Below are positions 1-64,000 of a stretch of 64,000 bases of DNA, piece after piece. The notes beneath the pieces were generated by a model. That model did no database searches. It was not told the origin of the DNA and saw only the letters and a list, made by a program, of their open reading frames with translations. Within the stretch, counting starts at the first letter, position 1; each line of letters opens with the position of its first letter. Source of the stretch: an uncultured candidatus Porisulfidus sp. (GTDB lineage: Bacteria > Pseudomonadota > Gammaproteobacteria > Poriferisulfidales > Poriferisulfidaceae); the NCBI GenBank assembly GCA_965116025.1, contig OZ220480.1, forward strand, positions 1,592,495 through 1,656,494, written 5' to 3'. Both the position numbers and the translations under genes were made by a program.

Positions 1-902
1 GACGTGATCTCTAGCCGGTCGTCGTAAACCGCGAGTCCGATGGAGCCACCACTGATGGCGTAGTCGTGGTGACAAATAGCGTTGGCCACCGCTTCTCGTA
101 TCGCCATGAAAGGGTAGAGCGGCTCATCGATACGGGTGAATTGGTCTGGCGCGAAGCGGCTGGTGATGGGGATGGTCTCGCGCAGGAATCGCTCGGCGTG
201 GGAAAGCAACGCGAAGGCGTTGCCTACGAACTGGCGGTTGTCGAGGAATCTCGAGCGATCAAGACCCCGGAACCGGGCGACGCGGAGCAGGCACTGCGGC
301 ATGTCGGACTCGATGCGCTCCTCGCTTCCGAACAGCGCCGTGGCCGCCCGCGACAGGGCCCCGTCGTGAAGCAGCCCAAGCTTTCGTAGCAAATCTTCCG
401 GATCGCGGGAGCCCGGCTCATCCAGACGACCGACGCGCGCTGCGTCGGCGACCATGTTCTGGATTTCCGCCACATCCAGATCCTTGACCGACCATCCGTC
501 GGCAGGTTGGTTTTCCCACCGCCGCTCGCCGTGCATGCGCTCGAAAAGAATACGGTGGTATTCGTCGGTGGACATGGTCCGTGTAGCGTTGCCGACGCGT
601 CGATAGGCGACGCCGCGATACCGGTATGGCGCCGAGCCGCCGGGGCGTACGTGAACAGCGATCACTTCCCGCGTTCCATCCAAGCGAATTCTCTCGATCT
701 CCGGGAACGCGGGAGGATCGATTCTCTGGATTTCGGCGCTCACTTCCTCAATCGTCCGCTCGCCGACATGCTGACCCACGACGTTCCCGTCAGGGTCGAT
801 GCCGAAGAGCACGAGGCCACCCTTATGATTGAGCATGGCGCAGGCCGTCGCCACGGCCTCCCGCCGCGTTCCTGTGGTGGTCTTGAACTCGAGTTCGCCC
901 AA
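1..902 (-). CDS. AlbA_2/Schlafen-like DNA-binding domain plus HATPase_c_4-like domain protein (putative regulator). The 3' end is cut by the window edge and the start is uncertain.
   Basis: This minus-strand frame is absent from the ORF track because it runs off the edge. It reads ELGELEFKTTTG...LNHKGGLVLFGIDPDGNVVG, and later REAVANAICHHDYAISGGSIGLAVYDDRLEIT. There is an in-frame TTG at 900-902. The ATG at 943-945 is one frame off. An AT-rich promoter-like tract lies at 1040-1150. Confidence 0.6.
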   Translation of the reverse strand, partial: MGELEFKTTTGTRREAVATACAMLNHKGGLVLFGIDPDGNVVGQHVGERTIEEVSAEIQRIDPPAFPEIERIRLDGTREVIAVHVRPGGSAPYRYRGVAYRRVGNATRTMSTDEYHRILFERMHGERRWENQPADGWSVKDLDVAEIQNMVADAARVGRLDEPGSRDPEDLLRKLGLLHDGALSRAATALFGSEERIESDMPQCLLRVARFRGLDRSRFLDNRQFVGNAFALLSHAERFLRETIPITSRFAPDQFTRIDEPLYPFMAIREAVANAICHHDYAISGGSIGLAVYDDRLEIT

Positions 903-1149
903 CTCCCCGGACGCGGCCCATCGTTTCGACCTGCTCAGGAGTCATGAATCATCGCTTTCGTGCAGGCTCGCCACCCGCGCGGCTCCAAGGTCTCGCTATC
1001 GGTCTTGGAGCGATGATATCGGTTCGCGCGCGCGTCTTTCATGGCAAGCATAAGATTATCGCGCTCCCTGATGATTCTGGCTAAACAAGAGAACGAATAT
1101 CATAAAAAATTCAATTTCATCAACTGCATAAATAAATTCTCAAAATTTT

Positions 1150-2322
1150 TTAATAAGAATTCTCATCCAAGGACCGTAGCCCTTTCCGGTAGAGCTCTCG
1201 CGCGGCCTCGCTCTCGCCCATCCGCTCCAGGGTCTCCGCCAGTTCCCGATACAGCATGGGGCTTCCGCGCACTTTCTCCGCCACCTCCAGCTGCTCCCGG
1301 GCCTCCGAGAACTGGTCCAAGCGGTTATGCAGTCGCGCCAGAGCGATTCTCAGTGAAACGCGGTCTGGATCCCGTTCCAGCCATTTCCGGACTTTCTTGA
1401 TCATGCTCGGGTTAACAGGGCCAGGAATCGTTCCGTACAGATCGATCACCGCATCGTCGAGACGCTTGTCCAGCGTCTCGCGCAGGTGTTGCTCCAACTC
1501 TGGATGCGACAGCCCAAGCTCTCGGAGCCGCCCAGCGTAGTGGCGCAAGACTTCCGGATCGTCGCGCGCTTCCCCGAGTTTTGGCCACAAAGACTTCAAT
1601 TCCACTTCCCCGGCGTCCTCGCACAGATGGCGGGCGGCGTCGCGCAGCCATTCTTGGGTTTCGGCCCGCGGCGAATTCTCGCGCCGCGCCCGCTCGCGTC
1701 CCAGCTCGAGCAGTCGCTCCCAGCCGCGCAATTCCCGATAGCAACGCGCCAGTTGCCTCGGGATCCGAGGATCGTCCGGACGATCACCCGCCAGCACCTG
1801 CAGGACGGCCAGAGCCTCCTCCCATTCTTCCGCGGCGATCAGGCCATCCGCCTTGAGCCGGACGCTCGCCGCCTGGCTGTCGGGATCCGTGAGGGAGAGC
1901 AGGTGCGCTTTCCATGCGTCCCGGTCGCCGGACCGAATGCAGGCTGATGCGGCCAGCAGGCGAAGAATCTCCCGCCCCGATTCCATTCGCGCCGCCCGCT
2001 CCAGGCTCTGCCGCGCGCTCTCCGGGCGATCTTCCAGAAGTTCGCGCAGACCCCGCGCGAGCAGGGCGTCGACGCGGGCGCGGCGGCGCTCTCGGTATCG
2101 CTTCCGGACGCGTCGCGGGGTCTCTAGCGCCCGCGCCAGCGCTCCCACGAGGGTAAGCGCCCCGAAGACCGTCGCGATGCCGAGCAGCAGAGCCATCAGC
2201 AGAGAGGCTCGGATCGTGCGGTCGCCCACATGCGCGATAACCTCGCCACCCTGGATTTGGGTGGTCCAGACAGCCAGACCGGTCACGAGCAACGCCACGA
2301 AGATCAGCGCCAGGGCTTTCAT
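1150..2322 (-). CDS. hemY: HemY-like heme biosynthesis-associated TPR membrane protein
   Basis: 390-aa ORF with two N-terminal hydrophobic helices followed by TPR-like helical repeats. It is the last gene of the canonical hemC-hemD-hemX-hemY order and overlaps hemX by 4 nt. Confidence 0.8.
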   Translation of the reverse strand: MKALALIFVALLVTGLAVWTTQIQGGEVIAHVGDRTIRASLLMALLLGIATVFGALTLVGALARALETPRRVRKRYRERRRARVDALLARGLRELLEDRPESARQSLERAARMESGREILRLLAASACIRSGDRDAWKAHLLSLTDPDSQAASVRLKADGLIAAEEWEEALAVLQVLAGDRPDDPRIPRQLARCYRELRGWERLLELGRERARRENSPRAETQEWLRDAARHLCEDAGEVELKSLWPKLGEARDDPEVLRHYAGRLRELGLSHPELEQHLRETLDKRLDDAVIDLYGTIPGPVNPSMIKKVRKWLERDPDRVSLRIALARLHNRLDQFSEAREQLEVAEKVRGSPMLYRELAETLERMGESEAARELYRKGLRSLDENSY

Positions 2323-3296
2323 CGGTTCGGCGCCAAGTTTCGGGTTAGTTGCTCGAAATCAATGGAAGGCGGGAACGGATTCCGCTCGCGCAACTCCTCC
2401 AAATCGCGCTTCAGCGCCGGATAGCTGTCCTTGAGCGCAGGTTGCGAAAGCAAGGTCAGGACTCGCTCCAAAGATTGCATGTAGGAATCGGAGCGGTGGG
2501 ATTGCAAGGCGAGACGCGCCAAGTACAGTTCGGTTTGCGCGGCATGCAGGGTTAGGATGTGCTGGTAGGCCGAAATGGTCCGCACCGCCTCGGGCGCGCC
2601 GCGTCGCGTTTCCAGATGCTCGTCGAAATGCTCGACGAGGGAATCCCAGATACGGTCCCAGCCGCTGGCGGGAAGGGTCCGGTTCTGTCGCTCGACTTCC
2701 GTCCGCAACTGCGCGGCTCTCTCGCTCAGCACGAGCCAGCTCCCGGTCAGGATGCGGTGCGCGTGTTCCGCCTCCTCGCCTCGATAGCCCTCCAAGGTCG
2801 CGATCGCCTGGTCCACCTGCTGTATCAGGGTGTGGTAGTGAACCGGATCCAGGGACTCCAGAGCTTGCCGGGCTTGGCGCAGGGCGCTCAGCGTGCCGAG
2901 AGAGTCTTGGAGATAGTTTTGCTTGTACCGCGCGATCTGCAACAGGAAAGAGAGCTCCTCGACAGGATATTGGCGCGGGTCTGGCGCGGTCGAGATCGGG
3001 GCCAGTTTTCGTCGTAGCAGGGTCTCGTAGGTCGTGTAGCGGATTCGCAACTCTTCCAGGAACTGGTCCACCAGGGCCTGGGTTCGAACTTGCTCCTCAG
3101 AGATGCCGGTCAGGCGCCGATCGACCTCCATCAGCGCTTGGTGCGCCGATTTGTGGGTCTCGATCTGGCGGTCGCGCAACTCCAGGAAACGAGTTTGATT
3201 GTCAGTCCACAGCGCGTGCAGAAGAACGCCGCCCGCGATCAGGCCCAGCCAGCCGATCAGACCGACGGCGACGCCTAGTCGCGTGGCGCGGTTCAT
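2319..3296 (-). CDS. hemX: HemX-like membrane protein (uroporphyrinogen-III C-methyltransferase homologue family)
   Basis: ORF 2319..3476 trimmed to the internal ATG at 3296 (MNRATRLGVAVGLIGWLGLIAGG..., one TM anchor then a long helical region). ATGA start/stop overlap with hemD. Positioned between hemD and hemY. Confidence 0.75.
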   Translation of the reverse strand: MNRATRLGVAVGLIGWLGLIAGGVLLHALWTDNQTRFLELRDRQIETHKSAHQALMEVDRRLTGISEEQVRTQALVDQFLEELRIRYTTYETLLRRKLAPISTAPDPRQYPVEELSFLLQIARYKQNYLQDSLGTLSALRQARQALESLDPVHYHTLIQQVDQAIATLEGYRGEEAEHAHRILTGSWLVLSERAAQLRTEVERQNRTLPASGWDRIWDSLVEHFDEHLETRRGAPEAVRTISAYQHILTLHAAQTELYLARLALQSHRSDSYMQSLERVLTLLSQPALKDSYPALKRDLEELRERNPFPPSIDFEQLTRNLAPNR

Positions 3297-4066
3297 GTGG
3301 CGCGCGCCTTCGCGAAGTGTCGGATCAGAGCGTCGATCATGGCATCGTCCCCGGGATTGTCGGCGATTTCCGCAAGGGCAGTGTAGCCGAGTTTTCGGCA
3401 GGCGGTGGCGATTCGCGCGTTGCCGGCGATGAGCGCGCTCTCCTGAAGCATGGAAGCCTCGTCTTTCGCGACGCATCGCAGAAGATTCTCGGCGACCTCC
3501 ACGCTAGTGACGCAGATCGCTTCCGGTCGCCCGCCCGGCATCGCCGTGAAGGACAGCGCGCGGGTTGGAGGATCTCGCCGATAGACCTCAAGATACCGCG
3601 TGTCGGCGCCTCTCCGCCTCATTTCTTCGGCCAGCGTCTCGCGTCCGCCTCGCCCGCGAGCGATGATGACGCGCTGGCGCTCGAGTTCCCGCAGATCGGG
3701 CATGGACAGCAGAGCTTCGCTGTCGTGCGGGGGAGGGGCGACGAGCTCTGGCTTCAAGCCGAGCTCCCGCAGGGTCCGAGCCGTGGCCGGGCCAATGGCG
3801 GCGATCTTGGTGGAATGAGGGACGATCCGCGTCAGCGAATCCGGGCCCGACGCGAGGCCCCGCGCCGCGTTGGCGCTCGCGAAGACGAGGATCGTCGCCC
3901 GCGCGAGCGTGGCCAGCGCCGCCCGGTTCGGAGGAAGCAAGGTGACGCGGATGGCGGGGAAGTGGGCGATCTTCGCCCCGCTCGCGCGCAACCGGTCCGT
4001 GATCGGCCCGACCTGTCCCTCTGGGCGGGTCAGCAGAATTCGGTGGCCCGCGAGCGCGGCGTTCAT
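3293..4066 (-). CDS. hemD: uroporphyrinogen-III synthase
   Basis: 257-aa ORF with HEM4-like sequence. 4-nt overlaps with hemC upstream and hemX downstream. Confidence 0.85.
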   Translation of the reverse strand: MNAALAGHRILLTRPEGQVGPITDRLRASGAKIAHFPAIRVTLLPPNRAALATLARATILVFASANAARGLASGPDSLTRIVPHSTKIAAIGPATARTLRELGLKPELVAPPPHDSEALLSMPDLRELERQRVIIARGRGGRETLAEEMRRRGADTRYLEVYRRDPPTRALSFTAMPGGRPEAICVTSVEVAENLLRCVAKDEASMLQESALIAGNARIATACRKLGYTALAEIADNPGDDAMIDALIRHFAKARAT

Positions 4067-4992
4067 GCGTAGCCCTCGACTCCCAGCTCGGCCAGGATGT
4101 CTGCGCCGCCCTGGTCCAGCAATCGCTTCGCGGCCCGCGCGCCGGCGGCTTCCGGCTCCCCCTCGGTCGCCGCGCGCAGGATCAGACTACCGTCCGGGCG
4201 GGCGAGGCAGGCGCGCAAGCGAATCCCTTGGGAGGAGGCGCGAGTGGCGTGGGCCGCCAAGGGGATTTGGCAACTGCCGGATAGCGCGCGGCTGACCGCG
4301 CGCTCCGCGGCCACCGCGGTGGCGGTCGCGTCGTCATGCAGCGCGGCGACCCAGGTGCGGGCGCGCGAGTGATCTTCCGCGACCTCGATGCCAAGCGCGC
4401 CTTGGCCGACCGCGGGCAGGCACTCTTCAGTGGTAAGGGTCTGGGTGATTCGCTCGTCCAGGCCCAGGCGGGCCAGACCCGCTCGAGCCAGCACGATCGC
4501 CTCGAATTCTCCATCCCGCAGACGCTTCAGGCGAGTGCCGACGTTGCCGCGCAGGTCTCGGAATTCCAAACTTGGAAATCGCGCCCGCAACTGCGCCTTG
4601 CGTCGCAGGCTGGACGTTCCGACGCGGCCGCCCGCGGGCAGGGTCGCGAGCGTCTCGCTATGGAGGGCGATCACGCCGTCTCGGGGATCGGCGCGGGCGC
4701 AGATGGCCGCCAGCGCGAGGCCGTCCGGAAGGTCCGCCGGCACGTCCTTCATTGAGTGAACCGCGAGGTCAGCGTCGCCGGATAGCAGTCGGCGTTCCAG
4801 TTCCTTGACGAACAAGCCTTTGCCACCGATCTCGGACAGTGGCTGGTCCAGGACTTGGTCGCCCTCGGTTCGCACGCGCAACAACTCAACGTTCAGACCA
4901 TGCTCCCGGGCGAGCGCGTCGGCCACCATCTCGGCCTGCCGGACGGCTAGCGGGCTGCGGCGAGTGGCGATTCGGCACAGGGAACCGCTCAT
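4063..4992 (-). CDS. hemC: hydroxymethylbilane synthase (porphobilinogen deaminase)
   Basis: ORF 4063..5124 trimmed to ATG at 4992 (MSGSLCRIATRRSPLAVRQAE...). Motifs RIATRRSPLA, DLAVHSMKDVP and GTSSLRR give a typical 309-aa HemC. Confidence 0.93.
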   Translation of the reverse strand: MSGSLCRIATRRSPLAVRQAEMVADALAREHGLNVELLRVRTEGDQVLDQPLSEIGGKGLFVKELERRLLSGDADLAVHSMKDVPADLPDGLALAAICARADPRDGVIALHSETLATLPAGGRVGTSSLRRKAQLRARFPSLEFRDLRGNVGTRLKRLRDGEFEAIVLARAGLARLGLDERITQTLTTEECLPAVGQGALGIEVAEDHSRARTWVAALHDDATATAVAAERAVSRALSGSCQIPLAAHATRASSQGIRLRACLARPDGSLILRAATEGEPEAAGARAAKRLLDQGGADILAELGVEGYA

Positions 4993-5402
4993 GACGTTCG
5001 CGGCGTTAATCGGATGGGGCGCTCGTCCGGCGAGTACGGGCGGTCGCTCACGAACGCGATGTCCCAGCCGCCATCTTGTCGCCGACGGTATTGGATCTGC
5101 TTCAGGTCGGGCAGGGAGGAGCACGTCAGGGCCAGCGCCACGGCGGCGAGCGAATCGTCGTCGCGCTGGAGCGCCTGCGGGATCAGGCTGGCGGCCAGTT
5201 GCGCTCGCTTGAGGGAGTCCGGTCGCTCATAGCGCGCGCCGTCCACCTCGAAGCCTTCCAGAAGCTTCGCCTCCATCCGGGCGACCGCCTCGCGCTGGGC
5301 CCGACTCATGGAGACGGCACGGTCCCAGTACATCTCGAGACCGCCGTCGATCAGCACGGCGACTTTATCTTCGAAAGATGCCGGGAGGTCCGTCTGGTTC
5401 AC
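4989..5402 (-). CDS. hypothetical protein translationally coupled to hemC (start uncertain: GTG 5402 or ATG 5333)
   Basis: This is the C-terminal part of ORF 4989..5795. The N-terminal part of that ORF runs antisense through argH and is rejected. The stop overlaps the hemC ATG (ATGA at 4989-4992). No family recognised. Confidence 0.5.
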   Translation of the reverse strand: MNQTDLPASFEDKVAVLIDGGLEMYWDRAVSMSRAQREAVARMEAKLLEGFEVDGARYERPDSLKRAQLAASLIPQALQRDDDSLAAVALALTCSSLPDLKQIQYRRRQDGGWDIAFVSDRPYSPDERPIRLTPRTS

Positions 5403-5471
5403 GCGGGAGGCCGGGGTTCGCGAGAGGATGCGCGCGCTAGCATAAAATAGCGCCAAACTCGTGGGAGCGAC

Positions 5472-6887
5472 ATGCCCGATTCTACAGCGAAGCCCTGGGC
5501 CGGTCGGTTCGCCCAAGCGACCGACAGTCAGGTGGAGGCGTTCACCGCGTCCGTCCACTTCGACCAGCGCTTGTATCCCTATGACATCCAGGGCTCGGTG
5601 GCGCACGCCCGCGCGTTGCGTCGGGCGGGCGTGATTAGCGAGGAGGAATGCGAGACTCTCGTCGAGGGGCTGGCACGGACGCGAGCGCGCATCGATGCCG
5701 GTGAGGTCGAGTGGGATCCGGGGCTTGAGGACGTGCACATGAACATTGAGGCGATGCTGGTCGCTGAGGTTGGGGAGGTCGGCAAGAAGCTCCATACCGG
5801 CCGCTCCCGCAACGACCAGGTGGCCACCGATCTACGGCTGTACGTCCGGGCCGAGCAGGCGCGACTGGACGCCGAGGCGCATGCCCTGCAGTCGATTTTG
5901 GTCGAGCGGGCCGAGGTGGAAGCGGAGACCTTGATGGCGGGGTTCACTCACCTGCAGACGGCGCAACCGATCACGTTGGGCCACCATCTTCTAGCTTGGC
6001 ACGAGATGCTCAGGCGTGATCGGCAACGCTTGGCGGAGGCGTTTCGGCGCGCCAACGTCTTGCCGCTCGGGGCCGCGGCGCTGGCCGGATCCGGCTATCC
6101 GCTGGACCGGCGCTACGTGGCGGACCTCTTGGGATTTGACGATCTTTGCGACAACTCCCTGGACGCGGTCAGCGACCGGGACTTCGCGATCGAGACCTGC
6201 GCGGTCTTGGGGATCCTGATGGTGCATCTGTCCAGGATCGCGGAGGAGATCATCCTGTGGGCCAGCCCGGCGTTCGGCTGGGTCGATCTTCCAGACGAGC
6301 ACTGCACCGGATCCTCGCTCATGCCGCAGAAGAAGAATCCGGACGTTTTGGAACTGGTCCGTGGCAAAAGCGCGCGAGTCGTGGGAAACCTGCAGGCGCT
6401 TCTGACGCTTATGAAGGCGCAACCCCTGGCTTACAACCGAGACAACCAAGAGGACAAGGAACCTCTGTTCGATAGTCTGGACACCGCGCGCGCTTGCCTG
6501 TCGATCTTGGGGCCACTGGCGCGGGCGATGACGTTCGATCGGAAACGGCTGCGGGAGGCGGCCGCGGGCGGCTACTCGACCGCCACGGACTTGGCGGACG
6601 CGCTGGTGGCCCGTGGCGTGGCGTTCCGGGACGCGCATCGCGTCACCGGGAAGATCGTCGCCCACGCGGTGGAGCGTGGCGTGACTCTGGACGCGCTGAA
6701 GCTTGAGGAGGCCCGGCGGTTCAGCCCGGCCATCGATGCCGAGCTGCTCAAGTCGCTAACCCCGGAGCAGTCGGTCGCGGCGCGTGGGCTGCACGGCGGC
6801 ACCGCTCCCGACGCGGTGCGCGCGCGAGTGGCGCGGGCGCGCGAGGAGCTCGCGGCCGGGCCATTGGCGATGCCGAAGCTGCCCTGA
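5472..6887 (+). CDS. argH: argininosuccinate lyase
   Basis: 471-aa ORF with the fumarate-lyase signature GSSLMPQKKNPD and N-terminal WAGRF typical of ArgH. Confidence 0.95.
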   Translation: MPDSTAKPWAGRFAQATDSQVEAFTASVHFDQRLYPYDIQGSVAHARALRRAGVISEEECETLVEGLARTRARIDAGEVEWDPGLEDVHMNIEAMLVAEVGEVGKKLHTGRSRNDQVATDLRLYVRAEQARLDAEAHALQSILVERAEVEAETLMAGFTHLQTAQPITLGHHLLAWHEMLRRDRQRLAEAFRRANVLPLGAAALAGSGYPLDRRYVADLLGFDDLCDNSLDAVSDRDFAIETCAVLGILMVHLSRIAEEIILWASPAFGWVDLPDEHCTGSSLMPQKKNPDVLELVRGKSARVVGNLQALLTLMKAQPLAYNRDNQEDKEPLFDSLDTARACLSILGPLARAMTFDRKRLREAAAGGYSTATDLADALVARGVAFRDAHRVTGKIVAHAVERGVTLDALKLEEARRFSPAIDAELLKSLTPEQSVAARGLHGGTAPDAVRARVARAREELAAGPLAMPKLP

Positions 6888-6893
6888 ACCGGT

Positions 6894-7550
6894 TCAGTCC
6901 AGGTGGCGACGCAGGAATTCGCCGAGCGCGGCGAGCTCCTCCTCGGTGACGGCGTGACCGAAGTCCGCGCCATGCCAGTCGACGGACATCCCGCGCGCGC
7001 GCAGCCAGTCTCGGGATGCCGCGCCATATTCGGGGAGAACGACCTCGTCGGCGGTTCCGTGGGCCAGGAACGCGGGAGTTCGCGATGTCAGGCGGTCGGC
7101 CCGCCGCGCTAAATATTCGTCCTGCGGCAGATAGCCGGAAAGGCAGACGACCGCGGCGAGAGGCTCGGGATGGGTCAGCGTGGTGAACAGCGCCTGGGCA
7201 CCGCCTTGGGAGAACCCGCCGATGGCAAGTCGCTCAATCCCGGCTTTCCGCTGTTTCTCGAGCTCGTCGCGGACGCGCCGGGCGCTCGCTTCCAGTCCAG
7301 CCAGATCGCTGGTGACGCGCCCGCCTGGCTCCGGCAGGATATCGAACCAGGAAGGGGCGACCTGTCCGCCGAAGATCGTGACGGCCTGTGGCGTGGCTTG
7401 CGGCGCGATCACGCGCAGGCCCGGGCAGCGTAACTGGCGGCTCAGGTCCGCGAAATCGCTCGCGTTGGCGCCCAGTCCGTGCAGCCAGACCAGCGCGGAG
7501 CGCGCGGGGCCGTCGTCGGGTTCCAGGATCAGGGCGTCGGGACTGCTCAT
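6894..7550 (-). CDS. carboxylesterase/phospholipase family alpha/beta hydrolase
   Basis: ORF 6894..7949 trimmed to ATG 7550 (MSSPDALILEP...). Nucleophile elbow GFSQGG and the LHGLGA motif give 218 aa, typical of the Abhydrolase_2 family. Confidence 0.8.
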   Translation of the reverse strand: MSSPDALILEPDDGPARSALVWLHGLGANASDFADLSRQLRCPGLRVIAPQATPQAVTIFGGQVAPSWFDILPEPGGRVTSDLAGLEASARRVRDELEKQRKAGIERLAIGGFSQGGAQALFTTLTHPEPLAAVVCLSGYLPQDEYLARRADRLTSRTPAFLAHGTADEVVLPEYGAASRDWLRARGMSVDWHGADFGHAVTEEELAALGEFLRRHLD

Positions 7551-7632
7551 GGGGTGGAGCGGGCACCATTGCGGCGGGGTCTGGAGGAAGCCCTCATAGT
7601 ATAGTAAGCGCCACGCCGACAGGAGAGGTCGC

Positions 7633-7743
7633 ATGAGCGTTTTTCGATGGTTTTTTCTGGGCCTCGCGCTGGGCGGGGCGCTGGCCGGTTGCGGACAGAT
7701 GGGGCCGCTTGATCCCCCGCCAGGCGTCGCGACCAGCTCTTGA
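7633..7743 (+). CDS. lptM: small lipoprotein LptM/YifL-like
   Basis: 36-aa ORF MSVFRWFFLGLALGGALAGCGQMGPLDPPPGVATSS with lipobox LAGC followed by a GPL..PP motif. GGAG lies upstream and the stop overlaps the lysA ATG. The position upstream of lysA is conserved in gammaproteobacteria. Confidence 0.65.
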   Translation: MSVFRWFFLGLALGGALAGCGQMGPLDPPPGVATSS

Positions 7744-8999
7744 TGCGAGACTTTCTTTATCGGGACGGAAGATTGCATGCCGAATCCGTTCCCTTGGAAC
7801 GGATCGCGGAGGAATACGGCACGCCATGTTTCGTGTATTCCGCCGCCGCGATGACGCGCCAAGTGGTGGAGTTGCGAACGGCGTTCTCCGATCTGTCCTG
7901 CCGCATCTGCTATGCGGTCAAGGCCAACGGAAACCTCGCCGTGCTGCAACGCCTGGCGGAACTGGGTTGCGCCTTCGATCTCGTTTCTGGAGGCGAGCTA
8001 GCGCGCGCGCGCGCGGCGGGCGGCGATTTGTCGAAGTCGGTCTTCTCGGGCGTTGGCAAGACTTCGGAGGAGATCCGGTGGGCCTTGGATGCTGGCATCG
8101 GGGCTTTTCACGTGGAGTCGACGAGCGAGCTGGAGCGGATCTCTCGCATCGCGCGCGAGGAGGGGAAGACGGCCCCGGTCTCCCTGCGCGTGAATCCCGC
8201 CATCGACGTGGACACGCATCCGCACATCGCCACGGGGTTTCGTGGCAGCAAGTTCGGCATTCCCTGGGACCAGGCGCTGGAGACCTACCGTCTCGCGAAT
8301 CGTCTGGATGGGCTGGAAATTCGCGGAGTGGCCTGTCACGTCGGTTCCCAGCTGGTCGACGTGGAGCCGATCCTCGCGGCCGCGCGACAACTGGCGGGGC
8401 TGGCGGACCGGTTGCGCGACGAGGGGATCGCGCTCGAATATTTGGATGTCGGCGGCGGTCTCGGGATTCGCTATCGCGACGAGAAGCCCCCGTCGGTCGA
8501 TGCCTACGCGGCGGGTTTGCGCGAAGCGATAGGGGAGCGACCCCTGTCCTTGATCATCGAGCCGGGACGGTACGTCATGGGCGGCGCGGGCGTGCTGCTG
8601 ACCCGGGTGGAATACGTTAAGCCCGCGACGGACGGGCGCTTCGTGGTGGTGGACGCGGCCATGACCGAGCTGATGCGCCCGGCCCTGTACGGGGCTTGGC
8701 ACGAGATCGTGCCGGTCATTCGGGAGGAGGGGCGGGAGCGCGTGAACTGCGACGTCGTGGGCCCGGTGTGTGAGACGGCCGATTTTCTTGGTCGATCCAG
8801 GCGCCTCTCGGTGGAGGAGGGAGAATTGCTGGCGGCGCTCTCCTGCGGGGCCTACGCGGCCTCCATGGGCAGCTTCTACAATTCCCGGCCGCTGGCCGCT
8901 GAGGTGATGGTCGATGGCGACCGCCACGATCTGGTTCGGAGCCGAGGAGAGGTGGAATGGCTGTACGCCGGGGAGCGGCCTCGAAATGGAAAAATATGA
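7743..8999 (+). CDS. lysA: diaminopimelate decarboxylase
   Basis: ORF 7740..8999. PLP-lysine motif YAVKAN, N-terminal GTPCFVYS and C-terminal CGAYA are typical of LysA. Confidence 0.95.
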   Translation: MRDFLYRDGRLHAESVPLERIAEEYGTPCFVYSAAAMTRQVVELRTAFSDLSCRICYAVKANGNLAVLQRLAELGCAFDLVSGGELARARAAGGDLSKSVFSGVGKTSEEIRWALDAGIGAFHVESTSELERISRIAREEGKTAPVSLRVNPAIDVDTHPHIATGFRGSKFGIPWDQALETYRLANRLDGLEIRGVACHVGSQLVDVEPILAAARQLAGLADRLRDEGIALEYLDVGGGLGIRYRDEKPPSVDAYAAGLREAIGERPLSLIIEPGRYVMGGAGVLLTRVEYVKPATDGRFVVVDAAMTELMRPALYGAWHEIVPVIREEGRERVNCDVVGPVCETADFLGRSRRLSVEEGELLAALSCGAYAASMGSFYNSRPLAAEVMVDGDRHDLVRSRGEVEWLYAGERPRNGKI

Positions 9000-9241
9000 T
9001 CGGGAGCGATTCGCGCGCGGGGCCAACCGTGCTATCAAGGCGCTGATTCGCCAGTAGATCGATCCTCGGACACGTGGCGCGCAGGCGCGCGCTATGGCTT
9101 GACGGACGCGCTCTCGATGTCGTTCGAGGCGAGGTGTCGGGAGACGGACGAGAGCGCCATGGCGTTGGAGGCGGAATTCCGCTGGTGAGGATGGCGGATG
9201 GTCTTCAAGGCCGATTCTCCGTCCATGCTGTCACGTCTTCG

Positions 9242-9268
9242 GTTCAGGCCGCGTTTCGCGGCCTGAAC
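9242..9268. other. perfect GC-rich hairpin (12-bp arms GTTCAGGCCGCG / CGCGGCCTGAAC, 3-nt loop) in the 490-bp noncoding stretch after lysA
   Basis: Read directly from the sequence. There is no flanking U-tract, so it is not a canonical intrinsic terminator. Confidence 0.6.
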
Positions 9269-9490
9269 GCGCCGGTGGCGAGCGTCGCCGGTCGAGGCGT
9301 TAACACACTTTCACTATCGCGTCTGGAGTCTGGCGGACCCCCCGTTCGGAGGGCTTTCGCGACATCGGATCATTAATGATGTCCTGGGTGCTGCCCTTTC
9401 GAATTCCAGTTTGCAAGATTTGGCGCGAAAATGAGCGAGGGTGATACAATTCCCGTCGCGAAATGATTCTAAATTGAGAGGGAGCAAACC

Positions 9491-10180
9491 ATGAGCAGCT
9501 GGAAAACAGGACACCCGATCCTTACGGACGATTCTTTCCTTAAATGGTGGCAGGATTACAACGCGGACTACGATTACGTTGGTACCGCAGGCAATGACTT
9601 TGTCGGCCGCGGCGATGGCGACGACAAGATGTTCGGCGGTGACGGCGACGACCGGCTAGGGGGGCGCGGGGGCGATGACGTTCTGAAAGGCGGTAAGGGT
9701 GACGACATGTTGCACGGCGGCGCCGGCGACGACAAGATGAAAGGCGGCCGGGGCGATGACTTTCTGTTCGGCAATGATGGCGACGATTGGATGAAAGGCG
9801 GCCGGGGCGATGACATGATGGAAGGCCACGACGGCGATGACACGTTGCTCGGTGGCCAGGGCGATGATCGGTTGGGCGGCGGCAAGGGCGATGACGTTCT
9901 GCACGGCGGCCAGGGCGATGATCGGATGTCCGGCGACGAGGGCGCTGATAGCTTCACTTTCGCAGGCCATAAAGGTGACGACATAATCAAGGACTTCCAA
10001 GACGGCGAGGACATGATCGTGTTCGCGGAAGAAATGGGCTTGACGTTCGAGGACTTGACCATCGAGCAGAGCAGAACAGGCGGCGCGATAATCACCGGGC
10101 CCGACGGTGACTGGAGCATCGAGCTCTGGATAGTAGATGTTTCGGACTTGACCGATTCCGATTTCGACTTCATGGGGTGA
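9491..10180 (+). CDS. RTX (hemolysin-type calcium-binding repeat) protein, 229 aa
   Basis: More than ten tandem GGxGxDxh nonapeptides ([29 protein letters not shown]...). No N-terminal signal peptide. C-terminus [12 protein letters not shown]. Confidence 0.9.
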
Positions 10181-10229
10181 GGCGCTGACTTCGCCCTGTC
10201 TGATAACAACAACGCTACTGAAGAACAAA

Positions 10230-11612
10230 ATGGCTAGAGAAAAAACTGAAGGTACCCCCGAGTCCGATTTTGAAGACTATTACGGTCCAGGTGACCCCGA
10301 TAACTATCGTTCTGGTGCTGGGAATCTGAAGGGGAAAGACGATCAAAACGACTGGATATACGGGTTCTTGGGCAATGACTCGCTATATGGGGAAGGGGGC
10401 AACGATCGTCTGTTCGGCGGCCCGGGTGACGACGACCTATTCGGCGGCGAGGGCAACGACACGTTGCGCGGCGGCGATGGCGACGACTATATGGAAGGCG
10501 GAGCGGGCAAGGACACGATGACCGGGGGCGATGGCGATGATGAGATGGATGGCGGCGCGGGCAACGACACTATGAAAGGCGGTGCTGGCGCTGACACGAT
10601 GCGCGGCGGCGCGGGCAACGACACGATGACCGGGGGCGATGGTCATAACACGATGTCCGGCGGCGAGGGGAACGACGTTATGACCGGTGGCAATGACCGG
10701 AACACGATGAGCGGCGATGAAGGAAATGACGAGATCACCGGCGGCGCGCTCAAGGACACAATACGCGGAGGGTCGGGCAACGACATGATCGAGGGAGGCG
10801 ATGGCGACGACGTTCTGTTCGGCGACATGCTCGCGGACGGCTCCAACCCGAAACTGACTCCCGAAGGCGAAAGCCAAAATGGCGCCGAAGGAAACGATAC
10901 TATCGAAGGCGGCAAGGGCGATGATGAGATATATGGCGGGGGCGGCAACGATACGCTGAAGGGAGGCGAGGGCGACGACAAGATGTTCGGCGGCAAGGGT
11001 GATGACGTTATCGAAGGCGGCGCGGGAATCAACCTATTGAAAGGCGATGATGGCGACGACACGCTGAAGGGCGGGGATGAACGTGACGAGATACATGGCG
11101 GCGCGGGAAACGACAAGATTTTCGGCGGCGGGGGCAATGATGAGATATACGGGATCGCTGGCAAGAACACGATAGACGGCGGCGCGGGCAACGACATAAT
11201 TAACGGCAGCGATGATGACGACAAGATAGACGGCGGGTCGGGCGTTGACACGATCCGAGGGTGGGGAGGCGATGACCAGATAGACGGCGGCGCCGGTGAT
11301 GACACGATGAACGGCGGCAAGGGCGATGATACTTTTAAGTTTTCCGGCCTGCTCGGACACGATACTATCCTCGAATTTAAGAAGTTCGGCAGTGACATAC
11401 TTAAAATCGTGAAGGATGGGATCACCTCGATCCGTAATTTGGATATCTTCCAAGATGGCAAGCACACGAAAATCCAAGAGTTCTACAAGCCGAAGCCGGG
11501 CGAGACGACGTCGGGTCCGAATCAGAGAGACACTGATCCTGACTGGACGATCACGCTTGAGAATTTCACCGCTTCAGACCTGACGGATTCTGACTTCGAC
11601 TTCATGGGCTGA
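10230..11612 (+). CDS. RTX (hemolysin-type calcium-binding repeat) protein, 460 aa
   Basis: Several blocks of GGxGxDxh nonapeptides. No signal peptide. The C-terminal 12 residues [12 protein letters not shown] are identical to the upstream paralogue. Confidence 0.9.
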
Positions 11613-11656
11613 TAGGCGAAAGGCCGGGCGCGTGATCCGCGAGTGAGCGAGCAGTC

Positions 11657-11779
11657 ATGTATGTTCTGCTCATCCTGACATTCTGTATTAGCTTTCTAGC
11701 CATCGTTCTTTTTCAGCGCGCGGCCTATTTCGATCCGATTGAGGATGCGCGTTTAGAGAAATGGTCGCTATTGAAATGA
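11657..11779 (+). CDS. possible 40-aa single-pass membrane mini-protein
   Basis: ATG ORF MYVLLILTFCISFLAIVLFQRAAYFDPIEDARLEKWSLLK, below the ORF-track size cutoff. It has a hydrophobic N-terminal helix but only a weak Shine-Dalgarno. Confidence 0.3.
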   Translation: MYVLLILTFCISFLAIVLFQRAAYFDPIEDARLEKWSLLK

Positions 11780-11979
11780 GATATTTTTTCACCGAGTACC
11801 GTGCGGAAGTTTTGACTGGCTCCGCTGGATGGACCTGCCGTCGCGAGTCATGGTCATCAGCGACTCTGGCGGCCTCGCGCGGGCAGCGTTCTCAAGGCTT
11901 GGAAAGAGTACCGCCGCTGGGAGGTCGAGCATCCTCGGGCGACAGAAAGACAGAAAAGCCTCTCCATGCTGAAATCTTC

Positions 11980-12777
11980 ATGAACGTTCGCGCGACGGCT
12001 TCGTTGCTTCTGTTTTTCGCTCCCTTCGCGTGGGCGGAATGCTCCCGCGACGATATCCAATTTTATCTGGACAGGGGGTTCACGACCGAGCAGATCACGT
12101 CGCTGTGCTCGGAGCCGGTCGGTGAGGAGAAGGAGCGATACCGCGCGTATACCGAAGAATACGTCGACCGGAAGGACCGGGAATATCAGATGCGGATGCG
12201 GCTGGAGCGCGAGGCCGCTTTGCGCAGCGCGATTGAGGGCACGGATATCCGGCTTGAGAGAGGCTACTTGTCCTACGTTCGTCCGCAGTGCGTCAGCGAG
12301 GGAGTCGAGAAGGATCGCGCGTTCGGGCTGAAGTCTTGCCCGAATATCCGTTATAGGATCAAGCTGGCGGGGCTGGAAGTTGACGAGAACGCGTACAAGA
12401 AAAGGTTTCTGTTCGGGCAGAAGATGGTTCGAGTGGTCGGAGAGATCAGGCGGCAGGAAATGCCGGGCGCTTTCGCCGACATCCCAGACGAGTATTGGCG
12501 GAACGTTCTCCGCAAGAAACTGGAGACAGGAGATTCGACCAAGATCCCGTTGCGGGAGGGCGTGGACTTTCACTTCGCGCGCGGCGCGCTGAAGGATATG
12601 GTCGATTTCGAGACGGAACGCGTTCGGCGATTGGCGAAGGGCCAGAGCGCGGAGGAAGGCGGCCTTGATGATCTGGGAAAGACGCTCGACAGCGAATCCG
12701 GGAATGGTTCCGCCGGGCGGTCGGACGAAGACGAGAAGAAGAGCCTGTTTGACGAATTGGCCGAAATCTTCGATTGA
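11980..12777 (+). CDS. secreted hypothetical protein (signal peptide, highly charged)
   Basis: ORF 11761..12777 trimmed to ATG 11980 (MNVRATASLLLFFAPFAWA|ECS...), which has a signal-peptide-like N-terminus. No family recognised. Confidence 0.65.
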   Translation: MNVRATASLLLFFAPFAWAECSRDDIQFYLDRGFTTEQITSLCSEPVGEEKERYRAYTEEYVDRKDREYQMRMRLEREAALRSAIEGTDIRLERGYLSYVRPQCVSEGVEKDRAFGLKSCPNIRYRIKLAGLEVDENAYKKRFLFGQKMVRVVGEIRRQEMPGAFADIPDEYWRNVLRKKLETGDSTKIPLREGVDFHFARGALKDMVDFETERVRRLAKGQSAEEGGLDDLGKTLDSESGNGSAGRSDEDEKKSLFDELAEIFD

Positions 12778-12812
12778 CTGGAGAAAAGCCTGATCGAGCG
12801 ATAATTCTTGCC

Positions 12813-13127
12813 ATGGACATGCGACGGAACATCATCGACAAACTGCGAGCGCAGCTGACTCCGGTTTATTTGGACGTGGAGGATGAGAGCCACATGCACA
12901 ACGTTCCATCTGGAGCGCAATCGCATTTCAAGGTGACGGTGGTCGCGGAGGAATTCGCCGGGCGGTCGTTGCTGGGGCGGCACCGACGGATCAACCGGAT
13001 CTTGGCCGAGGAGTTGGCTGGCCAGGTGCATGCGCTGGCTTTGCATACCCTGAGCGAGGAGGAATGGCGGGCCGATCCGAACGTGCCGGACAGTCCGCCG
13101 TGTCGGGGTGGCGGCTCGAAAGATTAG
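12813..13127 (+). CDS. bolA: BolA family protein
   Basis: ORF 12774..13127 trimmed to ATG 12813. Core SHFKVTVVAEEFAGRSLLGRHRRINRIL...VHALALHT matches the BolA signature. Confidence 0.75.
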   Translation: MDMRRNIIDKLRAQLTPVYLDVEDESHMHNVPSGAQSHFKVTVVAEEFAGRSLLGRHRRINRILAEELAGQVHALALHTLSEEEWRADPNVPDSPPCRGGGSKD

Positions 13128-13402
13128 CTCAAGCCGCCAGCCTGACGAAATCCGCTGACTGGTTCCAGCACCTCAATCTCGCAGACCGCGCCCGGTTCCA
13201 AGGCGAACCAGTCGCCGCCATGCAGGTTGATCGGCGTTTGGCCAGCCGCGTGAATCCGCAAGCGACCGTCGAGAAGAACATACTCCTCGCGCGCGGTCGC
13301 CTCGCGAACGGTCCGGCCTTTCGGGGCCTCCCACTCCGGCCAGTCCTCCACGCCCCAGACCTCGAGTTTCGCGGGCGAGACGCGTCGCTCGTGCTGGATC
13401 AT
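13124..13402 (-). CDS. cupin domain protein (DUF861/cupin_3-like)
   Basis: 92 aa. EEYVLLDGRLRIH...GDWFALEPG resembles the small EutQ-like cupin pattern. 4-nt overlap with the upstream TPR gene. Confidence 0.65.
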   Translation of the reverse strand: MIQHERRVSPAKLEVWGVEDWPEWEAPKGRTVREATAREEYVLLDGRLRIHAAGQTPINLHGGDWFALEPGAVCEIEVLEPVSGFRQAGGLS

Positions 13403-14184
13403 GGCTGTCCGAGTCGAGCAGGGTATCGCGTCGCCCTCGGTGGGTTCGCCTTGAGTTCGCCCAGCAGGGCGGTCGCCAGCTCGTGGATGATTCGGGCGTA
13501 GGCATCCTTGGGCGGTATTTCGATCGCGCGAGCGAGCAGTTCGCTTGCCCGATCATAATTCGAGCGCCGGTCCAGCAGCAGAATTCCATACGCGTACAGG
13601 TACAGCGTGGGCTTGTCGTTCGGCATCAGATCGAGGGCGCGTTGGAAGTGATCCAGCGCGTCCTTTTCGCTGGCACCGTAGAGGATACCGGCCATGACGC
13701 CGCCCGCGTGCCGGGCTTCCGCATGCCAGGAGCCTAAGCTGAAGTGAGCGGCCGCCATGTCTGGATTCAGTCGGAGAGCCTCTTCAAGCGCTTCGCGCGC
13801 TTTTTCCGGGTAGTTTCGTCTGAAGGCTTCTGTCAACCCGACCGTTTGCGTGTATCTCCCGAGGGCGTGAGCTAACTGGAGATGGGCGTTCGGGTTTTCC
13901 GGGTCCAGCCGAACCGCCTCCTTAGCCAGTTTCGTCGCGCGCTCGAGCGGAGCCTTTTTCCGGTCGCCTTTGGCGATGTGGTAGCCGTGGATCGCCAGAG
14001 ATTCGGCCGCGAAGGCGTAGCCCTCGGAAGTATTGAGCGCCGCCGAGAGTTCGGACGCCTTGGTGAACTGGCCTTCGGCGAAAGCGGCGCGCGCTGCCTC
14101 CATGGATGGAGTTCCCGCCGGGCTGATTGGCGGAATCGAGCACGCGATGGCGAGACAAGCTAGGGAAACGGAGTTTCTTCTCAT
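13399..14184 (-). CDS. secreted TPR-repeat protein
   Basis: 261 aa with a signal-peptide-like N-terminus (MRRNSVSLACLAIACSIPP...) and repeated TPR-like helical pairs. Confidence 0.7.
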   Translation of the reverse strand: MRRNSVSLACLAIACSIPPISPAGTPSMEAARAAFAEGQFTKASELSAALNTSEGYAFAAESLAIHGYHIAKGDRKKAPLERATKLAKEAVRLDPENPNAHLQLAHALGRYTQTVGLTEAFRRNYPEKAREALEEALRLNPDMAAAHFSLGSWHAEARHAGGVMAGILYGASEKDALDHFQRALDLMPNDKPTLYLYAYGILLLDRRSNYDRASELLARAIEIPPKDAYARIIHELATALLGELKANPPRATRYPARLGQP

Positions 14185-14223
14185 CAGGATCTTCGCTTCG
14201 CGCGAAAATGGAGAGAAAAAATT

Positions 14224-14661
14224 CTAGCCGGACTCGTTTGGCGAGCCGAGGTCGCGGACCTTGATCTTCGCCCTATGGACGGGGGGTTCAGATAAAGAGT
14301 TCAGGGCCTGCCTCATTCGGGTTTCGGTAACGGGCAACTCCAGAGCGGCGCGGAAATCGTAGCGTTCCTGGATCCGCTTGAACTGCGCTTGACGTTCTGG
14401 CTCCATGATCGCCAGAGTCTGAATTTCGGGGCGTCTCTGGACTAGCGCGATCATGGATTCCAAGTTGCTGGCACGGTCGCGAAAGTCGGACTGAAAATTG
14501 AATTCGCAGACGATGACGTCGGGAGGCCGCCGCTTGATGCTGGCCAGCGCCTCGCGCATGGAGGCGCGGACCTCGACTGAGAATCCCAGTCGTCGATACA
14601 AAGGAGTGAAATCCGGATAGCCGCCCAGTTCGATAATGGCGAGCAGGCGCCGCGCGCTCAC
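14224..14661 (-). CDS. hypothetical protein, possibly a degenerate receiver (CheY-like) domain
   Basis: 145 aa with an alternating beta/alpha pattern resembling REC (LLAIIELGG ... DVIVCEF ... TLAIME ... ALELPV). The acidic pocket, phospho-Asp and Lys positions appear substituted. The GTG start overlaps the NUDIX stop (GTGA). Confidence 0.5.
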   Translation of the reverse strand: MSARRLLAIIELGGYPDFTPLYRRLGFSVEVRASMREALASIKRRPPDVIVCEFNFQSDFRDRASNLESMIALVQRRPEIQTLAIMEPERQAQFKRIQERYDFRAALELPVTETRMRQALNSLSEPPVHRAKIKVRDLGSPNESG

Positions 14662-15239
14662 GCGCTGCTCTCGGCTTGCGCTCCGGCGCCCGGATGGGGC
14701 GCGATGGTTCCGGTGTGCACTCTGCTACCGTTACCGGGCCCATGTTCGAGGTAGAGCTCGAGATTCGCCCGGATGACGTCGAAAGCGATGACGTCCCAAG
14801 GAATATCGTCCGGGGCGACGAGCTCGGTGCGGGAAGATTCCGGTCCGGGCACGGATTTTCCGTCGACCAGCGTTCCGCTGTATATCGCGTAGATTTGCGA
14901 GATATGCGGAAGGCTATGCAAGGAGAATAACTGAATGCCCGCGATTTCCGCGGTCGCTTCCTCCATGCATTCGCGGCGAGCGCATTCCTCCACGGTCTCA
15001 TGCTTTTCCATGAAGCCAGCGGGCAGCGTCCACAGTCCGAGCTTTGGCTTGATGGCGCGCTTGCAAAGCAATATCTTGCCTTCCCACTCCAAAATGGCGC
15101 CCGCGACCATCAGAGGATTCTGGTAAATGATGTAGCCGCAACGTCCGCAAATGTTGCGCCTTTTGGTGTCGCCGGGTGGGATTCGGTATTCTAGGCTGCC
15201 CGCGCCGCACTGGGGACAGTAGAGGGGTTTGGCGTACAT
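14658..15239 (-). CDS. NUDIX hydrolase with N-terminal zinc ribbon
   Basis: Nudix box GFMEKHETVEECARRECMEEA, plus CPQCG...CGRCG at the N-terminus. Confidence 0.88.
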   Translation of the reverse strand: MYAKPLYCPQCGAGSLEYRIPPGDTKRRNICGRCGYIIYQNPLMVAGAILEWEGKILLCKRAIKPKLGLWTLPAGFMEKHETVEECARRECMEEATAEIAGIQLFSLHSLPHISQIYAIYSGTLVDGKSVPGPESSRTELVAPDDIPWDVIAFDVIRANLELYLEHGPGNGSRVHTGTIAPHPGAGAQAESSA

Positions 15240-15261
15240 ATGTGGGCCTCTCGTATCGCTG

Positions 15262-16107
15262 TCAAGCGTCGCCCGTGGCGACGGGCCGCTCGGGATCCTG
15301 GATCCATTCGCTCCATGAGCCGACGTATAATCGTCCCGGTTTCAGTCCCGCGTGCGCCATGGCCAAGAGATTATGGCAAGCGGTCACGCCAGAGCCGCAG
15401 GAGTGGCAAACGGGTCGCTCGTCTTTGGCGAGCGCCTCGAATCGTTGCCGTAGGGCCGCGGGAGATTTGAAGCGCCCGTCCTCGCCAAGATTCTCCTGGA
15501 AAGGCATGTTCCGGGACCCGGGAATGTGTCCGCCCACGCGATCAAGCGGCTCTTGCTGTCCAGAAAAGCGCACGGGAGCGCGCGCGTCGATGAGCTGGAC
15601 CCGATTTTCGCCCAAGGCGTCGACGACCGCCTCGGTGGTCATCCACGTGTCTTTCCGCGCTGAGACGGGATAGCGCGCTTTCTCTCTGAGCGGCGGCGTC
15701 TCGTCCGATACCGGGCGGTTTTCTCGGATCCATTGGAGCCAGCCGCCATTGAGAAGCGCGGTAGCTGGATGTCCCGCCCATCGCGTCAGCCACCACATCC
15801 GACCGGCGATCGCGCCGCCCATGTCGTCGTAGACCACGACTTGCGAATCCGTTCGAATGCCGAGGGATCCAAGCAGGGTAGCGAAGGCGTCTAGAGAAGG
15901 GAGCGGATGTCGCCCGCTACTCGCGCTTGCGGGAGAGGCCATGTCTTCGTCCAAATGAACGTAGCGCGCTCCGGGAATGTGGCTTTCCCGCCATGCCTCT
16001 CGCCCGGCTTCCGGTCGTTTTAGGTCGAAGCGGCAGTCCAGCACGACAAGCCCGGGTTTCCCAAGCGAATCCTCCAATCGCGCCGTCTCGATCAAGGTAT
16101 CGTGCAT
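15262..16107 (-). CDS. sseA: 3-mercaptopyruvate sulfurtransferase (tandem rhodanese)
   Basis: 281 aa. The active-site loop CGSGVTAC is typical of the MST type of rhodanese. Confidence 0.85.
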   Translation of the reverse strand: MHDTLIETARLEDSLGKPGLVVLDCRFDLKRPEAGREAWRESHIPGARYVHLDEDMASPASASSGRHPLPSLDAFATLLGSLGIRTDSQVVVYDDMGGAIAGRMWWLTRWAGHPATALLNGGWLQWIRENRPVSDETPPLREKARYPVSARKDTWMTTEAVVDALGENRVQLIDARAPVRFSGQQEPLDRVGGHIPGSRNMPFQENLGEDGRFKSPAALRQRFEALAKDERPVCHSCGSGVTACHNLLAMAHAGLKPGRLYVGSWSEWIQDPERPVATGDA

Positions 16108-16185
16108 GGTATCGTTCGCGAAGGGTCGGAGAGTTGGTGGCGGGGGAAACGGGCGGTCGCTTTAGGAAGGAATTATAGCGATTGT

Positions 16186-17196
16186 TCACCGCGATGCCGC
16201 GGTCGCGACGAAAATCGCCCGCACCGGAGCCGGGTGTCCCTCGACCGTTCTCGTTTGGTCCGATGGATCTAGAGCCTCCCGCAGAGAATGGAATCGCATC
16301 CAGTTGGTCGCTCGTTGCTCATCCGGCGTGGTGATCGCGCGATTCACTTGACGTGGTGACCGAAAGCCAGCTTCGTTCAGCGAGCGGAGGACGCGTTCAG
16401 GATTCCACAGCGCTCGGACGTTGCGCATTCGGGCGTAGCGGCCGTCGATGAGCGACTCGCCGGACGGCGGCACGTCTTCGCGAATCAAGGTCTCGAGCAG
16501 AAGCTCGCCGCCTGGACGAAGATGCTGGCGCAGTCGCCGGATGTGCTCGTCCGGGTCTCGCCGGTGGTGCAGCACGCCCATTGAGAAAACGCTGTCGAAT
16601 TTTCCTTCGGGTGAATCCTCAAGCCGCCCCGGAATCATTCCGGCTGGAAATTCGGGTGGCAGAAAGCGCGTCAACGCGGAAAACTGCCAGTTAGCGAGCC
16701 AGTTCGGCTCCACGCCCAAGGCGAGACGGGCACCCAGCCCGGCCATGCGCAGCAGATAGTAGCCATTGCTGCTCCCAACGTCCAGGACTCGGCGTCCCCG
16801 CAGGTCGGAGAGATGCGGGAGCAAGCGATTCCACTTCATAAAACTCCTCCATTCGGCATCGATGGAGATGCCGAACATCGAGAAAGGTCCTTTGCGCCAA
16901 GGAGAAAGGGCTCGAAGTCCAGAGTTGAGGCGTTCGCGTCGCGTCGCGTCGAGCTCCTCCGCCGCGCCGATTTCCGGTTGATCCGAGTTCAGCTCGATAT
17001 GCAGAGCCTGTTGCCGGGGCAGGGCGCGAACGATTCCCCGCCAGCGTGGATAATCCCCGTGCTCCGGGCGCTCCCATCGCCGCGCGGCGGCTTCCCGCCA
17101 TGCCTCCAGGCCGCACGAGCGCAGAAGCTCGGTCAGCTTGGCTTCGCGTTCCGGCGAATGGCCAGCATGGATAGGAAGTGAAGGCATTGGAACCAT
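16186..17196 (-). CDS. cmoB: tRNA U34 carboxymethyltransferase
   Basis: 336-aa SAM-methyltransferase fold (VLDVGSSNGYY) immediately downstream of cmoA. If the start is 17196, the gene overlaps cmoA by 64 nt, so the true start may be slightly downstream. Confidence 0.85.
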   Translation of the reverse strand: MVPMPSLPIHAGHSPEREAKLTELLRSCGLEAWREAAARRWERPEHGDYPRWRGIVRALPRQQALHIELNSDQPEIGAAEELDATRRERLNSGLRALSPWRKGPFSMFGISIDAEWRSFMKWNRLLPHLSDLRGRRVLDVGSSNGYYLLRMAGLGARLALGVEPNWLANWQFSALTRFLPPEFPAGMIPGRLEDSPEGKFDSVFSMGVLHHRRDPDEHIRRLRQHLRPGGELLLETLIREDVPPSGESLIDGRYARMRNVRALWNPERVLRSLNEAGFRSPRQVNRAITTPDEQRATNWMRFHSLREALDPSDQTRTVEGHPAPVRAIFVATAASR

Positions 17197-17891
17197 ACGG
17201 TGATGGAATCGAATCCGGCCGCGACCAGGCGTTCGCGATGAAAAACAGGTGAATCGCGTACCAGAACTTGTTCCAAGGCGGTTCGTTTCTGGCTGATTTC
17301 CAGCTCGCTGTAACCTTGGGCCCGCTTGAATCTCTCATGGCGCTTTCGCGTTCGAGACTCCACCGGCTCGTCAAAGCGGACCTTCTCGGTCAGAATCAGC
17401 GCTCCGCCCGGGCGCAGCGCGCTGGCGACGCGTCGCAACAGTGGCAAGCGGTCTTCTGGGGTCAGGAACTGCAGAGTCAAGTTCAGCACGATCACATCGG
17501 CGTCCCGTAGCTCCGCGTCGCGGATATCCGCGCATCGGTACCGCACGGGCGAGCCGGGGACGCGGGCGCAACGAGCGATCATGTCGGGCGACGAGTCGAT
17601 CGCCATGATCGGATGCTCGGGACCCATTCGCGCGCTCAGGGCGCGGGCCACCGCTCCCAGCGAGCAACCTAGATCGTAACAGGTTGCGCCCGCTCGCGCG
17701 TATTTCGCACCCAGCGTCGCGATGCCGTGGATCAGGCTGGCGTAGCCTGGCACCGATCGTTCAACCATATCCTGGAAGACGTTGGCGACTTCCGCGTTGA
17801 AACGAAACCTCCTCGTGCCGTGAGGCGTGGCGTATAGCGAATCGGAAGCGCGCTCCGGGAATGCTGGATCAGGCGCTTGGCTTGAAATCAA
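17133..17891 (-). CDS. cmoA: carboxy-S-adenosyl-L-methionine synthase
   Basis: 252 aa with FRFNAEVANVFQDMVERSVPGY and CYDLGCSLG motifs typical of CmoA. Paired with cmoB. Confidence 0.9.
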   Translation of the reverse strand: MISSQAPDPAFPERASDSLYATPHGTRRFRFNAEVANVFQDMVERSVPGYASLIHGIATLGAKYARAGATCYDLGCSLGAVARALSARMGPEHPIMAIDSSPDMIARCARVPGSPVRYRCADIRDAELRDADVIVLNLTLQFLTPEDRLPLLRRVASALRPGGALILTEKVRFDEPVESRTRKRHERFKRAQGYSELEISQKRTALEQVLVRDSPVFHRERLVAAGFDSITVWFQCLHFLSMLAIRRNAKPS

Positions 17892-18041
17892 TAGCTCCTC
17901 CAGATTCCTTCTCGCGGGTCCGTCTTGGTTTCCCGACGTGCGGGTTTTTTATTGATCTTCGCCGGAATCCGACGGGCACCGATAGATATTTGGCGCCAAC
18001 TCCGATTCGTTCGAGAAATAGTTCCCGGACTTGATCAAGGG

Positions 18042-19316
18042 TCACACGGAAAAAGCGGGAAGCTTTCGTGCCACCGTGACGTTTTTCAACGTCACGTATT
18101 TCGGTAGCCCGTCCTTGAATGGGGGTGGTTCCTCGCCTCGAATCAGTGGCTCTAGATAGGCGCGGCATGGGCCGGTGATGCGGTAGCCGTCCCGGCTGAT
18201 GTAGCGGCGTGGCATCATCCGCTCGCGATTGGCGACCCGGGACAGGGCGACTTGCCCGATTTTCCAACGGTATGGGCGATCGGACGTGCGCACGATGGTC
18301 GGCATGACCGCGGTCTGCCCGACCAGCGCGAACTGGACCGCGGCGCGCCCGACCGCGTAGGCTTGGTCCAAGTCGGTTTTCGAGGCGATGTGGCGAGCTG
18401 AGCGCTGCAGGTAGTCGGCCACCGCCCAGTGGTATTTGTAGCCCAGTTCCTGCCTGACCATCCGCGCGAGGATCGCGGCGTTCCCGCCGAGTTGCGCGTG
18501 TCCGAACACGTCTCGGGTGCCGGCTTCGGCGAGAAACTCGCCGTCTTTGGCGCGCGTTCCCTCGGAAGCGATGATGGCGCAGAACCCGAAACGCTTCACG
18601 CAGTCATCGACGCGGGCGAGAAAGGTCTTGGGGTCGAACGGGATTTCTGGGAACAGGATCAGGTGCGGAGGCTCGGCAGGCTGTCGCGAGGCCAGCCCGC
18701 CAGCCGCGGCGATCCAGCCCGCATGGCGTCCCATCACCTCCAGGATGAACACCTTGGTCGATGTGGCCGCCATGCAGGCGACATCCAGTCCCGCTTCGCG
18801 GATCGAGGTGGCGACGTATTTCGCGACCGATCCAAAGCCAGGGCAGTTGTCGGTGACCGGCAGATCGTTATCGACGGTCTTCGGTATCCCGACGCACTGG
18901 ATCGGGTAGCCGAGCTGGCTGGCGAGCTGGGAGACCTTCCAGGCGGTATCCTGAGAGTCGCCGCCTCCGTTGTAGAAGAAATAGCCGATGTCGTGCGCGC
19001 CGAACACCTTGATGAGGCGCTCGTACTGAGCGCGATTCTCCTTCAGCCCTTTGAGCTTATAGCGGCAGGAGCCGAACGCGGCGCCGGGAGTTTGGCGCAA
19101 GGCGGCGATGGTGTGGGCGCTTTCGCGATTGGTGTCGATCAAGTCCTCGGTCAAAGCCCCGATGATGCCGTTACGTCCGGCGTAAACTCGACCGATCCGC
19201 GACCCGTTCGCGCGGGCCGTCTCGATCACGCCGCAGGCCGAGGCGTTGATCACTGCCGTGGGCCCACCAGACTGGGCGTAAAAGGCGTTTCTCCTGTTAG
19301 CGCGTTTAGTTATCAC
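18042..19316 (-). CDS. pfp: 6-phosphofructokinase, long (about 420 aa) type as found in methanotroph PPi-dependent PFKs
   Basis: GTG start. N-terminus NAFYAQSGGPTAVINASACGVIE and a PFK-family core. The phosphoryl donor cannot be decided by eye. Confidence 0.75.
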   Translation of the reverse strand: MITKRANRRNAFYAQSGGPTAVINASACGVIETARANGSRIGRVYAGRNGIIGALTEDLIDTNRESAHTIAALRQTPGAAFGSCRYKLKGLKENRAQYERLIKVFGAHDIGYFFYNGGGDSQDTAWKVSQLASQLGYPIQCVGIPKTVDNDLPVTDNCPGFGSVAKYVATSIREAGLDVACMAATSTKVFILEVMGRHAGWIAAAGGLASRQPAEPPHLILFPEIPFDPKTFLARVDDCVKRFGFCAIIASEGTRAKDGEFLAEAGTRDVFGHAQLGGNAAILARMVRQELGYKYHWAVADYLQRSARHIASKTDLDQAYAVGRAAVQFALVGQTAVMPTIVRTSDRPYRWKIGQVALSRVANRERMMPRRYISRDGYRITGPCRAYLEPLIRGEEPPPFKDGLPKYVTLKNVTVARKLPAFSV

Positions 19317-19556
19317 GTTGATACTCTCCGTCGCCGTGTATTATAGAAAATCCGGTGAGGACAGTGGATTTCGTTCGACTTTATAGCTGAACACCGGGTC
19401 TCGGGTGCCTGATTTTAATCTGCCTCGGCATAGACTATTTGGCAAACATCACCAAATAATGAAGTTGTTCCCACATCCAAACTCGTATATCATTGATCCT
19501 TGGTAACGCGGAACCCTGTGAAGCCCATCCACTTTTAGCCAGTGTAAGGAAGTACG

Positions 19557-20671
19557 TTGAACTTCGAATCGATAGACTCCCTCCAAAGGACGCTGTCCGA
19601 TCAAGTGTTTCACTATGCCGCTGATCGGAAGAAGGCGGCGGGCAGGGCATTGGGAACGCTCGTTGAGATTGTGACTTACCATGCTCTCTGTGCGTGGAGA
19701 CTCTCCAATCATATCGTGATTGAGCGCAGAGTGCCAGAGTTTGCGAATCCTGAAATCTCGCATAACGTCGAATTTTCCCTTCACCCAGTACTCGCCGAGC
19801 ATCGCGTAGAAATCGCACCGTTATCCTTGCCAATAACAACGACAAAAGTGTTGCACGTCTGGCCACGTCTAGCGGAGCATACAATCAAGAAATCTCAACT
19901 TCTGAGTCAAGATTGGGTCAAGAGAAATTCGACTGTCCTCACGAAACCGAAGTTGGACCTATTGTCGCTAACATTGGAGCCTTGGACGTATCGCGATGCG
20001 CGCTCACGATTTGCGAACTTTCTGCCGATCCGTTCGCGATAGTGGAATGTAAGCGAGTAGGTGTCGAAGAAGGGGTGAGAAAAGGTCCACAAACAATTGA
20101 AAAGGCTAAACAAGGCTCTTATGTCGCGCGTTCCGTTTCATCTCTGCAGAAAGTGAGATTGAGAAGCGGTCAATTCCAAGGTATTATTGAGCGAACCGAT
20201 GGTCGGTTTCGTTCTGGGCCATACTTGGATGTGCAAAGAGAGATAATCGACACACTGTCGCCTTCTGAATTTCCAGGGTTCATTCTTACGATAGGGGTTG
20301 TGAGCAATCATGGCAATTGGTTCACATCAGACAATCCGAATAAAGAGCTTCGCGTATTGGCCCAGTCTTACGATTGGTTGTTGTTCCTCACTGACCGCGG
20401 TTTAGCGATATTCATTGATGATCTTCTTCTAAATCCCACTGACGAGTTGAAACCAGCCCGCGCCGCTTTTCTCCAAAGCTACTCGGGTCAGAAGTCAACT
20501 AACAAATTTACGAAGGTCCGCATGGATTCTGACGCGGACAAGATATTGCGGAAGTATTTTTCGCGACATGGATCTGAAATTGATGAAGAATGGTTCAATG
20601 TCATATCGCCAGAGAATGGTGCGCTTCACTCGTTGAGAGCGGATTTGGGAACTCTTGCTAGCCGTGGCTGA
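19557..20671 (+). pseudogene. putative type II restriction endonuclease (PD-(D/E)XK), apparently split by a frameshift near 19880-19915
   Basis: ORFs 19557..20042 and 19913..20671 overlap by 130 nt in different frames. The tail of ORF1 and the frame upstream of ORF2 both read as low-quality sequence. ORF2 carries ...DPFAIVECKR (an E-x-K catalytic-like motif). AT-richer than the flanks and followed by a methyltransferase. Confidence 0.5.
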
Positions 20672-20690
20672 TCGTGCAGGAGCGACACAA

Positions 20691-21302
20691 ATGACCGCGG
20701 GTCGAAGCAATGCGGAATCGGTGAGCCAACACTGGTGCACTCCACCAAAATACGTAAATGCCATTCGGGAGTTCTTTGGCGGCCAAATCGCGCTGGACCC
20801 TTGCTCGAACGAGTATTCAATCGTGGATGCCGCTGTTGAGTATCGTCTGCCCCACTCTGATGGCTTGGCGCAACCATGGGATGCGCCGACGGTGTTCGTT
20901 AATCCGCCTTACGGGCGAGACAGAAGGAGGGGAACTGGAATCCTAGATTGGCTTAGAAAATGCAGCGAGGCGCGCTCGCGGCATGATGCTGAAGTGCTCG
21001 CGCTCGTGCCCGTAGCGACAAACACACGGCATTGGAAGAGTTTCGTCTTCGGCGCCGCTGACGGAGTCGCCTTCCTGTACGACACGCGGCTTAGATTTCT
21101 TGAAAACGGAAGAAATTCGGGAAAAGGTGCCCCGATGTCGTGCGCGATGGTCTATTGGGGGCCAAGATACGAGCGTTTTGAGGGAGTGTTCATCCGCTTT
21201 GGCGCGGTGGTCGATCTTCGACATTTGCGAGGCAAATCCATTGGAGTGGACCGGCGCCTTCCGTTATTCGAGTCCAACGACCGTCATGTTCCCCTTCATT
21301 AA
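20691..21302 (+). CDS. DNA N6-adenine methyltransferase, phage-Dam-like family
   Basis: ORF 20655..21302 trimmed to ATG 20691, with AGGAG 8-9 nt upstream. Motifs W-TPP (HWCTPPKYV) and VFVNPPYG. Confidence 0.8.
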   Translation: MTAGRSNAESVSQHWCTPPKYVNAIREFFGGQIALDPCSNEYSIVDAAVEYRLPHSDGLAQPWDAPTVFVNPPYGRDRRRGTGILDWLRKCSEARSRHDAEVLALVPVATNTRHWKSFVFGAADGVAFLYDTRLRFLENGRNSGKGAPMSCAMVYWGPRYERFEGVFIRFGAVVDLRHLRGKSIGVDRRLPLFESNDRHVPLH

Positions 21303-21357
21303 AAAACTCGGATATCGGGAGATTTTGATTTTCGCGCGCGCTCCACGCGGTATGCCG

Positions 21358-22569
21358 CTACAACTGACGAAGTTCGTCCGACACGGCCATCGGTGACGGA
21401 TAGTGCATGACTATCCAGTATGAGGAGATGATGAAAGTGAACAGGGTGGTGGTCTGGATGATGTAGGAAGCGTTTTCGCTAATGACCCCGCCAGCCAGCG
21501 CGAGCACCGCGATGAGCAACGAGAATTCGCTGACGTTCGCTAGGCGCACGCCGACCTCGTGGGCGCGTCCCGGTTTCTCGCCCGCCCGACGTAGCAAGAC
21601 GCGGAACAGCCAAGGCTTGGAGATCATCGCGAACGCGGTCAGCAACGTCGCTGGAACCACCACGTCCGGAAGCACTTTCCAATCGTATCCCGCGCCGATG
21701 GCGAAGAAGAAGATGACCAGGAAGAAGTCACGCAGCGGCTTGAGCACTTCCGCTACGAATTTCGCGATTGGGCTCGACGCCACGGCGACCCCGGCAATGA
21801 ACGCGCCAGTTTCTTCGGACAGGCCCAGCACGGCGGCGAGCTCCGCGACGCCCAGGCACCACCCGATGACTAGCAGGAAGATGTACTCCTGAATCTGGTC
21901 GAAGCGGGCGAACAACGGGGTGAGCACGTAGCGCTGGAACAGAAGCGCGAACCCGGCGAGCAGGGGCAGGCTCATTAGCACGAGGAGAATCTCCCAAGCC
22001 CCTGCCGCGCCAGCGCTTCCGCCAGCGGACTGCAACTCGATAAGGATCAGGATGATGATGGCGAGCAGGTCCTGCAGAAGCAGGATGCTGATCATTAGCT
22101 CGCCCGTGATTTGGTGATGCAGGATGGTGGTTGGCAGAAGCTTCAGACCGATGATGGTGCTGGAGAACATCATGGCGGCGCCGACGAAGACCGAATCGAG
22201 AAGGGCCAGGCCCAGCGCGTAGCAGATCGCGCCGCCGCCGACACCGAAGAACCCCGAGGTGGCGGCGGTGATCACCGCGGTCTTGCGAAACAAGTGAAGC
22301 AACTTCTGCGGCTCGAGGTTGAGGCCCAGCAGGAACAGAAGGAACATGATGCCGATGTGCGATACGCTCTCGATCATCCGCGTGTCCGACACCAGTCCCG
22401 CGCCAAACGGCCCGACGATCAGGCCCAGCAAAATGTACGCGATCAGCATCGTCTGCCGCGCGAACAGGGAGATGGTGGCCAGAACGGCCGCGCCTGTGAA
22501 GATCAGGAAAATCGTGAAAACGACGTCGGTGGCCAAGGGTCTCCCTCCCCAGTTGGCGATCACGGGCAT
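21358..22569 (-). CDS. cation:proton antiporter (CPA2/Kef-type membrane domain)
   Basis: ORF 21358..22683 trimmed to ATG 22569. Polytopic membrane protein of about 403 aa with Na+/H+ exchanger-like helices (GLIVGPFGAGL..., LLFLLGLNLEP). Confidence 0.8.
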   Translation of the reverse strand: MPVIANWGGRPLATDVVFTIFLIFTGAAVLATISLFARQTMLIAYILLGLIVGPFGAGLVSDTRMIESVSHIGIMFLLFLLGLNLEPQKLLHLFRKTAVITAATSGFFGVGGGAICYALGLALLDSVFVGAAMMFSSTIIGLKLLPTTILHHQITGELMISILLLQDLLAIIILILIELQSAGGSAGAAGAWEILLVLMSLPLLAGFALLFQRYVLTPLFARFDQIQEYIFLLVIGWCLGVAELAAVLGLSEETGAFIAGVAVASSPIAKFVAEVLKPLRDFFLVIFFFAIGAGYDWKVLPDVVVPATLLTAFAMISKPWLFRVLLRRAGEKPGRAHEVGVRLANVSEFSLLIAVLALAGGVISENASYIIQTTTLFTFIISSYWIVMHYPSPMAVSDELRQL

Positions 22570-22866
22570 TTTAGCAGTAGGGCGAGAATGAAGGTTGCGT
22601 CTCGGCGCGAATGGTCGCGCGGTTTGACGGGCCTTCGGCATACGCCATACAATTGAACGACCCTTGCCAGAAAGATTCGCCATGCCCCGCGCGCGTGACC
22701 GTCAAGCCAGAGCCGATCTGCCGCGAAACTTGTTTACCGTGCCTTACGATCTTCTTGGCCGAGCGCTGTTCGCGCGAGTTACGGGCTGCGCCCGCGCTTT
22801 GAACGAAGCGCTTTCAGGCCGTTATGGCGCCGCGTCTCACGTGGGCGCGTGGGAGGCGCGCCACTA

Positions 22867-24045
22867 ATGCGAAGGTTCTATTCTGGAAGAAATTTCCACC
22901 GGGCCTGCTCGATTGAGGAGTTGCGGGAAATCGCTCGTCGACGCGTGCCGTATTTCGCGATGGAGTATGTTGACGGGGGCGCGGAGGATGAGGTTTCCTT
23001 ATATCGCAACCGGGAAGTCTTGCGCTCCATCCAGTTCGTGCCGAACGTGCTGGTGGACACCAGTGGGCGCCATCAGCGGATTCGCTTGTTCGGTCGCGAA
23101 TCTGATTCTCCCCTCGCCATTTGTCCCACCGGACTCAATGGCATGTTGCGCCGCGATGCCGACGTGGCGTTGGCTCGGGCGGCGGAGAAGCACGGCATTC
23201 CGTTCTGTCTAGGGACCCTCTCGACCACCAGTCTGGAACGGGTCGCGCGCGAGGCGCATGGCCGTCTGTGGATGCAACTGTACGTTATGAATCGGCGCGA
23301 GATCACGCAAAACATTCTGAGTCGCGCGCAAGACGCGGGCTACGAAGCGCTGGTGTTCACCGTGGACTCCAACATCTTCGGAAACCGGGAGTGGAACCGC
23401 CGCAGCTATCGCGCGCCAGCGAGACTGACCTCGCGCAATCTACTGGATGTCGCACGGCACCCTCACTGGATCTGGAACGCGCTCGTCCCTCGCGGAATTC
23501 CCCGTTTCGAGAATATCGTCGAGTTCATGCCACCGGAAGCGCGGAGCGCGAACGCGGGGGTGGCCATTGTGACGAAGCTGTTCGCGCCCGACATTACTTG
23601 GAAGGATGTGGAGTGGTTGCGCGAGAAGTGGCCTCGCAAACTCATCCTCAAGGGCATTCTCTCTCCGGCGGACGCGCTCCGCGCCGTCGAGGCGGGGTGC
23701 GACGGTATCGTCGTCAGCAACCACGGAGGAAGGCAGCTGGACGGTAGCGTCTCGTCCATAGAGGCGCTTCCCGGCATCGTGGAGGCGGTTGGCGAGAAAA
23801 TCACTATCCTCGTGGACAGTGGCTTCCGGCGCGGCACGGATGTCGTGAAGGCGCTGGCGCTAGGCGCGGACGCGGTCATGGTCGGTCGCGCGACGCTGTT
23901 TGGGTTGGCGGCTGGCGGGGAGGCCGGAGTCGGCCATGCGCTCTCGATTCTCGCCGAAGAGATCGATCGCGCTCTGGGTCAGCTGGGTTGCCGCTCGATC
24001 TCCGACCTTGGGCCCCATCTTCTGAAATGCCCGTTCGACGCATGA
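22867..24045 (+). CDS. FMN-dependent alpha-hydroxy-acid dehydrogenase/oxidase (LldD/glycolate-oxidase family)
   Basis: 392 aa. Motifs VSNHGGRQLD and GIPFCLGTLS are typical of the family. Confidence 0.85.
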   Translation: MRRFYSGRNFHRACSIEELREIARRRVPYFAMEYVDGGAEDEVSLYRNREVLRSIQFVPNVLVDTSGRHQRIRLFGRESDSPLAICPTGLNGMLRRDADVALARAAEKHGIPFCLGTLSTTSLERVAREAHGRLWMQLYVMNRREITQNILSRAQDAGYEALVFTVDSNIFGNREWNRRSYRAPARLTSRNLLDVARHPHWIWNALVPRGIPRFENIVEFMPPEARSANAGVAIVTKLFAPDITWKDVEWLREKWPRKLILKGILSPADALRAVEAGCDGIVVSNHGGRQLDGSVSSIEALPGIVEAVGEKITILVDSGFRRGTDVVKALALGADAVMVGRATLFGLAAGGEAGVGHALSILAEEIDRALGQLGCRSISDLGPHLLKCPFDA

Positions 24046-24614
24046 GGAGCGGAATGCGCGTCGATCTTGAAAGCGGAGTGTTGCGCGAAGCGCGTCAGGT
24101 GGTCTCGCCAAACCGCGACGAACGGCCGGAAGACTGTGGAATCGATTTGGTGGTGATCCACGGCATTAGCCTCCCTCCGGGAGAATTCGGCACGGATTGC
24201 ATCGAAAGGTTGTTCACGAACTCGCTGGACCCGAATGCTCACCCGTATTTCGAGAAGATCATAGAATTGCGCGTGTCGGCGCACCTGTTGATTCGGCGCG
24301 ATGGAGAGGTGGTGCAGTTCGTGCCGTTTCGCGAACGCGCTTGGCACGCCGGGGAATCCCGCTTCGAGGGGCGTGATCGATGCAACGATTTCTCGATCGG
24401 GATCGAGCTGGAAGGTACCGATGATCTGCCGTACGAAGCGCCGCAGATCGAGCGTCTTCGCGAAGTCGTTCGCGCGCTGTTCCAGGCGTACCCGGGGCTA
24501 GGCCCGGAGCGAGTGGTCGGGCACTGCGATATCGCGCCGGGACGGAAGACCGATCCAGGGCCGCATTTCGACTGGACAGGATTCCGGGATTCGTTGGCGG
24601 GGTCGAATGGTTAG
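24042..24614 (+). CDS. ampD: 1,6-anhydro-N-acetylmuramyl-L-alanine amidase
   Basis: ORF 23988..24614 trimmed to ATG 24042 (ATGA overlap with the preceding stop). Amidase_2 pattern SPNRDERP...[14 protein letters not shown]...AWHAGES. Confidence 0.88.
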
Positions 24615-25009
24615 CTGGCGCGCGGCTTCAGCGACAAGGCGATGGAGTTGATGCAGTAGCGTAAGCCGCCAGGCGGTGGGCCATCCGGGAAAACATGGCC
24701 AAGATGCGCGTCGCAGCGCGCGCAAAGGACTTCTGTGCGGGTCATGCCAATGCTGGAATCGACTCTCTCTTCCAAATACCGCTCCTCGGCAGGCTTGGTG
24801 AAGCTTGGCCAGCCCGTTCCCGAGTCGAATTTGTCTTTCGCGTCGAACAGAGGCTGTCCGCAACAGACGCACAGGTACACGCCGTCTTTCTCGCAATTCC
24901 AGTAATCTCCATGGAACGGGGGCTCGGTGCCCTTGCGGCGACACACGGCAAATTGCTCGGCACTCAGTCGAGACCGCCATTCGGAATCGCTACGCGACAG
25001 TTTCTCCAC
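24611..25009 (-). CDS. msrB: peptide-methionine (R)-S-oxide reductase
   Basis: ORF 24611..25120 trimmed to GTG 25009. Motifs GTEPPF, CxxC...CxxC, GWPSF and RYCINS. Confidence 0.9.
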
Positions 25010-25016
25010 GCGTGCG

Positions 25017-25643
25017 CTATGCCGGACGGTTCGGGTCGGTCTCGCTATTCCTTTTTGACGCGCGCTCACGTGCGATGGCCTCCAAAAGCGGAAATGGGCT
25101 TTCCTCGAAAGGAGGCTCAAGAGGCCATGTTAGCCGGATGCTGGTCGCCAATAAATTTTCCCGTTGATAAGCGGAATAACCGCGATGCCTTGATCTCGGC
25201 AGGTCTTCGTTTCGAATAAACGCGAAACGCCATTTTTGGCCGAACTCAAACAGGCTTACCGCCAAGATGTCGAACTTTCCTGGCAACAGGCAAGTCGTTT
25301 CCATCACGCTTCCGTCTGGAAGCGTGACCTTCCGGCGGTCACTCGCGTCCACTTGGCATCGTCCAACGTATCCTCCATTATCGCGCCTCACGGAATTCGT
25401 CTGCAAGGATTTCACCTCGACGCTTATTTCTTCTCCTTGATACTCGAAGCTGAAATCGGCCGGTCTGGTTCTATCGTGATCGTCGTATCGGCGCAATTTG
25501 TGGATGCGCGCATCTGAAAAGATGCCACGTTGCAGCTTGTACTCTGACACAAATCCTATTAGGGGTCCGCGCGCGCTTGGGCGTTCGGAGAGAATCGCGT
25601 TGAGGTCTTCGAGAGACAGCCCCCAGTCATCGATTATTCCCAT
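25017..25643 (-). CDS. putative type II restriction endonuclease (PD-(D/E)XK)
   Basis: 208 aa. D-x11-EVK arrangement ([19 protein letters not shown]). 10-nt overlap with the upstream methyltransferase gene. AT-richer than the flanks. Confidence 0.6.
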
Positions 25644-26380
25644 TTTCTCTTTTTCTCGAAAACAAGGAAATAGGAGTGATTCTTTCGTGCGTGGACTTGT
25701 TTCAGGATGCGGCTGACCGCTGGGCGGTTCGCGCGCACCGCCACGAAAAGGTCCTTCGCGTAAAAGCCATTTTCCGTGTAGGCGTTAATGATCTCGACAT
25801 GCGTCAGCCACTGCTGGTTCGCGCTCACTTCATCTTGGCACTTCACGATGGCGACACCTTTCTGGCGAAGCACGCGAGAGGCTTCTTTACCCGCCTGGAT
25901 ATACATATTAATAACGGCGGCATGGTATTTCTTCGATTCGGATTTCGCCTCGCGATTGCCAGAGTAATATTTTCGAAACGCTTGGTAGTTTCCGGCTCCG
26001 GCTAGCGACGCGTTCGCGTTTCGGTAAAAGCCCTCCATATACGGCGGATCCAGCACTACGCAATCGAACGTCTCATCGCCATACGGAAGCATCCGGCAAT
26101 CGACTTTGGTCGCTATGTCTGACGCGATGACGTGGTACGCGTTCTTGTCCACGAGCTTCCAGAAAACGCCTTTTCCGTATGTGACATCGGCCACTGTCGC
26201 GCCACGGGGCACATGGAGATCAAGAATTTGCGGGAAAATCTCGGCGTTTCCCGCGACGCGCGCGCTCACGACCAAGTCGCTCGTGACCACTCCTGAAGGG
26301 GCCTTGCGTTTCACGCCATTGGGCTGACCTCGCTGACTATGCTCAGCCTTTTTCGTCGCGTCCGCGCCTAGAATGGGCAT
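25634..26380 (-). CDS. DNA methyltransferase (N6-adenine or N4-cytosine; motif I before DPPY)
   Basis: 248 aa. SAM-binding-like [12 protein letters not shown] and catalytic VLDPPY. Confidence 0.8.
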
Positions 26381-26672
26381 GGTGAGATTATATCACTCGG
26401 TCGCCGTCACGCCTCGACGCGATGACTTCAAAGGTGTCTTGAGCGACGATTTGATTGACGGATTGAGCGTTTGAATGTAATTAAATAACATATGATTCAT
26501 GTAAGTATTGATGGCTGACGTGGTCTGGGTAAGGCTCGCCCATCGACTCGAAATAGCTTGAGGAAGCGCATCGGTGCCTGGATATGTGTATATAAGAAAG
26601 CGTCTAATATAGAAATTATTGGCATTTTGTGCCAAAATATGGCTCATACATCCACTAGAGATAGAGTTCTCT

Positions 26673-28043
26673 ATGCTATTACGCTTTGGGGTTTCCAACC
26701 ACCGCTCCATTCGCGACTATCAGGAGTTGCATTTGAGCGCGTCCAAACGCATCAAGCGTAAAGGGCTGGCTATCCCCGTCCCGACGCTGAAGGAGGACGC
26801 GGTTCCCGTCGTCGCGCTCTACGGAGGCAACGCGACAGGAAAATCGAATCTAATTAATGCGATGCGCGAGATTCAACAAGCGATTCTTCAGTCTCATAAA
26901 TCGCTAAGTGCCACTGATCAAATTCCTTGGGCCCCGTTCCGGTTTGCCGATTCGGATAGCGCGAAGCCGACGCGGTTCGACTGCACATTCGCGGTAGTTG
27001 AAGAAGCTATGGAGCAAAGCTCGCGCGCGCGCGAAAGCGTGTATGAATATGGTTTCGAGTATGTGGACATGGAGTTTCGGCGCGAGTGGCTGTATCGGAT
27101 AGTGCGCAATGAACGACAAAGCACCCAGGTACTGTTCGAACGCGAGACCGAGGATGGCGAGATGCGTGTGAGTTTTGGCGGTCAACTCCGAGGCAAGAAC
27201 AGGGCGATCGCCAACCTGACTCGGCCAAACAGCCTGTTGCTGTCCGCCGGCGCTCAGAACAATCATCCGCTACTGACGGAACTGTATCGCTATTTTTCCG
27301 AGCGGTGGGAGGTTATTCCGAATTCGGGAGCTATGGATGGCACTTCTGTCGCGAGGCGTCTGTCCGACTATGAGCATATGGAGCGATTGCTCTCGCTGGT
27401 TCGCCAAGCCGATATCGGGATAGTTGACATTGATGTCGAAGACGAGGAAGTCAAGGATGATCATGCAGAATTCGCGCGCGACCTCGCTTCCTTGCTTTCC
27501 AAGCATTCTAATCGACGGAGTAAACATGACCAGCTCGAAGCGTCGTTGGCCCATAAAATGTTGCGCAGGAAGCGGCTGCGCTTCCTGCATTCAACAGCGG
27601 AGAATCGTGTTGGGGCTCTCGGATATTCAATGGAAAGCAAGGGAACGCGCTCTCTGATTTCGCTTCTTATTCCAACGCTGGAAGCGCTTTCCCGCGGATC
27701 GCTTCTCGTGATCGACGAACTGGATACCAGTCTTCATCCGAATCTGGCGCGGGCGTTTGTCTCGCTTTTCGCGAAGAGATACTCCAACCCGCATGGCGCG
27801 CAATTGGTTTTTTCCACTCATGACGTTACGTTGCTCAGTAGCGGCATCCTGAATCCGGACGAGGTCTGGATGGTTGACAAGAATAGCATGGGAGAATCCC
27901 GGTTTACGCCATTGACCGAGTTCAAATTGCGCTCGCGTGACGATATCGAGAAGGCGTATCGACTGGGACGGTTCGGAGGCGTTCCGTTTGGCGATGATTT
28001 TTTCATCAATTTCCGCGATGATCGGGTTTTGGCGGAGTCATGA
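26673..28043 (+). CDS. AAA_21/ABC-type ATPase (RloA / OLD-ATPase-like)
   Basis: ORF 26619..28043 trimmed to ATG 26673. Walker A GGNATGKSN, Walker B LLVIDELDTSLHP, and D-loop/H-loop region VFSTHD. Confidence 0.8.
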   Translation: MLLRFGVSNHRSIRDYQELHLSASKRIKRKGLAIPVPTLKEDAVPVVALYGGNATGKSNLINAMREIQQAILQSHKSLSATDQIPWAPFRFADSDSAKPTRFDCTFAVVEEAMEQSSRARESVYEYGFEYVDMEFRREWLYRIVRNERQSTQVLFERETEDGEMRVSFGGQLRGKNRAIANLTRPNSLLLSAGAQNNHPLLTELYRYFSERWEVIPNSGAMDGTSVARRLSDYEHMERLLSLVRQADIGIVDIDVEDEEVKDDHAEFARDLASLLSKHSNRRSKHDQLEASLAHKMLRRKRLRFLHSTAENRVGALGYSMESKGTRSLISLLIPTLEALSRGSLLVIDELDTSLHPNLARAFVSLFAKRYSNPHGAQLVFSTHDVTLLSSGILNPDEVWMVDKNSMGESRFTPLTEFKLRSRDDIEKAYRLGRFGGVPFGDDFFINFRDDRVLAES

Positions 28044-28672
28044 GGCGCGCGCGACGCGTCGCACGACGCCCCGCCACGCGTTCACCCGCTATTCGAATCG
28101 TGGTCGCCACGGAAGGAGAGTTGACCGAACCAGAATATATCAAAGCGTTCAGTCGAATCCATGGAAATAAATCCGTGCAGGTCGTTCTGGCGCCAGTCGG
28201 TGGTGACCCGCGAGCGGTAGTCGAGCGGGCGATCAGAGAGTTGGAGAAATCGAAGCGGGACCGACTTGCGGCGAACGATTCCATATGGGCCATGTTCGAT
28301 CGGGATAACCATCCGAGATTCGACGAGGCGAGAGATCTGGCACGTAACAAAGGTATCCAGCTGGCCATATCGAATCCGTGTTTCGAATTGTGGGGAATTC
28401 TTCATTACCAAGAGCAGGACGCTCATCTTGAGAGCCGCGAGTGCCAGCGACAGTTTGGGCGATTGTGCCCAGGTTACAATGCTGGAACTGGCAAGGTTTT
28501 CGACGATCATGAAGCGATCCAACAGCGCCATTCGGATGCCGTCAAAAGAGCCACCCTGTTGGCTCGGCGCAGGGAGGAAGAAGGGAAGCCGGGAGGGAAT
28601 CCATCTACGACCGTTCATCTACTCACGAAATTGATACGGAGTTTCCGGCATGGTGAGAAATGTGGTGAATGA
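28040..28672 (+). CDS. RloB-like (Toprim-type) protein
   Basis: 210 aa with ATGA overlap to the ATPase gene. Motifs IVVATEGELTEPEY, MFDRDNH and ISNPCFELW are typical of the RloB family. Confidence 0.8.
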   Translation: MRRARRVARRPATRSPAIRIVVATEGELTEPEYIKAFSRIHGNKSVQVVLAPVGGDPRAVVERAIRELEKSKRDRLAANDSIWAMFDRDNHPRFDEARDLARNKGIQLAISNPCFELWGILHYQEQDAHLESRECQRQFGRLCPGYNAGTGKVFDDHEAIQQRHSDAVKRATLLARRREEEGKPGGNPSTTVHLLTKLIRSFRHGEKCGE

Positions 28673-28859
28673 TTCGCGGGACGCTCTACGTCTGGCATCA
28701 CGCGTTCGCTAACCCGGATGTTGCCACGGTCGGGCCAAAGCGAGGATGTTTTTCTCCAGATCGCTTCATCTGGAGCTCGAGAAGGATGGATTGATTTGGC
28801 GTTTTCCGCGCTCATGGACTATGATGGCGCATGGACACAGTACATAGAACCGAAAGTTG

Positions 28860-30326
28860 ATGGGCGTTCCTATCGAAGAGGCGCTGACGTTCGACGATGT
28901 GCTTCTGGTGCCGGGCCATTCCGAAGTCTTGCCACGCGATGTCGAGCTGAGGGCGCGGCTGACCCGAAACATCGAGCTCCGCGTCCCTTTCGTCTCGGCG
29001 GCCATGGATACGGTGACCGAGGCGGACCTAGCCATCGCGATCGCCCAAGAGGGAGGCTTGGGCGTGGTGCACAAGAATCAAGGCATTGACGAGCAAGCGG
29101 AGCAGGTGCGACGGGTCAAGAAGTTCGAGAGCGGAGTCATCCGCGAGCCCTTGACGATTCATCCGGATGCCAGTGTCGGCGAGGTGATGGAGCTGACGCG
29201 CTCGCATGACATTTCCGGCGTGCCGGTGGTGGATGGCGAGGACTTGGTTGGCATCGTCACGCATCGGGATTTGCGTTTCGAGACGCATCTCAACGAGCCC
29301 GTGAGCACCATCATGACCCCGAGAGACCGTTTGGTCACCGCGCCGGAGGGGACGAGTCTCGAGGTCGTGCAGGACCTATTGCGCCAGCATCGCATCGAAA
29401 AACTCCTGATCGTCGATTCAGGCTTCCACCTGCGCGGCATGGTGACCGTCAAGGACATTCAGAAATCTCGAGACTATCCGAATTCCTGCAAGGACGAGCA
29501 TGGCCGATTGCGAGTCGGTGGCGCGGTAGGCGCGGAGGTGGAGGGCCTGCGGCGCGTGGAGGCGCTGGTGGAGGCTGGCGCGGACGTGGTGACGCTGGAC
29601 AGCGCGCACGGACATGCGGAAGGCGTGTTGCGGCGAGTGCGGGAAATTCGTGCCGCGCATCCAGATCTGGAATTGATCGCGGGCAACGTCGCGACTCAGG
29701 CGGGAGCCTTGGCATTGGCGGAGGCTGGGGCGAGCGCGGTCAAGGTCGGGGTCGGCCCGGGCTCGATCTGCACAACGCGAGTGGTCGCCGGGGTTGGGAT
29801 GCCCCAGGTCACCGCGATTCGCGAGGCGTGTTCCGCCTTGAGGGACCAAGGGGTCCCAGTAATCGCGGATGGCGGAGTTCGTTATTCGGGCGATGCCGTT
29901 AAGGCGTTGGCGGCCGGGGCTTCGACCGTGATGGTCGGCAGCCTGTTGGCGGGCACTCGGGAAGCGCCTGGCGAAGTCGAGCTCTACCAGGGTCGGTCGT
30001 ATAAGTTGTATCGTGGCATGGGCTCGCTCGGCGCCATGCAGCGCGGATCCCGGGAGCGATACTTCCAAGGCGAGGAGCGGGAATCCTCGAAGCTCGTGCC
30101 CGAGGGCATTGAGGGGCGAGTCCCTTACAAGGGACCTCTGTCCGGGGTTATTCACCAGCTGGTCGGTGGCGTGCGTTCTGGAATGGGCTATGTGGGCGCG
30201 CGCGACTTGGATGAGCTGCACCGTCGTGCCCGGATGGTCCGGGTGACGCTCGCGGGCCTGCGCGAAGGTCACGCGCACGACGTACTGATTACCAAAGAGG
30301 CGCCCAATTATCGGACCGAGACCTGA
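28860..30326 (+). CDS. guaB: IMP dehydrogenase
   Basis: [11 protein letters not shown] at the N-terminus, a CBS pair, and the catalytic loop GPGSICTTR. Confidence 0.96.
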
Positions 30327-30330
30327 TCCG

Positions 30331-31890
30331 GTGACCGCGGACATCCATTCCGAACGGATCCTGGTGCTGGATTTCGGCTCGCAATACGCGCAGCTGATCG
30401 CCCGCCGAGTGCGCGAGGCGGGGTGCTATTGCGAGATCTACGCTTGCGACGCGCCCGAGAGCCAAATTCGGGGATTCCGGCCCCGAGGCGCGATCTTATC
30501 GGGTGGCCCGGAGACCGCCACAGATCACGCTCACCCGCCGGTTCCGGACGCGATCCTCGAGATGGATATCCCGGTGCTTGGCATCTGCTACGGCATGCAG
30601 GTTCTGGCTCGTCGGCATGGTGCCGAGGTGCATGCCGGGGCGCGCCGGGAATTCGGATTGGCGACCTTGCGCCCGAGTGAGGCGCATCCGCTCATCGAGG
30701 CGCTGGGCGATGGCGAGAAGCTCGCAGTATGGATGTCGCATGGTGATCACGTCGACACGGTGCCAGAAGGGTTTCGGGTGATCGCGTCGACCGACAGCGT
30801 GCCGATCGCGGCTCTGGCGCACGAGACGCGGCCTTGGTTCGGCCTGCAGTTTCATCCAGAAGTCACGCATACCCCGGGTGGGCAGAGATTGATCGAGCGT
30901 TTCGCGCGGGATTATTGCGGTTGCCGGGGTCTGTGGCGGCCCGACGCGATCATCAAGGACAGAATTGAGGCGGCGCGCGCGCTGGTAGGAGAAGATGGCG
31001 TGGTGCTGGCGCTGTCCGGTGGCGTGGACTCCTCGGTCGTCGCGGCGTTGCTCGCGCGAGCTATCGGGGATCAGCTAACATGCATTTTCGTGGACAATGG
31101 CTTGCTACGCGCTGGCGAAGCCGAGCAGGTGCGCGAGACTTTCGCGGGGCACTCGGGGGCGCGGTTGGTCCAGGTGGATGCTCGGGAGCGCTTTCTTTCC
31201 GCCTTGGTTGGCGTGACGGACCCAGAAGAGAAGCGGAAAACCATTGGGCGCGAGTTTGTCCATGTGTTCCAGGAACAGGCCGAGCGATTGCCAAATGCGC
31301 GATGGCTGGCGCAAGGCACGATTTACCCGGATGTCATCGAATCCGCCGCGGCCGCGACTGGCAAGGCTCATTTAATAAAGTCGCATCACAACGTCGGTGG
31401 ACTTCCGGAAACGTTGCGCCTGCGGCTGATCGAGCCGCTACGAGAGCTGTTCAAGGATGAGGTGCGATCGGTCGGGCGCGCGCTGGGCTTACCGTGCGAG
31501 TTGCTGGAACGTCATCCGTTCCCTGGCCCGGGCTTGGGCGTGCGCGTCCTAGGCGAGGCGCGGCCCGAATACGTGGTTCTGGCGCGCGCGGCGGATCGGA
31601 TTTTCATTGAGGAGTTGCGCGCTTGGGATCTGTACGACAAGGTGGCGCAGGCGTTCGTGGTGTTCTTGCCGGTGCGGGCCGTCGGAGTCATGGGAGACGG
31701 CAGGCGTTACGATTACGTTGTGACGTTGCGGGCGGTGGAGACGCAGGATTTCATGACCGCGCGCTGGGCACGCCTGCCGGACGAGTTTCTGGACCAGTGC
31801 GCGCGGCGCGTCATCAACGAGGTTGACGGTATCGCCCGAGTATGCTACGACATATCGGGCAAGCCGCCGGCGACCGTGGAGTGGGAATGA
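30331..31890 (+). CDS. guaA: GMP synthase (glutamine-hydrolysing)
   Basis: GATase domain (GICYGMQ), PP-loop SGGVDSSV, and the C-terminal ending typical of GuaA. Confidence 0.96.
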
Positions 31891-31973
31891 TTCCACGTCT
31901 GGCACCGGCAGGCATCAAACAGCATATAGATTCAATCAATGCTGCCATGTTTCACAATGAACGGCATGCATCG

Positions 31974-32162
31974 ATGACTCAAACAATTTCATTGGATAGG
32001 ATTCTTACGGAAACGGATGGGCCGTTCACTCGAATGGGCGATAGGCGATCGAAACTATCCGATATCGCAATTGTTGTCGAAAAACTCGGCCGTCCGCATC
32101 AGATGCCGACTGAACAAGTCTCAGCCACTGTTCTCGACAATCTTAAGAAATTTGGCAAATAG
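31974..32162 (+). pseudogene. C-terminal fragment of a TatD-family metal-dependent hydrolase/nuclease
   Basis: Tail of ORF 31842..32162. SLDRILTETDGPF...VVEKLGRPHQMPTEQVSATVLDNLKKF matches the last ~60 aa of TatD proteins. The N-terminal ~200 aa are absent. Confidence 0.5.
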
Positions 32163-32409
32163 GCAGGGATGACAGCCAGAACCAAGGCACCGAATTCTAC
32201 ATCCACGGCAAGGATGGGAAGACCCAGAACAAGGATAGCCACGGGAATGATCCATATCCGCCGAAGGTTGATTTTTAGAACGATTCAAGATGCACGCTCA
32301 TTTCCAACGACCCAACCGCCAGATTCGTGTGTCACTGCGTAGAAAACAAGGGTTGTCTGGAAATGAGGTGTCGTGTGGGCTTTGCAAAAGGTAATATATA
32401 TGCTACTAT

Positions 32410-32727
32410 ATGGATCCTATGATAGAGGTTAGAGAATACCTCGATGATGAGGGAAACAGTCCTTATGCCAAATGGTTCGATCATCTGAATGTGGCCGCTG
32501 CGGTCAAGGTCGCGACAGCTGTCCATAGGATGGAGCAGGGTAACTTCTCTAATGTGAAAGGCGTTGGTGCTGGCGTCTGTGAGTACCGAATCTATTTTGG
32601 CAAGGACGGGGACCGGTTGGTGGTGTTGCTGGCGGGTGGCACCAAGAAACGCCAGAACGCAGACATTGCTGCCGCAAAAGGGCACTGGCGCGACTATAAG
32701 ATCTGGAAACGGCAAGAGGTGACATGA
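32410..32727 (+). CDS. higB: type II toxin, RelE/HigB-like addiction-module killer protein
   Basis: 105 aa (alternative ATG at 32419). The pattern IEVREYLDDEGNSPYAKWFDHL...YRIYFGKDGDRLVVLLAGGTKKRQNADI is typical of the killer-protein family. 4-nt overlap with the antitoxin gene. Confidence 0.8.
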   Translation: MDPMIEVREYLDDEGNSPYAKWFDHLNVAAAVKVATAVHRMEQGNFSNVKGVGAGVCEYRIYFGKDGDRLVVLLAGGTKKRQNADIAAAKGHWRDYKIWKRQEVT

Positions 32728-33050
32728 TGGCTTTGACGAAAGATTTTAAGGATACCATTCAGGCACGCGCCCAACGGGATCCGGCGTTCCGCAAGGCCCT
32801 ACTGCAAGAAGGGGTCGAATGCCTGCTTGCCGGTGATGTTGATACCGGCAAAGCGGTGTTGCGCGACTATATCAACGCGATGATCGGATTCGAGAAACTC
32901 TCCCAGGTCTTCGACAAATCAAGCAAGAGTCTCATGCGCATGTTCGGTCCAAAAGGCAATCCCCAGGCGAGCAACCTGTTCGCGGTGATCCAATACCTGC
33001 AGGAGCAGGAGGGCATACATCTGGAAGTCAAAGCCCGGAAGGTGGCCTAG
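32724..33050 (+). CDS. higA: type II antitoxin, HigA-like addiction-module antidote protein (HTH)
   Basis: 108 aa. ...AFRKALLQEGVECLLAGDVDTGKAVLRDYINA...SLMRMFGPKGNPQASNLFAVIQYL is typical of the antidote family. Confidence 0.8.
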   Translation: MMALTKDFKDTIQARAQRDPAFRKALLQEGVECLLAGDVDTGKAVLRDYINAMIGFEKLSQVFDKSSKSLMRMFGPKGNPQASNLFAVIQYLQEQEGIHLEVKARKVA

Positions 33051-33291
33051 GGTGCTGCCAAGAAGTTTTAAATCGGCAATTTTTCGAGTATTTTGAAGAA
33101 TTTTCTGAGCATGGTGTTTTCCGCGCGCCGTAACGGAAAAGGTAGCAAAACCACGTATGGAAAATCGGCGTAATCATGGTATCAGTGGTCGGCGCTCAGA
33201 TACCGCCTTCTGAACGAGCGTAGCGTGGTTATGCTGGTGGGTACTGTTGATCTCGGTGCCTACCCCCATTTCCGAAAAGCGTGTCCTTGTG

Positions 33292-34545
33292 TTATTTCAG
33301 TGCATGCCAACCAGGTACGGCCTTGGTGAACTCTTCTTGAAATGACGGACGTTTGATGTTGTCCTTTTTGACTTTGAGCGCGAAGTCACGCCAGCGAGAT
33401 GGATCACGCAGCACATCAACCAACACATGGTGGACCTTCTTCATCACCTGTGCCTTGCGGGTGTATTCCTTGCGCGGGGCGTTGGTCTTGAGGCTGCCCA
33501 GTCCTGATAAATAGTATTTTAATATCGCCTCGGGATACCTGCCTTCAAGACACTTGGCGGTCTGCAGTTCATAGGTGCCGTCCCAAGCGTAGAAGGGGTG
33601 GCGGCTTCGGGTCAACACCGCCACCGCTTCCTCGTACTCCTTACGGTGCATGCGGATGCGAAGTTGCTCTGTGTCCCAGGCGTTCTCCAGCCGCGCAAGG
33701 ATTTTCACTTCGTAACGCTTCCATTCGGTGACCGTGCATAGCTTCCGAAATGTCTTGTACTTGTCGCAGGTCAGAGGATCGATAGCCTGATCGAACTGTA
33801 GTGCCAGGTAGCGTTCGCGATTGTTGGAGGATTTGACACGCTCGGCAACGAACTGACGCAATTCATCCATGCGGCCTTTTCCCTTGAGCAGTCCTGTCTC
33901 CGCAACCTCCATGGCCCTCTTTCTTTCACCGGCTTTCCAGTGGAAATCCGCCAAGTCGAAATAGTCGGCGCCAGTGGCCAGTTTGCGTTGGCGCAGCTCA
34001 AGATATTTTCCATGGTCGCCGAGGCGACGATAAATGCGGCGGGCGTGGTCGAGTTTCCAGTCCTCGCCCATGGTTTCAAAGGCTTGCGCTAGTGCACGCC
34101 AATCGTCGTTGGTATAACAGGTCGCATAGGCCAAGTCGTAGAGATCGTCGTCAAGCCCGGCATTACTGCTTTCGATATAGGGCAGGGCGTTGTCGAGAAG
34201 TTTTTGCCGGTAGTCTGAATCGATCTTTTTCTGTGAAAGCGCCTGTACGATCTCCTGCAGCATTCTCGAAACATGGATGTCGGCATCATAATCGCCGCCA
34301 CCGTATGCATCCAGCTCGTCCAGATCCGGCGCGAGCTCGGCCCACAGGGCCAGTAGTTTTTCACCCTCGGACTGTTTCTTCTGGCTGGGTGACAGGGCAG
34401 TATGCCTGTTCAGGTAGTCGAGGCATTCACGCCGGACAGCGGGCCGTGAGGCGGTCACGCATAGGATCATATCGAGCAGTTTTGCTTTTGGCGCGGTCTC
34501 CAGCAAAGTGGCTAGTGGATCATCCTGTTTACGTTTTCCCGCCAT
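33292..34545 (-). CDS. hypothetical 417-aa all-helical protein (third gene of the operon)
   Basis: Long ORF in an AT-richer segment, 9 nt downstream of the SEC-C gene. No catalytic motif or family recognised. Confidence 0.75.
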   Translation of the reverse strand: MAGKRKQDDPLATLLETAPKAKLLDMILCVTASRPAVRRECLDYLNRHTALSPSQKKQSEGEKLLALWAELAPDLDELDAYGGGDYDADIHVSRMLQEIVQALSQKKIDSDYRQKLLDNALPYIESSNAGLDDDLYDLAYATCYTNDDWRALAQAFETMGEDWKLDHARRIYRRLGDHGKYLELRQRKLATGADYFDLADFHWKAGERKRAMEVAETGLLKGKGRMDELRQFVAERVKSSNNRERYLALQFDQAIDPLTCDKYKTFRKLCTVTEWKRYEVKILARLENAWDTEQLRIRMHRKEYEEAVAVLTRSRHPFYAWDGTYELQTAKCLEGRYPEAILKYYLSGLGSLKTNAPRKEYTRKAQVMKKVHHVLVDVLRDPSRWRDFALKVKKDNIKRPSFQEEFTKAVPGWHALK

Positions 34546-34554
34546 GATGAATTG

Positions 34555-35577
34555 TTACTTGGGAAGCTGAAATTGAACAAACTGGCCCAATAACGGCAGC
34601 GCCTTCACCCGGTATTCGAAACATAGGGGGCTGTCGGAGACCGGCTCCACCGTCGCCAGACCCAGAAAGTCAGCGAAGTGCACCAGCGATCGCCAGGTGT
34701 AACCGAGGCGCACTGTCTCATCGTCAGAAATGACCTGGCTCGGTGGCGCTTCATCCAACAGCCACGGAAAAGCGCCCAGAAAGGCATCTTCATAAAATAC
34801 TTGCGGCCGCCAGGCATCACCGTAGTGGGTAAGCAAGTAAAGTGTGAACAGGAAGGCGCTCTGCATGAATTGCAACTCAGGATGGCCGTCTCTGTATGCC
34901 CAGTTGAACTGCTCAACATAGGTCCTGAAAAGTTTTGGGTAGATGGCGGTCGTGTCGCCCCCGGTCAGCAGTCGGCGACAATCGCGGCTGAGGATGAACC
35001 GGCCCTTGTACTTGCGAATCAACCCCGCTAGTTCGGCCACAAGGCGGGTGACATGCAGATCGTCAAAATCCTCCTCCTGATTGATGCCGACAAATCGGGT
35101 TCTCTCCTGATATTTCCGTTTACCAAAGTAGGTCAGAGCGGTCTCGCGGCAGAAGTTGCGTGGCAGATTGCCCTTGGCGGTCGGTTTGAGGCCCTGCTCG
35201 CCGATGGCGTCGGTCAATAGCTCAAACAAGGTCAGTATCGGCGCGCCCGAGTTGGCGGGGAGCGCCTCCGGAAAACTTACCAGTCCTTGTGATGTGAACG
35301 GAAAATTAAGCATCTGGTACATCTGCTCCGGCGATAAACCGTGAAATTCGTCCAGCGGTCGACGGTTTTGTTGTTGCGCAATCTGGTCTAGGAATTCCTG
35401 CGCTTCTTCCAGTGAGTTGAACTGCCGGCTTTCGAGCGCTGAGCGCAAGGTCTCGGACATGCCCGCCGTGCCGTGGTTGGATGCGGTGCTATTCTCCTTA
35501 TCCAGGCAGCAGCGTTTGAACTTCTTTCCGCTACCGCAAGAGCAGGGATCATCGCGTCCAATGCTCTGTGTCTTCAT
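34555..35577 (-). CDS. SEC-C zinc-motif protein with a ~300-aa uncharacterised C-terminal region
   Basis: N-terminal DPCSCGSGKKFKRCC (SEC-C motif). The ATGA start overlaps the stop of the upstream ATPase gene. Confidence 0.8.
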   Translation of the reverse strand: MKTQSIGRDDPCSCGSGKKFKRCCLDKENSTASNHGTAGMSETLRSALESRQFNSLEEAQEFLDQIAQQQNRRPLDEFHGLSPEQMYQMLNFPFTSQGLVSFPEALPANSGAPILTLFELLTDAIGEQGLKPTAKGNLPRNFCRETALTYFGKRKYQERTRFVGINQEEDFDDLHVTRLVAELAGLIRKYKGRFILSRDCRRLLTGGDTTAIYPKLFRTYVEQFNWAYRDGHPELQFMQSAFLFTLYLLTHYGDAWRPQVFYEDAFLGAFPWLLDEAPPSQVISDDETVRLGYTWRSLVHFADFLGLATVEPVSDSPLCFEYRVKALPLLGQFVQFQLPK

Positions 35578-36749
35578 ATCACGACCTGCTCGGAGTTGAT
35601 TTCATGCCACGGCAGAACAGTGATGTCGGAGCGATATTGTCGGGTGTCACCACCATAAACCAGCCATGCTTCTCCAGCGGCTTCGCCTGCTAATTTTCGC
35701 CAGAAGTCCAGCCCCTTAAAGTAATCCTTGTTGATGGTTTGCCCGGATTTGATTTCCAGTGGTGACAGTTGGATTCCATGGTCAATCAGCAGATCCACCT
35801 CGTGTCCTGAACGATCATGCCAGAAGTAAAGGTTCGAGGTTTCGCCCGCGTTATAACGAGCCTTGAGCAATTCACTGATGACCCAGGATTCGAACAAGGC
35901 GCCCCGTTGCGCATGGGTAGCCAATTGCTCGCTATTTTGGATGCCGAGCAGCCAGGCGGCAAGACCTGTATCCAGGAAATAGAGTTTGGGCGTTTTGACC
36001 AAGCGCTTGTTGAAGTTCTGGTGATGCGGCGGTAACAGATGCGCGATGTAACTGGCTTCTAGTACGGATACCCAGGACTTGACGGTGTTATGCGTAATGC
36101 CGCAGTCATTGGCCAGCGAGGAAAGATTGAGGAGTTGTCCGGTCCGGCCTGCGCACAATTTCAGGAAGCGTTGAAACGTGCCCAGATCCTGTACCCTGAT
36201 CAATTGCCGGACATCGCGTTCAAGATAAGTACGCACATAGTTTCCATGCCACGGGTGTGGTTCGAGTCCTCGGTCGAAGATGGGAGGGTACGCCCCATCA
36301 AAGAGTATCTTGTCAAGATTTTTGCCAATTTTTCCTGAGTGCTGTAATTCGCCGTAGGTCATTGGTAGCAGCGTCAACAACGCGGCCCGGCCTGCCAGAC
36401 TCTGCGTGATGCCTGATAACAGGCCAAACTGCTGGGATCCCGTCAGGATAAATTCGCCGGGTTGTTGCCGCTCATCGACGCGTGTCTGAAGATAAGAAAA
36501 CAGGGCAGGGCAGCGTTGCGCCTCGTCCAGGATGGCGCCCCCGCTGAATTGATTCAAAAAACCATGTGGATCCGTTTCAGCGAATTCCCTTTGGTCAAGA
36601 TCTTCAAGCGATACATAATGGTGACCGGGAAAGGCATGCCTCACCAGAGTGGACTTGCCGGACTGGCGAGGCCCGGTGACCACAACCACTGGATAGCCAC
36701 TAGCGAAGTGTTGAAGCCTGGATTCCGCGTTCCGGGGGATGTAGGTCAC
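35574..36749 (-). CDS. AAA+ ATPase, COG1373 type (AAA_14 + DUF4143 layout)
   Basis: GTG start. Walker A VVVTGPRQSGKSTL and Walker B GAILDEAQ. The C-terminal half resembles DUF4143 (...LYFWHDRSGHEVDLLI...). Confidence 0.85.
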   Translation of the reverse strand: MTYIPRNAESRLQHFASGYPVVVVTGPRQSGKSTLVRHAFPGHHYVSLEDLDQREFAETDPHGFLNQFSGGAILDEAQRCPALFSYLQTRVDERQQPGEFILTGSQQFGLLSGITQSLAGRAALLTLLPMTYGELQHSGKIGKNLDKILFDGAYPPIFDRGLEPHPWHGNYVRTYLERDVRQLIRVQDLGTFQRFLKLCAGRTGQLLNLSSLANDCGITHNTVKSWVSVLEASYIAHLLPPHHQNFNKRLVKTPKLYFLDTGLAAWLLGIQNSEQLATHAQRGALFESWVISELLKARYNAGETSNLYFWHDRSGHEVDLLIDHGIQLSPLEIKSGQTINKDYFKGLDFWRKLAGEAAGEAWLVYGGDTRQYRSDITVLPWHEINSEQVVI

Positions 36750-36778
36750 GGTGGTTTCTGGCCGCCTTACTTGCCTGC

Positions 36779-36806
36779 ATTATGAGAAGAACAAGCTAAT
36801 TGTCAA
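36779..36806 (-). promoter_or_regulatory. putative sigma70 promoter of the three-gene operon: -35 TTGACA, 16-nt spacer, -10 CATAAT
   Basis: Read on the minus strand as TTGACA (36806-36801) and CATAAT (36784-36779), about 30 nt upstream of the GTG start at 36749. The -35 lies inside the 35-bp palindrome. Confidence 0.5.
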
Positions 36807-36826
36807 TAACATTGACAATTAGCTTG
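36792..36826. repeat. perfect 35-bp palindrome (16-bp arms CAAGCTAATTGTCAAT / ATTGACAATTAGCTTG, 3-nt centre)
   Basis: Read directly. It lies between the operon start and the IS5 remnant. Confidence 0.9.
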
Positions 36827-36849
36827 GATAGACGCGCGCCGGCAAGATC

Positions 36850-37642
36850 GTGCTGGATAGATGCCTCACGCGGGCGGTGCTGGTTCGGGAGGCGCGGAAG
36901 CGCGGCGTGGCTCTGCGGCAGAGCTACAAGCGGGTCGGGAAAAAGACGCTGATCCTGTGCGGGCGTTACGGATACGCGCGCCAGATGAAGCGCGCGGCGC
37001 GCCAGACGCGCGCCTTGAAAACGATGCTTGGGCGGGTGGTGCGGGACATTCGGCGGAAGGTTCCGAGCCCGGACGCGGCGCCGGAGACGTTGCTGGAGCG
37101 ATCCGAGCGCCTGCTGAAACATAAAGTGCGAGGACAATGGCAAGCCGCGTCGGCGCTACGAGTTCGGCCGCGAGGTCTCGTTCGCGACGACCTCGAAGGG
37201 GAACTGGCTGGCACCGGCGATGAGCCTGGCGGGGAACCCATACGACGGGCGCACGCTGGCCGCCGCGCTGGAGCGAATCGAGTGGCTGGCGAGTCAACGC
37301 CCGAAGCGGGTCTACTGCGATCAGGGGTATCGGGGGCACGGGGTGTCGGGAGAGACGCGGGTGCATGTGGTGGGGAAGATCCCGAAGATGGCGACGCGGA
37401 CGGCGCGGAAGTGGATAAAGCGGCGGGCGGCGATCAAGCCGACCATCGGCCATCTGAAATCGGATCACCGGCTGCATCGAAATCGGCTGAAAGGCCGCTC
37501 CGGCGACCGCGCCAACGCGGTTCTGGCGGCGGCCGGGCACGACTTCGCCAAGCTTTCCCGGGCTTGGAGAAAGTTCCGGGAATTTCTCCTCCGAGGCCGG
37601 ACGCTCGGCCTTTCGAGGCGATTTTCTCTCCGTCCCGCATGA
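36850..37642 (+). mobile_element. IS5-family transposase remnant (N-terminus missing, internal deletion/frameshift near 37140)
   Basis: Frame 1: ...GVALRQSYKRVGKK...YARQMKRAARQTRALKTMLGRVVRDIRRK. Frame 2: KPRRRYEFGREVSFATTSKGNWLAPAMSLAGNPYDGRTL...YCDQGYRGH...IKPTIGHLKSDHRLHRNRLKG. Both are typical of IS5/DDE_Tnp_1 proteins. Confidence 0.75.
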
Positions 37643-37649
37643 CCGGGAA

Positions 37650-37800
37650 CGGATACTTCAGCAACGACTATTCTATTGAGATGGTGAACGAGAAACCCAA
37701 CCCGTTCCGGTGGCGCAAATCGACCGATGACATCCTCGTCAGCATCTGGCGTTTCTGCCTGGTGACAGTCAGCCCCGTCCCGGCTTGCTCGATAACCCGC
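37650..37800 (+). mobile_element. IS630-family transposase C-terminal fragment
   Basis: ...NEKPNPFRWRKSTDDILVSIWRFC matches the conserved extreme C-terminus of IS630/DDE_3 transposases. No upstream catalytic part is present. Confidence 0.55.
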
Positions 37801-37930
37801 GATAGTGGCGCGTCTGGGCGTGCGGGCAAGCTCGCCGTCTGCGCCAACTTCGCGAGCCAGCGCGGCTAGTTCGTCCGGGCATGCAGTTGCTCACGGGCAT
37901 TGCACGTCGGCGCAACTCGCCTTACATTGG

Positions 37931-38194
37931 TCATGCTGTCCCGGCCTTTTGCTCGACTTTTTTCCGAGGCGGCGGGAATATCTCGCCATCGGGCGGGCCG
38001 GTCATTAACCATTTCTCGAGATTACGGACTTCCCTTAGCGGAAGCTCTTTTCTAACGGGATGGGTCGTCGTTACCCACTTCCCACCAACTAGCACCTGGA
38101 TTACCCAGCCCGGTCCGCACGGTATCACTCGCGCCGCCTGCACCCAGTCGGCCACGATAAAGCCGCCGCTAGCGGTACGCACTATCGCCGTCAT
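37931..38194 (-). CDS. hypothetical small protein (87 aa)
   Basis: ORF 37931..38260 trimmed to ATG 38194, which has AGGAGG 9 nt upstream. No family recognised. Confidence 0.35.
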   Translation of the reverse strand: MTAIVRTASGGFIVADWVQAARVIPCGPGWVIQVLVGGKWVTTTHPVRKELPLREVRNLEKWLMTGPPDGEIFPPPRKKVEQKAGTA

Positions 38195-38309
38195 GTCGTT
38201 GCCCCTCCTAGGGTCGTCGCTCACGGGCATTATAAGTCCCGCTCCCCGTCCCGTCCCCAATCAAACCAACCGCTATGCTAATCAAATACAGGGGACATTA
38301 AACAGTGTC

Positions 38310-38518
38310 TTAGGCTACCTTTCGAGCTTTGACTTCCAGGTGTATGTTCTCCTGTTCCTGCAAGCAATGGATCACCGCGCGAACAGGTTGCTCGCTTGGG
38401 GATTTTCTTTTGGCCCGAACATGCGCATGAGATTCTTGCTCGACTTGTCGGAAACCCGAGAAAGTTCCTCAAATCCGATCATCGCGTTGATATAGTCACG
38501 CAGCACCGCTTTGTCGGT
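38310..38518 (-). pseudogene. degraded second copy of the higA antitoxin 3' two-thirds (5'-truncated, 1-nt insertion frameshift)
   Basis: The minus strand reads TDKAVLRDYINAMIGFEELSRVSDKSSKNLMRMFGPKENPQASNLFA then, after a frameshift, VIHCLQEQENIHLEVKARKVA*. Manual alignment to 32844-33050 gives 28 mismatches over 207 nt plus one inserted base. Confidence 0.8.
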
Positions 38519-38594
38519 TCACAGTCGAGTAGGAGTAATTTCTCGTCTAGCGCCTGTTTACGGGTGCCGGAAGCCGGAAGCGAACGCTTCACGC

Positions 38595-39074
38595 TCATTC
38601 ACGCCAGCGCGAGAACACGTAGTCGTGGTCTTTCTGCGAGGCGTGACAACCAAAGCAGGCTTGCCCACCATCCTGGACCAAGCGCTCGGTACGGCTGTCG
38701 CCTTTGAACCCCTCGAAGCCCCAGCCGCCGGTTTCCGGGTAGCGCTCGCTATCCTTGACCATGATGCCCACGAGGATGCGGTCGCCTTCTGTTGAGGCGG
38801 CATCTCGCGTTTGGTATTCCAGCAGGTCGAAGATCAGGACGCTGCCATCTTGGAACTTTCCGGTTTTCGTGCCGGCCACGGCCGGGTCATTGCCATAGAT
38901 ATGGTGAAGACCCTTGAATGGATTCTCCAAAGGGTGACCGGAATGCAGCACCATGGATTTGATATGCGTCCAGTATCGATAGCCATCGGGATAGTCGACT
39001 CGATCATCGGCCTGAATCGCGCAGGGGATGGCCAGCGAGCTCGCCAGCATCGTCAGGTGCAGAAAATGTTTCAT
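38595..39074 (-). CDS. cytochrome P460 family protein
   Basis: 159 aa with a signal peptide, the C-terminal heme motif CFGCH, and GGWGFEGF and MVKD segments typical of P460. Confidence 0.85.
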   Translation of the reverse strand: MKHFLHLTMLASSLAIPCAIQADDRVDYPDGYRYWTHIKSMVLHSGHPLENPFKGLHHIYGNDPAVAGTKTGKFQDGSVLIFDLLEYQTRDAASTEGDRILVGIMVKDSERYPETGGWGFEGFKGDSRTERLVQDGGQACFGCHASQKDHDYVFSRWRE

Positions 39075-39096
39075 AGAGGACCTCCGCGATCAATGG

Positions 39097-39384
39097 TTAC
39101 GGGTTCTCGGAAGGGCAACCTTCCATCGGAAGAATGAAATAGCCTTGCGTCTCCAGTCGCGCGCTCGCTTCCGGGCTCGCCGCTTCCGAATGGCAATAGC
39201 GGCATTGTTCCAGTCGCGCCAGATCAGAATCCATTCCGTGGTCGCGCAACCAAGCGCGGGCCGCGTCAGCGGCCTTCTCGTCACGCTGGGCACCGAGACC
39301 CGTGGGCAGAAACACGTCGAAATGCATCCGGCGGCCATCCTCGGTGAGGACGTAAGTGTCATAAACATCGACGTTCATGGCCAA
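39097..39384 (-). CDS. DUF2024-like small protein with a C-x2-C-H ... C cluster
   Basis: 95 aa. VDVYDTYVLTEDGRRMHFDVFLP and CRYCH...GYFILPMEGCP. Lies 22 nt upstream of the P460 gene on the same strand. Confidence 0.65.
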   Translation of the reverse strand: MAMNVDVYDTYVLTEDGRRMHFDVFLPTGLGAQRDEKAADAARAWLRDHGMDSDLARLEQCRYCHSEAASPEASARLETQGYFILPMEGCPSENP

Positions 39385-39680
39385 CCGAATCTCGAATTCA
39401 AAGCATCGACGAGAGCAAAATAGCCGTTCTCATGCCGTTTGTCAAGAGGCTGAGGCTGAGAGATAACCGCTTTCCAAGCGAGTCGCGCCAACACGTTAAA
39501 TTTGGTTGGAATGAGTATCGTCGCGCGGACTTGGCGGACTCATGGAGATCGCGGCCTATAATGAATTTCTTGGCTGACAGTTGGGGCTTTCCCCAATGCG
39601 CGAGAATGCCAGGGACCATTCGCCGTTTTTCGCGGCTGGATCGGCGGCAATCAAAACCATTCTTCTTCGCTCGAAAATCA

Positions 39681-40145
39681 ATGGATTCGGATTCGACTAC
39701 GCTCGACGAGGAAATGATGGATCGGGCTCTGGAGCTCGCGAGATGGGCGGCGGCGGATGGAGAGGTGCCGGTTGGCGCCGTGGTCACGCTGGATGGCTCC
39801 GTGGTCGGAACTGGCTACAACCGTAGCGTCAAGCTGGACGATCCGAGCGCGCATGCCGAGATCGTCGCGTTGCGAGAGGCCGGGAAGGCGGTCCGCAACT
39901 ATCGCTTACCAGGCGCGACCCTGTACGTGACTTTGGAGCCTTGCTTGATGTGCGTTGGCGCGGCGGTCGCGGCGCGGGTGGAGCGCTTGGTCTTTGGGGC
40001 CGCGGATCCCAAGGCGGGCTGTTTGGGAGGCGCGTTCGACGCGGCGAGATTGCCATTTCTGAACCATCGCTTCGTGGTCGATTCGGGAGTTCGGGCGCGG
40101 CAGTGCGGCGACCTGCTCCGAGATTTTTTTCGAAAACGGCGGTGA
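39681..40145 (+). CDS. tadA: tRNA adenosine(34) deaminase
   Basis: ORF 39432..40145 trimmed to ATG 39681. CDA motifs HAEI and TLEPCLMCVGA. Confidence 0.9.
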   Translation: MDSDSTTLDEEMMDRALELARWAAADGEVPVGAVVTLDGSVVGTGYNRSVKLDDPSAHAEIVALREAGKAVRNYRLPGATLYVTLEPCLMCVGAAVAARVERLVFGAADPKAGCLGGAFDAARLPFLNHRFVVDSGVRARQCGDLLRDFFRKRR

Positions 40146-40279
40146 CGCGGGACCGAAAATCGCGACTATGGATTTTGGGTATAATGCGTTGCCAAGTCTT
40201 GCGGACATTCGCGCGAAGCGGATAGCACACCACGGATGAGCGAACAACCTGTCTCGAATTCTCTACAAGGCCGGAGTTG

Positions 40280-42136
40280 ATGGATACGTTCCTCGGTCTG
40301 CTGCTACGCCAAGCAAGCGAAAATCCAGATCTTCCCGCCCTGCGCACCAAGCGCATGGGCATTTGGGACGTCACCACATGGGCGCAGGCGCGCGACCGGG
40401 TCTCCGTCTTGGCCCATATGCTGGGCGAGCAGGGCGTGGGGGAAGGAACGTCGTTCGGAGTCTTCGGCCCTAATCACACGGATATGTACCTGACCTACCT
40501 CGCGGTGCATAGCCTCGGGGGAATCGTGGTACCCATCGGCTCGAGCACGTTCGGCGATGATCTCCGGCGGCAGATTCAAAGCTCCGATGTCGAGCATATC
40601 CTCGCGTTCGAGCAACAGCACGTGGACGCTTTGCTGGAATGCGGGAAGACCAGCCTGAAAAGAGTGTTCTACGTCAACGGCCGCGGCATAGAGAACTACG
40701 ATCAGCCCGAGCTGGCGTCATTGCCGCAAAGCTTGGAAGGCATCGAGGCATCCACCTCGCTCTTGGAGCGATTGGAAGGACAAAGGGATCCGGAGGAGAC
40801 GGCGACCATTCTTCTGACCTCCGGTGCCGGTCGCGAGGAGCGGCCGGTCGAGCTGTCGCACGGCGCTCTGATCGCCACCGCCCGTAGCCTCGCGCGGCGC
40901 GAGACGATCACGGCGAAGGACAGCTTGCTGGCGTATCTGCCGCTGTCGGTCTCCAGCGATTTCCTGTTTTCCTATTCCTTGGCCATGGTGTCCGGCTGCG
41001 CCATGAATTGCCCAGAGAACGACGACACCGTGCTGGAGAACATGCAGGAAATCGGCCCGACGCTCATGTTCGGCCCGCCCTACGTCTACAAGTACATCTA
41101 CACGCACGCCTCCAACCGGATTGAGAGCGCCCGGACGCTGGACACCAAGATCTACAAAGCGGCGTTGCGCGCCGTGATGACGGTCGCCGCGCACCGAGCC
41201 GAAGGCTCGCATGGCTCGATCGCTGACCGACTGCGCTTTCTGCTCGCGCGCTTCACCACGTTCAGCCCATTCTGCAACATGTATGGCCTGAGCCGCCTGC
41301 GTCTCGCGTTGACCGGCGGCGACGCGATCGCGCCGGACGTGTTCCATTTCTTCCGGGCGATCGGGATCGACCTGCGCGAGACCTACGGACAGGTCGAGGG
41401 GTGCGCTTGCGTGACCATGCAGTCGTCCGAGGATTGGAACTCGGACTCGGTCGGACGACCGCTCGATGGCACGGAGGTGCGCATCGAGGATGGCGAGATA
41501 TGGTTTCGGGGGCCGGGGCGCATGAAGGGGATTCACAAGAACCCCGAGGCGACTGCCGAGAGCGTCAAGGATGGCTGGGTGCGGACTCATGACGCGGGAC
41601 ACTTGGACGACCAGGGCCGCCTTCATGTGCATGGGCAGATCGCGCGCATGGGAAAGCTCCGCGATGGCGGCGCGTTCGCGCCTGACATACTGGAAGCTCG
41701 CCTGCGCTCCTCCGAATACATCAAGCAGGCGATCATCTTCGGGAATGATCGGGAATATCCAGTCGCCATCGTCGCGATCGATGGCACCATCACGCGAACC
41801 TGGGCGGACCGGCGCAGCCTGCGCTACACGGGCTACGCCGACTTGTCGGCGCACGCCTCGGTGCAGGAGATGGTGCGCGAGTATATCCAGAAGGTGAACG
41901 AGCGGCTTGCGGAAGACCCGGCGACCTCAGGCATGCGGTTGCGCCGCTTCGCCATCCTGAACCGCGAGTTCATGGCTTCGGCCGGCGAGGTGACTCCGAC
42001 CCGGAAATTGCGGTGCCATGCGGTGGAGGGGAAGCACCGGGGGCTGGTCGAGGCGCTGTACAGCGACGCGCTGGAGTACACTTATACGGACCCGGTCGAC
42101 GGGGAGACCTACACCCTGCCATTGGGGAACGTTTAA
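40280..42136 (+). CDS. AMP-dependent acyl-CoA synthetase/ligase (long-chain fatty-acid-CoA-ligase-like) heading the ABC transporter operon
   Basis: 618 aa. AMP-binding-like TILLTSGAGREERP and downstream ETYGQVEG and GWVRTHDAG motifs. Confidence 0.8.
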   Translation: MDTFLGLLLRQASENPDLPALRTKRMGIWDVTTWAQARDRVSVLAHMLGEQGVGEGTSFGVFGPNHTDMYLTYLAVHSLGGIVVPIGSSTFGDDLRRQIQSSDVEHILAFEQQHVDALLECGKTSLKRVFYVNGRGIENYDQPELASLPQSLEGIEASTSLLERLEGQRDPEETATILLTSGAGREERPVELSHGALIATARSLARRETITAKDSLLAYLPLSVSSDFLFSYSLAMVSGCAMNCPENDDTVLENMQEIGPTLMFGPPYVYKYIYTHASNRIESARTLDTKIYKAALRAVMTVAAHRAEGSHGSIADRLRFLLARFTTFSPFCNMYGLSRLRLALTGGDAIAPDVFHFFRAIGIDLRETYGQVEGCACVTMQSSEDWNSDSVGRPLDGTEVRIEDGEIWFRGPGRMKGIHKNPEATAESVKDGWVRTHDAGHLDDQGRLHVHGQIARMGKLRDGGAFAPDILEARLRSSEYIKQAIIFGNDREYPVAIVAIDGTITRTWADRRSLRYTGYADLSAHASVQEMVREYIQKVNERLAEDPATSGMRLRRFAILNREFMASAGEVTPTRKLRCHAVEGKHRGLVEALYSDALEYTYTDPVDGETYTLPLGNV

Positions 42137-42137
42137 G

Positions 42138-42917
42138 ATGGCTTCAGCGGACCCGATTCTGAGGATTGAGGACATCACGCTGGCGTTCGGCGGCGTGACC
42201 GCGCTGAACGGGATCAGTTTCGACGTGGAGGATGGCGAGATCTGCGCGGTGATCGGGCCCAACGGCGCTGGCAAGAGTTCCATGCTGAACGTCATCAACA
42301 GCGTGTATATCCCGCAGAAAGGACGGGTCATCTTCAGGGGGCAGGACTGCACCCGCATGCGTCCGCGGCAGATCGCGAAGTTGGGCATGGCGCGGACGTT
42401 CCAGAACATTGGGCTGTTCCAGGGCATGACCGTGCTGGAGAACATTCTGACCGGGCGGAGCCTGAAAATCCGCTCCACCTGGATCGAGCAGGGCCTGAAC
42501 ATCGGGCGGGCCCGCCGCGAGGAGGTCGAGAACCGCCGAGCGGTCGAGGAGGTCATCGAGTTTTTGCACCTGCAGGGCATCCGGAAGACTCCGGTCGGGA
42601 AGCTTCCGTACGGTCTGCAGAAACGAGTCGAGCTGGCCCGGGCGCTGGTGGCCGAGCCCACCTTGTTGCTGCAGGACGAGCCGATGACTGGAATGAACCT
42701 GGAAGAGAAGAAGGACATGTCCTGCTTCGCGCTCGAGATCAACCGGGAATTCGGCACCACCATCGTGCTGATCGAGCACGACATGAGCGTGGTGATGGAC
42801 ATCTCCGACCATGTGGTCGTGCTGGATTACGGCGCGAAGATCGGCGACGGCACGCCGGACGAGGTCAAGAACAATCAAGACGTGATCGACGCCTATCTGG
42901 GCGTGTCGCACGACTGA
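42138..42917 (+). CDS. branched-chain-amino-acid-type ABC transporter ATP-binding protein (LivG-like)
   Basis: ORF 42018..42917 trimmed to ATG 42138. Walker A GPNGAGKS, signature-like LPYGLQKR, Walker B LLLQDEP. Confidence 0.88.
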   Translation: MASADPILRIEDITLAFGGVTALNGISFDVEDGEICAVIGPNGAGKSSMLNVINSVYIPQKGRVIFRGQDCTRMRPRQIAKLGMARTFQNIGLFQGMTVLENILTGRSLKIRSTWIEQGLNIGRARREEVENRRAVEEVIEFLHLQGIRKTPVGKLPYGLQKRVELARALVAEPTLLLQDEPMTGMNLEEKKDMSCFALEINREFGTTIVLIEHDMSVVMDISDHVVVLDYGAKIGDGTPDEVKNNQDVIDAYLGVSHD

Positions 42918-42928
42918 GGGAGGCGGGC

Positions 42929-43870
42929 ATGGGCTTCGACTGGGTATTTTTCATCGAGATTTTCGTTGGCGGGCTGATGTCCGGCATTATGTACTCGCTG
43001 GTCGCGATCGGCTTCGTGCTGATCTACAAGTCTTCCGGGATATTCAACTTCGCGCAGGGCACCATGTTGCTGTTCGCGGCGCTGACGTTCGTGAAGCTGA
43101 CCGAGGGCAGCGTGAACTTCTGGGTGGCCCTTATCCTGACGATGGCCACCATGGTGGTGTTCGGGATCCTCGTGGAGCGCTTCATGATGCGTCCTCTGGC
43201 CAACCAGTCGTTGTTGTCTCTGTTCATGGCGACGGTCGGGCTGGCGACGCTGATCGAGGGGCTGGCCCAGTACGTGTGGGACTCCGCGATCCACGGCTTG
43301 CAGCTAGCGGATTTTCTGGATCTGGCGCTCTTGGATCCGGTTAACATGACGATCTTCGTCTCCGACTATATCGAGTGGCTGGACATCCTGATCTCGAAAT
43401 TCGACATATTCGCCACGATCGTGGCGGGAAGCATGATTCTGATCTTGGCGATCTTCTTCCAGAAAACCCGGACCGGGATGTCGTTGCGCGCGGTGTCCGA
43501 TGATCATCTGGCGGCCATGGCGGTGGGCATTCCGCTGTCTCGGGTATGGGCGCTGGTGTGGGCCGTGACGGGCATCATCGCGCTGATCGCGGGGTTATTG
43601 TGGGCGGAGCGGGTCAGCGTGTCGTTCACGCTGGTGGAGGCGGTGCTCAAGGCCTTGCCCGTGATCTTGATCGGGGGGCTGACCTCGATCCCCGGCGCGA
43701 TCGTCGGCGGACTGATTATCGGAGTGGGCGAGAAGATGGGCGAGATCTATTTGGGCGACCTGCTGGGCGTGCAAGGCATCGAGACCTGGTTCTCGTACTT
43801 CATCGCCTTGGTCTTCCTGCTCTTTCGGCCCTCCGGGCTGTTCGGGCTGAAAGCCGTCGAGAGGGTCTAG
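42929..43870 (+). CDS. ABC transporter permease (LivH-like)
   Basis: 313-aa polytopic membrane protein in the BPD_transp_2 pattern. Confidence 0.85.
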   Translation: MGFDWVFFIEIFVGGLMSGIMYSLVAIGFVLIYKSSGIFNFAQGTMLLFAALTFVKLTEGSVNFWVALILTMATMVVFGILVERFMMRPLANQSLLSLFMATVGLATLIEGLAQYVWDSAIHGLQLADFLDLALLDPVNMTIFVSDYIEWLDILISKFDIFATIVAGSMILILAIFFQKTRTGMSLRAVSDDHLAAMAVGIPLSRVWALVWAVTGIIALIAGLLWAERVSVSFTLVEAVLKALPVILIGGLTSIPGAIVGGLIIGVGEKMGEIYLGDLLGVQGIETWFSYFIALVFLLFRPSGLFGLKAVERV

Positions 43871-43872
43871 CC

Positions 43873-44967
43873 ATGTTTTATCGCGAAACCGGAACGTTCA
43901 CCACCAGCTATCTGGAGGACCGGAAGCTCTTTCCGATCCCGTTCGACAAATGGGCGATGGGGGTCTTCATGGCCTTCATGGTCTTCGTGATCCCATTCAT
44001 CGCCAGCGACTACTGGCTGGCGGCCCACCTGATCCCAATCCTGGCGTTCGGCTGCGCCGCGCTCGGCCTGAATCTTTTGACCGGCATGACGGGGCAGTTG
44101 TCGCTGGGCACGGCCGGCTTCATGTGCTTCGGCGCCTTCTTCACCTTCAACATCATGCTGCGCTTCCCGGAAGGCTGGATGAGTCTGCCGGTGGCGATGA
44201 TGCTGGCGGGGACGGCGACGGGCCTGATCGGGGTCGTCTTCGGTCTCCCGAGCATCCGGATCAAGGGCTTCTACCTGCTGGTGTCCACGCTGGCCGCGCA
44301 GTACTTCGCCTTGTGGTTCTTCCGTTCCTACCCGTATTTCCTGAACTACGCCACCGCGACCGTGACCCTGCCGGACCACCATCTCGACTATCTTTGGATT
44401 GGCGAGACCTTCAACGTGGACATGGCGAGCTACGAGGCCAAGTATCTGATGTCGCTGGGCATCGTGTCCGGGCTCGCGCTGTTCGCCAAGAACCTCATGC
44501 GCAGCTCGACTGGAAGGAATTTCATGGCGGTGCGCGACATGGATATCGCGGCCAGCGTGATCGGCATCCCGGTGATGCGCACGAAGATGCTGGCGTTCTT
44601 CGTCAGCTGCTTCTACTGCGGCGTGGGCGGCGCGCTGTTCTGCTACGCGTATCTGCAGGTGCTGGGCATTCGCACCTTCGAGATGAACCGCTCGTTCACC
44701 GTGCTGTTCATGGTGATCATCGGCGGTTTGGGCTCGATCGCCGGGTCGTTCTACGGCACGATCCTGGTCTATGAGTTCCCGATTTTCTTCTCTTGGGTCG
44801 GGGACTACGTGTTCGGTGGGGCCTTCGACACCGCGGTGGTGCAGAACGTCGCGAAGATCCTGTATGGCATCCTGATCATCGCTTTGCTGATCCGGGAGCC
44901 GGGCGGTCTGGCGGCGCTGTGGGCGACCACCAAACAGAAACTTCGAACTTGGCCATTCCCGCACTGA
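43873..44967 (+). CDS. ABC transporter permease (LivM-like)
   Basis: ORF 43546..44967 trimmed to ATG 43873 (MFYRETGTF...). Polytopic membrane protein. Confidence 0.85.
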   Translation: MFYRETGTFTTSYLEDRKLFPIPFDKWAMGVFMAFMVFVIPFIASDYWLAAHLIPILAFGCAALGLNLLTGMTGQLSLGTAGFMCFGAFFTFNIMLRFPEGWMSLPVAMMLAGTATGLIGVVFGLPSIRIKGFYLLVSTLAAQYFALWFFRSYPYFLNYATATVTLPDHHLDYLWIGETFNVDMASYEAKYLMSLGIVSGLALFAKNLMRSSTGRNFMAVRDMDIAASVIGIPVMRTKMLAFFVSCFYCGVGGALFCYAYLQVLGIRTFEMNRSFTVLFMVIIGGLGSIAGSFYGTILVYEFPIFFSWVGDYVFGGAFDTAVVQNVAKILYGILIIALLIREPGGLAALWATTKQKLRTWPFPH

Positions 44968-45140
44968 CGGGCGAATCGAGAGATCTCGAGGAAAATTATC
45001 TGACTGAATCATCTGGATTACTCTCGGGCGCCTCTGGATGCATTTGCTAAAAGAGGCGTTTGGGTGTAAAAAAGGCTTGCTGAAAAGCAGTTAACTGCAA
45101 GCTATAACTAAAAGCCTCTTAAGGAGGGCACAACGAAACC

Positions 45141-46487
45141 ATGAAAAGCAAAATTTGGATAACAGGTGCGGCCATGGCCGTCGCCATGTCCACGACCGCT
45201 CCAGTGATGGCCGCGGGGGAAGTCTACATCCCCATGCCGGTCTATCGCATTGGGCCGTACGCGACGGGTGGCACGGGCTACTTCGGCGGGATCATCGATT
45301 ACTACAATCTGATGAACATGACCGAAGGCGGCGTCGGTGGCATGAAGATCATCTGGAACGAATGCGAAACCCAGTACAACGACCAACAGGGCGTCGAGTG
45401 CTACCACCGGATGAAGGAGTACGAGGGCAAGAGCGCCTTGTTCTTCGATCCTCTGTCCGTTGGCATCTCGACCTCACTGGTCGCCCAGGGACGCAAGGAC
45501 AAGATCTCGATCATCGCGGTGAACCACGGTCGAACCGAGGGTCAGCGCGGGGACGTCTTCCCGTACTACTTCATGCCTGGCATCAATACCTACGACGAGC
45601 ATTCCATCATCACGGCCTTCATCGGCCAGCTGGAAGGCGGCATGGAGAACCTGGCGGGCAAGAAGATCGTTCTTCTGTTCCACGGTTCCACCTATGGCCG
45701 CGAGGCCGTCGAGTTCACGCACATGCTGTGCGAGAAGCACGGGTGCGAGTCCGAGGCGATCGAGGTCCCTCACCCAGGCAACGAGCAGACTTCCCAGTGG
45801 CTGAAAATCCGCCGCTCGAAGCCTGACTACGTCGTGCTGCGCGGCTGGGGAGTCATGAATCCGGTGGCTATGCAGACCGGCGTTCGCATGGGCTTCCCGA
45901 TCGACCATCTGATCGGCAACATCTGGAGCAACGACGATGGCGACGTGAAGCCGGCTGGCTCCTCGGCCAACGGCTATCAGGCCATCACCACGCACCCGAC
46001 GGGCCGCGTGGCTCCAGTGATCGATGAGATCGTGGATAAGGTGTACGGCGCCGGCAAGGGAGACCTGCAGGACAAGTCGCGCATCGGCTCCAACTACTGG
46101 AACCTCGGCGTGATGGCGGGAGTCATCCATCTCGAGGCGGTTCGCGTCGCGCAGGCTCGTTTCGGGCCCGACGTCAACTCCTCCCAGGTCCGCTGGGGCT
46201 TCGAGAACCTGAACCTGGACACCGCCCGCCTGACTGAGTTGGGCGCGAACGGCCTGGTTCCGGAGATCAAGACCAATTGCATGGACCATGTGGGCGGCCA
46301 TCAGGCCAAGTTCATCCAGTGGGTGTACGCCGACACGCAGTGGAAAGTCGTGACCGACTGGATCGATGGCGACGTCGAGCTCTCTCAGTCCATCATCGAC
46401 GCCAAGGCGGAGAACGCGATCAAGAACGAAGGCATCGAGCCGCGGGATTGCAACGATCCCGAGCAGCGCGACAACTTCGACGTCTGA
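45141..46487 (+). CDS. periplasmic substrate-binding protein (LivK/Peripla_BP_6-like)
   Basis: 448 aa with the signal peptide MKSKIWITGAAMAVAMSTTAPVMA. Sits within the Liv-type operon. Confidence 0.85.
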   Translation: MKSKIWITGAAMAVAMSTTAPVMAAGEVYIPMPVYRIGPYATGGTGYFGGIIDYYNLMNMTEGGVGGMKIIWNECETQYNDQQGVECYHRMKEYEGKSALFFDPLSVGISTSLVAQGRKDKISIIAVNHGRTEGQRGDVFPYYFMPGINTYDEHSIITAFIGQLEGGMENLAGKKIVLLFHGSTYGREAVEFTHMLCEKHGCESEAIEVPHPGNEQTSQWLKIRRSKPDYVVLRGWGVMNPVAMQTGVRMGFPIDHLIGNIWSNDDGDVKPAGSSANGYQAITTHPTGRVAPVIDEIVDKVYGAGKGDLQDKSRIGSNYWNLGVMAGVIHLEAVRVAQARFGPDVNSSQVRWGFENLNLDTARLTELGANGLVPEIKTNCMDHVGGHQAKFIQWVYADTQWKVVTDWIDGDVELSQSIIDAKAENAIKNEGIEPRDCNDPEQRDNFDV

Positions 46488-46513
46488 TCGAGACGGAATG
46501 CGTTTAGAGTGAC

Positions 46514-46533
46514 GGCGGGGGGCGACCCCCGCC
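46514..46533 (+). promoter_or_regulatory. intercistronic GC hairpin (GGCGGGGG / CCCCCGCC) between the binding-protein and LivF-like genes
   Basis: Read directly: an 8-bp G/C stem with a 4-nt loop, 27 nt after the binding-protein stop. No U-tract. Confidence 0.4.
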
Positions 46534-46640
46534 TGACCTCTTTCCCCGACCGACCGGCGACCCTCAAATAACCCGTCTCTGACGCCAAGCGCACCCCGCT
46601 TCGCCCCAGATTCGGCCTCACGCGGCGAGAGAGTCCAGCC

Positions 46641-47447
46641 ATGACCGACGTTCTGCTGTCCATCAACAATATCGAGGTCACCTACAACCGGGTGATTCTC
46701 GCCTTGCGCGGCATTAGCCTGCAGGTGAGGCAAGGGGATATCGTCTCGTTGCTGGGTGCCAACGGGGCTGGCAAGACGACGACCCTCAAGGCGTGCTCCA
46801 ACCTGTTGCCGGCCGAGCGCGGCCAGATCAGCAAGGGGTCCATCGAGTTCCTCGGCAAGGACACCGCGGGAATGAGCGCGTACGATCTGGTGAAGAACGG
46901 GGTCGCGCAGGTGCTGGAGGGGCGGCATTGCTTCGCGCACCTGACGGTGGAGGAGAATCTAATGACGGGTTCCTTCATCCTCGAGGACCGAGCCCAGTCG
47001 AAAAAGGATTTGGAACTGGTGTACGAATACTTCCCTCGCATCAAGGTGCGCCGAAAAAGCGAGGCGGGCTTCACTTCTGGCGGTGAGCAACAGATGGTCG
47101 CTATTGGCCGAGCCTTGATGTCGCGCCCGAAACTGATCTTGCTCGACGAGCCCTCCATGGGCATCGCCCCGCAGTTGGTCGAGGAGGTCTTCGAGATCAT
47201 ACAAAACCTCAACAAGAATGAGGGCGTGAGTTTCTTGGTCGCGGAGCAGAACGCCAGAATCGCGCTCAAGTACGCGACCGAAGCCTACGTAGTCGAGAAC
47301 GGCCGGGTCATGTTGCGCGGCTCCTCCAAGGAGCTGATGGGACGGGCCGATGTGCAGGAGTTGTACTTGGGAGCCGGAGCTGAGGAGGAGGGCGAGAGCT
47401 TCCGCGACGTCAAGCACTATCACCGGCGGCGACCCTCGTTCGCCTGA
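46641..47447 (+). CDS. ABC transporter ATP-binding protein (LivF-like)
   Basis: Walker A GANGAGKTT, signature SGGEQQM, Walker B LILLDEPS. Confidence 0.88.
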   Translation: MTDVLLSINNIEVTYNRVILALRGISLQVRQGDIVSLLGANGAGKTTTLKACSNLLPAERGQISKGSIEFLGKDTAGMSAYDLVKNGVAQVLEGRHCFAHLTVEENLMTGSFILEDRAQSKKDLELVYEYFPRIKVRRKSEAGFTSGGEQQMVAIGRALMSRPKLILLDEPSMGIAPQLVEEVFEIIQNLNKNEGVSFLVAEQNARIALKYATEAYVVENGRVMLRGSSKELMGRADVQELYLGAGAEEEGESFRDVKHYHRRRPSFA

Positions 47448-47749
47448 GCGGAGCTTCCTCTTCGAGGGATGGAGAACTCGGCCTCATAGCGCTAGCGGAG
47501 ATGTCAAAAATAGGGTATCCTAAAGCCCACGCCAAGCGCGCGAAATCATGAACGTATCGAAGGACTTCCCCACCCTCTGCACGGCAAGGCGCGGAGTCGC
47601 CTCGTCGTTGGCCGCCTTCCTCCTGCCGCGCTCGCGGCATGATCTTCTACCCTGACGACCCAAATCTGGCGGAACATCGAGACGCCTGACAGAAATCGTT
47701 GCCTCCATACGCCCCCGAAGCGGGGGAAAGAACATAGGGAATTCCAGAA

Positions 47750-49288
47750 ATGGACAAGTTGATCATTTTCGACACCACGTTGCGGGATGGCGAGCAGAGT
47801 CCCGGCGCGTCCATGACGCGGGACGAGAAGCTGAACATCGCGCGCGCGCTGGAACGCATGCGCGTCGATGTCATTGAGGCGGGGTTTCCGGTCGCGAGTC
47901 CGGCCGAGTTCGAATCCGTGCGACAAATTGGCCAAGAAATCGCCGACAGCGCGGTTTGCGGATTGGCGCGCGCCTTGGACCAAGATATCGACCGGGCGGC
48001 CGAAGCGTTGCGGAAAGCCGCCCGTCCTCGCATCCACACCTTCATCGCGACCTCCCCGATCCATATGGAGCGAAAGCTCCGCATGCGGCCGGAACAGGTC
48101 GTGGAGCATGCCGTGGCCGCGGTGAGGCGGGCGCGTCGATACACCGATGACGTGGAGTTCTCCCCTGAGGACGCCGGGCGCTCGGATCCAGACTTCCTGT
48201 GCCGGATCGTCGAGGCGGTGATCGACGCGGGAGCGCGGACCATCAATATCCCGGACACGGTGGGATACAGTCTCCCGTTCCAGTTCGGGAATCTGGTGGG
48301 CGACTTGATCGAGCGAGTCTCGAACTCGGATCAGGCCATCTTCTCGGTGCATTGCCACAACGATCTTGGGCTGGCGGTCGCGAATTCCCTGTCCGCGGTG
48401 CGCCGAGGCGCCCGGCAGGTCGAATGCACCATCAATGGCTTGGGCGAGCGGGCCGGGAACGCCGCGCTCGAGGAAATCGTCATGGCCGTGCGCACGCGGC
48501 GGGACGAATTCGATTGCGACAGCGGGATCGACGCGACTCGCATCGTTCCAACATCGCGGCTGGTTTCCAGCGTGACCGGGTTTCCGGTGCAGCCAAACAA
48601 GGCGATCGTCGGCGCCAACGCGTTCGCGCACGAGTCCGGAATCCATCAGGACGGAGTGCTCAAGTATCGGGAAACCTACGAGATCATGCGCGCCCAGGAC
48701 GTGGGCTGGTCCGATAACCGGATTGTGCTGGGCAAGCATTCCGGACGGCGGGCCATCATGGAGCGCGTCCAGAAACTCGGCCTCATGGTCGGAGAGGACG
48801 AGATGGATTCGTTTTTCGCCCATTTCAAGGAATTGGCGGACCGCAAGCATGAGATATACGATGACGACCTGAGGAGATTGGCGTTGATGGAAGGAGAGAG
48901 CGCGGATCGAGAAGGCTATCAGCTGGTCGATCTGGAAGTGACTTCGAAGGTCGGCGCGACGCCTGTGGCGCGGGTCGATCTGGCGCGAGACGGCGAGCGC
49001 TTCCGAGGAGAAGCATCTGGAGGAGGGCCGGTGGACGCGTCGTTCAAGGCGATTGAGGACATCGTTCATTCGGAGTCGGAATTGCAACTGTATTCGGTCA
49101 ATAACATCACGACTGGAACCGATGCCCAGGGAGAGGTGACCGTCCGCCTGCGAAAAGACGACCGGGTGGTCAATGGACAGGGAGCCCACACGGATATCGT
49201 TATCGCGTCCGCGCATGCGTACTTGAACGCGCTCGACAAGTTGGTTCGCGCGCCAGGGAGAACGCACCCGCAACTGGATCACATCTAG
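47750..49288 (+). CDS. leuA: 2-isopropylmalate synthase
   Basis: [14 protein letters not shown] at the N-terminus and the [12 protein letters not shown] motif. 512 aa. Confidence 0.95.
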
Positions 49289-49299
49289 CGCGCGGACCG

Positions 49300-50076
49300 A
49301 TGTCCAGAAACGCCGCCTCGCCCAACGACGAATGCCTGGAGGGGTTGGGCCTGCGGCGATGGCGCCATCGGAATTCGGGCGAGACGGACGAGAATCCGGA
49401 CGATCTGGAAGACGAGAATGATCGGGATGGCGAGAAAGCGGAAGAAATGGAGAAGGAGAAGCCCCCCACGACGACCCTGACGCTGGATCCCGAGAGTCGG
49501 CATTTGCATCAATGGCGCGTGGCGCGCAAGGACGTCTCGGAGTGCGTGCTCTGCGAACTGCACCGAACTCGCAAGAACACGGTTTTCGGCGTGGGCGTGG
49601 AGGACGCGGACGTCATGATGATCGGGGAGGCTCCGGGCGCGGACGAGGATGCCCAGGGAGAGCCTTTCGTTGGGCGCGCTGGCAAGCTTTTGGATAGCAT
49701 GCTGGCGGCGATCGGGATGAGTCGGGAGCGAGTCTTCATCGCGAACATCCTGAAATGCCGGCCTCCCTACAACGAGAATCCCACGCCGGAGCAGGCGGCG
49801 AAGTGTCGTCCGCACCTGGATCGTCAGATCGATCTCGTCCAGCCTCGTATCATTCTGGCGCTTGGCTCGGTCGCGGCCCGCAACCTATTGGATGTGGAGA
49901 CTCCGATCGGGAAGCTGCGTGGGACCGTTCACGAAATGCCCGGGTCGAAAATCCCCGTCATTCCGACGTACCATCCGGCGTATCTATTGCGCCGTCCCCA
50001 AGGAAAAGCCCAGGCGTTCGAGGATTTGATGTTGCTATGCGACTCGCTCAAGAGCTTGGGCGTCTCGAGCGACTGA
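49300..50076 (+). CDS. uracil-DNA glycosylase, family 4
   Basis: GEAPGADED and FVGRAGKLL motifs with a 4Fe-4S Cys pattern. An unusually acidic ~60-aa N-terminal extension is present, so an internal start at 49447 is possible. Confidence 0.85.
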
Positions 50077-50135
50077 GTTCCCGATTTCTTGGCGGGAGAC
50101 CGTAGCTGGCGAGGATTGACGGCGGGGCGCGAGTA

Positions 50136-52928
50136 TCAGACCATATCTTTGCGGCAAATTCCTTGAGCGGAACAGAGGCCGCAAACCGCCTCGCTTCCAT
50201 TGGCAGGCATTCCGCGCTTATTTCTCAGATCCCGAAACGTTTCGCGCAGCCTGGAGTCAACCTTTTCACTGAGATACGAGAGTTCTTCGCCTTCTAGAGA
50301 CGTCAATGGAATCCCGTTCCGGGAATCTTGGCCCACCCACCAGTATTCCACTCGCTCGACGGGATTCGCCACCAACGCGTAGCTGGGCAGCTGAACTTGC
50401 TCCCCGGTTCGCACGTCGTTTATGAGTACCTTTTTGGACCCGGTTTTGTAGTCGATCACGATCCGGCCTCCACGCGCGTCTTGGTCTAAGCGGTCCACGC
50501 GTCCAACTATGGTCAGGTTCTCGCTGACCTTGCGTTCAAGCGTTCGCTCGCTCTCTACAGGAGTTTGCTGACGCTCCACGGTTTTCTGAAGCTGAACATA
50601 GCGTCGAGCGATCGCTCTCCATCGCTCCATAAACACGATGTTGGACGCGTTCGGCGCGAGCTTTGCCATAACGTGGTCGCCAATGTTCAGAAGCGTTTCG
50701 AGCGCGTCGTCCTCACGCCCTTCGATTTGGTCCTTCCAAGGTCCGGGAACGCCAGGAACGCCGGCGTGGAAGGCCTCGAGACATCGGTGCACGTATTCCC
50801 CGAACTCCAGATTGTCCATTTCCTCCCGGATCATCTCCATCTCCCGGATGCCGAGCATGTAGCGAACGTAGAACTTATAGGGGCAATCGATCAGCGCTTG
50901 GTGTCCGCTGGCCGAAATTCGATCCGGCAACAACTCCGGAAGGGCGGCAGGGCTGGGCGGGAAGCTCTCGTAAGGCTGGCGAATCCGAGGGCCAGGAGGC
51001 CGCACTTGGGCATCCGGATGCAGGCTGAGCGCGGACAGAGAGGGCTCCTTGAGGGAAGTTCCGTAAATCAGGCGATGAAACACGTTAATTTGGGTCCACC
51101 AGACGCTGGGCAGGAGCGGCTCGTCCCGGTCTATTTTCTGGTAGGTCAGGAGAACCTGATCAGAGGACACGATCAGGGACAGAAACCTCTGCAGGTCAAG
51201 TTTGCGCGAATCGGCGCTGGTCGGCAGTCCTAAGTCGCCGCGCACCGAGTCGTTGAACACGAGAGAATGAAAATTGATCCCCGGATAGTGCCGAGAATCC
51301 ATTCCCGCGACGATTAGTCGATCAAACCGAGCTAGGTGAGCCTGATTCAGGTTGATTAGGGAAACCGCGCTTCGGGGAGCTTTCCCCCGGTAGTTCTCTC
51401 GCTCCCATGCTCGACGCAGCAAGGAGCGCCATTGCGATTTCTGCAGGCGAGCGTCATTTTGTTCCAACTGGAGGCGTAGGCTCTCCAGTTCCGACAGCGC
51501 TTTTTTTCCCGCTTCATCTCGGGACAGGCAGGACAGACAGCCTAGTAATTCGAGACTTTCCAGCAATGCCTCCATATATTCGCTTCCACTCGGGATATCC
51601 GAAAGCTCCAGCAGGGGAGCCGCGGCTTTTTCCGCATGATCTAGAAAACTGATCCATTCCGAATTTCCGCTAGCGACTTCCCGATAGTTGCGCAAGCCGC
51701 TGTGGATGTTGTGGAAATGCAACGCTCGCTCGAATTCTCCGACCTGATCCAGGATCTCCGGATGCCCGGGCAGGCGCGTGAACGGAGATTTCAGCACGTC
51801 GAGAAACGGCAGATAATGAAATTCTTGATCCAAGCACTCGATCCAGCGCTCGATCGCGCTGGCGGCGCTGGTGGTGGACAAGGCCCAGCCCGCATGGTCT
51901 TGGACCGAGACGGAAGCTCGGTTCAGCAAGGCGCAGACCCGGCGCGCTAATTTTCGGTCTTCAGTGACCAATCCAATGTTCCGATACCCCTGATTCAGCC
52001 AACGCCGGATCTGGATATCGATTCCCCGGGCATGGGGCTCCGCCTGGTCCGCGACGAAGCTGAAAATTCGGCCCGTCAAGGGATCCTCGGGGAACTCCTC
52101 TCGACAAGCCCGCGCGCGCTCCGCCACGTCTGCCCGGTCGAGCGCGAAGGCTTCCTGCAGGACGGAAGCGTGTGGAGGCGGGGGAGTGTCAACGTGGGAA
52201 GATTCCGAGTCCAGAGGAATCGCGGCTTGCGGTCGAGCCAGAACGTGGACCGGGACGCTTTCGCTCATACGTCGCAACGCCTCGATTTCGGCCAGAGCGA
52301 GGCGATCATATCCGCATGCGTAGATGGCTTTCACGTTCGGGGGGACGCGAAGGTTCCGCAACGCCTCGCGGTAGTATTTTCCGGAGCTGAGGATTTTGCG
52401 CGAACTCTCGTTCCAAGCAGTCCAAAGCAGATGCACGATATGGGCCTCTTCGCCCAGCTGTTCGGGAGTCTTTCCCGCGATGCGGTACGCTTCTCGCAGT
52501 TGGGAAGTTAGTTCTTCCTTGTCCGTCGGTAGCGATGCCTCGTTAAGCCAGAGTTGATCGAACAGTTCCATCATCTCTTCCGCCACGGACCAAGAATCCG
52601 TCTGGATCAAGGTGCGTAGGGTTTGGTTTTGATGAAGGACGTCAACTAGATCCAGAAGTTCGGACAGATGATTCTCGATTCCGTCGAACTGGCTGTTTTG
52701 GCATGCCCATGCTTTAAAGGGGAGAATGGGGGGGAGCAGCAATCCTTGATGCCCCTGTCGCTTGGCGTGTCGCAATAACTCCGAACGCAAGACCCGCACC
52801 GACGTGGCGTTCGGGGTCAAGACCACTAGGTCGGTCAGGTCCGGGAGGCCCTCCGCGTGACGTTCTAGGATGGTTTCGGCGCAATGGCTGCCGAGTGGAA
52901 CGTGCGAGGGGCAGGAGACTCGTTTCAT
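50136..52928 (-). CDS. PD-(D/E)XK nuclease family protein, AddB/RecB-exonuclease-like (930 aa)
   Basis: Large ORF. The C-terminal nuclease region ends in the Fe-S staple-like C-x2-C-x5-C (CGLCSAQGIC). The start codon abuts the fdxA stop with zero spacing. Confidence 0.7.
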   Translation of the reverse strand: MKRVSCPSHVPLGSHCAETILERHAEGLPDLTDLVVLTPNATSVRVLRSELLRHAKRQGHQGLLLPPILPFKAWACQNSQFDGIENHLSELLDLVDVLHQNQTLRTLIQTDSWSVAEEMMELFDQLWLNEASLPTDKEELTSQLREAYRIAGKTPEQLGEEAHIVHLLWTAWNESSRKILSSGKYYREALRNLRVPPNVKAIYACGYDRLALAEIEALRRMSESVPVHVLARPQAAIPLDSESSHVDTPPPPHASVLQEAFALDRADVAERARACREEFPEDPLTGRIFSFVADQAEPHARGIDIQIRRWLNQGYRNIGLVTEDRKLARRVCALLNRASVSVQDHAGWALSTTSAASAIERWIECLDQEFHYLPFLDVLKSPFTRLPGHPEILDQVGEFERALHFHNIHSGLRNYREVASGNSEWISFLDHAEKAAAPLLELSDIPSGSEYMEALLESLELLGCLSCLSRDEAGKKALSELESLRLQLEQNDARLQKSQWRSLLRRAWERENYRGKAPRSAVSLINLNQAHLARFDRLIVAGMDSRHYPGINFHSLVFNDSVRGDLGLPTSADSRKLDLQRFLSLIVSSDQVLLTYQKIDRDEPLLPSVWWTQINVFHRLIYGTSLKEPSLSALSLHPDAQVRPPGPRIRQPYESFPPSPAALPELLPDRISASGHQALIDCPYKFYVRYMLGIREMEMIREEMDNLEFGEYVHRCLEAFHAGVPGVPGPWKDQIEGREDDALETLLNIGDHVMAKLAPNASNIVFMERWRAIARRYVQLQKTVERQQTPVESERTLERKVSENLTIVGRVDRLDQDARGGRIVIDYKTGSKKVLINDVRTGEQVQLPSYALVANPVERVEYWWVGQDSRNGIPLTSLEGEELSYLSEKVDSRLRETFRDLRNKRGMPANGSEAVCGLCSAQGICRKDMV

Positions 52929-53252
52929 TCAGGTTTCGAGCAACGCTTTCTTTCCAGGCTTGCCGCGCCACTCGTCCGCATCGGGCGGGGGAGATTTCTG
53001 ACGGCTGATCTCCGGCCATTCGCCCGCCAAGTCGGCGTTAATCTGGATGAACTCTCGCTGCTCTTCGGGAACGTCCTTTTCCGGCACGATGGCGTTGATC
53101 GGACACTCTGGAACGCACAAGGCGCAGTCAATGCATTCTTCTGGATCGATCACCAAGATGTTCGGGCCTTCATGGAAGCACTCGACCGGGCAGACTTCCA
53201 CGCAGTCGGTGTATTTGCACTTGATGCAGTCTTCCAGGACGACGAAAGTCAT
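52929..53252 (-). CDS. fdxA: 7Fe ferredoxin (Azotobacter FdxA type)
   Basis: ORF 52929..53285 trimmed to ATG 53252 ([26 protein letters not shown]...[12 protein letters not shown]). Confidence 0.9.
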
Positions 53253-53316
53253 GAGCGGATGTGGTTCTATATCTGCGAGCGACACATTTGCTAGCGCGTC
53301 TCGCCTTTCCTGTGGC

Positions 53317-53674
53317 TGGTGGAGGTGGCGGGAATCGAACCCGCGTCCGCCAGTTCCTCCTCTTCGGCCCTACATGCTTAGCACCGTCTTTCATCTCGCG
53401 ATCAACACCCGACGGACAGGGCACGATGAACGCCAGCCTGCATGCTTGATTTAACCTTCCGGCTCCAGACAGACCGAATGGCGATCTTGTGTGATCGACA
53501 TCCATATCGGGATCCACAAGCATCTCCCGAAAGGATGACTAGTCGCGATTAAGCGGCCAGTGCGTAGTTGTCGTCGTTGGCAACTATATTTTTCGCAACC
53601 ATTTTTTACGAGATCGTTGCCGCCTCGGCATGCGCCTCGGATTTGGTAACCGCCGTCGAAGCCAAGTCACCCCC
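53317..53674 (-). ncRNA. ssrA: tmRNA (SsrA), 358 nt, tag ANDDNYALAA
   Basis: On the minus strand the 5' end is GGGGGUGACUUGGCUUCGACGG and the 3' end is GCGGGUUCGAUUCCCGCCACCUCCACCA. The acceptor stem has the G3:U pair. The tag reading frame GCC AAC GAC GAC AAC TAC GCA CTG GCC GCT TAA is at 53581-53549. Confidence 0.95.
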
Positions 53675-53689
53675 AAGTCGTTCCCGCCT

Positions 53690-53695
53690 ATTATA
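53690..53695 (-). promoter_or_regulatory. possible -10 box (TATAAT) for ssrA
   Basis: A perfect TATAAT on the minus strand lies 15 nt upstream of the mature tmRNA 5' end. No good -35 was seen. Confidence 0.3.
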
Positions 53696-53928
53696 CGCGA
53701 TAGTGGAAAAGTCCCGATCTTCCCAAATGCCCGGATTTCTGGGATTCATGCTCCTCCGCGCTCAAGCGGTCAATCGTGCGCTGACGGAACGACTCCATCA
53801 TTCCAAGACAAATCGGTCGCGTTCTTGTTGTAGTCGTCGATCCACCAACCAAAACGCTAGACAAAAATTGAATTCGTAACGGGTGCTTCGCGCATGGATG
53901 AAAACACTGACATCATGAAGACTGCGAG

Positions 53929-55107
53929 TCACCAGATCGCCCCAGTCTCGTGGCCAAGCTTGTTAAACGTCTCGGCCCTCGATATGCCGAGCATCCGGTA
54001 CGCATCTCTATAGAGCGTTCTCCCTTCCAGCGTATCCACAATAATTGCTTGCGCGAAGCGATACCCTACGCGGGAGAGCGTCGCGCGATAAAAGTTCTCA
54101 CCGGCTCCGCCTTTCCGTGCGAGTGGGTCTAGCCTCGCCTTCTCTCTCTCCCATTCGGAATCGAATCTCTCGCGGTCGAACCACTCCGCGTCAAGCAAGC
54201 GCCGAAGAATCACCAGAGAACTTACTTTGAAAACGTGCGTTAGGCGGTCCAAGGTTTGGCGTAGAGTTTCGGTATTCAGCAGTTCGCGTCGCAATACGGC
54301 GAGCGGGACCAGCAACTCGGCCGCTACGGCGCTGCACCAAACTTCTTCGCGTTGGGTTCCCGCCCGCGGCGCAATCTCTCCATGCGAGAGCGCGGACCTG
54401 CCAAGCCAGAGATGCGCGAGCTCGTGGGCCAAGGTGAACATTAGCACTGCCTTGGTGTCCGCTCCGTTGATGAAAATCAAGGGAGCGATAGGGTCGCAGA
54501 GCGTGAAACCTTGGAATTCTTCAGGGTCAAGGCGTCGGTGGGTGTTGCTCGCCACGATCCCATTCACCATGACGAGGATTCCCGCGGCTTCAGTTTGACG
54601 AATAAAAAGACGTAGAGCATCGGTCCATGTTGGACACTCTCTACGGGTGCTTAAGCCAAAGCCCAACGTTTCGCGCATTCGCGCCGCGACGGATTCTGGA
54701 GACGTATTGATGGTGGTGCTACCGATGAATTCGATCTTCGTTCGTCGCTCGACACGAGCGAAATCACGATACCAGCTCTGCCGCTCTTGGCAGGCATAAA
54801 TCGTATCCAGAAGGTTTGGGCTTGGTCGTCCTTCGCGTCGCCCGGCAGTAGCGCGAAAGTCTGGGATGGGCACCGATTCCTCTGGCGGTTTGATCAGAAA
54901 CAGATAACCGACTGGCGCGTGAACGAAGCGTGCGAACGCCTCCACTTGTCTCAACGTGGGTTTCTTTTCACCAGTCTCCCAATCCGGTAGATTCTTGAAT
55001 CGTGAAGCGATATCTTCTTGCGTATATCCAGCGCGTTCTCGGGCCCAGCGAATCAACGCGGGCTTGATGATCTCGCATCTCATTTCACGCGCGCTTTCCA
55101 AGCTCAT
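53929..55107 (-). CDS. XRE-type HTH fused to an ImmA/IrrE-family zinc metallopeptidase
   Basis: 392 aa. The N-terminal HTH reads IRWARERAGYTQEDIASRF...TLRQVEAFARFV. The zincin motif is HELAHLWL. AT-richer than the flanks. Confidence 0.8.
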   Translation of the reverse strand: MSLESAREMRCEIIKPALIRWARERAGYTQEDIASRFKNLPDWETGEKKPTLRQVEAFARFVHAPVGYLFLIKPPEESVPIPDFRATAGRREGRPSPNLLDTIYACQERQSWYRDFARVERRTKIEFIGSTTINTSPESVAARMRETLGFGLSTRRECPTWTDALRLFIRQTEAAGILVMVNGIVASNTHRRLDPEEFQGFTLCDPIAPLIFINGADTKAVLMFTLAHELAHLWLGRSALSHGEIAPRAGTQREEVWCSAVAAELLVPLAVLRRELLNTETLRQTLDRLTHVFKVSSLVILRRLLDAEWFDRERFDSEWEREKARLDPLARKGGAGENFYRATLSRVGYRFAQAIIVDTLEGRTLYRDAYRMLGISRAETFNKLGHETGAIW

Positions 55108-55468
55108 TGGAAGGGAAAATTTTGATTATGGCGTTCGCCTATTATCGCGGCATGATCTTCGTGCAGGATACCATAGCCCGATGGTCAGAAAGCGCGCTTG
55201 AGTGATTTTCGGATCACTAAATCTGAGCTAGACCATGATCCCGGTACAATGATCGACCAATCTTCTTCGCCATCATCACGCCAAACGGCCATCTTCAGAC
55301 TCATTCCGTTACCTGGAATAGACCTTACCAGTTTCTACTTCCTGTCAGCACGATCTTTCTGCCAGTATATCCGTGCCTATTCGTTCTCATTCTGGCGGCC
55401 AGGCCCTGACCGCTCATTCTCTCCGTAAACTCAATGCGCGGCTCCAAGCCCATGGCGGAGGGCAGGTG

Positions 55469-58400
55469 ATGGGGGCGCGTTTTCTGCATTTCGCGGACTG
55501 CGAGCGCGTCCTGAGTCCTAAGGAAGAGAAAACCTTCACGAAGTTGCTGGATTACGCTCCTCCCGTGGAGGATTATCCGGGTTCTAGTTCGCTCATCCTT
55601 GTGGTCCCCCGGCTCGGCACGATATCCCCGTGGTCCAGCAAGGCCACCGAAATTATCCAGAATTGCGGACTTTCCGCTATCCGGCGGGTGGAAAGGGGAA
55701 TCGAGTATCGCTTGGATAGCGTTGATCGCGTCTCGCGGGAGCAAGTCGACTTGTTGCATGACCGGATGACTGAATCCATCTTGGCCGACCTGAATCGCAT
55801 CGACAAAATCTTCGCGCGTTCGGAGCCAGCCCAGCTCGAGCGGATTTCTCTGAACCCGAATCCTGTCGAGGCCCTGCGCGAGGCGAACCGGACGTATGGC
55901 TTGGCCCTTTCCGATGCCGATATGGAGCACTTGATCCAGGCATATCGAGATCTTGGCCGTGATCCGACGGATGCCGAATTAATGATGTTCGCCCAAGTTA
56001 ACTCGGAGCATTGCCGGCACAAGATTTTCAACGCGCGCTGGAGAATTGACGGAAAACCCATGAAACGTAGCCTGTTCGAGATGATCCAGAACACCCACGA
56101 GACATCTCCGAACGGAACTCTGTCCGCCTATCTCGACAACGCCGCGGTGTTGGAGGGAGGCCGCGCTCGGCGAATGTCGATCGATCCGAAAACTGGTTTA
56201 TGGAGGGATATGGAGGGGGAATACGGGATCGTGATCAAGGTGGAGACCCATAACCATCCGACGGGCATCTCCCCGTTTCCCGGAGCGGCGACCGGGAGCG
56301 GTGGGGAAATCCGCGACGAAACCGCCTGTGGGCGAGGAGGGCGGCCGAAGGCTGGCCTGTGCGGATTCACCGTGTCGAATCTCGACATCGATTCATGGAT
56401 ACGACCTTGGGAGAACCCTTCTCGGGACCGCCCGTCTCGCATGGCGACTCCACTGGATATCATGATTGAGGGGCCGGTCGGCGCGGCCTCTTTCAACAAT
56501 GAGTTCGGCCGTCCGTGCCTAGCCGGATATTTTCGCACCCTGGAGGGTGAGGAGCGCACGCCTTCCGGCATTCGGGGATTCGGCTATCACAAGCCGATCA
56601 TGATCGCGGGAGGAATTGGCAGCATTCACCTGGATCATGTTCAAAAACAAGGAATTCCAGAGGGAACCCCGCTTGTGGTGCTGGGAGGGCCAGCCATGCT
56701 GATTGGTTTGGGAGGTGGAGCCGCGTCGTCGCGGCATACGGGAGCGGGAGACGAGCGTTTGGACTACGCCTCGGTGCAGCGTAGCAATCCGGAGATGCAG
56801 CGGCGCGCTCAGGAAGTTATCGAGCGTTGCGTCGCGCGGGACAAGGACAATCCGATTTTGTCAGTGCACGACGTTGGGGCGGGCGGGCTTTCCAATGCCA
56901 TTCCGGAGTTGATTCAGGGAGAGCCGGGGGGTGCGGAACTGGACCTCCGCGAAATTCCTTGCGCGGACGATGGGATGTCGCCGCGAGAGATCTGGTGCAA
57001 CGAATCGCAGGAACGCTATGTGCTGGCGATTCGAGGCGAGGATCTCGATTGGTTCACCGAGATATGCCAGAAGGAGCGATGTCCGTTCGCGGTCATTGGG
57101 AAGTCGACAGCGAGCGGAAGACTGCGCTTGGACGATTCGCGTTTTGGAGAGGCTGCCGCTGACGTGCCGCTGGTGTTGCTGTTCGGCGAGTCTTCCAAGA
57201 TGGACATCGCCGTCTCGTCAGTGGAGTGGTCGGATGCGCCGCTCGATATGAGCGGAATCGATCTTCTCGAAGCGGCTGAGCGAGTTTTGACGCTGCCTTG
57301 CGTAGCCTCGAAATCCTTTCTGGTCACGATTGGGGACCGCTCGGTCGGCGGTCTTACGGCTCGTGATCAGATGGTTGGACCATGGCAGGTTCCGGTCGCG
57401 GATGCGGCGGTGACGACCCGAGATTTCGAGGGAACGGCGGGCGAGGCCATGGCGATGGGAGAACGGCCGGCTTTGGCGATCCACCGTCCCGCGGCATCCG
57501 CGCGCATGGCGGTCGCGGAAGCCTTGACCAATTTGGCGAGCGTGAGGGTGCGCGATCGTGCGCGAATTCGTTTGTCCGCCAATTGGATGGCCGCTAGCTC
57601 TGAGCCAGAATCCTTGTTTGGCCTCCACGAGGCGGTAAAGGCGGTCGGGTTGGAATTTTGTCCGAAACTCGGCGTGGCGATACCCGTAGGAAAGGATTCG
57701 TTATCCATGCAGGCGGCTTGGGGGGCTCGGCGGGTCACCTCGCCTGTGTCTTTGATCGCCTCGGCGTTCGCGCCGGTTGAGGACGTGCGGCGCCATGTCA
57801 CGCCGCTATTGCGGGACGATCCCGAAACGAGCCTGCTTCTAGCGAGTCTGGACGCTAATCGGCGTTTGGGCGGATCGGCGTTAGCGCAAGTTTATGGGAG
57901 GACCGGGTCTGACGCTCCGGATGTGGAGGATCCCGCCCGCTTGGCGGCTTTTTTCGATTTGATCCAGGCTTTGCTGGACGAGGAGGATATTCTGGCGTAT
58001 CACGACCGTTCCGACGGAGGGCTGTTCGCTTGCCTGTGCGAAAGCGCTTTCGCGGGCCAGGTGGGATTGGATATCGATCTTTCCGTCTTGGAAGAGGATC
58101 TTTTGTCGTATCTGTTCAATGAGGAGATTGGAGCCGTGTTGCAAGTTCGGGCTGGGCGGGTGGACGAAATCACCCATCGATTCAGGAAGGCCGGCCTGCA
58201 TTGCGAATTGATCGGAGGCGTCCTTCAGAAGTCGTTGTTCCAGCTTCGTCGACGGGGAAAGATGAAAGCGATCTGGTCTTTGCCCGAAATGCGGAAGTTA
58301 TGGAGTCGCGTCGGCTATGAGATCGCCCGGCGCAGGGATAATGAGGATTGCGCCAGAAGTGAATATGAAAGCGCGGGCCTTTGGGGACCGCCGCCGCTTT

Positions 58401-59233
58401 TCTCGGAGCTATCCTTCGAGATAGAGGACAATCCGGCGGCGCCCTTTCTCCAGGTGGGCGAAGCCCCGGTGGTCGCGATTCTACGAGAGCAGGGAGTTAA
58501 CGGACATGTCGAGATGGCGGCCGCGTTCTCGCGAGCGGGATTTGTCTGCAGGGACGTGCGCATGAGCGATTTGCAGCGAGACCCGAGCCTTCTTGACGAC
58601 GTGTCTGGATTGGCCGCTGGCGGCGGGTTTTCATATGGAGACGTTCTTGGGGCCGGGGGTGGGTGGGCGAAAAATATCCTGTACCACGAGGGCTTGCGAG
58701 AGGTTTTCAAGAAATTCTTCGAACGTCTGGATGTTTTCGCGTTGGGAGCCTGCAACGGTTGCCAGTTGCTTTCCCGGCTGAAGGATCTGATTCCCGGCGC
58801 CGAGCGCTGGCCGCGCTTCTTGCCAAACGTCAGCGAGCGATTCGAGGCTCGATTTTGCGAGGTCGAAATTCTCGAATCGCCCTCGATCTTCCTGCGCGGC
58901 ATGGCTGGCAGCCGTCTTCCGATCGTGGTCGCGCATGGAGAGGGACGGGCCGAGCTCCGGCGTAACATGGAGGATCTGGAAGAATTCGCCTGCCTGCGCT
59001 ATATCGACGTGAGCGGGAACGCTACTGAGGAATATCCAGCCAATCCGAATGGCTCGCCAAACGGAATCACCGCGCTGACCAACGCGGATGGTCGCTTCAC
59101 CATCATGATGCCACATCCAGAACGCGCATTCCGCTCTCTGCAGTGCTCTTGGCATCCGCCGGAATGGGGAGAGGACTCCCCGTGGTCGCGTCTTTTCCAG
59201 AATGCGAGGGCCTGGGTCGGAGAGACGCGTTAA
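55469..59233 (+). CDS. purL: phosphoribosylformylglycinamidine synthase (single-chain large PurL)
   Basis: ORF 55373..59233 trimmed to ATG 55469, which has GGAGG upstream. About 1254 aa with a C-terminal GATase domain (GACNGCQ). Confidence 0.95.
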   Translation: MGARFLHFADCERVLSPKEEKTFTKLLDYAPPVEDYPGSSSLILVVPRLGTISPWSSKATEIIQNCGLSAIRRVERGIEYRLDSVDRVSREQVDLLHDRMTESILADLNRIDKIFARSEPAQLERISLNPNPVEALREANRTYGLALSDADMEHLIQAYRDLGRDPTDAELMMFAQVNSEHCRHKIFNARWRIDGKPMKRSLFEMIQNTHETSPNGTLSAYLDNAAVLEGGRARRMSIDPKTGLWRDMEGEYGIVIKVETHNHPTGISPFPGAATGSGGEIRDETACGRGGRPKAGLCGFTVSNLDIDSWIRPWENPSRDRPSRMATPLDIMIEGPVGAASFNNEFGRPCLAGYFRTLEGEERTPSGIRGFGYHKPIMIAGGIGSIHLDHVQKQGIPEGTPLVVLGGPAMLIGLGGGAASSRHTGAGDERLDYASVQRSNPEMQRRAQEVIERCVARDKDNPILSVHDVGAGGLSNAIPELIQGEPGGAELDLREIPCADDGMSPREIWCNESQERYVLAIRGEDLDWFTEICQKERCPFAVIGKSTASGRLRLDDSRFGEAAADVPLVLLFGESSKMDIAVSSVEWSDAPLDMSGIDLLEAAERVLTLPCVASKSFLVTIGDRSVGGLTARDQMVGPWQVPVADAAVTTRDFEGTAGEAMAMGERPALAIHRPAASARMAVAEALTNLASVRVRDRARIRLSANWMAASSEPESLFGLHEAVKAVGLEFCPKLGVAIPVGKDSLSMQAAWGARRVTSPVSLIASAFAPVEDVRRHVTPLLRDDPETSLLLASLDANRRLGGSALAQVYGRTGSDAPDVEDPARLAAFFDLIQALLDEEDILAYHDRSDGGLFACLCESAFAGQVGLDIDLSVLEEDLLSYLFNEEIGAVLQVRAGRVDEITHRFRKAGLHCELIGGVLQKSLFQLRRRGKMKAIWSLPEMRKLWSRVGYEIARRRDNEDCARSEYESAGLWGPPPLFSELSFEIEDNPAAPFLQVGEAPVVAILREQGVNGHVEMAAAFSRAGFVCRDVRMSDLQRDPSLLDDVSGLAAGGGFSYGDVLGAGGGWAKNILYHEGLREVFKKFFERLDVFALGACNGCQLLSRLKDLIPGAERWPRFLPNVSERFEARFCEVEILESPSIFLRGMAGSRLPIVVAHGEGRAELRRNMEDLEEFACLRYIDVSGNATEEYPANPNGSPNGITALTNADGRFTIMMPHPERAFRSLQCSWHPPEWGEDSPWSRLFQNARAWVGETR

Positions 59234-59501
59234 CTCTCTTGTCTTGCGCTTTTTAGTACAATTAGCATGCAAGTTCCGGGCAAGCATTATGGTGAAGGCT
59301 TGTTGCCCATGGAGTACATGATGAAACCCTTGAACGAACGTCTCGTGCGAGGTTGGTTGGTTTGCCTCCGTGCACTGGCAGGACTCGTAACTTGTCTGCA
59401 TCCCGATTCCGATAATACAGGCGTAGCGTTTTTCTGCCGGATACTATCGTGCAGATGCGCCATGGGAATGACTGGCGAATGTCTCATCTATAGAGAGCCG
59501 G

Positions 59502-60422
59502 TTGCGTAACGTGGCCATACAAGCAGTTGCAACTAGTGATTTGCCGCTACCGCGCTCACGGCAGCGTCGCTGGGTCGTGTCCGCGGACTGCCGTGAGGTG
59601 ATGTCGTCTATGAGGGAAAACAGTGTTTCCTTAATACTCACGGATCCACCTTATTTCATTGATGGGATGGATGATGGGTGGGACAATTCAGCCCTTGAAA
59701 GACGATTGAGACCACATGGGGTGGTCGGCGCATTACCTATCGGGATGAAATTTGATGCGACGCAAGGGGAGAGGTTGCAGAAATTTCTTAAACCGATAGC
59801 GGAAGAATGGATGCGGATCATTAAGCCCGGTGGATTTGTACTGTGCTTTTCTCAAAACAGACTGGCGCATCATACGGCTATGGCCATAGAGTTCGCTGGC
59901 TTTGAAATTAGGGATATGCTCGCTTGGCGATACGAGGGGCAAGCGAAAGCGTTTTCGCAAGATCATTTCGTCCGCAAGCGAGATATTTCAGAAAAGGAAA
60001 AGGAGCGTCTTTTACAAAAGCTAGGTGGTCGGAAAACGCCACAATTAAAACCGCAATGTGAATTGATCGTCTTGGGGCAGGCTCCGCGCGAGGGGACTTT
60101 TGTTGATAACTGGGACAAATGGGAGACAGGCTTGATTGACCCGCGTAATCCATTTCTAGAGGCAGGCAAATTCCCCGGCACTGTTGTTCCTGCGCCGAAA
60201 CCGCGTGAGCGGCATGGACACATGACCGCGAAGCCAGTTGATTTGTTGCGCCACTTTATAAGAATTTTTTCCGCGGACACCGGGGTCGTTTTTGATCCAT
60301 TCGCCGGATCTGGTTCAACTGGTGTAGCGGCACGCATGGAAGGGAGAAAATTTACAGGTGTGGAAATTGATAAGGCTATGGCGATCAATGCGGAACGGCG
60401 CATTGAGGCTATGGCCATATGA
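59502..60422 (+). CDS. DNA methyltransferase, beta class (DPPY before FxGxG; N6-adenine or N4-cytosine)
   Basis: LILTDPPYF near the N-terminus and VFDPFAGSGSTGVAA near the C-terminus. Starts at TTG 59502, or GTG 59511. AT-richer than the flanks. Confidence 0.85.
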   Translation: MRNVAIQAVATSDLPLPRSRQRRWVVSADCREVMSSMRENSVSLILTDPPYFIDGMDDGWDNSALERRLRPHGVVGALPIGMKFDATQGERLQKFLKPIAEEWMRIIKPGGFVLCFSQNRLAHHTAMAIEFAGFEIRDMLAWRYEGQAKAFSQDHFVRKRDISEKEKERLLQKLGGRKTPQLKPQCELIVLGQAPREGTFVDNWDKWETGLIDPRNPFLEAGKFPGTVVPAPKPRERHGHMTAKPVDLLRHFIRIFSADTGVVFDPFAGSGSTGVAARMEGRKFTGVEIDKAMAINAERRIEAMAI

Positions 60423-61096
60423 CTCTACCTAATCCTGATGACCTTCAGGCGGCATGGCTGGAGGTGAAAGACATTCATAAGGAACATCTTGCGATTCACG
60501 GGGTCAAGTTGCCAAAGGTTGACCACTATACGGAGAGCAACAAGTCTTTGTGGCTAGCTGTGTTGCACTGCTACATGGATAGGCATGTCCATAAGGATGA
60601 AATTTCAGAAATTGCGCAACGAGACATACCGGGATGTGGTTCAGATCAGCAGGTAAGACATCTGAAGCGAGATGGCTGGAGCATTGGCGACAAGCGCGGC
60701 ATTCATAAGTTAAATCCGTACAAACCGTCCCTTACTTTCCTGAATACAGACGCGCGCAAACAGTCAAGATTAGTAGCTAAAGATTTTAATGAATTAAAAG
60801 AAATTTATGGACATCGATGTGCTACATGCGGGGCCAGAGAGGGAAGGCCAGATCCTCGTTATGGAGAGGAAAAGGTCTCATTACAGCAGGGGCATCAAGA
60901 CCCGAATAAACCGGGTGACGACAGGGGCAACATCATTCCTCAGTGCCAGTTCTGCAACAGGTCTTACAAGAACGACTATGTTTTCGATGATAAGGGTCGT
61001 GTCCGTGCTGTTGCGAATGTCCGACCAGTTCAGCATGCGCATGAAGATGTGCAGAGAAAAATCCTTGATTGGCTGCTGAAGGAGTTCGAGAGATGA
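60419..61096 (+). CDS. putative HNH (beta-beta-alpha-Me) type II restriction endonuclease
   Basis: 225 aa with a 4-nt overlap to the methyltransferase gene. The C-terminal region CATCG...QQGHQDPNKPGDDRGNIIPQCQFCN has two CxxC pairs flanking His/Asn residues. Confidence 0.6.
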   Translation: MTLPNPDDLQAAWLEVKDIHKEHLAIHGVKLPKVDHYTESNKSLWLAVLHCYMDRHVHKDEISEIAQRDIPGCGSDQQVRHLKRDGWSIGDKRGIHKLNPYKPSLTFLNTDARKQSRLVAKDFNELKEIYGHRCATCGAREGRPDPRYGEEKVSLQQGHQDPNKPGDDRGNIIPQCQFCNRSYKNDYVFDDKGRVRAVANVRPVQHAHEDVQRKILDWLLKEFER

Positions 61097-61302
61097 ATTG
61101 TTGCGAAAGAAGAGTATGGTACTTGTCGGGTGCTTTCGAACCCGACAGAAATCTCTTCGCCGAAGCGGACCATCGGAGCCCGCATGCGGGAGATGCCGAA
61201 GAAACGTTGACGGCTCATAAAGAAGCGGGACGAGTCTTGATCGATTCAGACATGTCGCGGGGCGCGCGCGGTTCCCATCCTTTTTGATCTCCAGGTCGTT
61301 CG

Positions 61303-62295
61303 GTGGAGCAACGCATACAAGTCGAGGCGCCCGCGCGCCTGCACTTGGGTTTCTTAGACCTTCGCGGAGATTTGGGACGTCGCTTCGGGGGGGTCGGGGT
61401 TAGCCTGGAGGAAATTCGGACCCGTGTGGAATGCATCCGTGGCGGGGTGGAATGCCGCGCCACGGGGCCTGACTCGGAGCGCGCGCTCGAGTACGCTCAC
61501 TCGATACTAGTCGCGACGAGGTGCGAAGGGGCCGTCAGCGTCAAGGTGTGCCAAGCGATTCCGCGTCATGCGGGGCTAGGATCTGGCACGCAAATGGCCT
61601 TAGCCGTTGGCACGGCGGTGAGCCACCTGTTCGAGTTGGACCTGAATCCGTATGATATCGCGGAGATGCTTGGTCGGGGAGGGCGTTCTGGCATTGGGAT
61701 CGGCTCGTTCGAGCAGGGAGGCTTTCTGGTGGATGGCGGGAGGGGAGACGAAGATATGCCTCCTCCGATCATCGCTCGGCATGCTTTCCCCAACAACTGG
61801 AGGATCATTCTGCTGATGGCGCGCGGCGACAAGGAGGGACTCTCCGGCGAGACGGAACGTCGCGCCTTCGTCGATCTTCCAGAGTTTCCCGCCGCGGACG
61901 CGGCACGCCTGTGCCATTTGACCCTGATGCGGGTTCTGCCGTCCCTCCGGGAATTCTGGTTTTCGGGTTTCGCTTCGGGGATAGGCGAGATGCAGGACAG
62001 GATCGGAGATTACTTCGCTCCCGCGCAAGGCGGGCGGGTCGCGCACCAGAAGGTCATGAACATCCTCAAGCGAGCGAAACGGCTCGGATTTTCTGGAGTC
62101 GGCCAAAGCTCCTGGGGGCCGACTGGATTCATCCTGACGGACGGGGAGGACCGGGCCCGCGAGCTGGTCCGGGAACTCCAGCCCGTCGATGAGGGGCTGA
62201 AGGTTCGAATCGTCAGCGCTTCCAACCAAGGACATCAATGTATATCCACCGACATGACGAAAGTGGAAAATACGGATCCTCAAACCATAACATGA
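61303..62295 (+). CDS. mptG: beta-ribofuranosylaminobenzene 5'-phosphate (RFAP) synthase, GHMP-kinase-like (H4MPT biosynthesis)
   Basis: VEAPARLHLGFLDL... and HAGLGSGTQMALAVG motifs. Adjacent to mtdB. Confidence 0.75.
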   Translation: MEQRIQVEAPARLHLGFLDLRGDLGRRFGGVGVSLEEIRTRVECIRGGVECRATGPDSERALEYAHSILVATRCEGAVSVKVCQAIPRHAGLGSGTQMALAVGTAVSHLFELDLNPYDIAEMLGRGGRSGIGIGSFEQGGFLVDGGRGDEDMPPPIIARHAFPNNWRIILLMARGDKEGLSGETERRAFVDLPEFPAADAARLCHLTLMRVLPSLREFWFSGFASGIGEMQDRIGDYFAPAQGGRVAHQKVMNILKRAKRLGFSGVGQSSWGPTGFILTDGEDRARELVRELQPVDEGLKVRIVSASNQGHQCISTDMTKVENTDPQTIT

Positions 62296-62314
62296 CATGC
62301 AAGGAAGGAACCTC

Positions 62315-63214
62315 ATGGAGAAAAAATATCTTTTGCACATGCTGACTTCGGCGAAGAACCTGAGTCCGTTCGACGCTAACATGGCCTACGATGCTGGCTG
62401 GGATACCTGCGTTCCCTATACCCAGGTGGAAACGGACGAGGTCAAGGGACTGGTTGAGGACGCGATCTTCTCACGGGGGCCAAGCGGCGGAAAACGCACC
62501 GGCTTGTTCATTGGCGGGCGCGACATGCACCAGGCCATGGATATGTTGGAAGTCTGCCAGAAGTCCATGCTTCCCCCGTTCGTCGTGTCGGCGTTTGCGG
62601 ATCCCAGTGGGGCGTTCACGACGGCAGCGGCCATGGTAGCCAAGGTGGAGAAAGCCCTGCGCGACACCCATTCGATGGATCTTTCAGGACGGCGCGTTCT
62701 GGCGCTCGGCGGCACGGGGCCGGTGGGCTCAGCGGCGGCCGTGATCGCCGCGAGCGCGGGCGCTCGCGTCACCATTTTGGGGCGGAAGAAGGAGAAAAGC
62801 GCCGATGTGGCTGATTTGTGCAACCGAAAGTATGGTGCGGACCCGGAGGTCGATGGTGAGGCCAACGATCAATTGGACCAGTTGCTGGAAGACGCGGATG
62901 TCGTGCTCGCGTCAGCCGCCGCTGGCATTCAGTTAGTGTCGAGGGAGCAGATGTCCCAGGCCCCCAAGCTGAAAGTGGCCGCGGACGTCAACGCGGTGCC
63001 GCCCTCCGGCATCCATGGGCTAGGGGTCATGGACGATGGCGGCCCGATTGAGGATTCTCGGAGCGGAGCGGTCGGCATCGGCGCGCTCGCTATCGGGAAC
63101 GTGAAATACCAGACCCAGCATCGATTGCTCCAGCGGATGCGGAGGTCCAAGGAGCCGGTGTACCTTCATTTCGAGCATGCCTTCGAAGTGGCGCGTCAGT
63201 GCGCCTCGGAATAG
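62315..63214 (+). CDS. mtdB: NAD(P)-dependent methylene-tetrahydromethanopterin dehydrogenase
   Basis: ORF 62297..63214 trimmed to ATG 62315, which has GGAAGGA upstream. MtdA/MtdB-family pattern (SPFDANMAYDAG...LFIGGRD...GGTGPVG). Calling it MtdB rather than MtdA is an inference from the gammaproteobacterial context. Confidence 0.7.
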   Translation: MEKKYLLHMLTSAKNLSPFDANMAYDAGWDTCVPYTQVETDEVKGLVEDAIFSRGPSGGKRTGLFIGGRDMHQAMDMLEVCQKSMLPPFVVSAFADPSGAFTTAAAMVAKVEKALRDTHSMDLSGRRVLALGGTGPVGSAAAVIAASAGARVTILGRKKEKSADVADLCNRKYGADPEVDGEANDQLDQLLEDADVVLASAAAGIQLVSREQMSQAPKLKVAADVNAVPPSGIHGLGVMDDGGPIEDSRSGAVGIGALAIGNVKYQTQHRLLQRMRRSKEPVYLHFEHAFEVARQCASE

Positions 63215-63266
63215 CGGGAAGCTGTTTCTTCTGTCGGCCTCGGCGCGGGCGCATGCGTGGGTTGCC

Positions 63267-64000
63267 ATGCGTCGCTTGCGTCCGGTCGTGGCTATTGACG
63301 GCTTCCTCGACGCGGATCTGATTGCTGACGATACGGTCCGGGCCACCTTGGACCACGGGCAATTCACGCCGGAAATCCTGGAGATCGTGTCGAAAAGGAG
63401 CCGGTCAGGCGATGCGCTGGCCTACGGTTCTGGATTCGAGGCGCGTCCCGATTTGCTGGATCGGTTGCGAGCTTCCGTCCACGTGCTGGGGAACGCCCCC
63501 GATGTCGTGCGCCTATGCTCTGACCCCTTTCGCCTGTCCAAGCGTCTCGCGAGCCTCGGGTTGCGTGGACCGGAAACCCTGAATCGCCCGCCTGAAAACC
63601 GGGAAAATTGGCTCGTCAAAAGAAAAGGCCGGTCCGGTGGGCATCATGTTCAGCCTGCCTCCCAGGTTTCTGGACGCTCGAGTTCTTTGTGCTGGCAACG
63701 CGAATGCGCTGGCGAGCCACATTCCGCGTTGCTTCTGGCGGGGGATGGGAAAGCTCGGATCGTCGGGATCAGTCGATCGCTGGCTTCCGAAAGTCCCGAC
63801 GCGCCATACGCGTGGAGTGGCGCTATCGGTCCGATTAGGGTGAAGCCCGAGGTTATCGAGCAAGTACAATGGGCGGCGCGAGTTTTGGCGCGCGACCTTA
63901 ATCTTCTCGGCCTTTGCGGCATTGATTTCATCATCGATTCTAAAAAAGAGGCGCATGTCGTGGATGTTAATCCGAGATTGGTGGCCACTTGCGAGCTGTA
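63267..64000 (+). CDS. ATP-grasp domain protein of the H4MPT-linked C1 cluster (3' end cut by the window edge)
   Basis: This frame is not in the ORF track because no stop lies within the window. It reads MRRLRPVVAIDGFLDADLIADD...WLVKRKGRSGGHHV...GLCGIDFIIDSKKEAHVVDVNPR, resembling predicted ATP-dependent carboligases. Confidence 0.65.
   Translation, partial: MRRLRPVVAIDGFLDADLIADDTVRATLDHGQFTPEILEIVSKRSRSGDALAYGSGFEARPDLLDRLRASVHVLGNAPDVVRLCSDPFRLSKRLASLGLRGPETLNRPPENRENWLVKRKGRSGGHHVQPASQVSGRSSSLCWQRECAGEPHSALLLAGDGKARIVGISRSLASESPDAPYAWSGAIGPIRVKPEVIEQVQWAARVLARDLNLLGLCGIDFIIDSKKEAHVVDVNPRLVATCEL

Follow-up and report, generated by a model that had tools for sequence, protein, structure and literature searches.

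The three minus-strand genes described here are best explained, with a probability of about 0.5, as a horizontally mobile accessory cassette of two separable, co-transcribed modules, a nuclease effector and a sensor/adaptor pair, with a role in defence. The cassette lies in a stretch of 64,000 nucleotides (the window) from an uncultured candidatus Porisulfidus sp., and its relatives in other genomes and in metagenomes were compared with it.

Anatomy of the cassette

The cassette comprises the following features, in the order of transcription:

36792–36826, minus strand: palindrome of 35 bp, with a 3-nt spacer between two 16-bp arms (100% complementary)
36779–36806, minus strand: sigma-70-type promoter TTGACA-16-CATAAT, matching at 11 of 12 positions
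35574–36749, minus strand: gene 1, 391 aa, GTG start; predicted AAA_14 ATPase and PD-(D/E)XK-like nuclease of PADLOC candidate family PDC-S01
34555–35577, minus strand: gene 2, 340 aa; N-terminal SEC-C zinc knuckle, then a Y4jL_N domain body
33292–34545, minus strand: gene 3, 417 aa; predicted all-helical TPR-like solenoid outside any family
33110–33291, minus strand: conserved non-coding cassette tail, about 180 bp, 3' of gene 3

An ORF check of the window returned the three minus-strand ORFs at the coordinates of the original prediction, together with the 4-nt ATGA overlap that joins gene 1 to gene 2 and the 9-nt gap between genes 2 and 3. Gene 2 is predicted to be translationally coupled to gene 1 via the overlap. 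The cassette was AT-richer than its surroundings, as had been noticed, with a GC content of 0.52–0.56 compared to 0.60–0.69 on the guaBA side and 0.57–0.67 on the opposite flank. DNA homology to about 25 loci spanned 36823 to approximately 33110, and the non-coding tail gave no match in an Rfam search.

The Walker A motif (GPRQSGKS), the Walker B motif (ILDEAQ) and the DUF4143-like C-terminal half reported for gene 1 were borne out by Pfam, which assigned AAA_14 (1.2e-25) and DUF4143 (2.5e-52). The D..EVD..EIK nuclease motif was intact. Like Walker A and B, it was conserved across 15 sequences, apart from single substitutions at locus L032. A weak, sub-threshold helix-turn-helix match was located at residues 196–231, within DUF4143. 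Moreover, gene 1 matched the PADLOC model PDLC04790 (PDC-S01) with E=5.5e-108, over residues 1–383 of 391 and profile positions 8–416 of 422. This match places gene 1, over its full length, in the candidate PDC-S01, which is already catalogued. The cassette had been proposed to be an undescribed system; this did not stand for gene 1, and stood for genes 2 and 3, for which PADLOC, NCBIfam and PHROGs gave no match to a named defence family.

The zinc motif at the start of gene 2 proved to be SEC-C (residues 8–25; Pfam, 6e-07). Precomputed annotation placed Pfam PF27146 (Y4jL_N) in gene 2 and in nearly all of its homologues, and the AF2 model of gene 2 was unusable (pLDDT 44.5). Gene 3 had been described as having no recognisable catalytic motif, in agreement with searches of Pfam, PADLOC, NCBIfam and PHROGs, where it gave no match and TPR appeared only below threshold. 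Its AF2 model (pLDDT 78.5) contained 22 helices and gave only generic TPR/HAT/PPR matches in Foldseek (TM ≤ 0.25). Gene 3 is thus modelled as a TPR-like alpha-solenoid outside known families. Its relatives formed 487 representative clusters at E ≤ 1e-3, and some were fused to an N-terminal SWIM finger, in unremarkable neighbourhoods. The dN/dS values of genes 1, 2 and 3 were 0.08, 0.22 and 0.18, respectively, which places all three under purifying selection.

Palindrome and promoter

The −35 hexamer is located in the right arm of the palindrome, and both hexamers were kept in most of 22 other aligned loci, with one-base variants in a few. The pattern CTAATTG-N13-CAATTAG occurred once in the window, compared to 0 copies expected from shuffles. 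In 26 loci the palindrome was found once, upstream of gene 1, and it was missing from all gene 1-less loci in that comparison. Related palindromes (AATTGTCAAT..ATTGACAATT) were present upstream of gene 1 homologues of 55–66% identity, which were not accompanied by genes 2 and 3. The palindrome thus tracks gene 1 even among homologues of only 55% identity and is probably the operator of gene 1 itself. The palindrome-embedded promoter ascribed to the triad was present, but the palindrome goes with the gene 1 module and not with the triad. Gene 1 may bind there as a dimer, covering the −35 hexamer of its own promoter, and so repress its own synthesis.

Distribution and modularity

Copies of the triad were recovered from about 27 loci in genomes and from about 27 contigs in metagenomes. 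The expected co-localisation of the three genes was thus seen, in the same orientation, in many genomes. All three genes were intact in 11 of the approximately 27 genome loci and in many metagenome contigs, while around half of the triad copies contained at least one pseudogene. Because all of the copies descend from one recently spread cassette, they cannot be counted as independent cases of functional linkage. The frequent pseudogenes fit defence cargo, but dispensable baggage would account for them too.

Partial cassettes were also recovered. Orthologues of gene 1, 85–92% identical and with the palindrome, occurred without genes 2 and 3 in L088, L106, L114, L117, L119, L121, L124 and L140; in these, homology ends at about 35578–35588, where gene 1 stops and gene 2 begins. 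Genes 2 and 3 occurred without gene 1 in L027, L030, L036, L037, L050, L060, L067 and L071, inside type I restriction-modification (RM) loci and defence islands, with DUF6880, DUF4062-HATPase_c_4 and hsdS/hsdM as neighbours. This pair was conserved without gene 1 across Gammaproteobacteria and Desulfobacterota, and genes 2 and 3 were never present with gene 1 homologues of 55–66% identity. Gene 3 was also found alone, behind BrxR and beside Wadjet, and in Chlorobiaceae it stood alone next to housekeeping genes. The idea that gene 1 has two dedicated partners was not upheld; by their distribution, the three genes make up two separable modules rather than an obligate three-part system.

Mobility and the guaA islets

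The surroundings of the cassette in the window are as follows:

30331–31890, plus strand: guaA, to the 3' end of which the cassette-bearing islet array is attached in other genomes
31842–32162: C-terminal stump of TatD
32410–33050, plus strand: toxin-antitoxin pair (higB-like 32410–32727, higA-like 32724–33050), convergent with gene 3 and cargo of the neighbouring islet
33051–33120, minus strand: end of the islet 'B arm'; these 70 bp follow higA
36850–37870, no strand assigned: transposase remnants, which in the window take the place of the higA remnant seen upstream of the palindrome elsewhere
38311–38518, minus strand: degraded second copy of the higA 3' part in inverted orientation, 86–88% complementary to 32844–33049

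The TatD stump, the higBA module beside the cassette, the second degraded higA and a transposase remnant had all been pointed out, and each was recovered, with weak Pfam matches for the toxin (RelE/Gp49-type) and for the remnant (DDE_Tnp_1, 37220–37642). Homologues of the toxin, 67–98% identical, adjoin the cassette elsewhere, and the same toxin-antitoxin pair follows gene 3 in L002, L009 and L012. A higA 3' remnant abuts the palindrome in most other loci, and the upstream alignment showed that the window departs from them left of the palindrome.

The cassette DNA was 80–90% identical between hosts, compared to 50–63% identity of the host guaA proteins to that of the window. The segment had been regarded as cargo, and this comparison supports its horizontal acquisition; the cassette has spread horizontally among marine sulfur bacteria. 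Each islet is flanked by att repeats containing the last guaA codons, and the islet junctions repeat these final codons (..EWE stop). We counted 153 copies of the repeat in 76 loci, all in one orientation, with the last copy continuing into guaA. The sequence GTCACTCCCACTC was present at 7 of 8 aligned junctions, one with a single substitution; it was degenerate at the distal copy with the B arm only and ran into guaA at true junctions. In the window, the segment 33082–33120 matches positions 213–251 of the guaA-type att repeat and is the only piece of the repeat left. guaA lay within 10 kb in about 20 loci, and the islets were 1–4 kb long, each with a single module of the toxin-antitoxin or defence type. 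The Pfam-annotated neighbourhoods of the loci examined contained no integrase, and tblastn with two recombinases, which is a weak test, found none. The cassette travels with integrase-less islets stacked at the guaA 3' end among toxin-antitoxin modules. An integron gene cassette was considered and rejected: on inspection, the flanking repeats carry no RYYYAAC or GTTRRRY cores, no intI integrase was found, and the repeats are guaA 3'-end att repeats instead of attC.

Defence context and proposed mechanism

The neighbours at the cassette loci included HipBA, AbiE, Fic, NERD, DEAD/PLD, Schlafen-like genes and ParDE, and neighbouring ORFs matched the PADLOC models for type I REase, AbiEii, SoFic, Cas1, ZorD-like and DpdE. 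The control for this neighbour count was weak, since the remainder of the window also gave matches, because an AbiL pair and a methyltransferase are present there. A setting among toxin-antitoxin and defence genes, as originally predicted, was seen at many loci, and a defence role of the cassette is likely. Points that weigh against it are the failure of a PDC-S01 representative to protect, the shortness of the stretch that gene 2 shares with Rugutis, and the unremarkable or housekeeping surroundings of some gene 3 relatives.

Module A consists of the palindrome, the promoter and gene 1, with its AAA_14 ATPase, helix-turn-helix region and PD-(D/E)XK nuclease, and we propose that gene 1 is a DNA-cutting effector gated by ATP. 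Module B is the portable pair of genes 2 and 3, which elsewhere stands beside other effector-like genes and in type I RM loci. By analogy with Rugutis, this pair may be a sensor or adaptor for an invader-derived cue, acting alone or feeding into gene 1. The vehicle is the small integrase-less islets, in tandem at the guaA 3' end among toxin-antitoxin modules.

Alternative explanations

It is unlikely, in our estimate, that the cassette is one integrated three-component machine, in which genes 2 and 3 are obligate and signal to gene 1 and the partial loci are decay products. Every triad copy inspected had retained the ATGA overlap and the short gaps, the promoter upstream of gene 1 outscored all internal promoter-like sites, and deletion derivatives with gene 2 stumps occur in L087, L091, L098, L100 and L110, all of which would agree with such a machine, as would the fully intact loci under purifying selection. 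However, five gene 1-only contigs share another downstream sequence from just past the gene 1 stop, which argues for module exchange rather than decay. The occurrence of the pair without gene 1 in Gammaproteobacteria and Desulfobacterota and its absence beside the 55–66% identical gene 1 homologues also speak against an integrated machine, and gene 1 was intact despite a broken gene 2 or gene 3 in L001, L017, L034 and L059. The same four loci bear on an addiction or stabilisation module, where gene 1 would be a toxic nuclease restrained by gene 2, gene 3 or both, with post-segregational killing. Gene 1 was intact with gene 2 deleted or split and with gene 3 frameshifted, so that hosts can survive gene 1 without them; many contigs have gene 1 alone, and the proteins are far larger than classical antitoxins. 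Although the co-stacked islets carry ParDE, HigBA, VapBC, HipBA and Fic, the palindromic predicted operator over the promoter resembles that of type II toxin-antitoxin operons, and a distant gene 2 homologue lies downstream of hipB-hipA on Acinetobacter plasmids, we consider addiction very unlikely. A type II toxin-antitoxin or toxin-antitoxin-chaperone system was rejected on the same intact and solitary copies of gene 1, and no SecB-like gene was present with the cassette.

A non-defence cellular function, such as SEC-C protein targeting or chaperoning, or DNA repair, with the genes in a variable region by chance, is highly improbable. The SEC-C motif is chiefly familiar from SecA, YchJ and YecA, some gene 2 homologues carry the NCBI name 'YecA family', and some gene 3 relatives have housekeeping neighbours, but the resemblance of gene 2 to SecA or YecA is limited to a knuckle of about 20 residues. 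The patchy distribution across phyla, the cassette identity far above that of the guaA proteins, the frequent pseudogenisation and the location in att-flanked islets also stand against it.

Implications

A bolder reading, which we think rather improbable, is that genes 2 and 3 are an unrecognised portable two-protein infection sensor that serves several effectors, namely the PDC-S01 nuclease, the DUF4062 protein (which we take to be TIR-like), DUF6880 and type I restriction-modification. If this were true, the triad would offer the first example in nature of how the very common, unvalidated PDC-S01 gene is armed. The gene 1 subfamily, with its conserved operator, its intact nuclease motif and its natural forms with and without two accessory genes, is a ready comparison set for PDC-S01 experiments. 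In addition, the pair of genes 2 and 3 is missing from PADLOC and gene 3 belongs to no Pfam family, yet the pair turns up repeatedly in RM loci and defence islands, and it stands as a well-defined new candidate module. The guaA islet arrays illustrate how small toxin-antitoxin and defence modules can build up without an integrase of their own.

Comparison with known systems

PDC-S01 is an ATPase fused to a PD-(D/E)XK domain, and one survey placed it fourth by frequency among predicted prokaryotic defence genes, with its function not demonstrated and its validation called pending (PMC12988326). One representative gave no protection in E. coli against T4, T5 or T7. Gene 1 shares with PDC-S01 the AAA_14 ATPase, DUF4143, the PD-(D/E)XK-type C-terminus and an end-to-end profile match. 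PDC-S01 is of the single-gene kind, and close gene 1 orthologues also stand alone in at least 8 contigs. In contrast, gene 1 in the window appears translationally coupled to two genes outside PDC-S01, its subfamily carries a conserved palindromic operator, and PDC-S01 is still an unvalidated candidate.

The closest validated analogue of gene 2, to judge by the SEC-C knuckle that alone they have in common, is Rugutis, a lactococcal plasmid-borne single-gene abortive-infection protein of 359 aa (PMC11381338, PMC13064643). Its abortive infection is triggered by the phage terminase large subunit. The knuckle of Rugutis (L168:3001-4080; residues 8–26) lies N-terminally in the same position as in gene 2, residues 1–30 are about 50% identical (hhalign probability 95%), and the two proteins are of similar size. 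In hhalign, only the first 25–30 residues aligned; the gene 2 profile spanned 28–100% identity and was set against a single Rugutis sequence, so remote homology is possible. The remainder of each protein gave no match to solved structures or to the other Pfam families searched. Rugutis acts alone, whereas gene 2 is usually paired with gene 3.

STAND/Avs proteins resemble the triad in that a P-loop NTPase, a nuclease and a helical-repeat domain are all present. However, these activities are united in one polypeptide there and split over separate genes in the triad, the NTPase of the triad is AAA_14 and not NACHT or NB-ARC, and none of the three proteins matched the PADLOC Avs models; the resemblance is a functional analogy only. 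The islets share the guaA 3' end as target with guaA-targeting integrative elements (for example GIsul2, PMC9376610), but differ from them in being 1–4 kb long with one module each and no integrase seen. In being stacked in tandem at guaA, they resemble the tandem accretion of non-autonomous islets.

Organization of the Cassette in the Window

The cassette comprises three minus-strand genes behind a promoter and a palindrome, and each of these elements lies where the original prediction had placed it. The features are as follows.

Features of the cassette in the window
33082-33120, remnant of the att repeat (the islet boundary repeat)
33292-34545, minus strand, gene 3 (ORF, 417 aa)
34555-35577, minus strand, gene 2 (ORF, 340 aa)
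35574-36749, minus strand, gene 1 (ORF, 391 aa)
36806-36779, minus strand, promoter TTGACA-16-CATAAT (score 11/12)
36792-36826, 35-bp palindrome with perfect 16-bp arms and a 3-nt spacer; its right arm holds the -35 hexamer

Gene 1 and gene 2 share an ATGA overlap, and 9 nt separate gene 2 from gene 3, both as predicted. The GC content of the cassette was 0.52-0.56 compared with 0.60-0.69 for guaBA, which confirmed the reported AT-richness. The TatD stump, the toxin-antitoxin pair and one transposase remnant were also found nearby. A second degraded higA is present as claimed, but it is inverted relative to the first copy. The 3′ two-thirds of higA is thus doubled (32844-33049 and 38311-38518, 86-88% complementary), and the inverted copies bracket the cassette together with the transposase remnants; in other loci the higA remnant is shorter and direct. 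The ORF of the TatD C-terminal stump (31842-32162) overlaps the final 49 bp of guaA, and the att core of guaA in related genomes occupies exactly this position. Within the island, neither Rfam families nor tRNA genes were detected.

The Triad Combines Two Separable Modules

The distribution of gene 3 was surveyed in one genome per species, and 71 loci with relatives were obtained, falling into three groups. The order gene 1-gene 2-gene 3 was complete in about 27 gammaproteobacterial loci. All three genes were intact in 11 of these, while at least one was split, truncated or deleted in the others. Desulfobacterota and less closely related Gammaproteobacteria had genes 2 and 3 without gene 1, and gene 3 alone was found in many Desulfobacterota and Chlorobiaceae. 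In a metagenome scan with gene 1, 80 contigs were recovered, and gene 2 directly followed gene 1 in about 27. The predicted co-localization of the three genes therefore recurs in genomes and metagenomes alike.

The original prediction of an NTPase with two dedicated partners, an obligate three-part machine, did not hold, since gene 1 without genes 2-3, genes 2-3 without gene 1, and gene 3 alone all occur. In at least eight metagenome contigs, gene 1 was 85-92% identical and had the identical palindrome motif upstream, while genes 2 and 3 were absent. Homology to the triad ended at the gene 1 stop codon in these eight contigs, five of which have a common, different downstream sequence. Moreover, genes 2 and 3 were absent beside all gene 1 homologues of 55-66% identity in the metagenome scan. 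These results show that the triad is a fusion of two autonomous modules, one formed by the palindrome, the promoter and gene 1, and the other by genes 2 and 3. All triad copies descend from one recently spread cassette. The median dN/dS was 0.08, 0.22 and 0.18 for genes 1, 2 and 3, respectively, which showed purifying selection on all three.

The Palindrome as a Predicted Operator of Gene 1

The motif CTAATTG-N13-CAATTAG occurred once per triad locus, always upstream of gene 1, and it was absent from all the gene 1-less loci compared. Related palindromes with the core AATTGTCAAT..ATTGACAATT precede the gene 1 homologues of 55-66% identity that lack genes 2-3, and most of them scored well above shuffled controls. 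In these homologues (L139-L165), the palindrome sits 10-120 bp ahead of the gene, with its core over a TTGACA box. The operator appears to co-evolve with the subfamily of PDC-S01, a PADLOC candidate defence gene, to which gene 1 belongs. The left arm, which mirrors the right, does not contribute to the promoter. Most simply, the palindrome would be a predicted dimeric repressor site for the helix-turn-helix region of gene 1 itself.

Islets at the guaA 3′ End as the Vehicle

In about 20 loci, the cassette is convergent with guaA and lies at most 10 kb away. The guaA proteins of these loci are 50-63% identical to that of the window, compared with 80-90% identity of the cassette DNA across loci. 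A repeat of about 250 bp, the att repeat, was found in 153 copies in 76 loci, in a single orientation throughout. In the junctions aligned, it holds the reverse complement of the final guaA codons. The repeat runs on into guaA at the true junction and into a second arm at internal junctions; both arms bear several AATACCATG motifs. An attachment site at the 3′ end of guaA has been described before (PMC9376610). These arrays are small islets inserted in tandem at this end, each 1-4 kb long, integrase-less and carrying one toxin-antitoxin or defence module. An integrase was searched for in the islet loci and not found.

Islet arrays in compared loci
L004, 5836-14467: ParDE, triad, HigB + AEP + SNF2, then guaA
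L005, 5014-11162: triad, VapBC, HipBA, DUF6880-Fic
L016, 97-12817

The higA remnant that directly adjoins the palindrome in most loci shows that a higBA islet gave rise to the triad islet. The window has lost nearly all of its att repeats, and transposase remnants have taken the place of the upstream flank.

Two other kinds of element were considered. The flanking repeats of about 250 bp resembled the attC/VCR sites of integron cassettes, but the core motifs were absent and the last codons of guaA were found instead, so this reading was rejected. A 170-bp AT-rich block in L012, absent from the window, was taken for a MITE and proved to be an att junction between two islets. The window also holds a tmRNA gene (53317-53674, minus strand, tag ANDDNYALAA) about 15 kb from the cassette; tmRNA genes are classical island integration sites.

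Gene 3 and the Defence Setting

Gene 3 had been described as lacking a recognizable motif, and indeed four family libraries gave no match. No PADLOC model covers it, and plasmids gave no match either. The AF2 model (pLDDT 78.5) predicts an all-helical solenoid, for which Foldseek returned generic TPR/HAT/PPR similarity alone. The family comprises 487 representative clusters at 50% identity. Seven distant relatives (P0270, P0272, P0317, P0328, P0342, P0354, and P0373; 23-33% identity) are extended by about 100-180 residues and have at the N terminus a SWIM zinc finger, which is related to the SEC-C knuckle heading gene 2, the neighbour of gene 3 in the window. This fusion was dropped as a clue to function because the neighbourhoods were uninformative. 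An apparent exchange of gene 3 in L059 was also rejected: its 53% identity was a frameshift artefact, and at the DNA level L059 and L012 share 96% identity.

The neighbours of genes 2-3 vary. DUF6880, another uncharacterized helical partner protein, lies directly upstream of genes 2-3 in two loci without gene 1 (L027, 7564-8925; L060, 1602-2435). It also pairs with DUF4172-Fic genes in islet arrays (L016, 6686-9280; L170, 8215-10809). Kinship between DUF6880 and gene 3 was rejected (hhalign probability 0.4%; no gene 3 representative matched DUF6880), and nothing relevant on DUF6880 was found in the literature. In L036 and L037, a DUF4062-HATPase_c_4 gene is upstream, and beyond it a KAP NTPase or DUF2357-PDDEXK_7. 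In L050 (8332-12422), the hsdS and hsdM genes of a type I restriction-modification locus enclose genes 2-3; L050 also has a second gene 2 copy at 15018-16025. In L003 (7001-9254), an intact gene 3 alone (76% identity) follows a BrxR/WYL regulator by 79 bp and adjoins a complete Wadjet (JetABCD) locus; the cassette homology begins 32 bp before gene 3. Fic-like and AbiEii-like ORFs, read by eye from the translations, stand ahead of solo gene 3 as well, and other ORFs do so in L052 and L068.

PADLOC matches were obtained among neighbouring ORFs, but they were not taken as an enrichment, since the control, the rest of the window, is itself contaminated by an AbiL pair. This AbiL-type two-gene system (26619-28672, plus strand) is found shortly before guaB, where the GC content is low (0.50-0.55). 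The ORFs of the window included PADLOC matches to AbiLi (6e-85) and AbiLii (6e-23), which were assigned to these two ORFs from their translations (Walker A YGGNATGKSN). The cassette is real, mobile and under selection in a toxin-antitoxin and defence setting, which bears out that much of the predicted cargo in a defence-island-like mosaic. A putative defence role is likely.

Relation to Known Systems

The predicted Walker motifs and DUF4143-like half of gene 1 were verified by Pfam (AAA_14 and DUF4143). Walker A, Walker B and the nuclease motif D..EVD..EIK are kept across 15 sequences, with single substitutions in L032 alone. The full-length PADLOC match (E = 5.5e-108) places gene 1 by sequence in PDC-S01, so the proposal of an undescribed three-gene system stands for genes 2-3 and fails for gene 1, already catalogued. 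PDC-S01 has been described as a fusion of an ATPase with a PD-(D/E)XK domain and is a very common, unvalidated candidate (PMC12988326); one representative that was assayed did not protect against T4, T5 or T7. The literature yielded nothing relevant on DUF4143 in defence, AAA_14 in anti-phage activity, or y4jL. Among solved structures, no sequence match was found for the body of gene 1, gene 2 or gene 3.

Gene 2 carries the predicted SEC-C knuckle at residues 8-25 and a precomputed Pfam assignment to Y4jL_N; its AF2 model (pLDDT 44.5) was unusable. In viral contigs, neither gene 2 nor gene 3 had a close relative. Plasmids carry distant homologues of gene 2 (29-30% identity) as solo genes. On the Acinetobacter towneri plasmid pTT1-3-1 (L076, 4347-6999), a full-length homologue of 29% identity lies 18 bp behind hipB-hipA, like a third gene added to the HipBA operon, and the same order is likely in other Acinetobacter plasmids with identical matches. 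The N-terminal SEC-C architecture of gene 2 is common to Rugutis, a validated 359-aa lactococcal abortive-infection protein that is triggered by phage terminase according to a later study (PMC11381338, PMC13064643). However, alignment with the Rugutis sequence from plasmid pUCCL633A was confined to the first 25-30 residues, and gene 2 was therefore not assigned to Rugutis.
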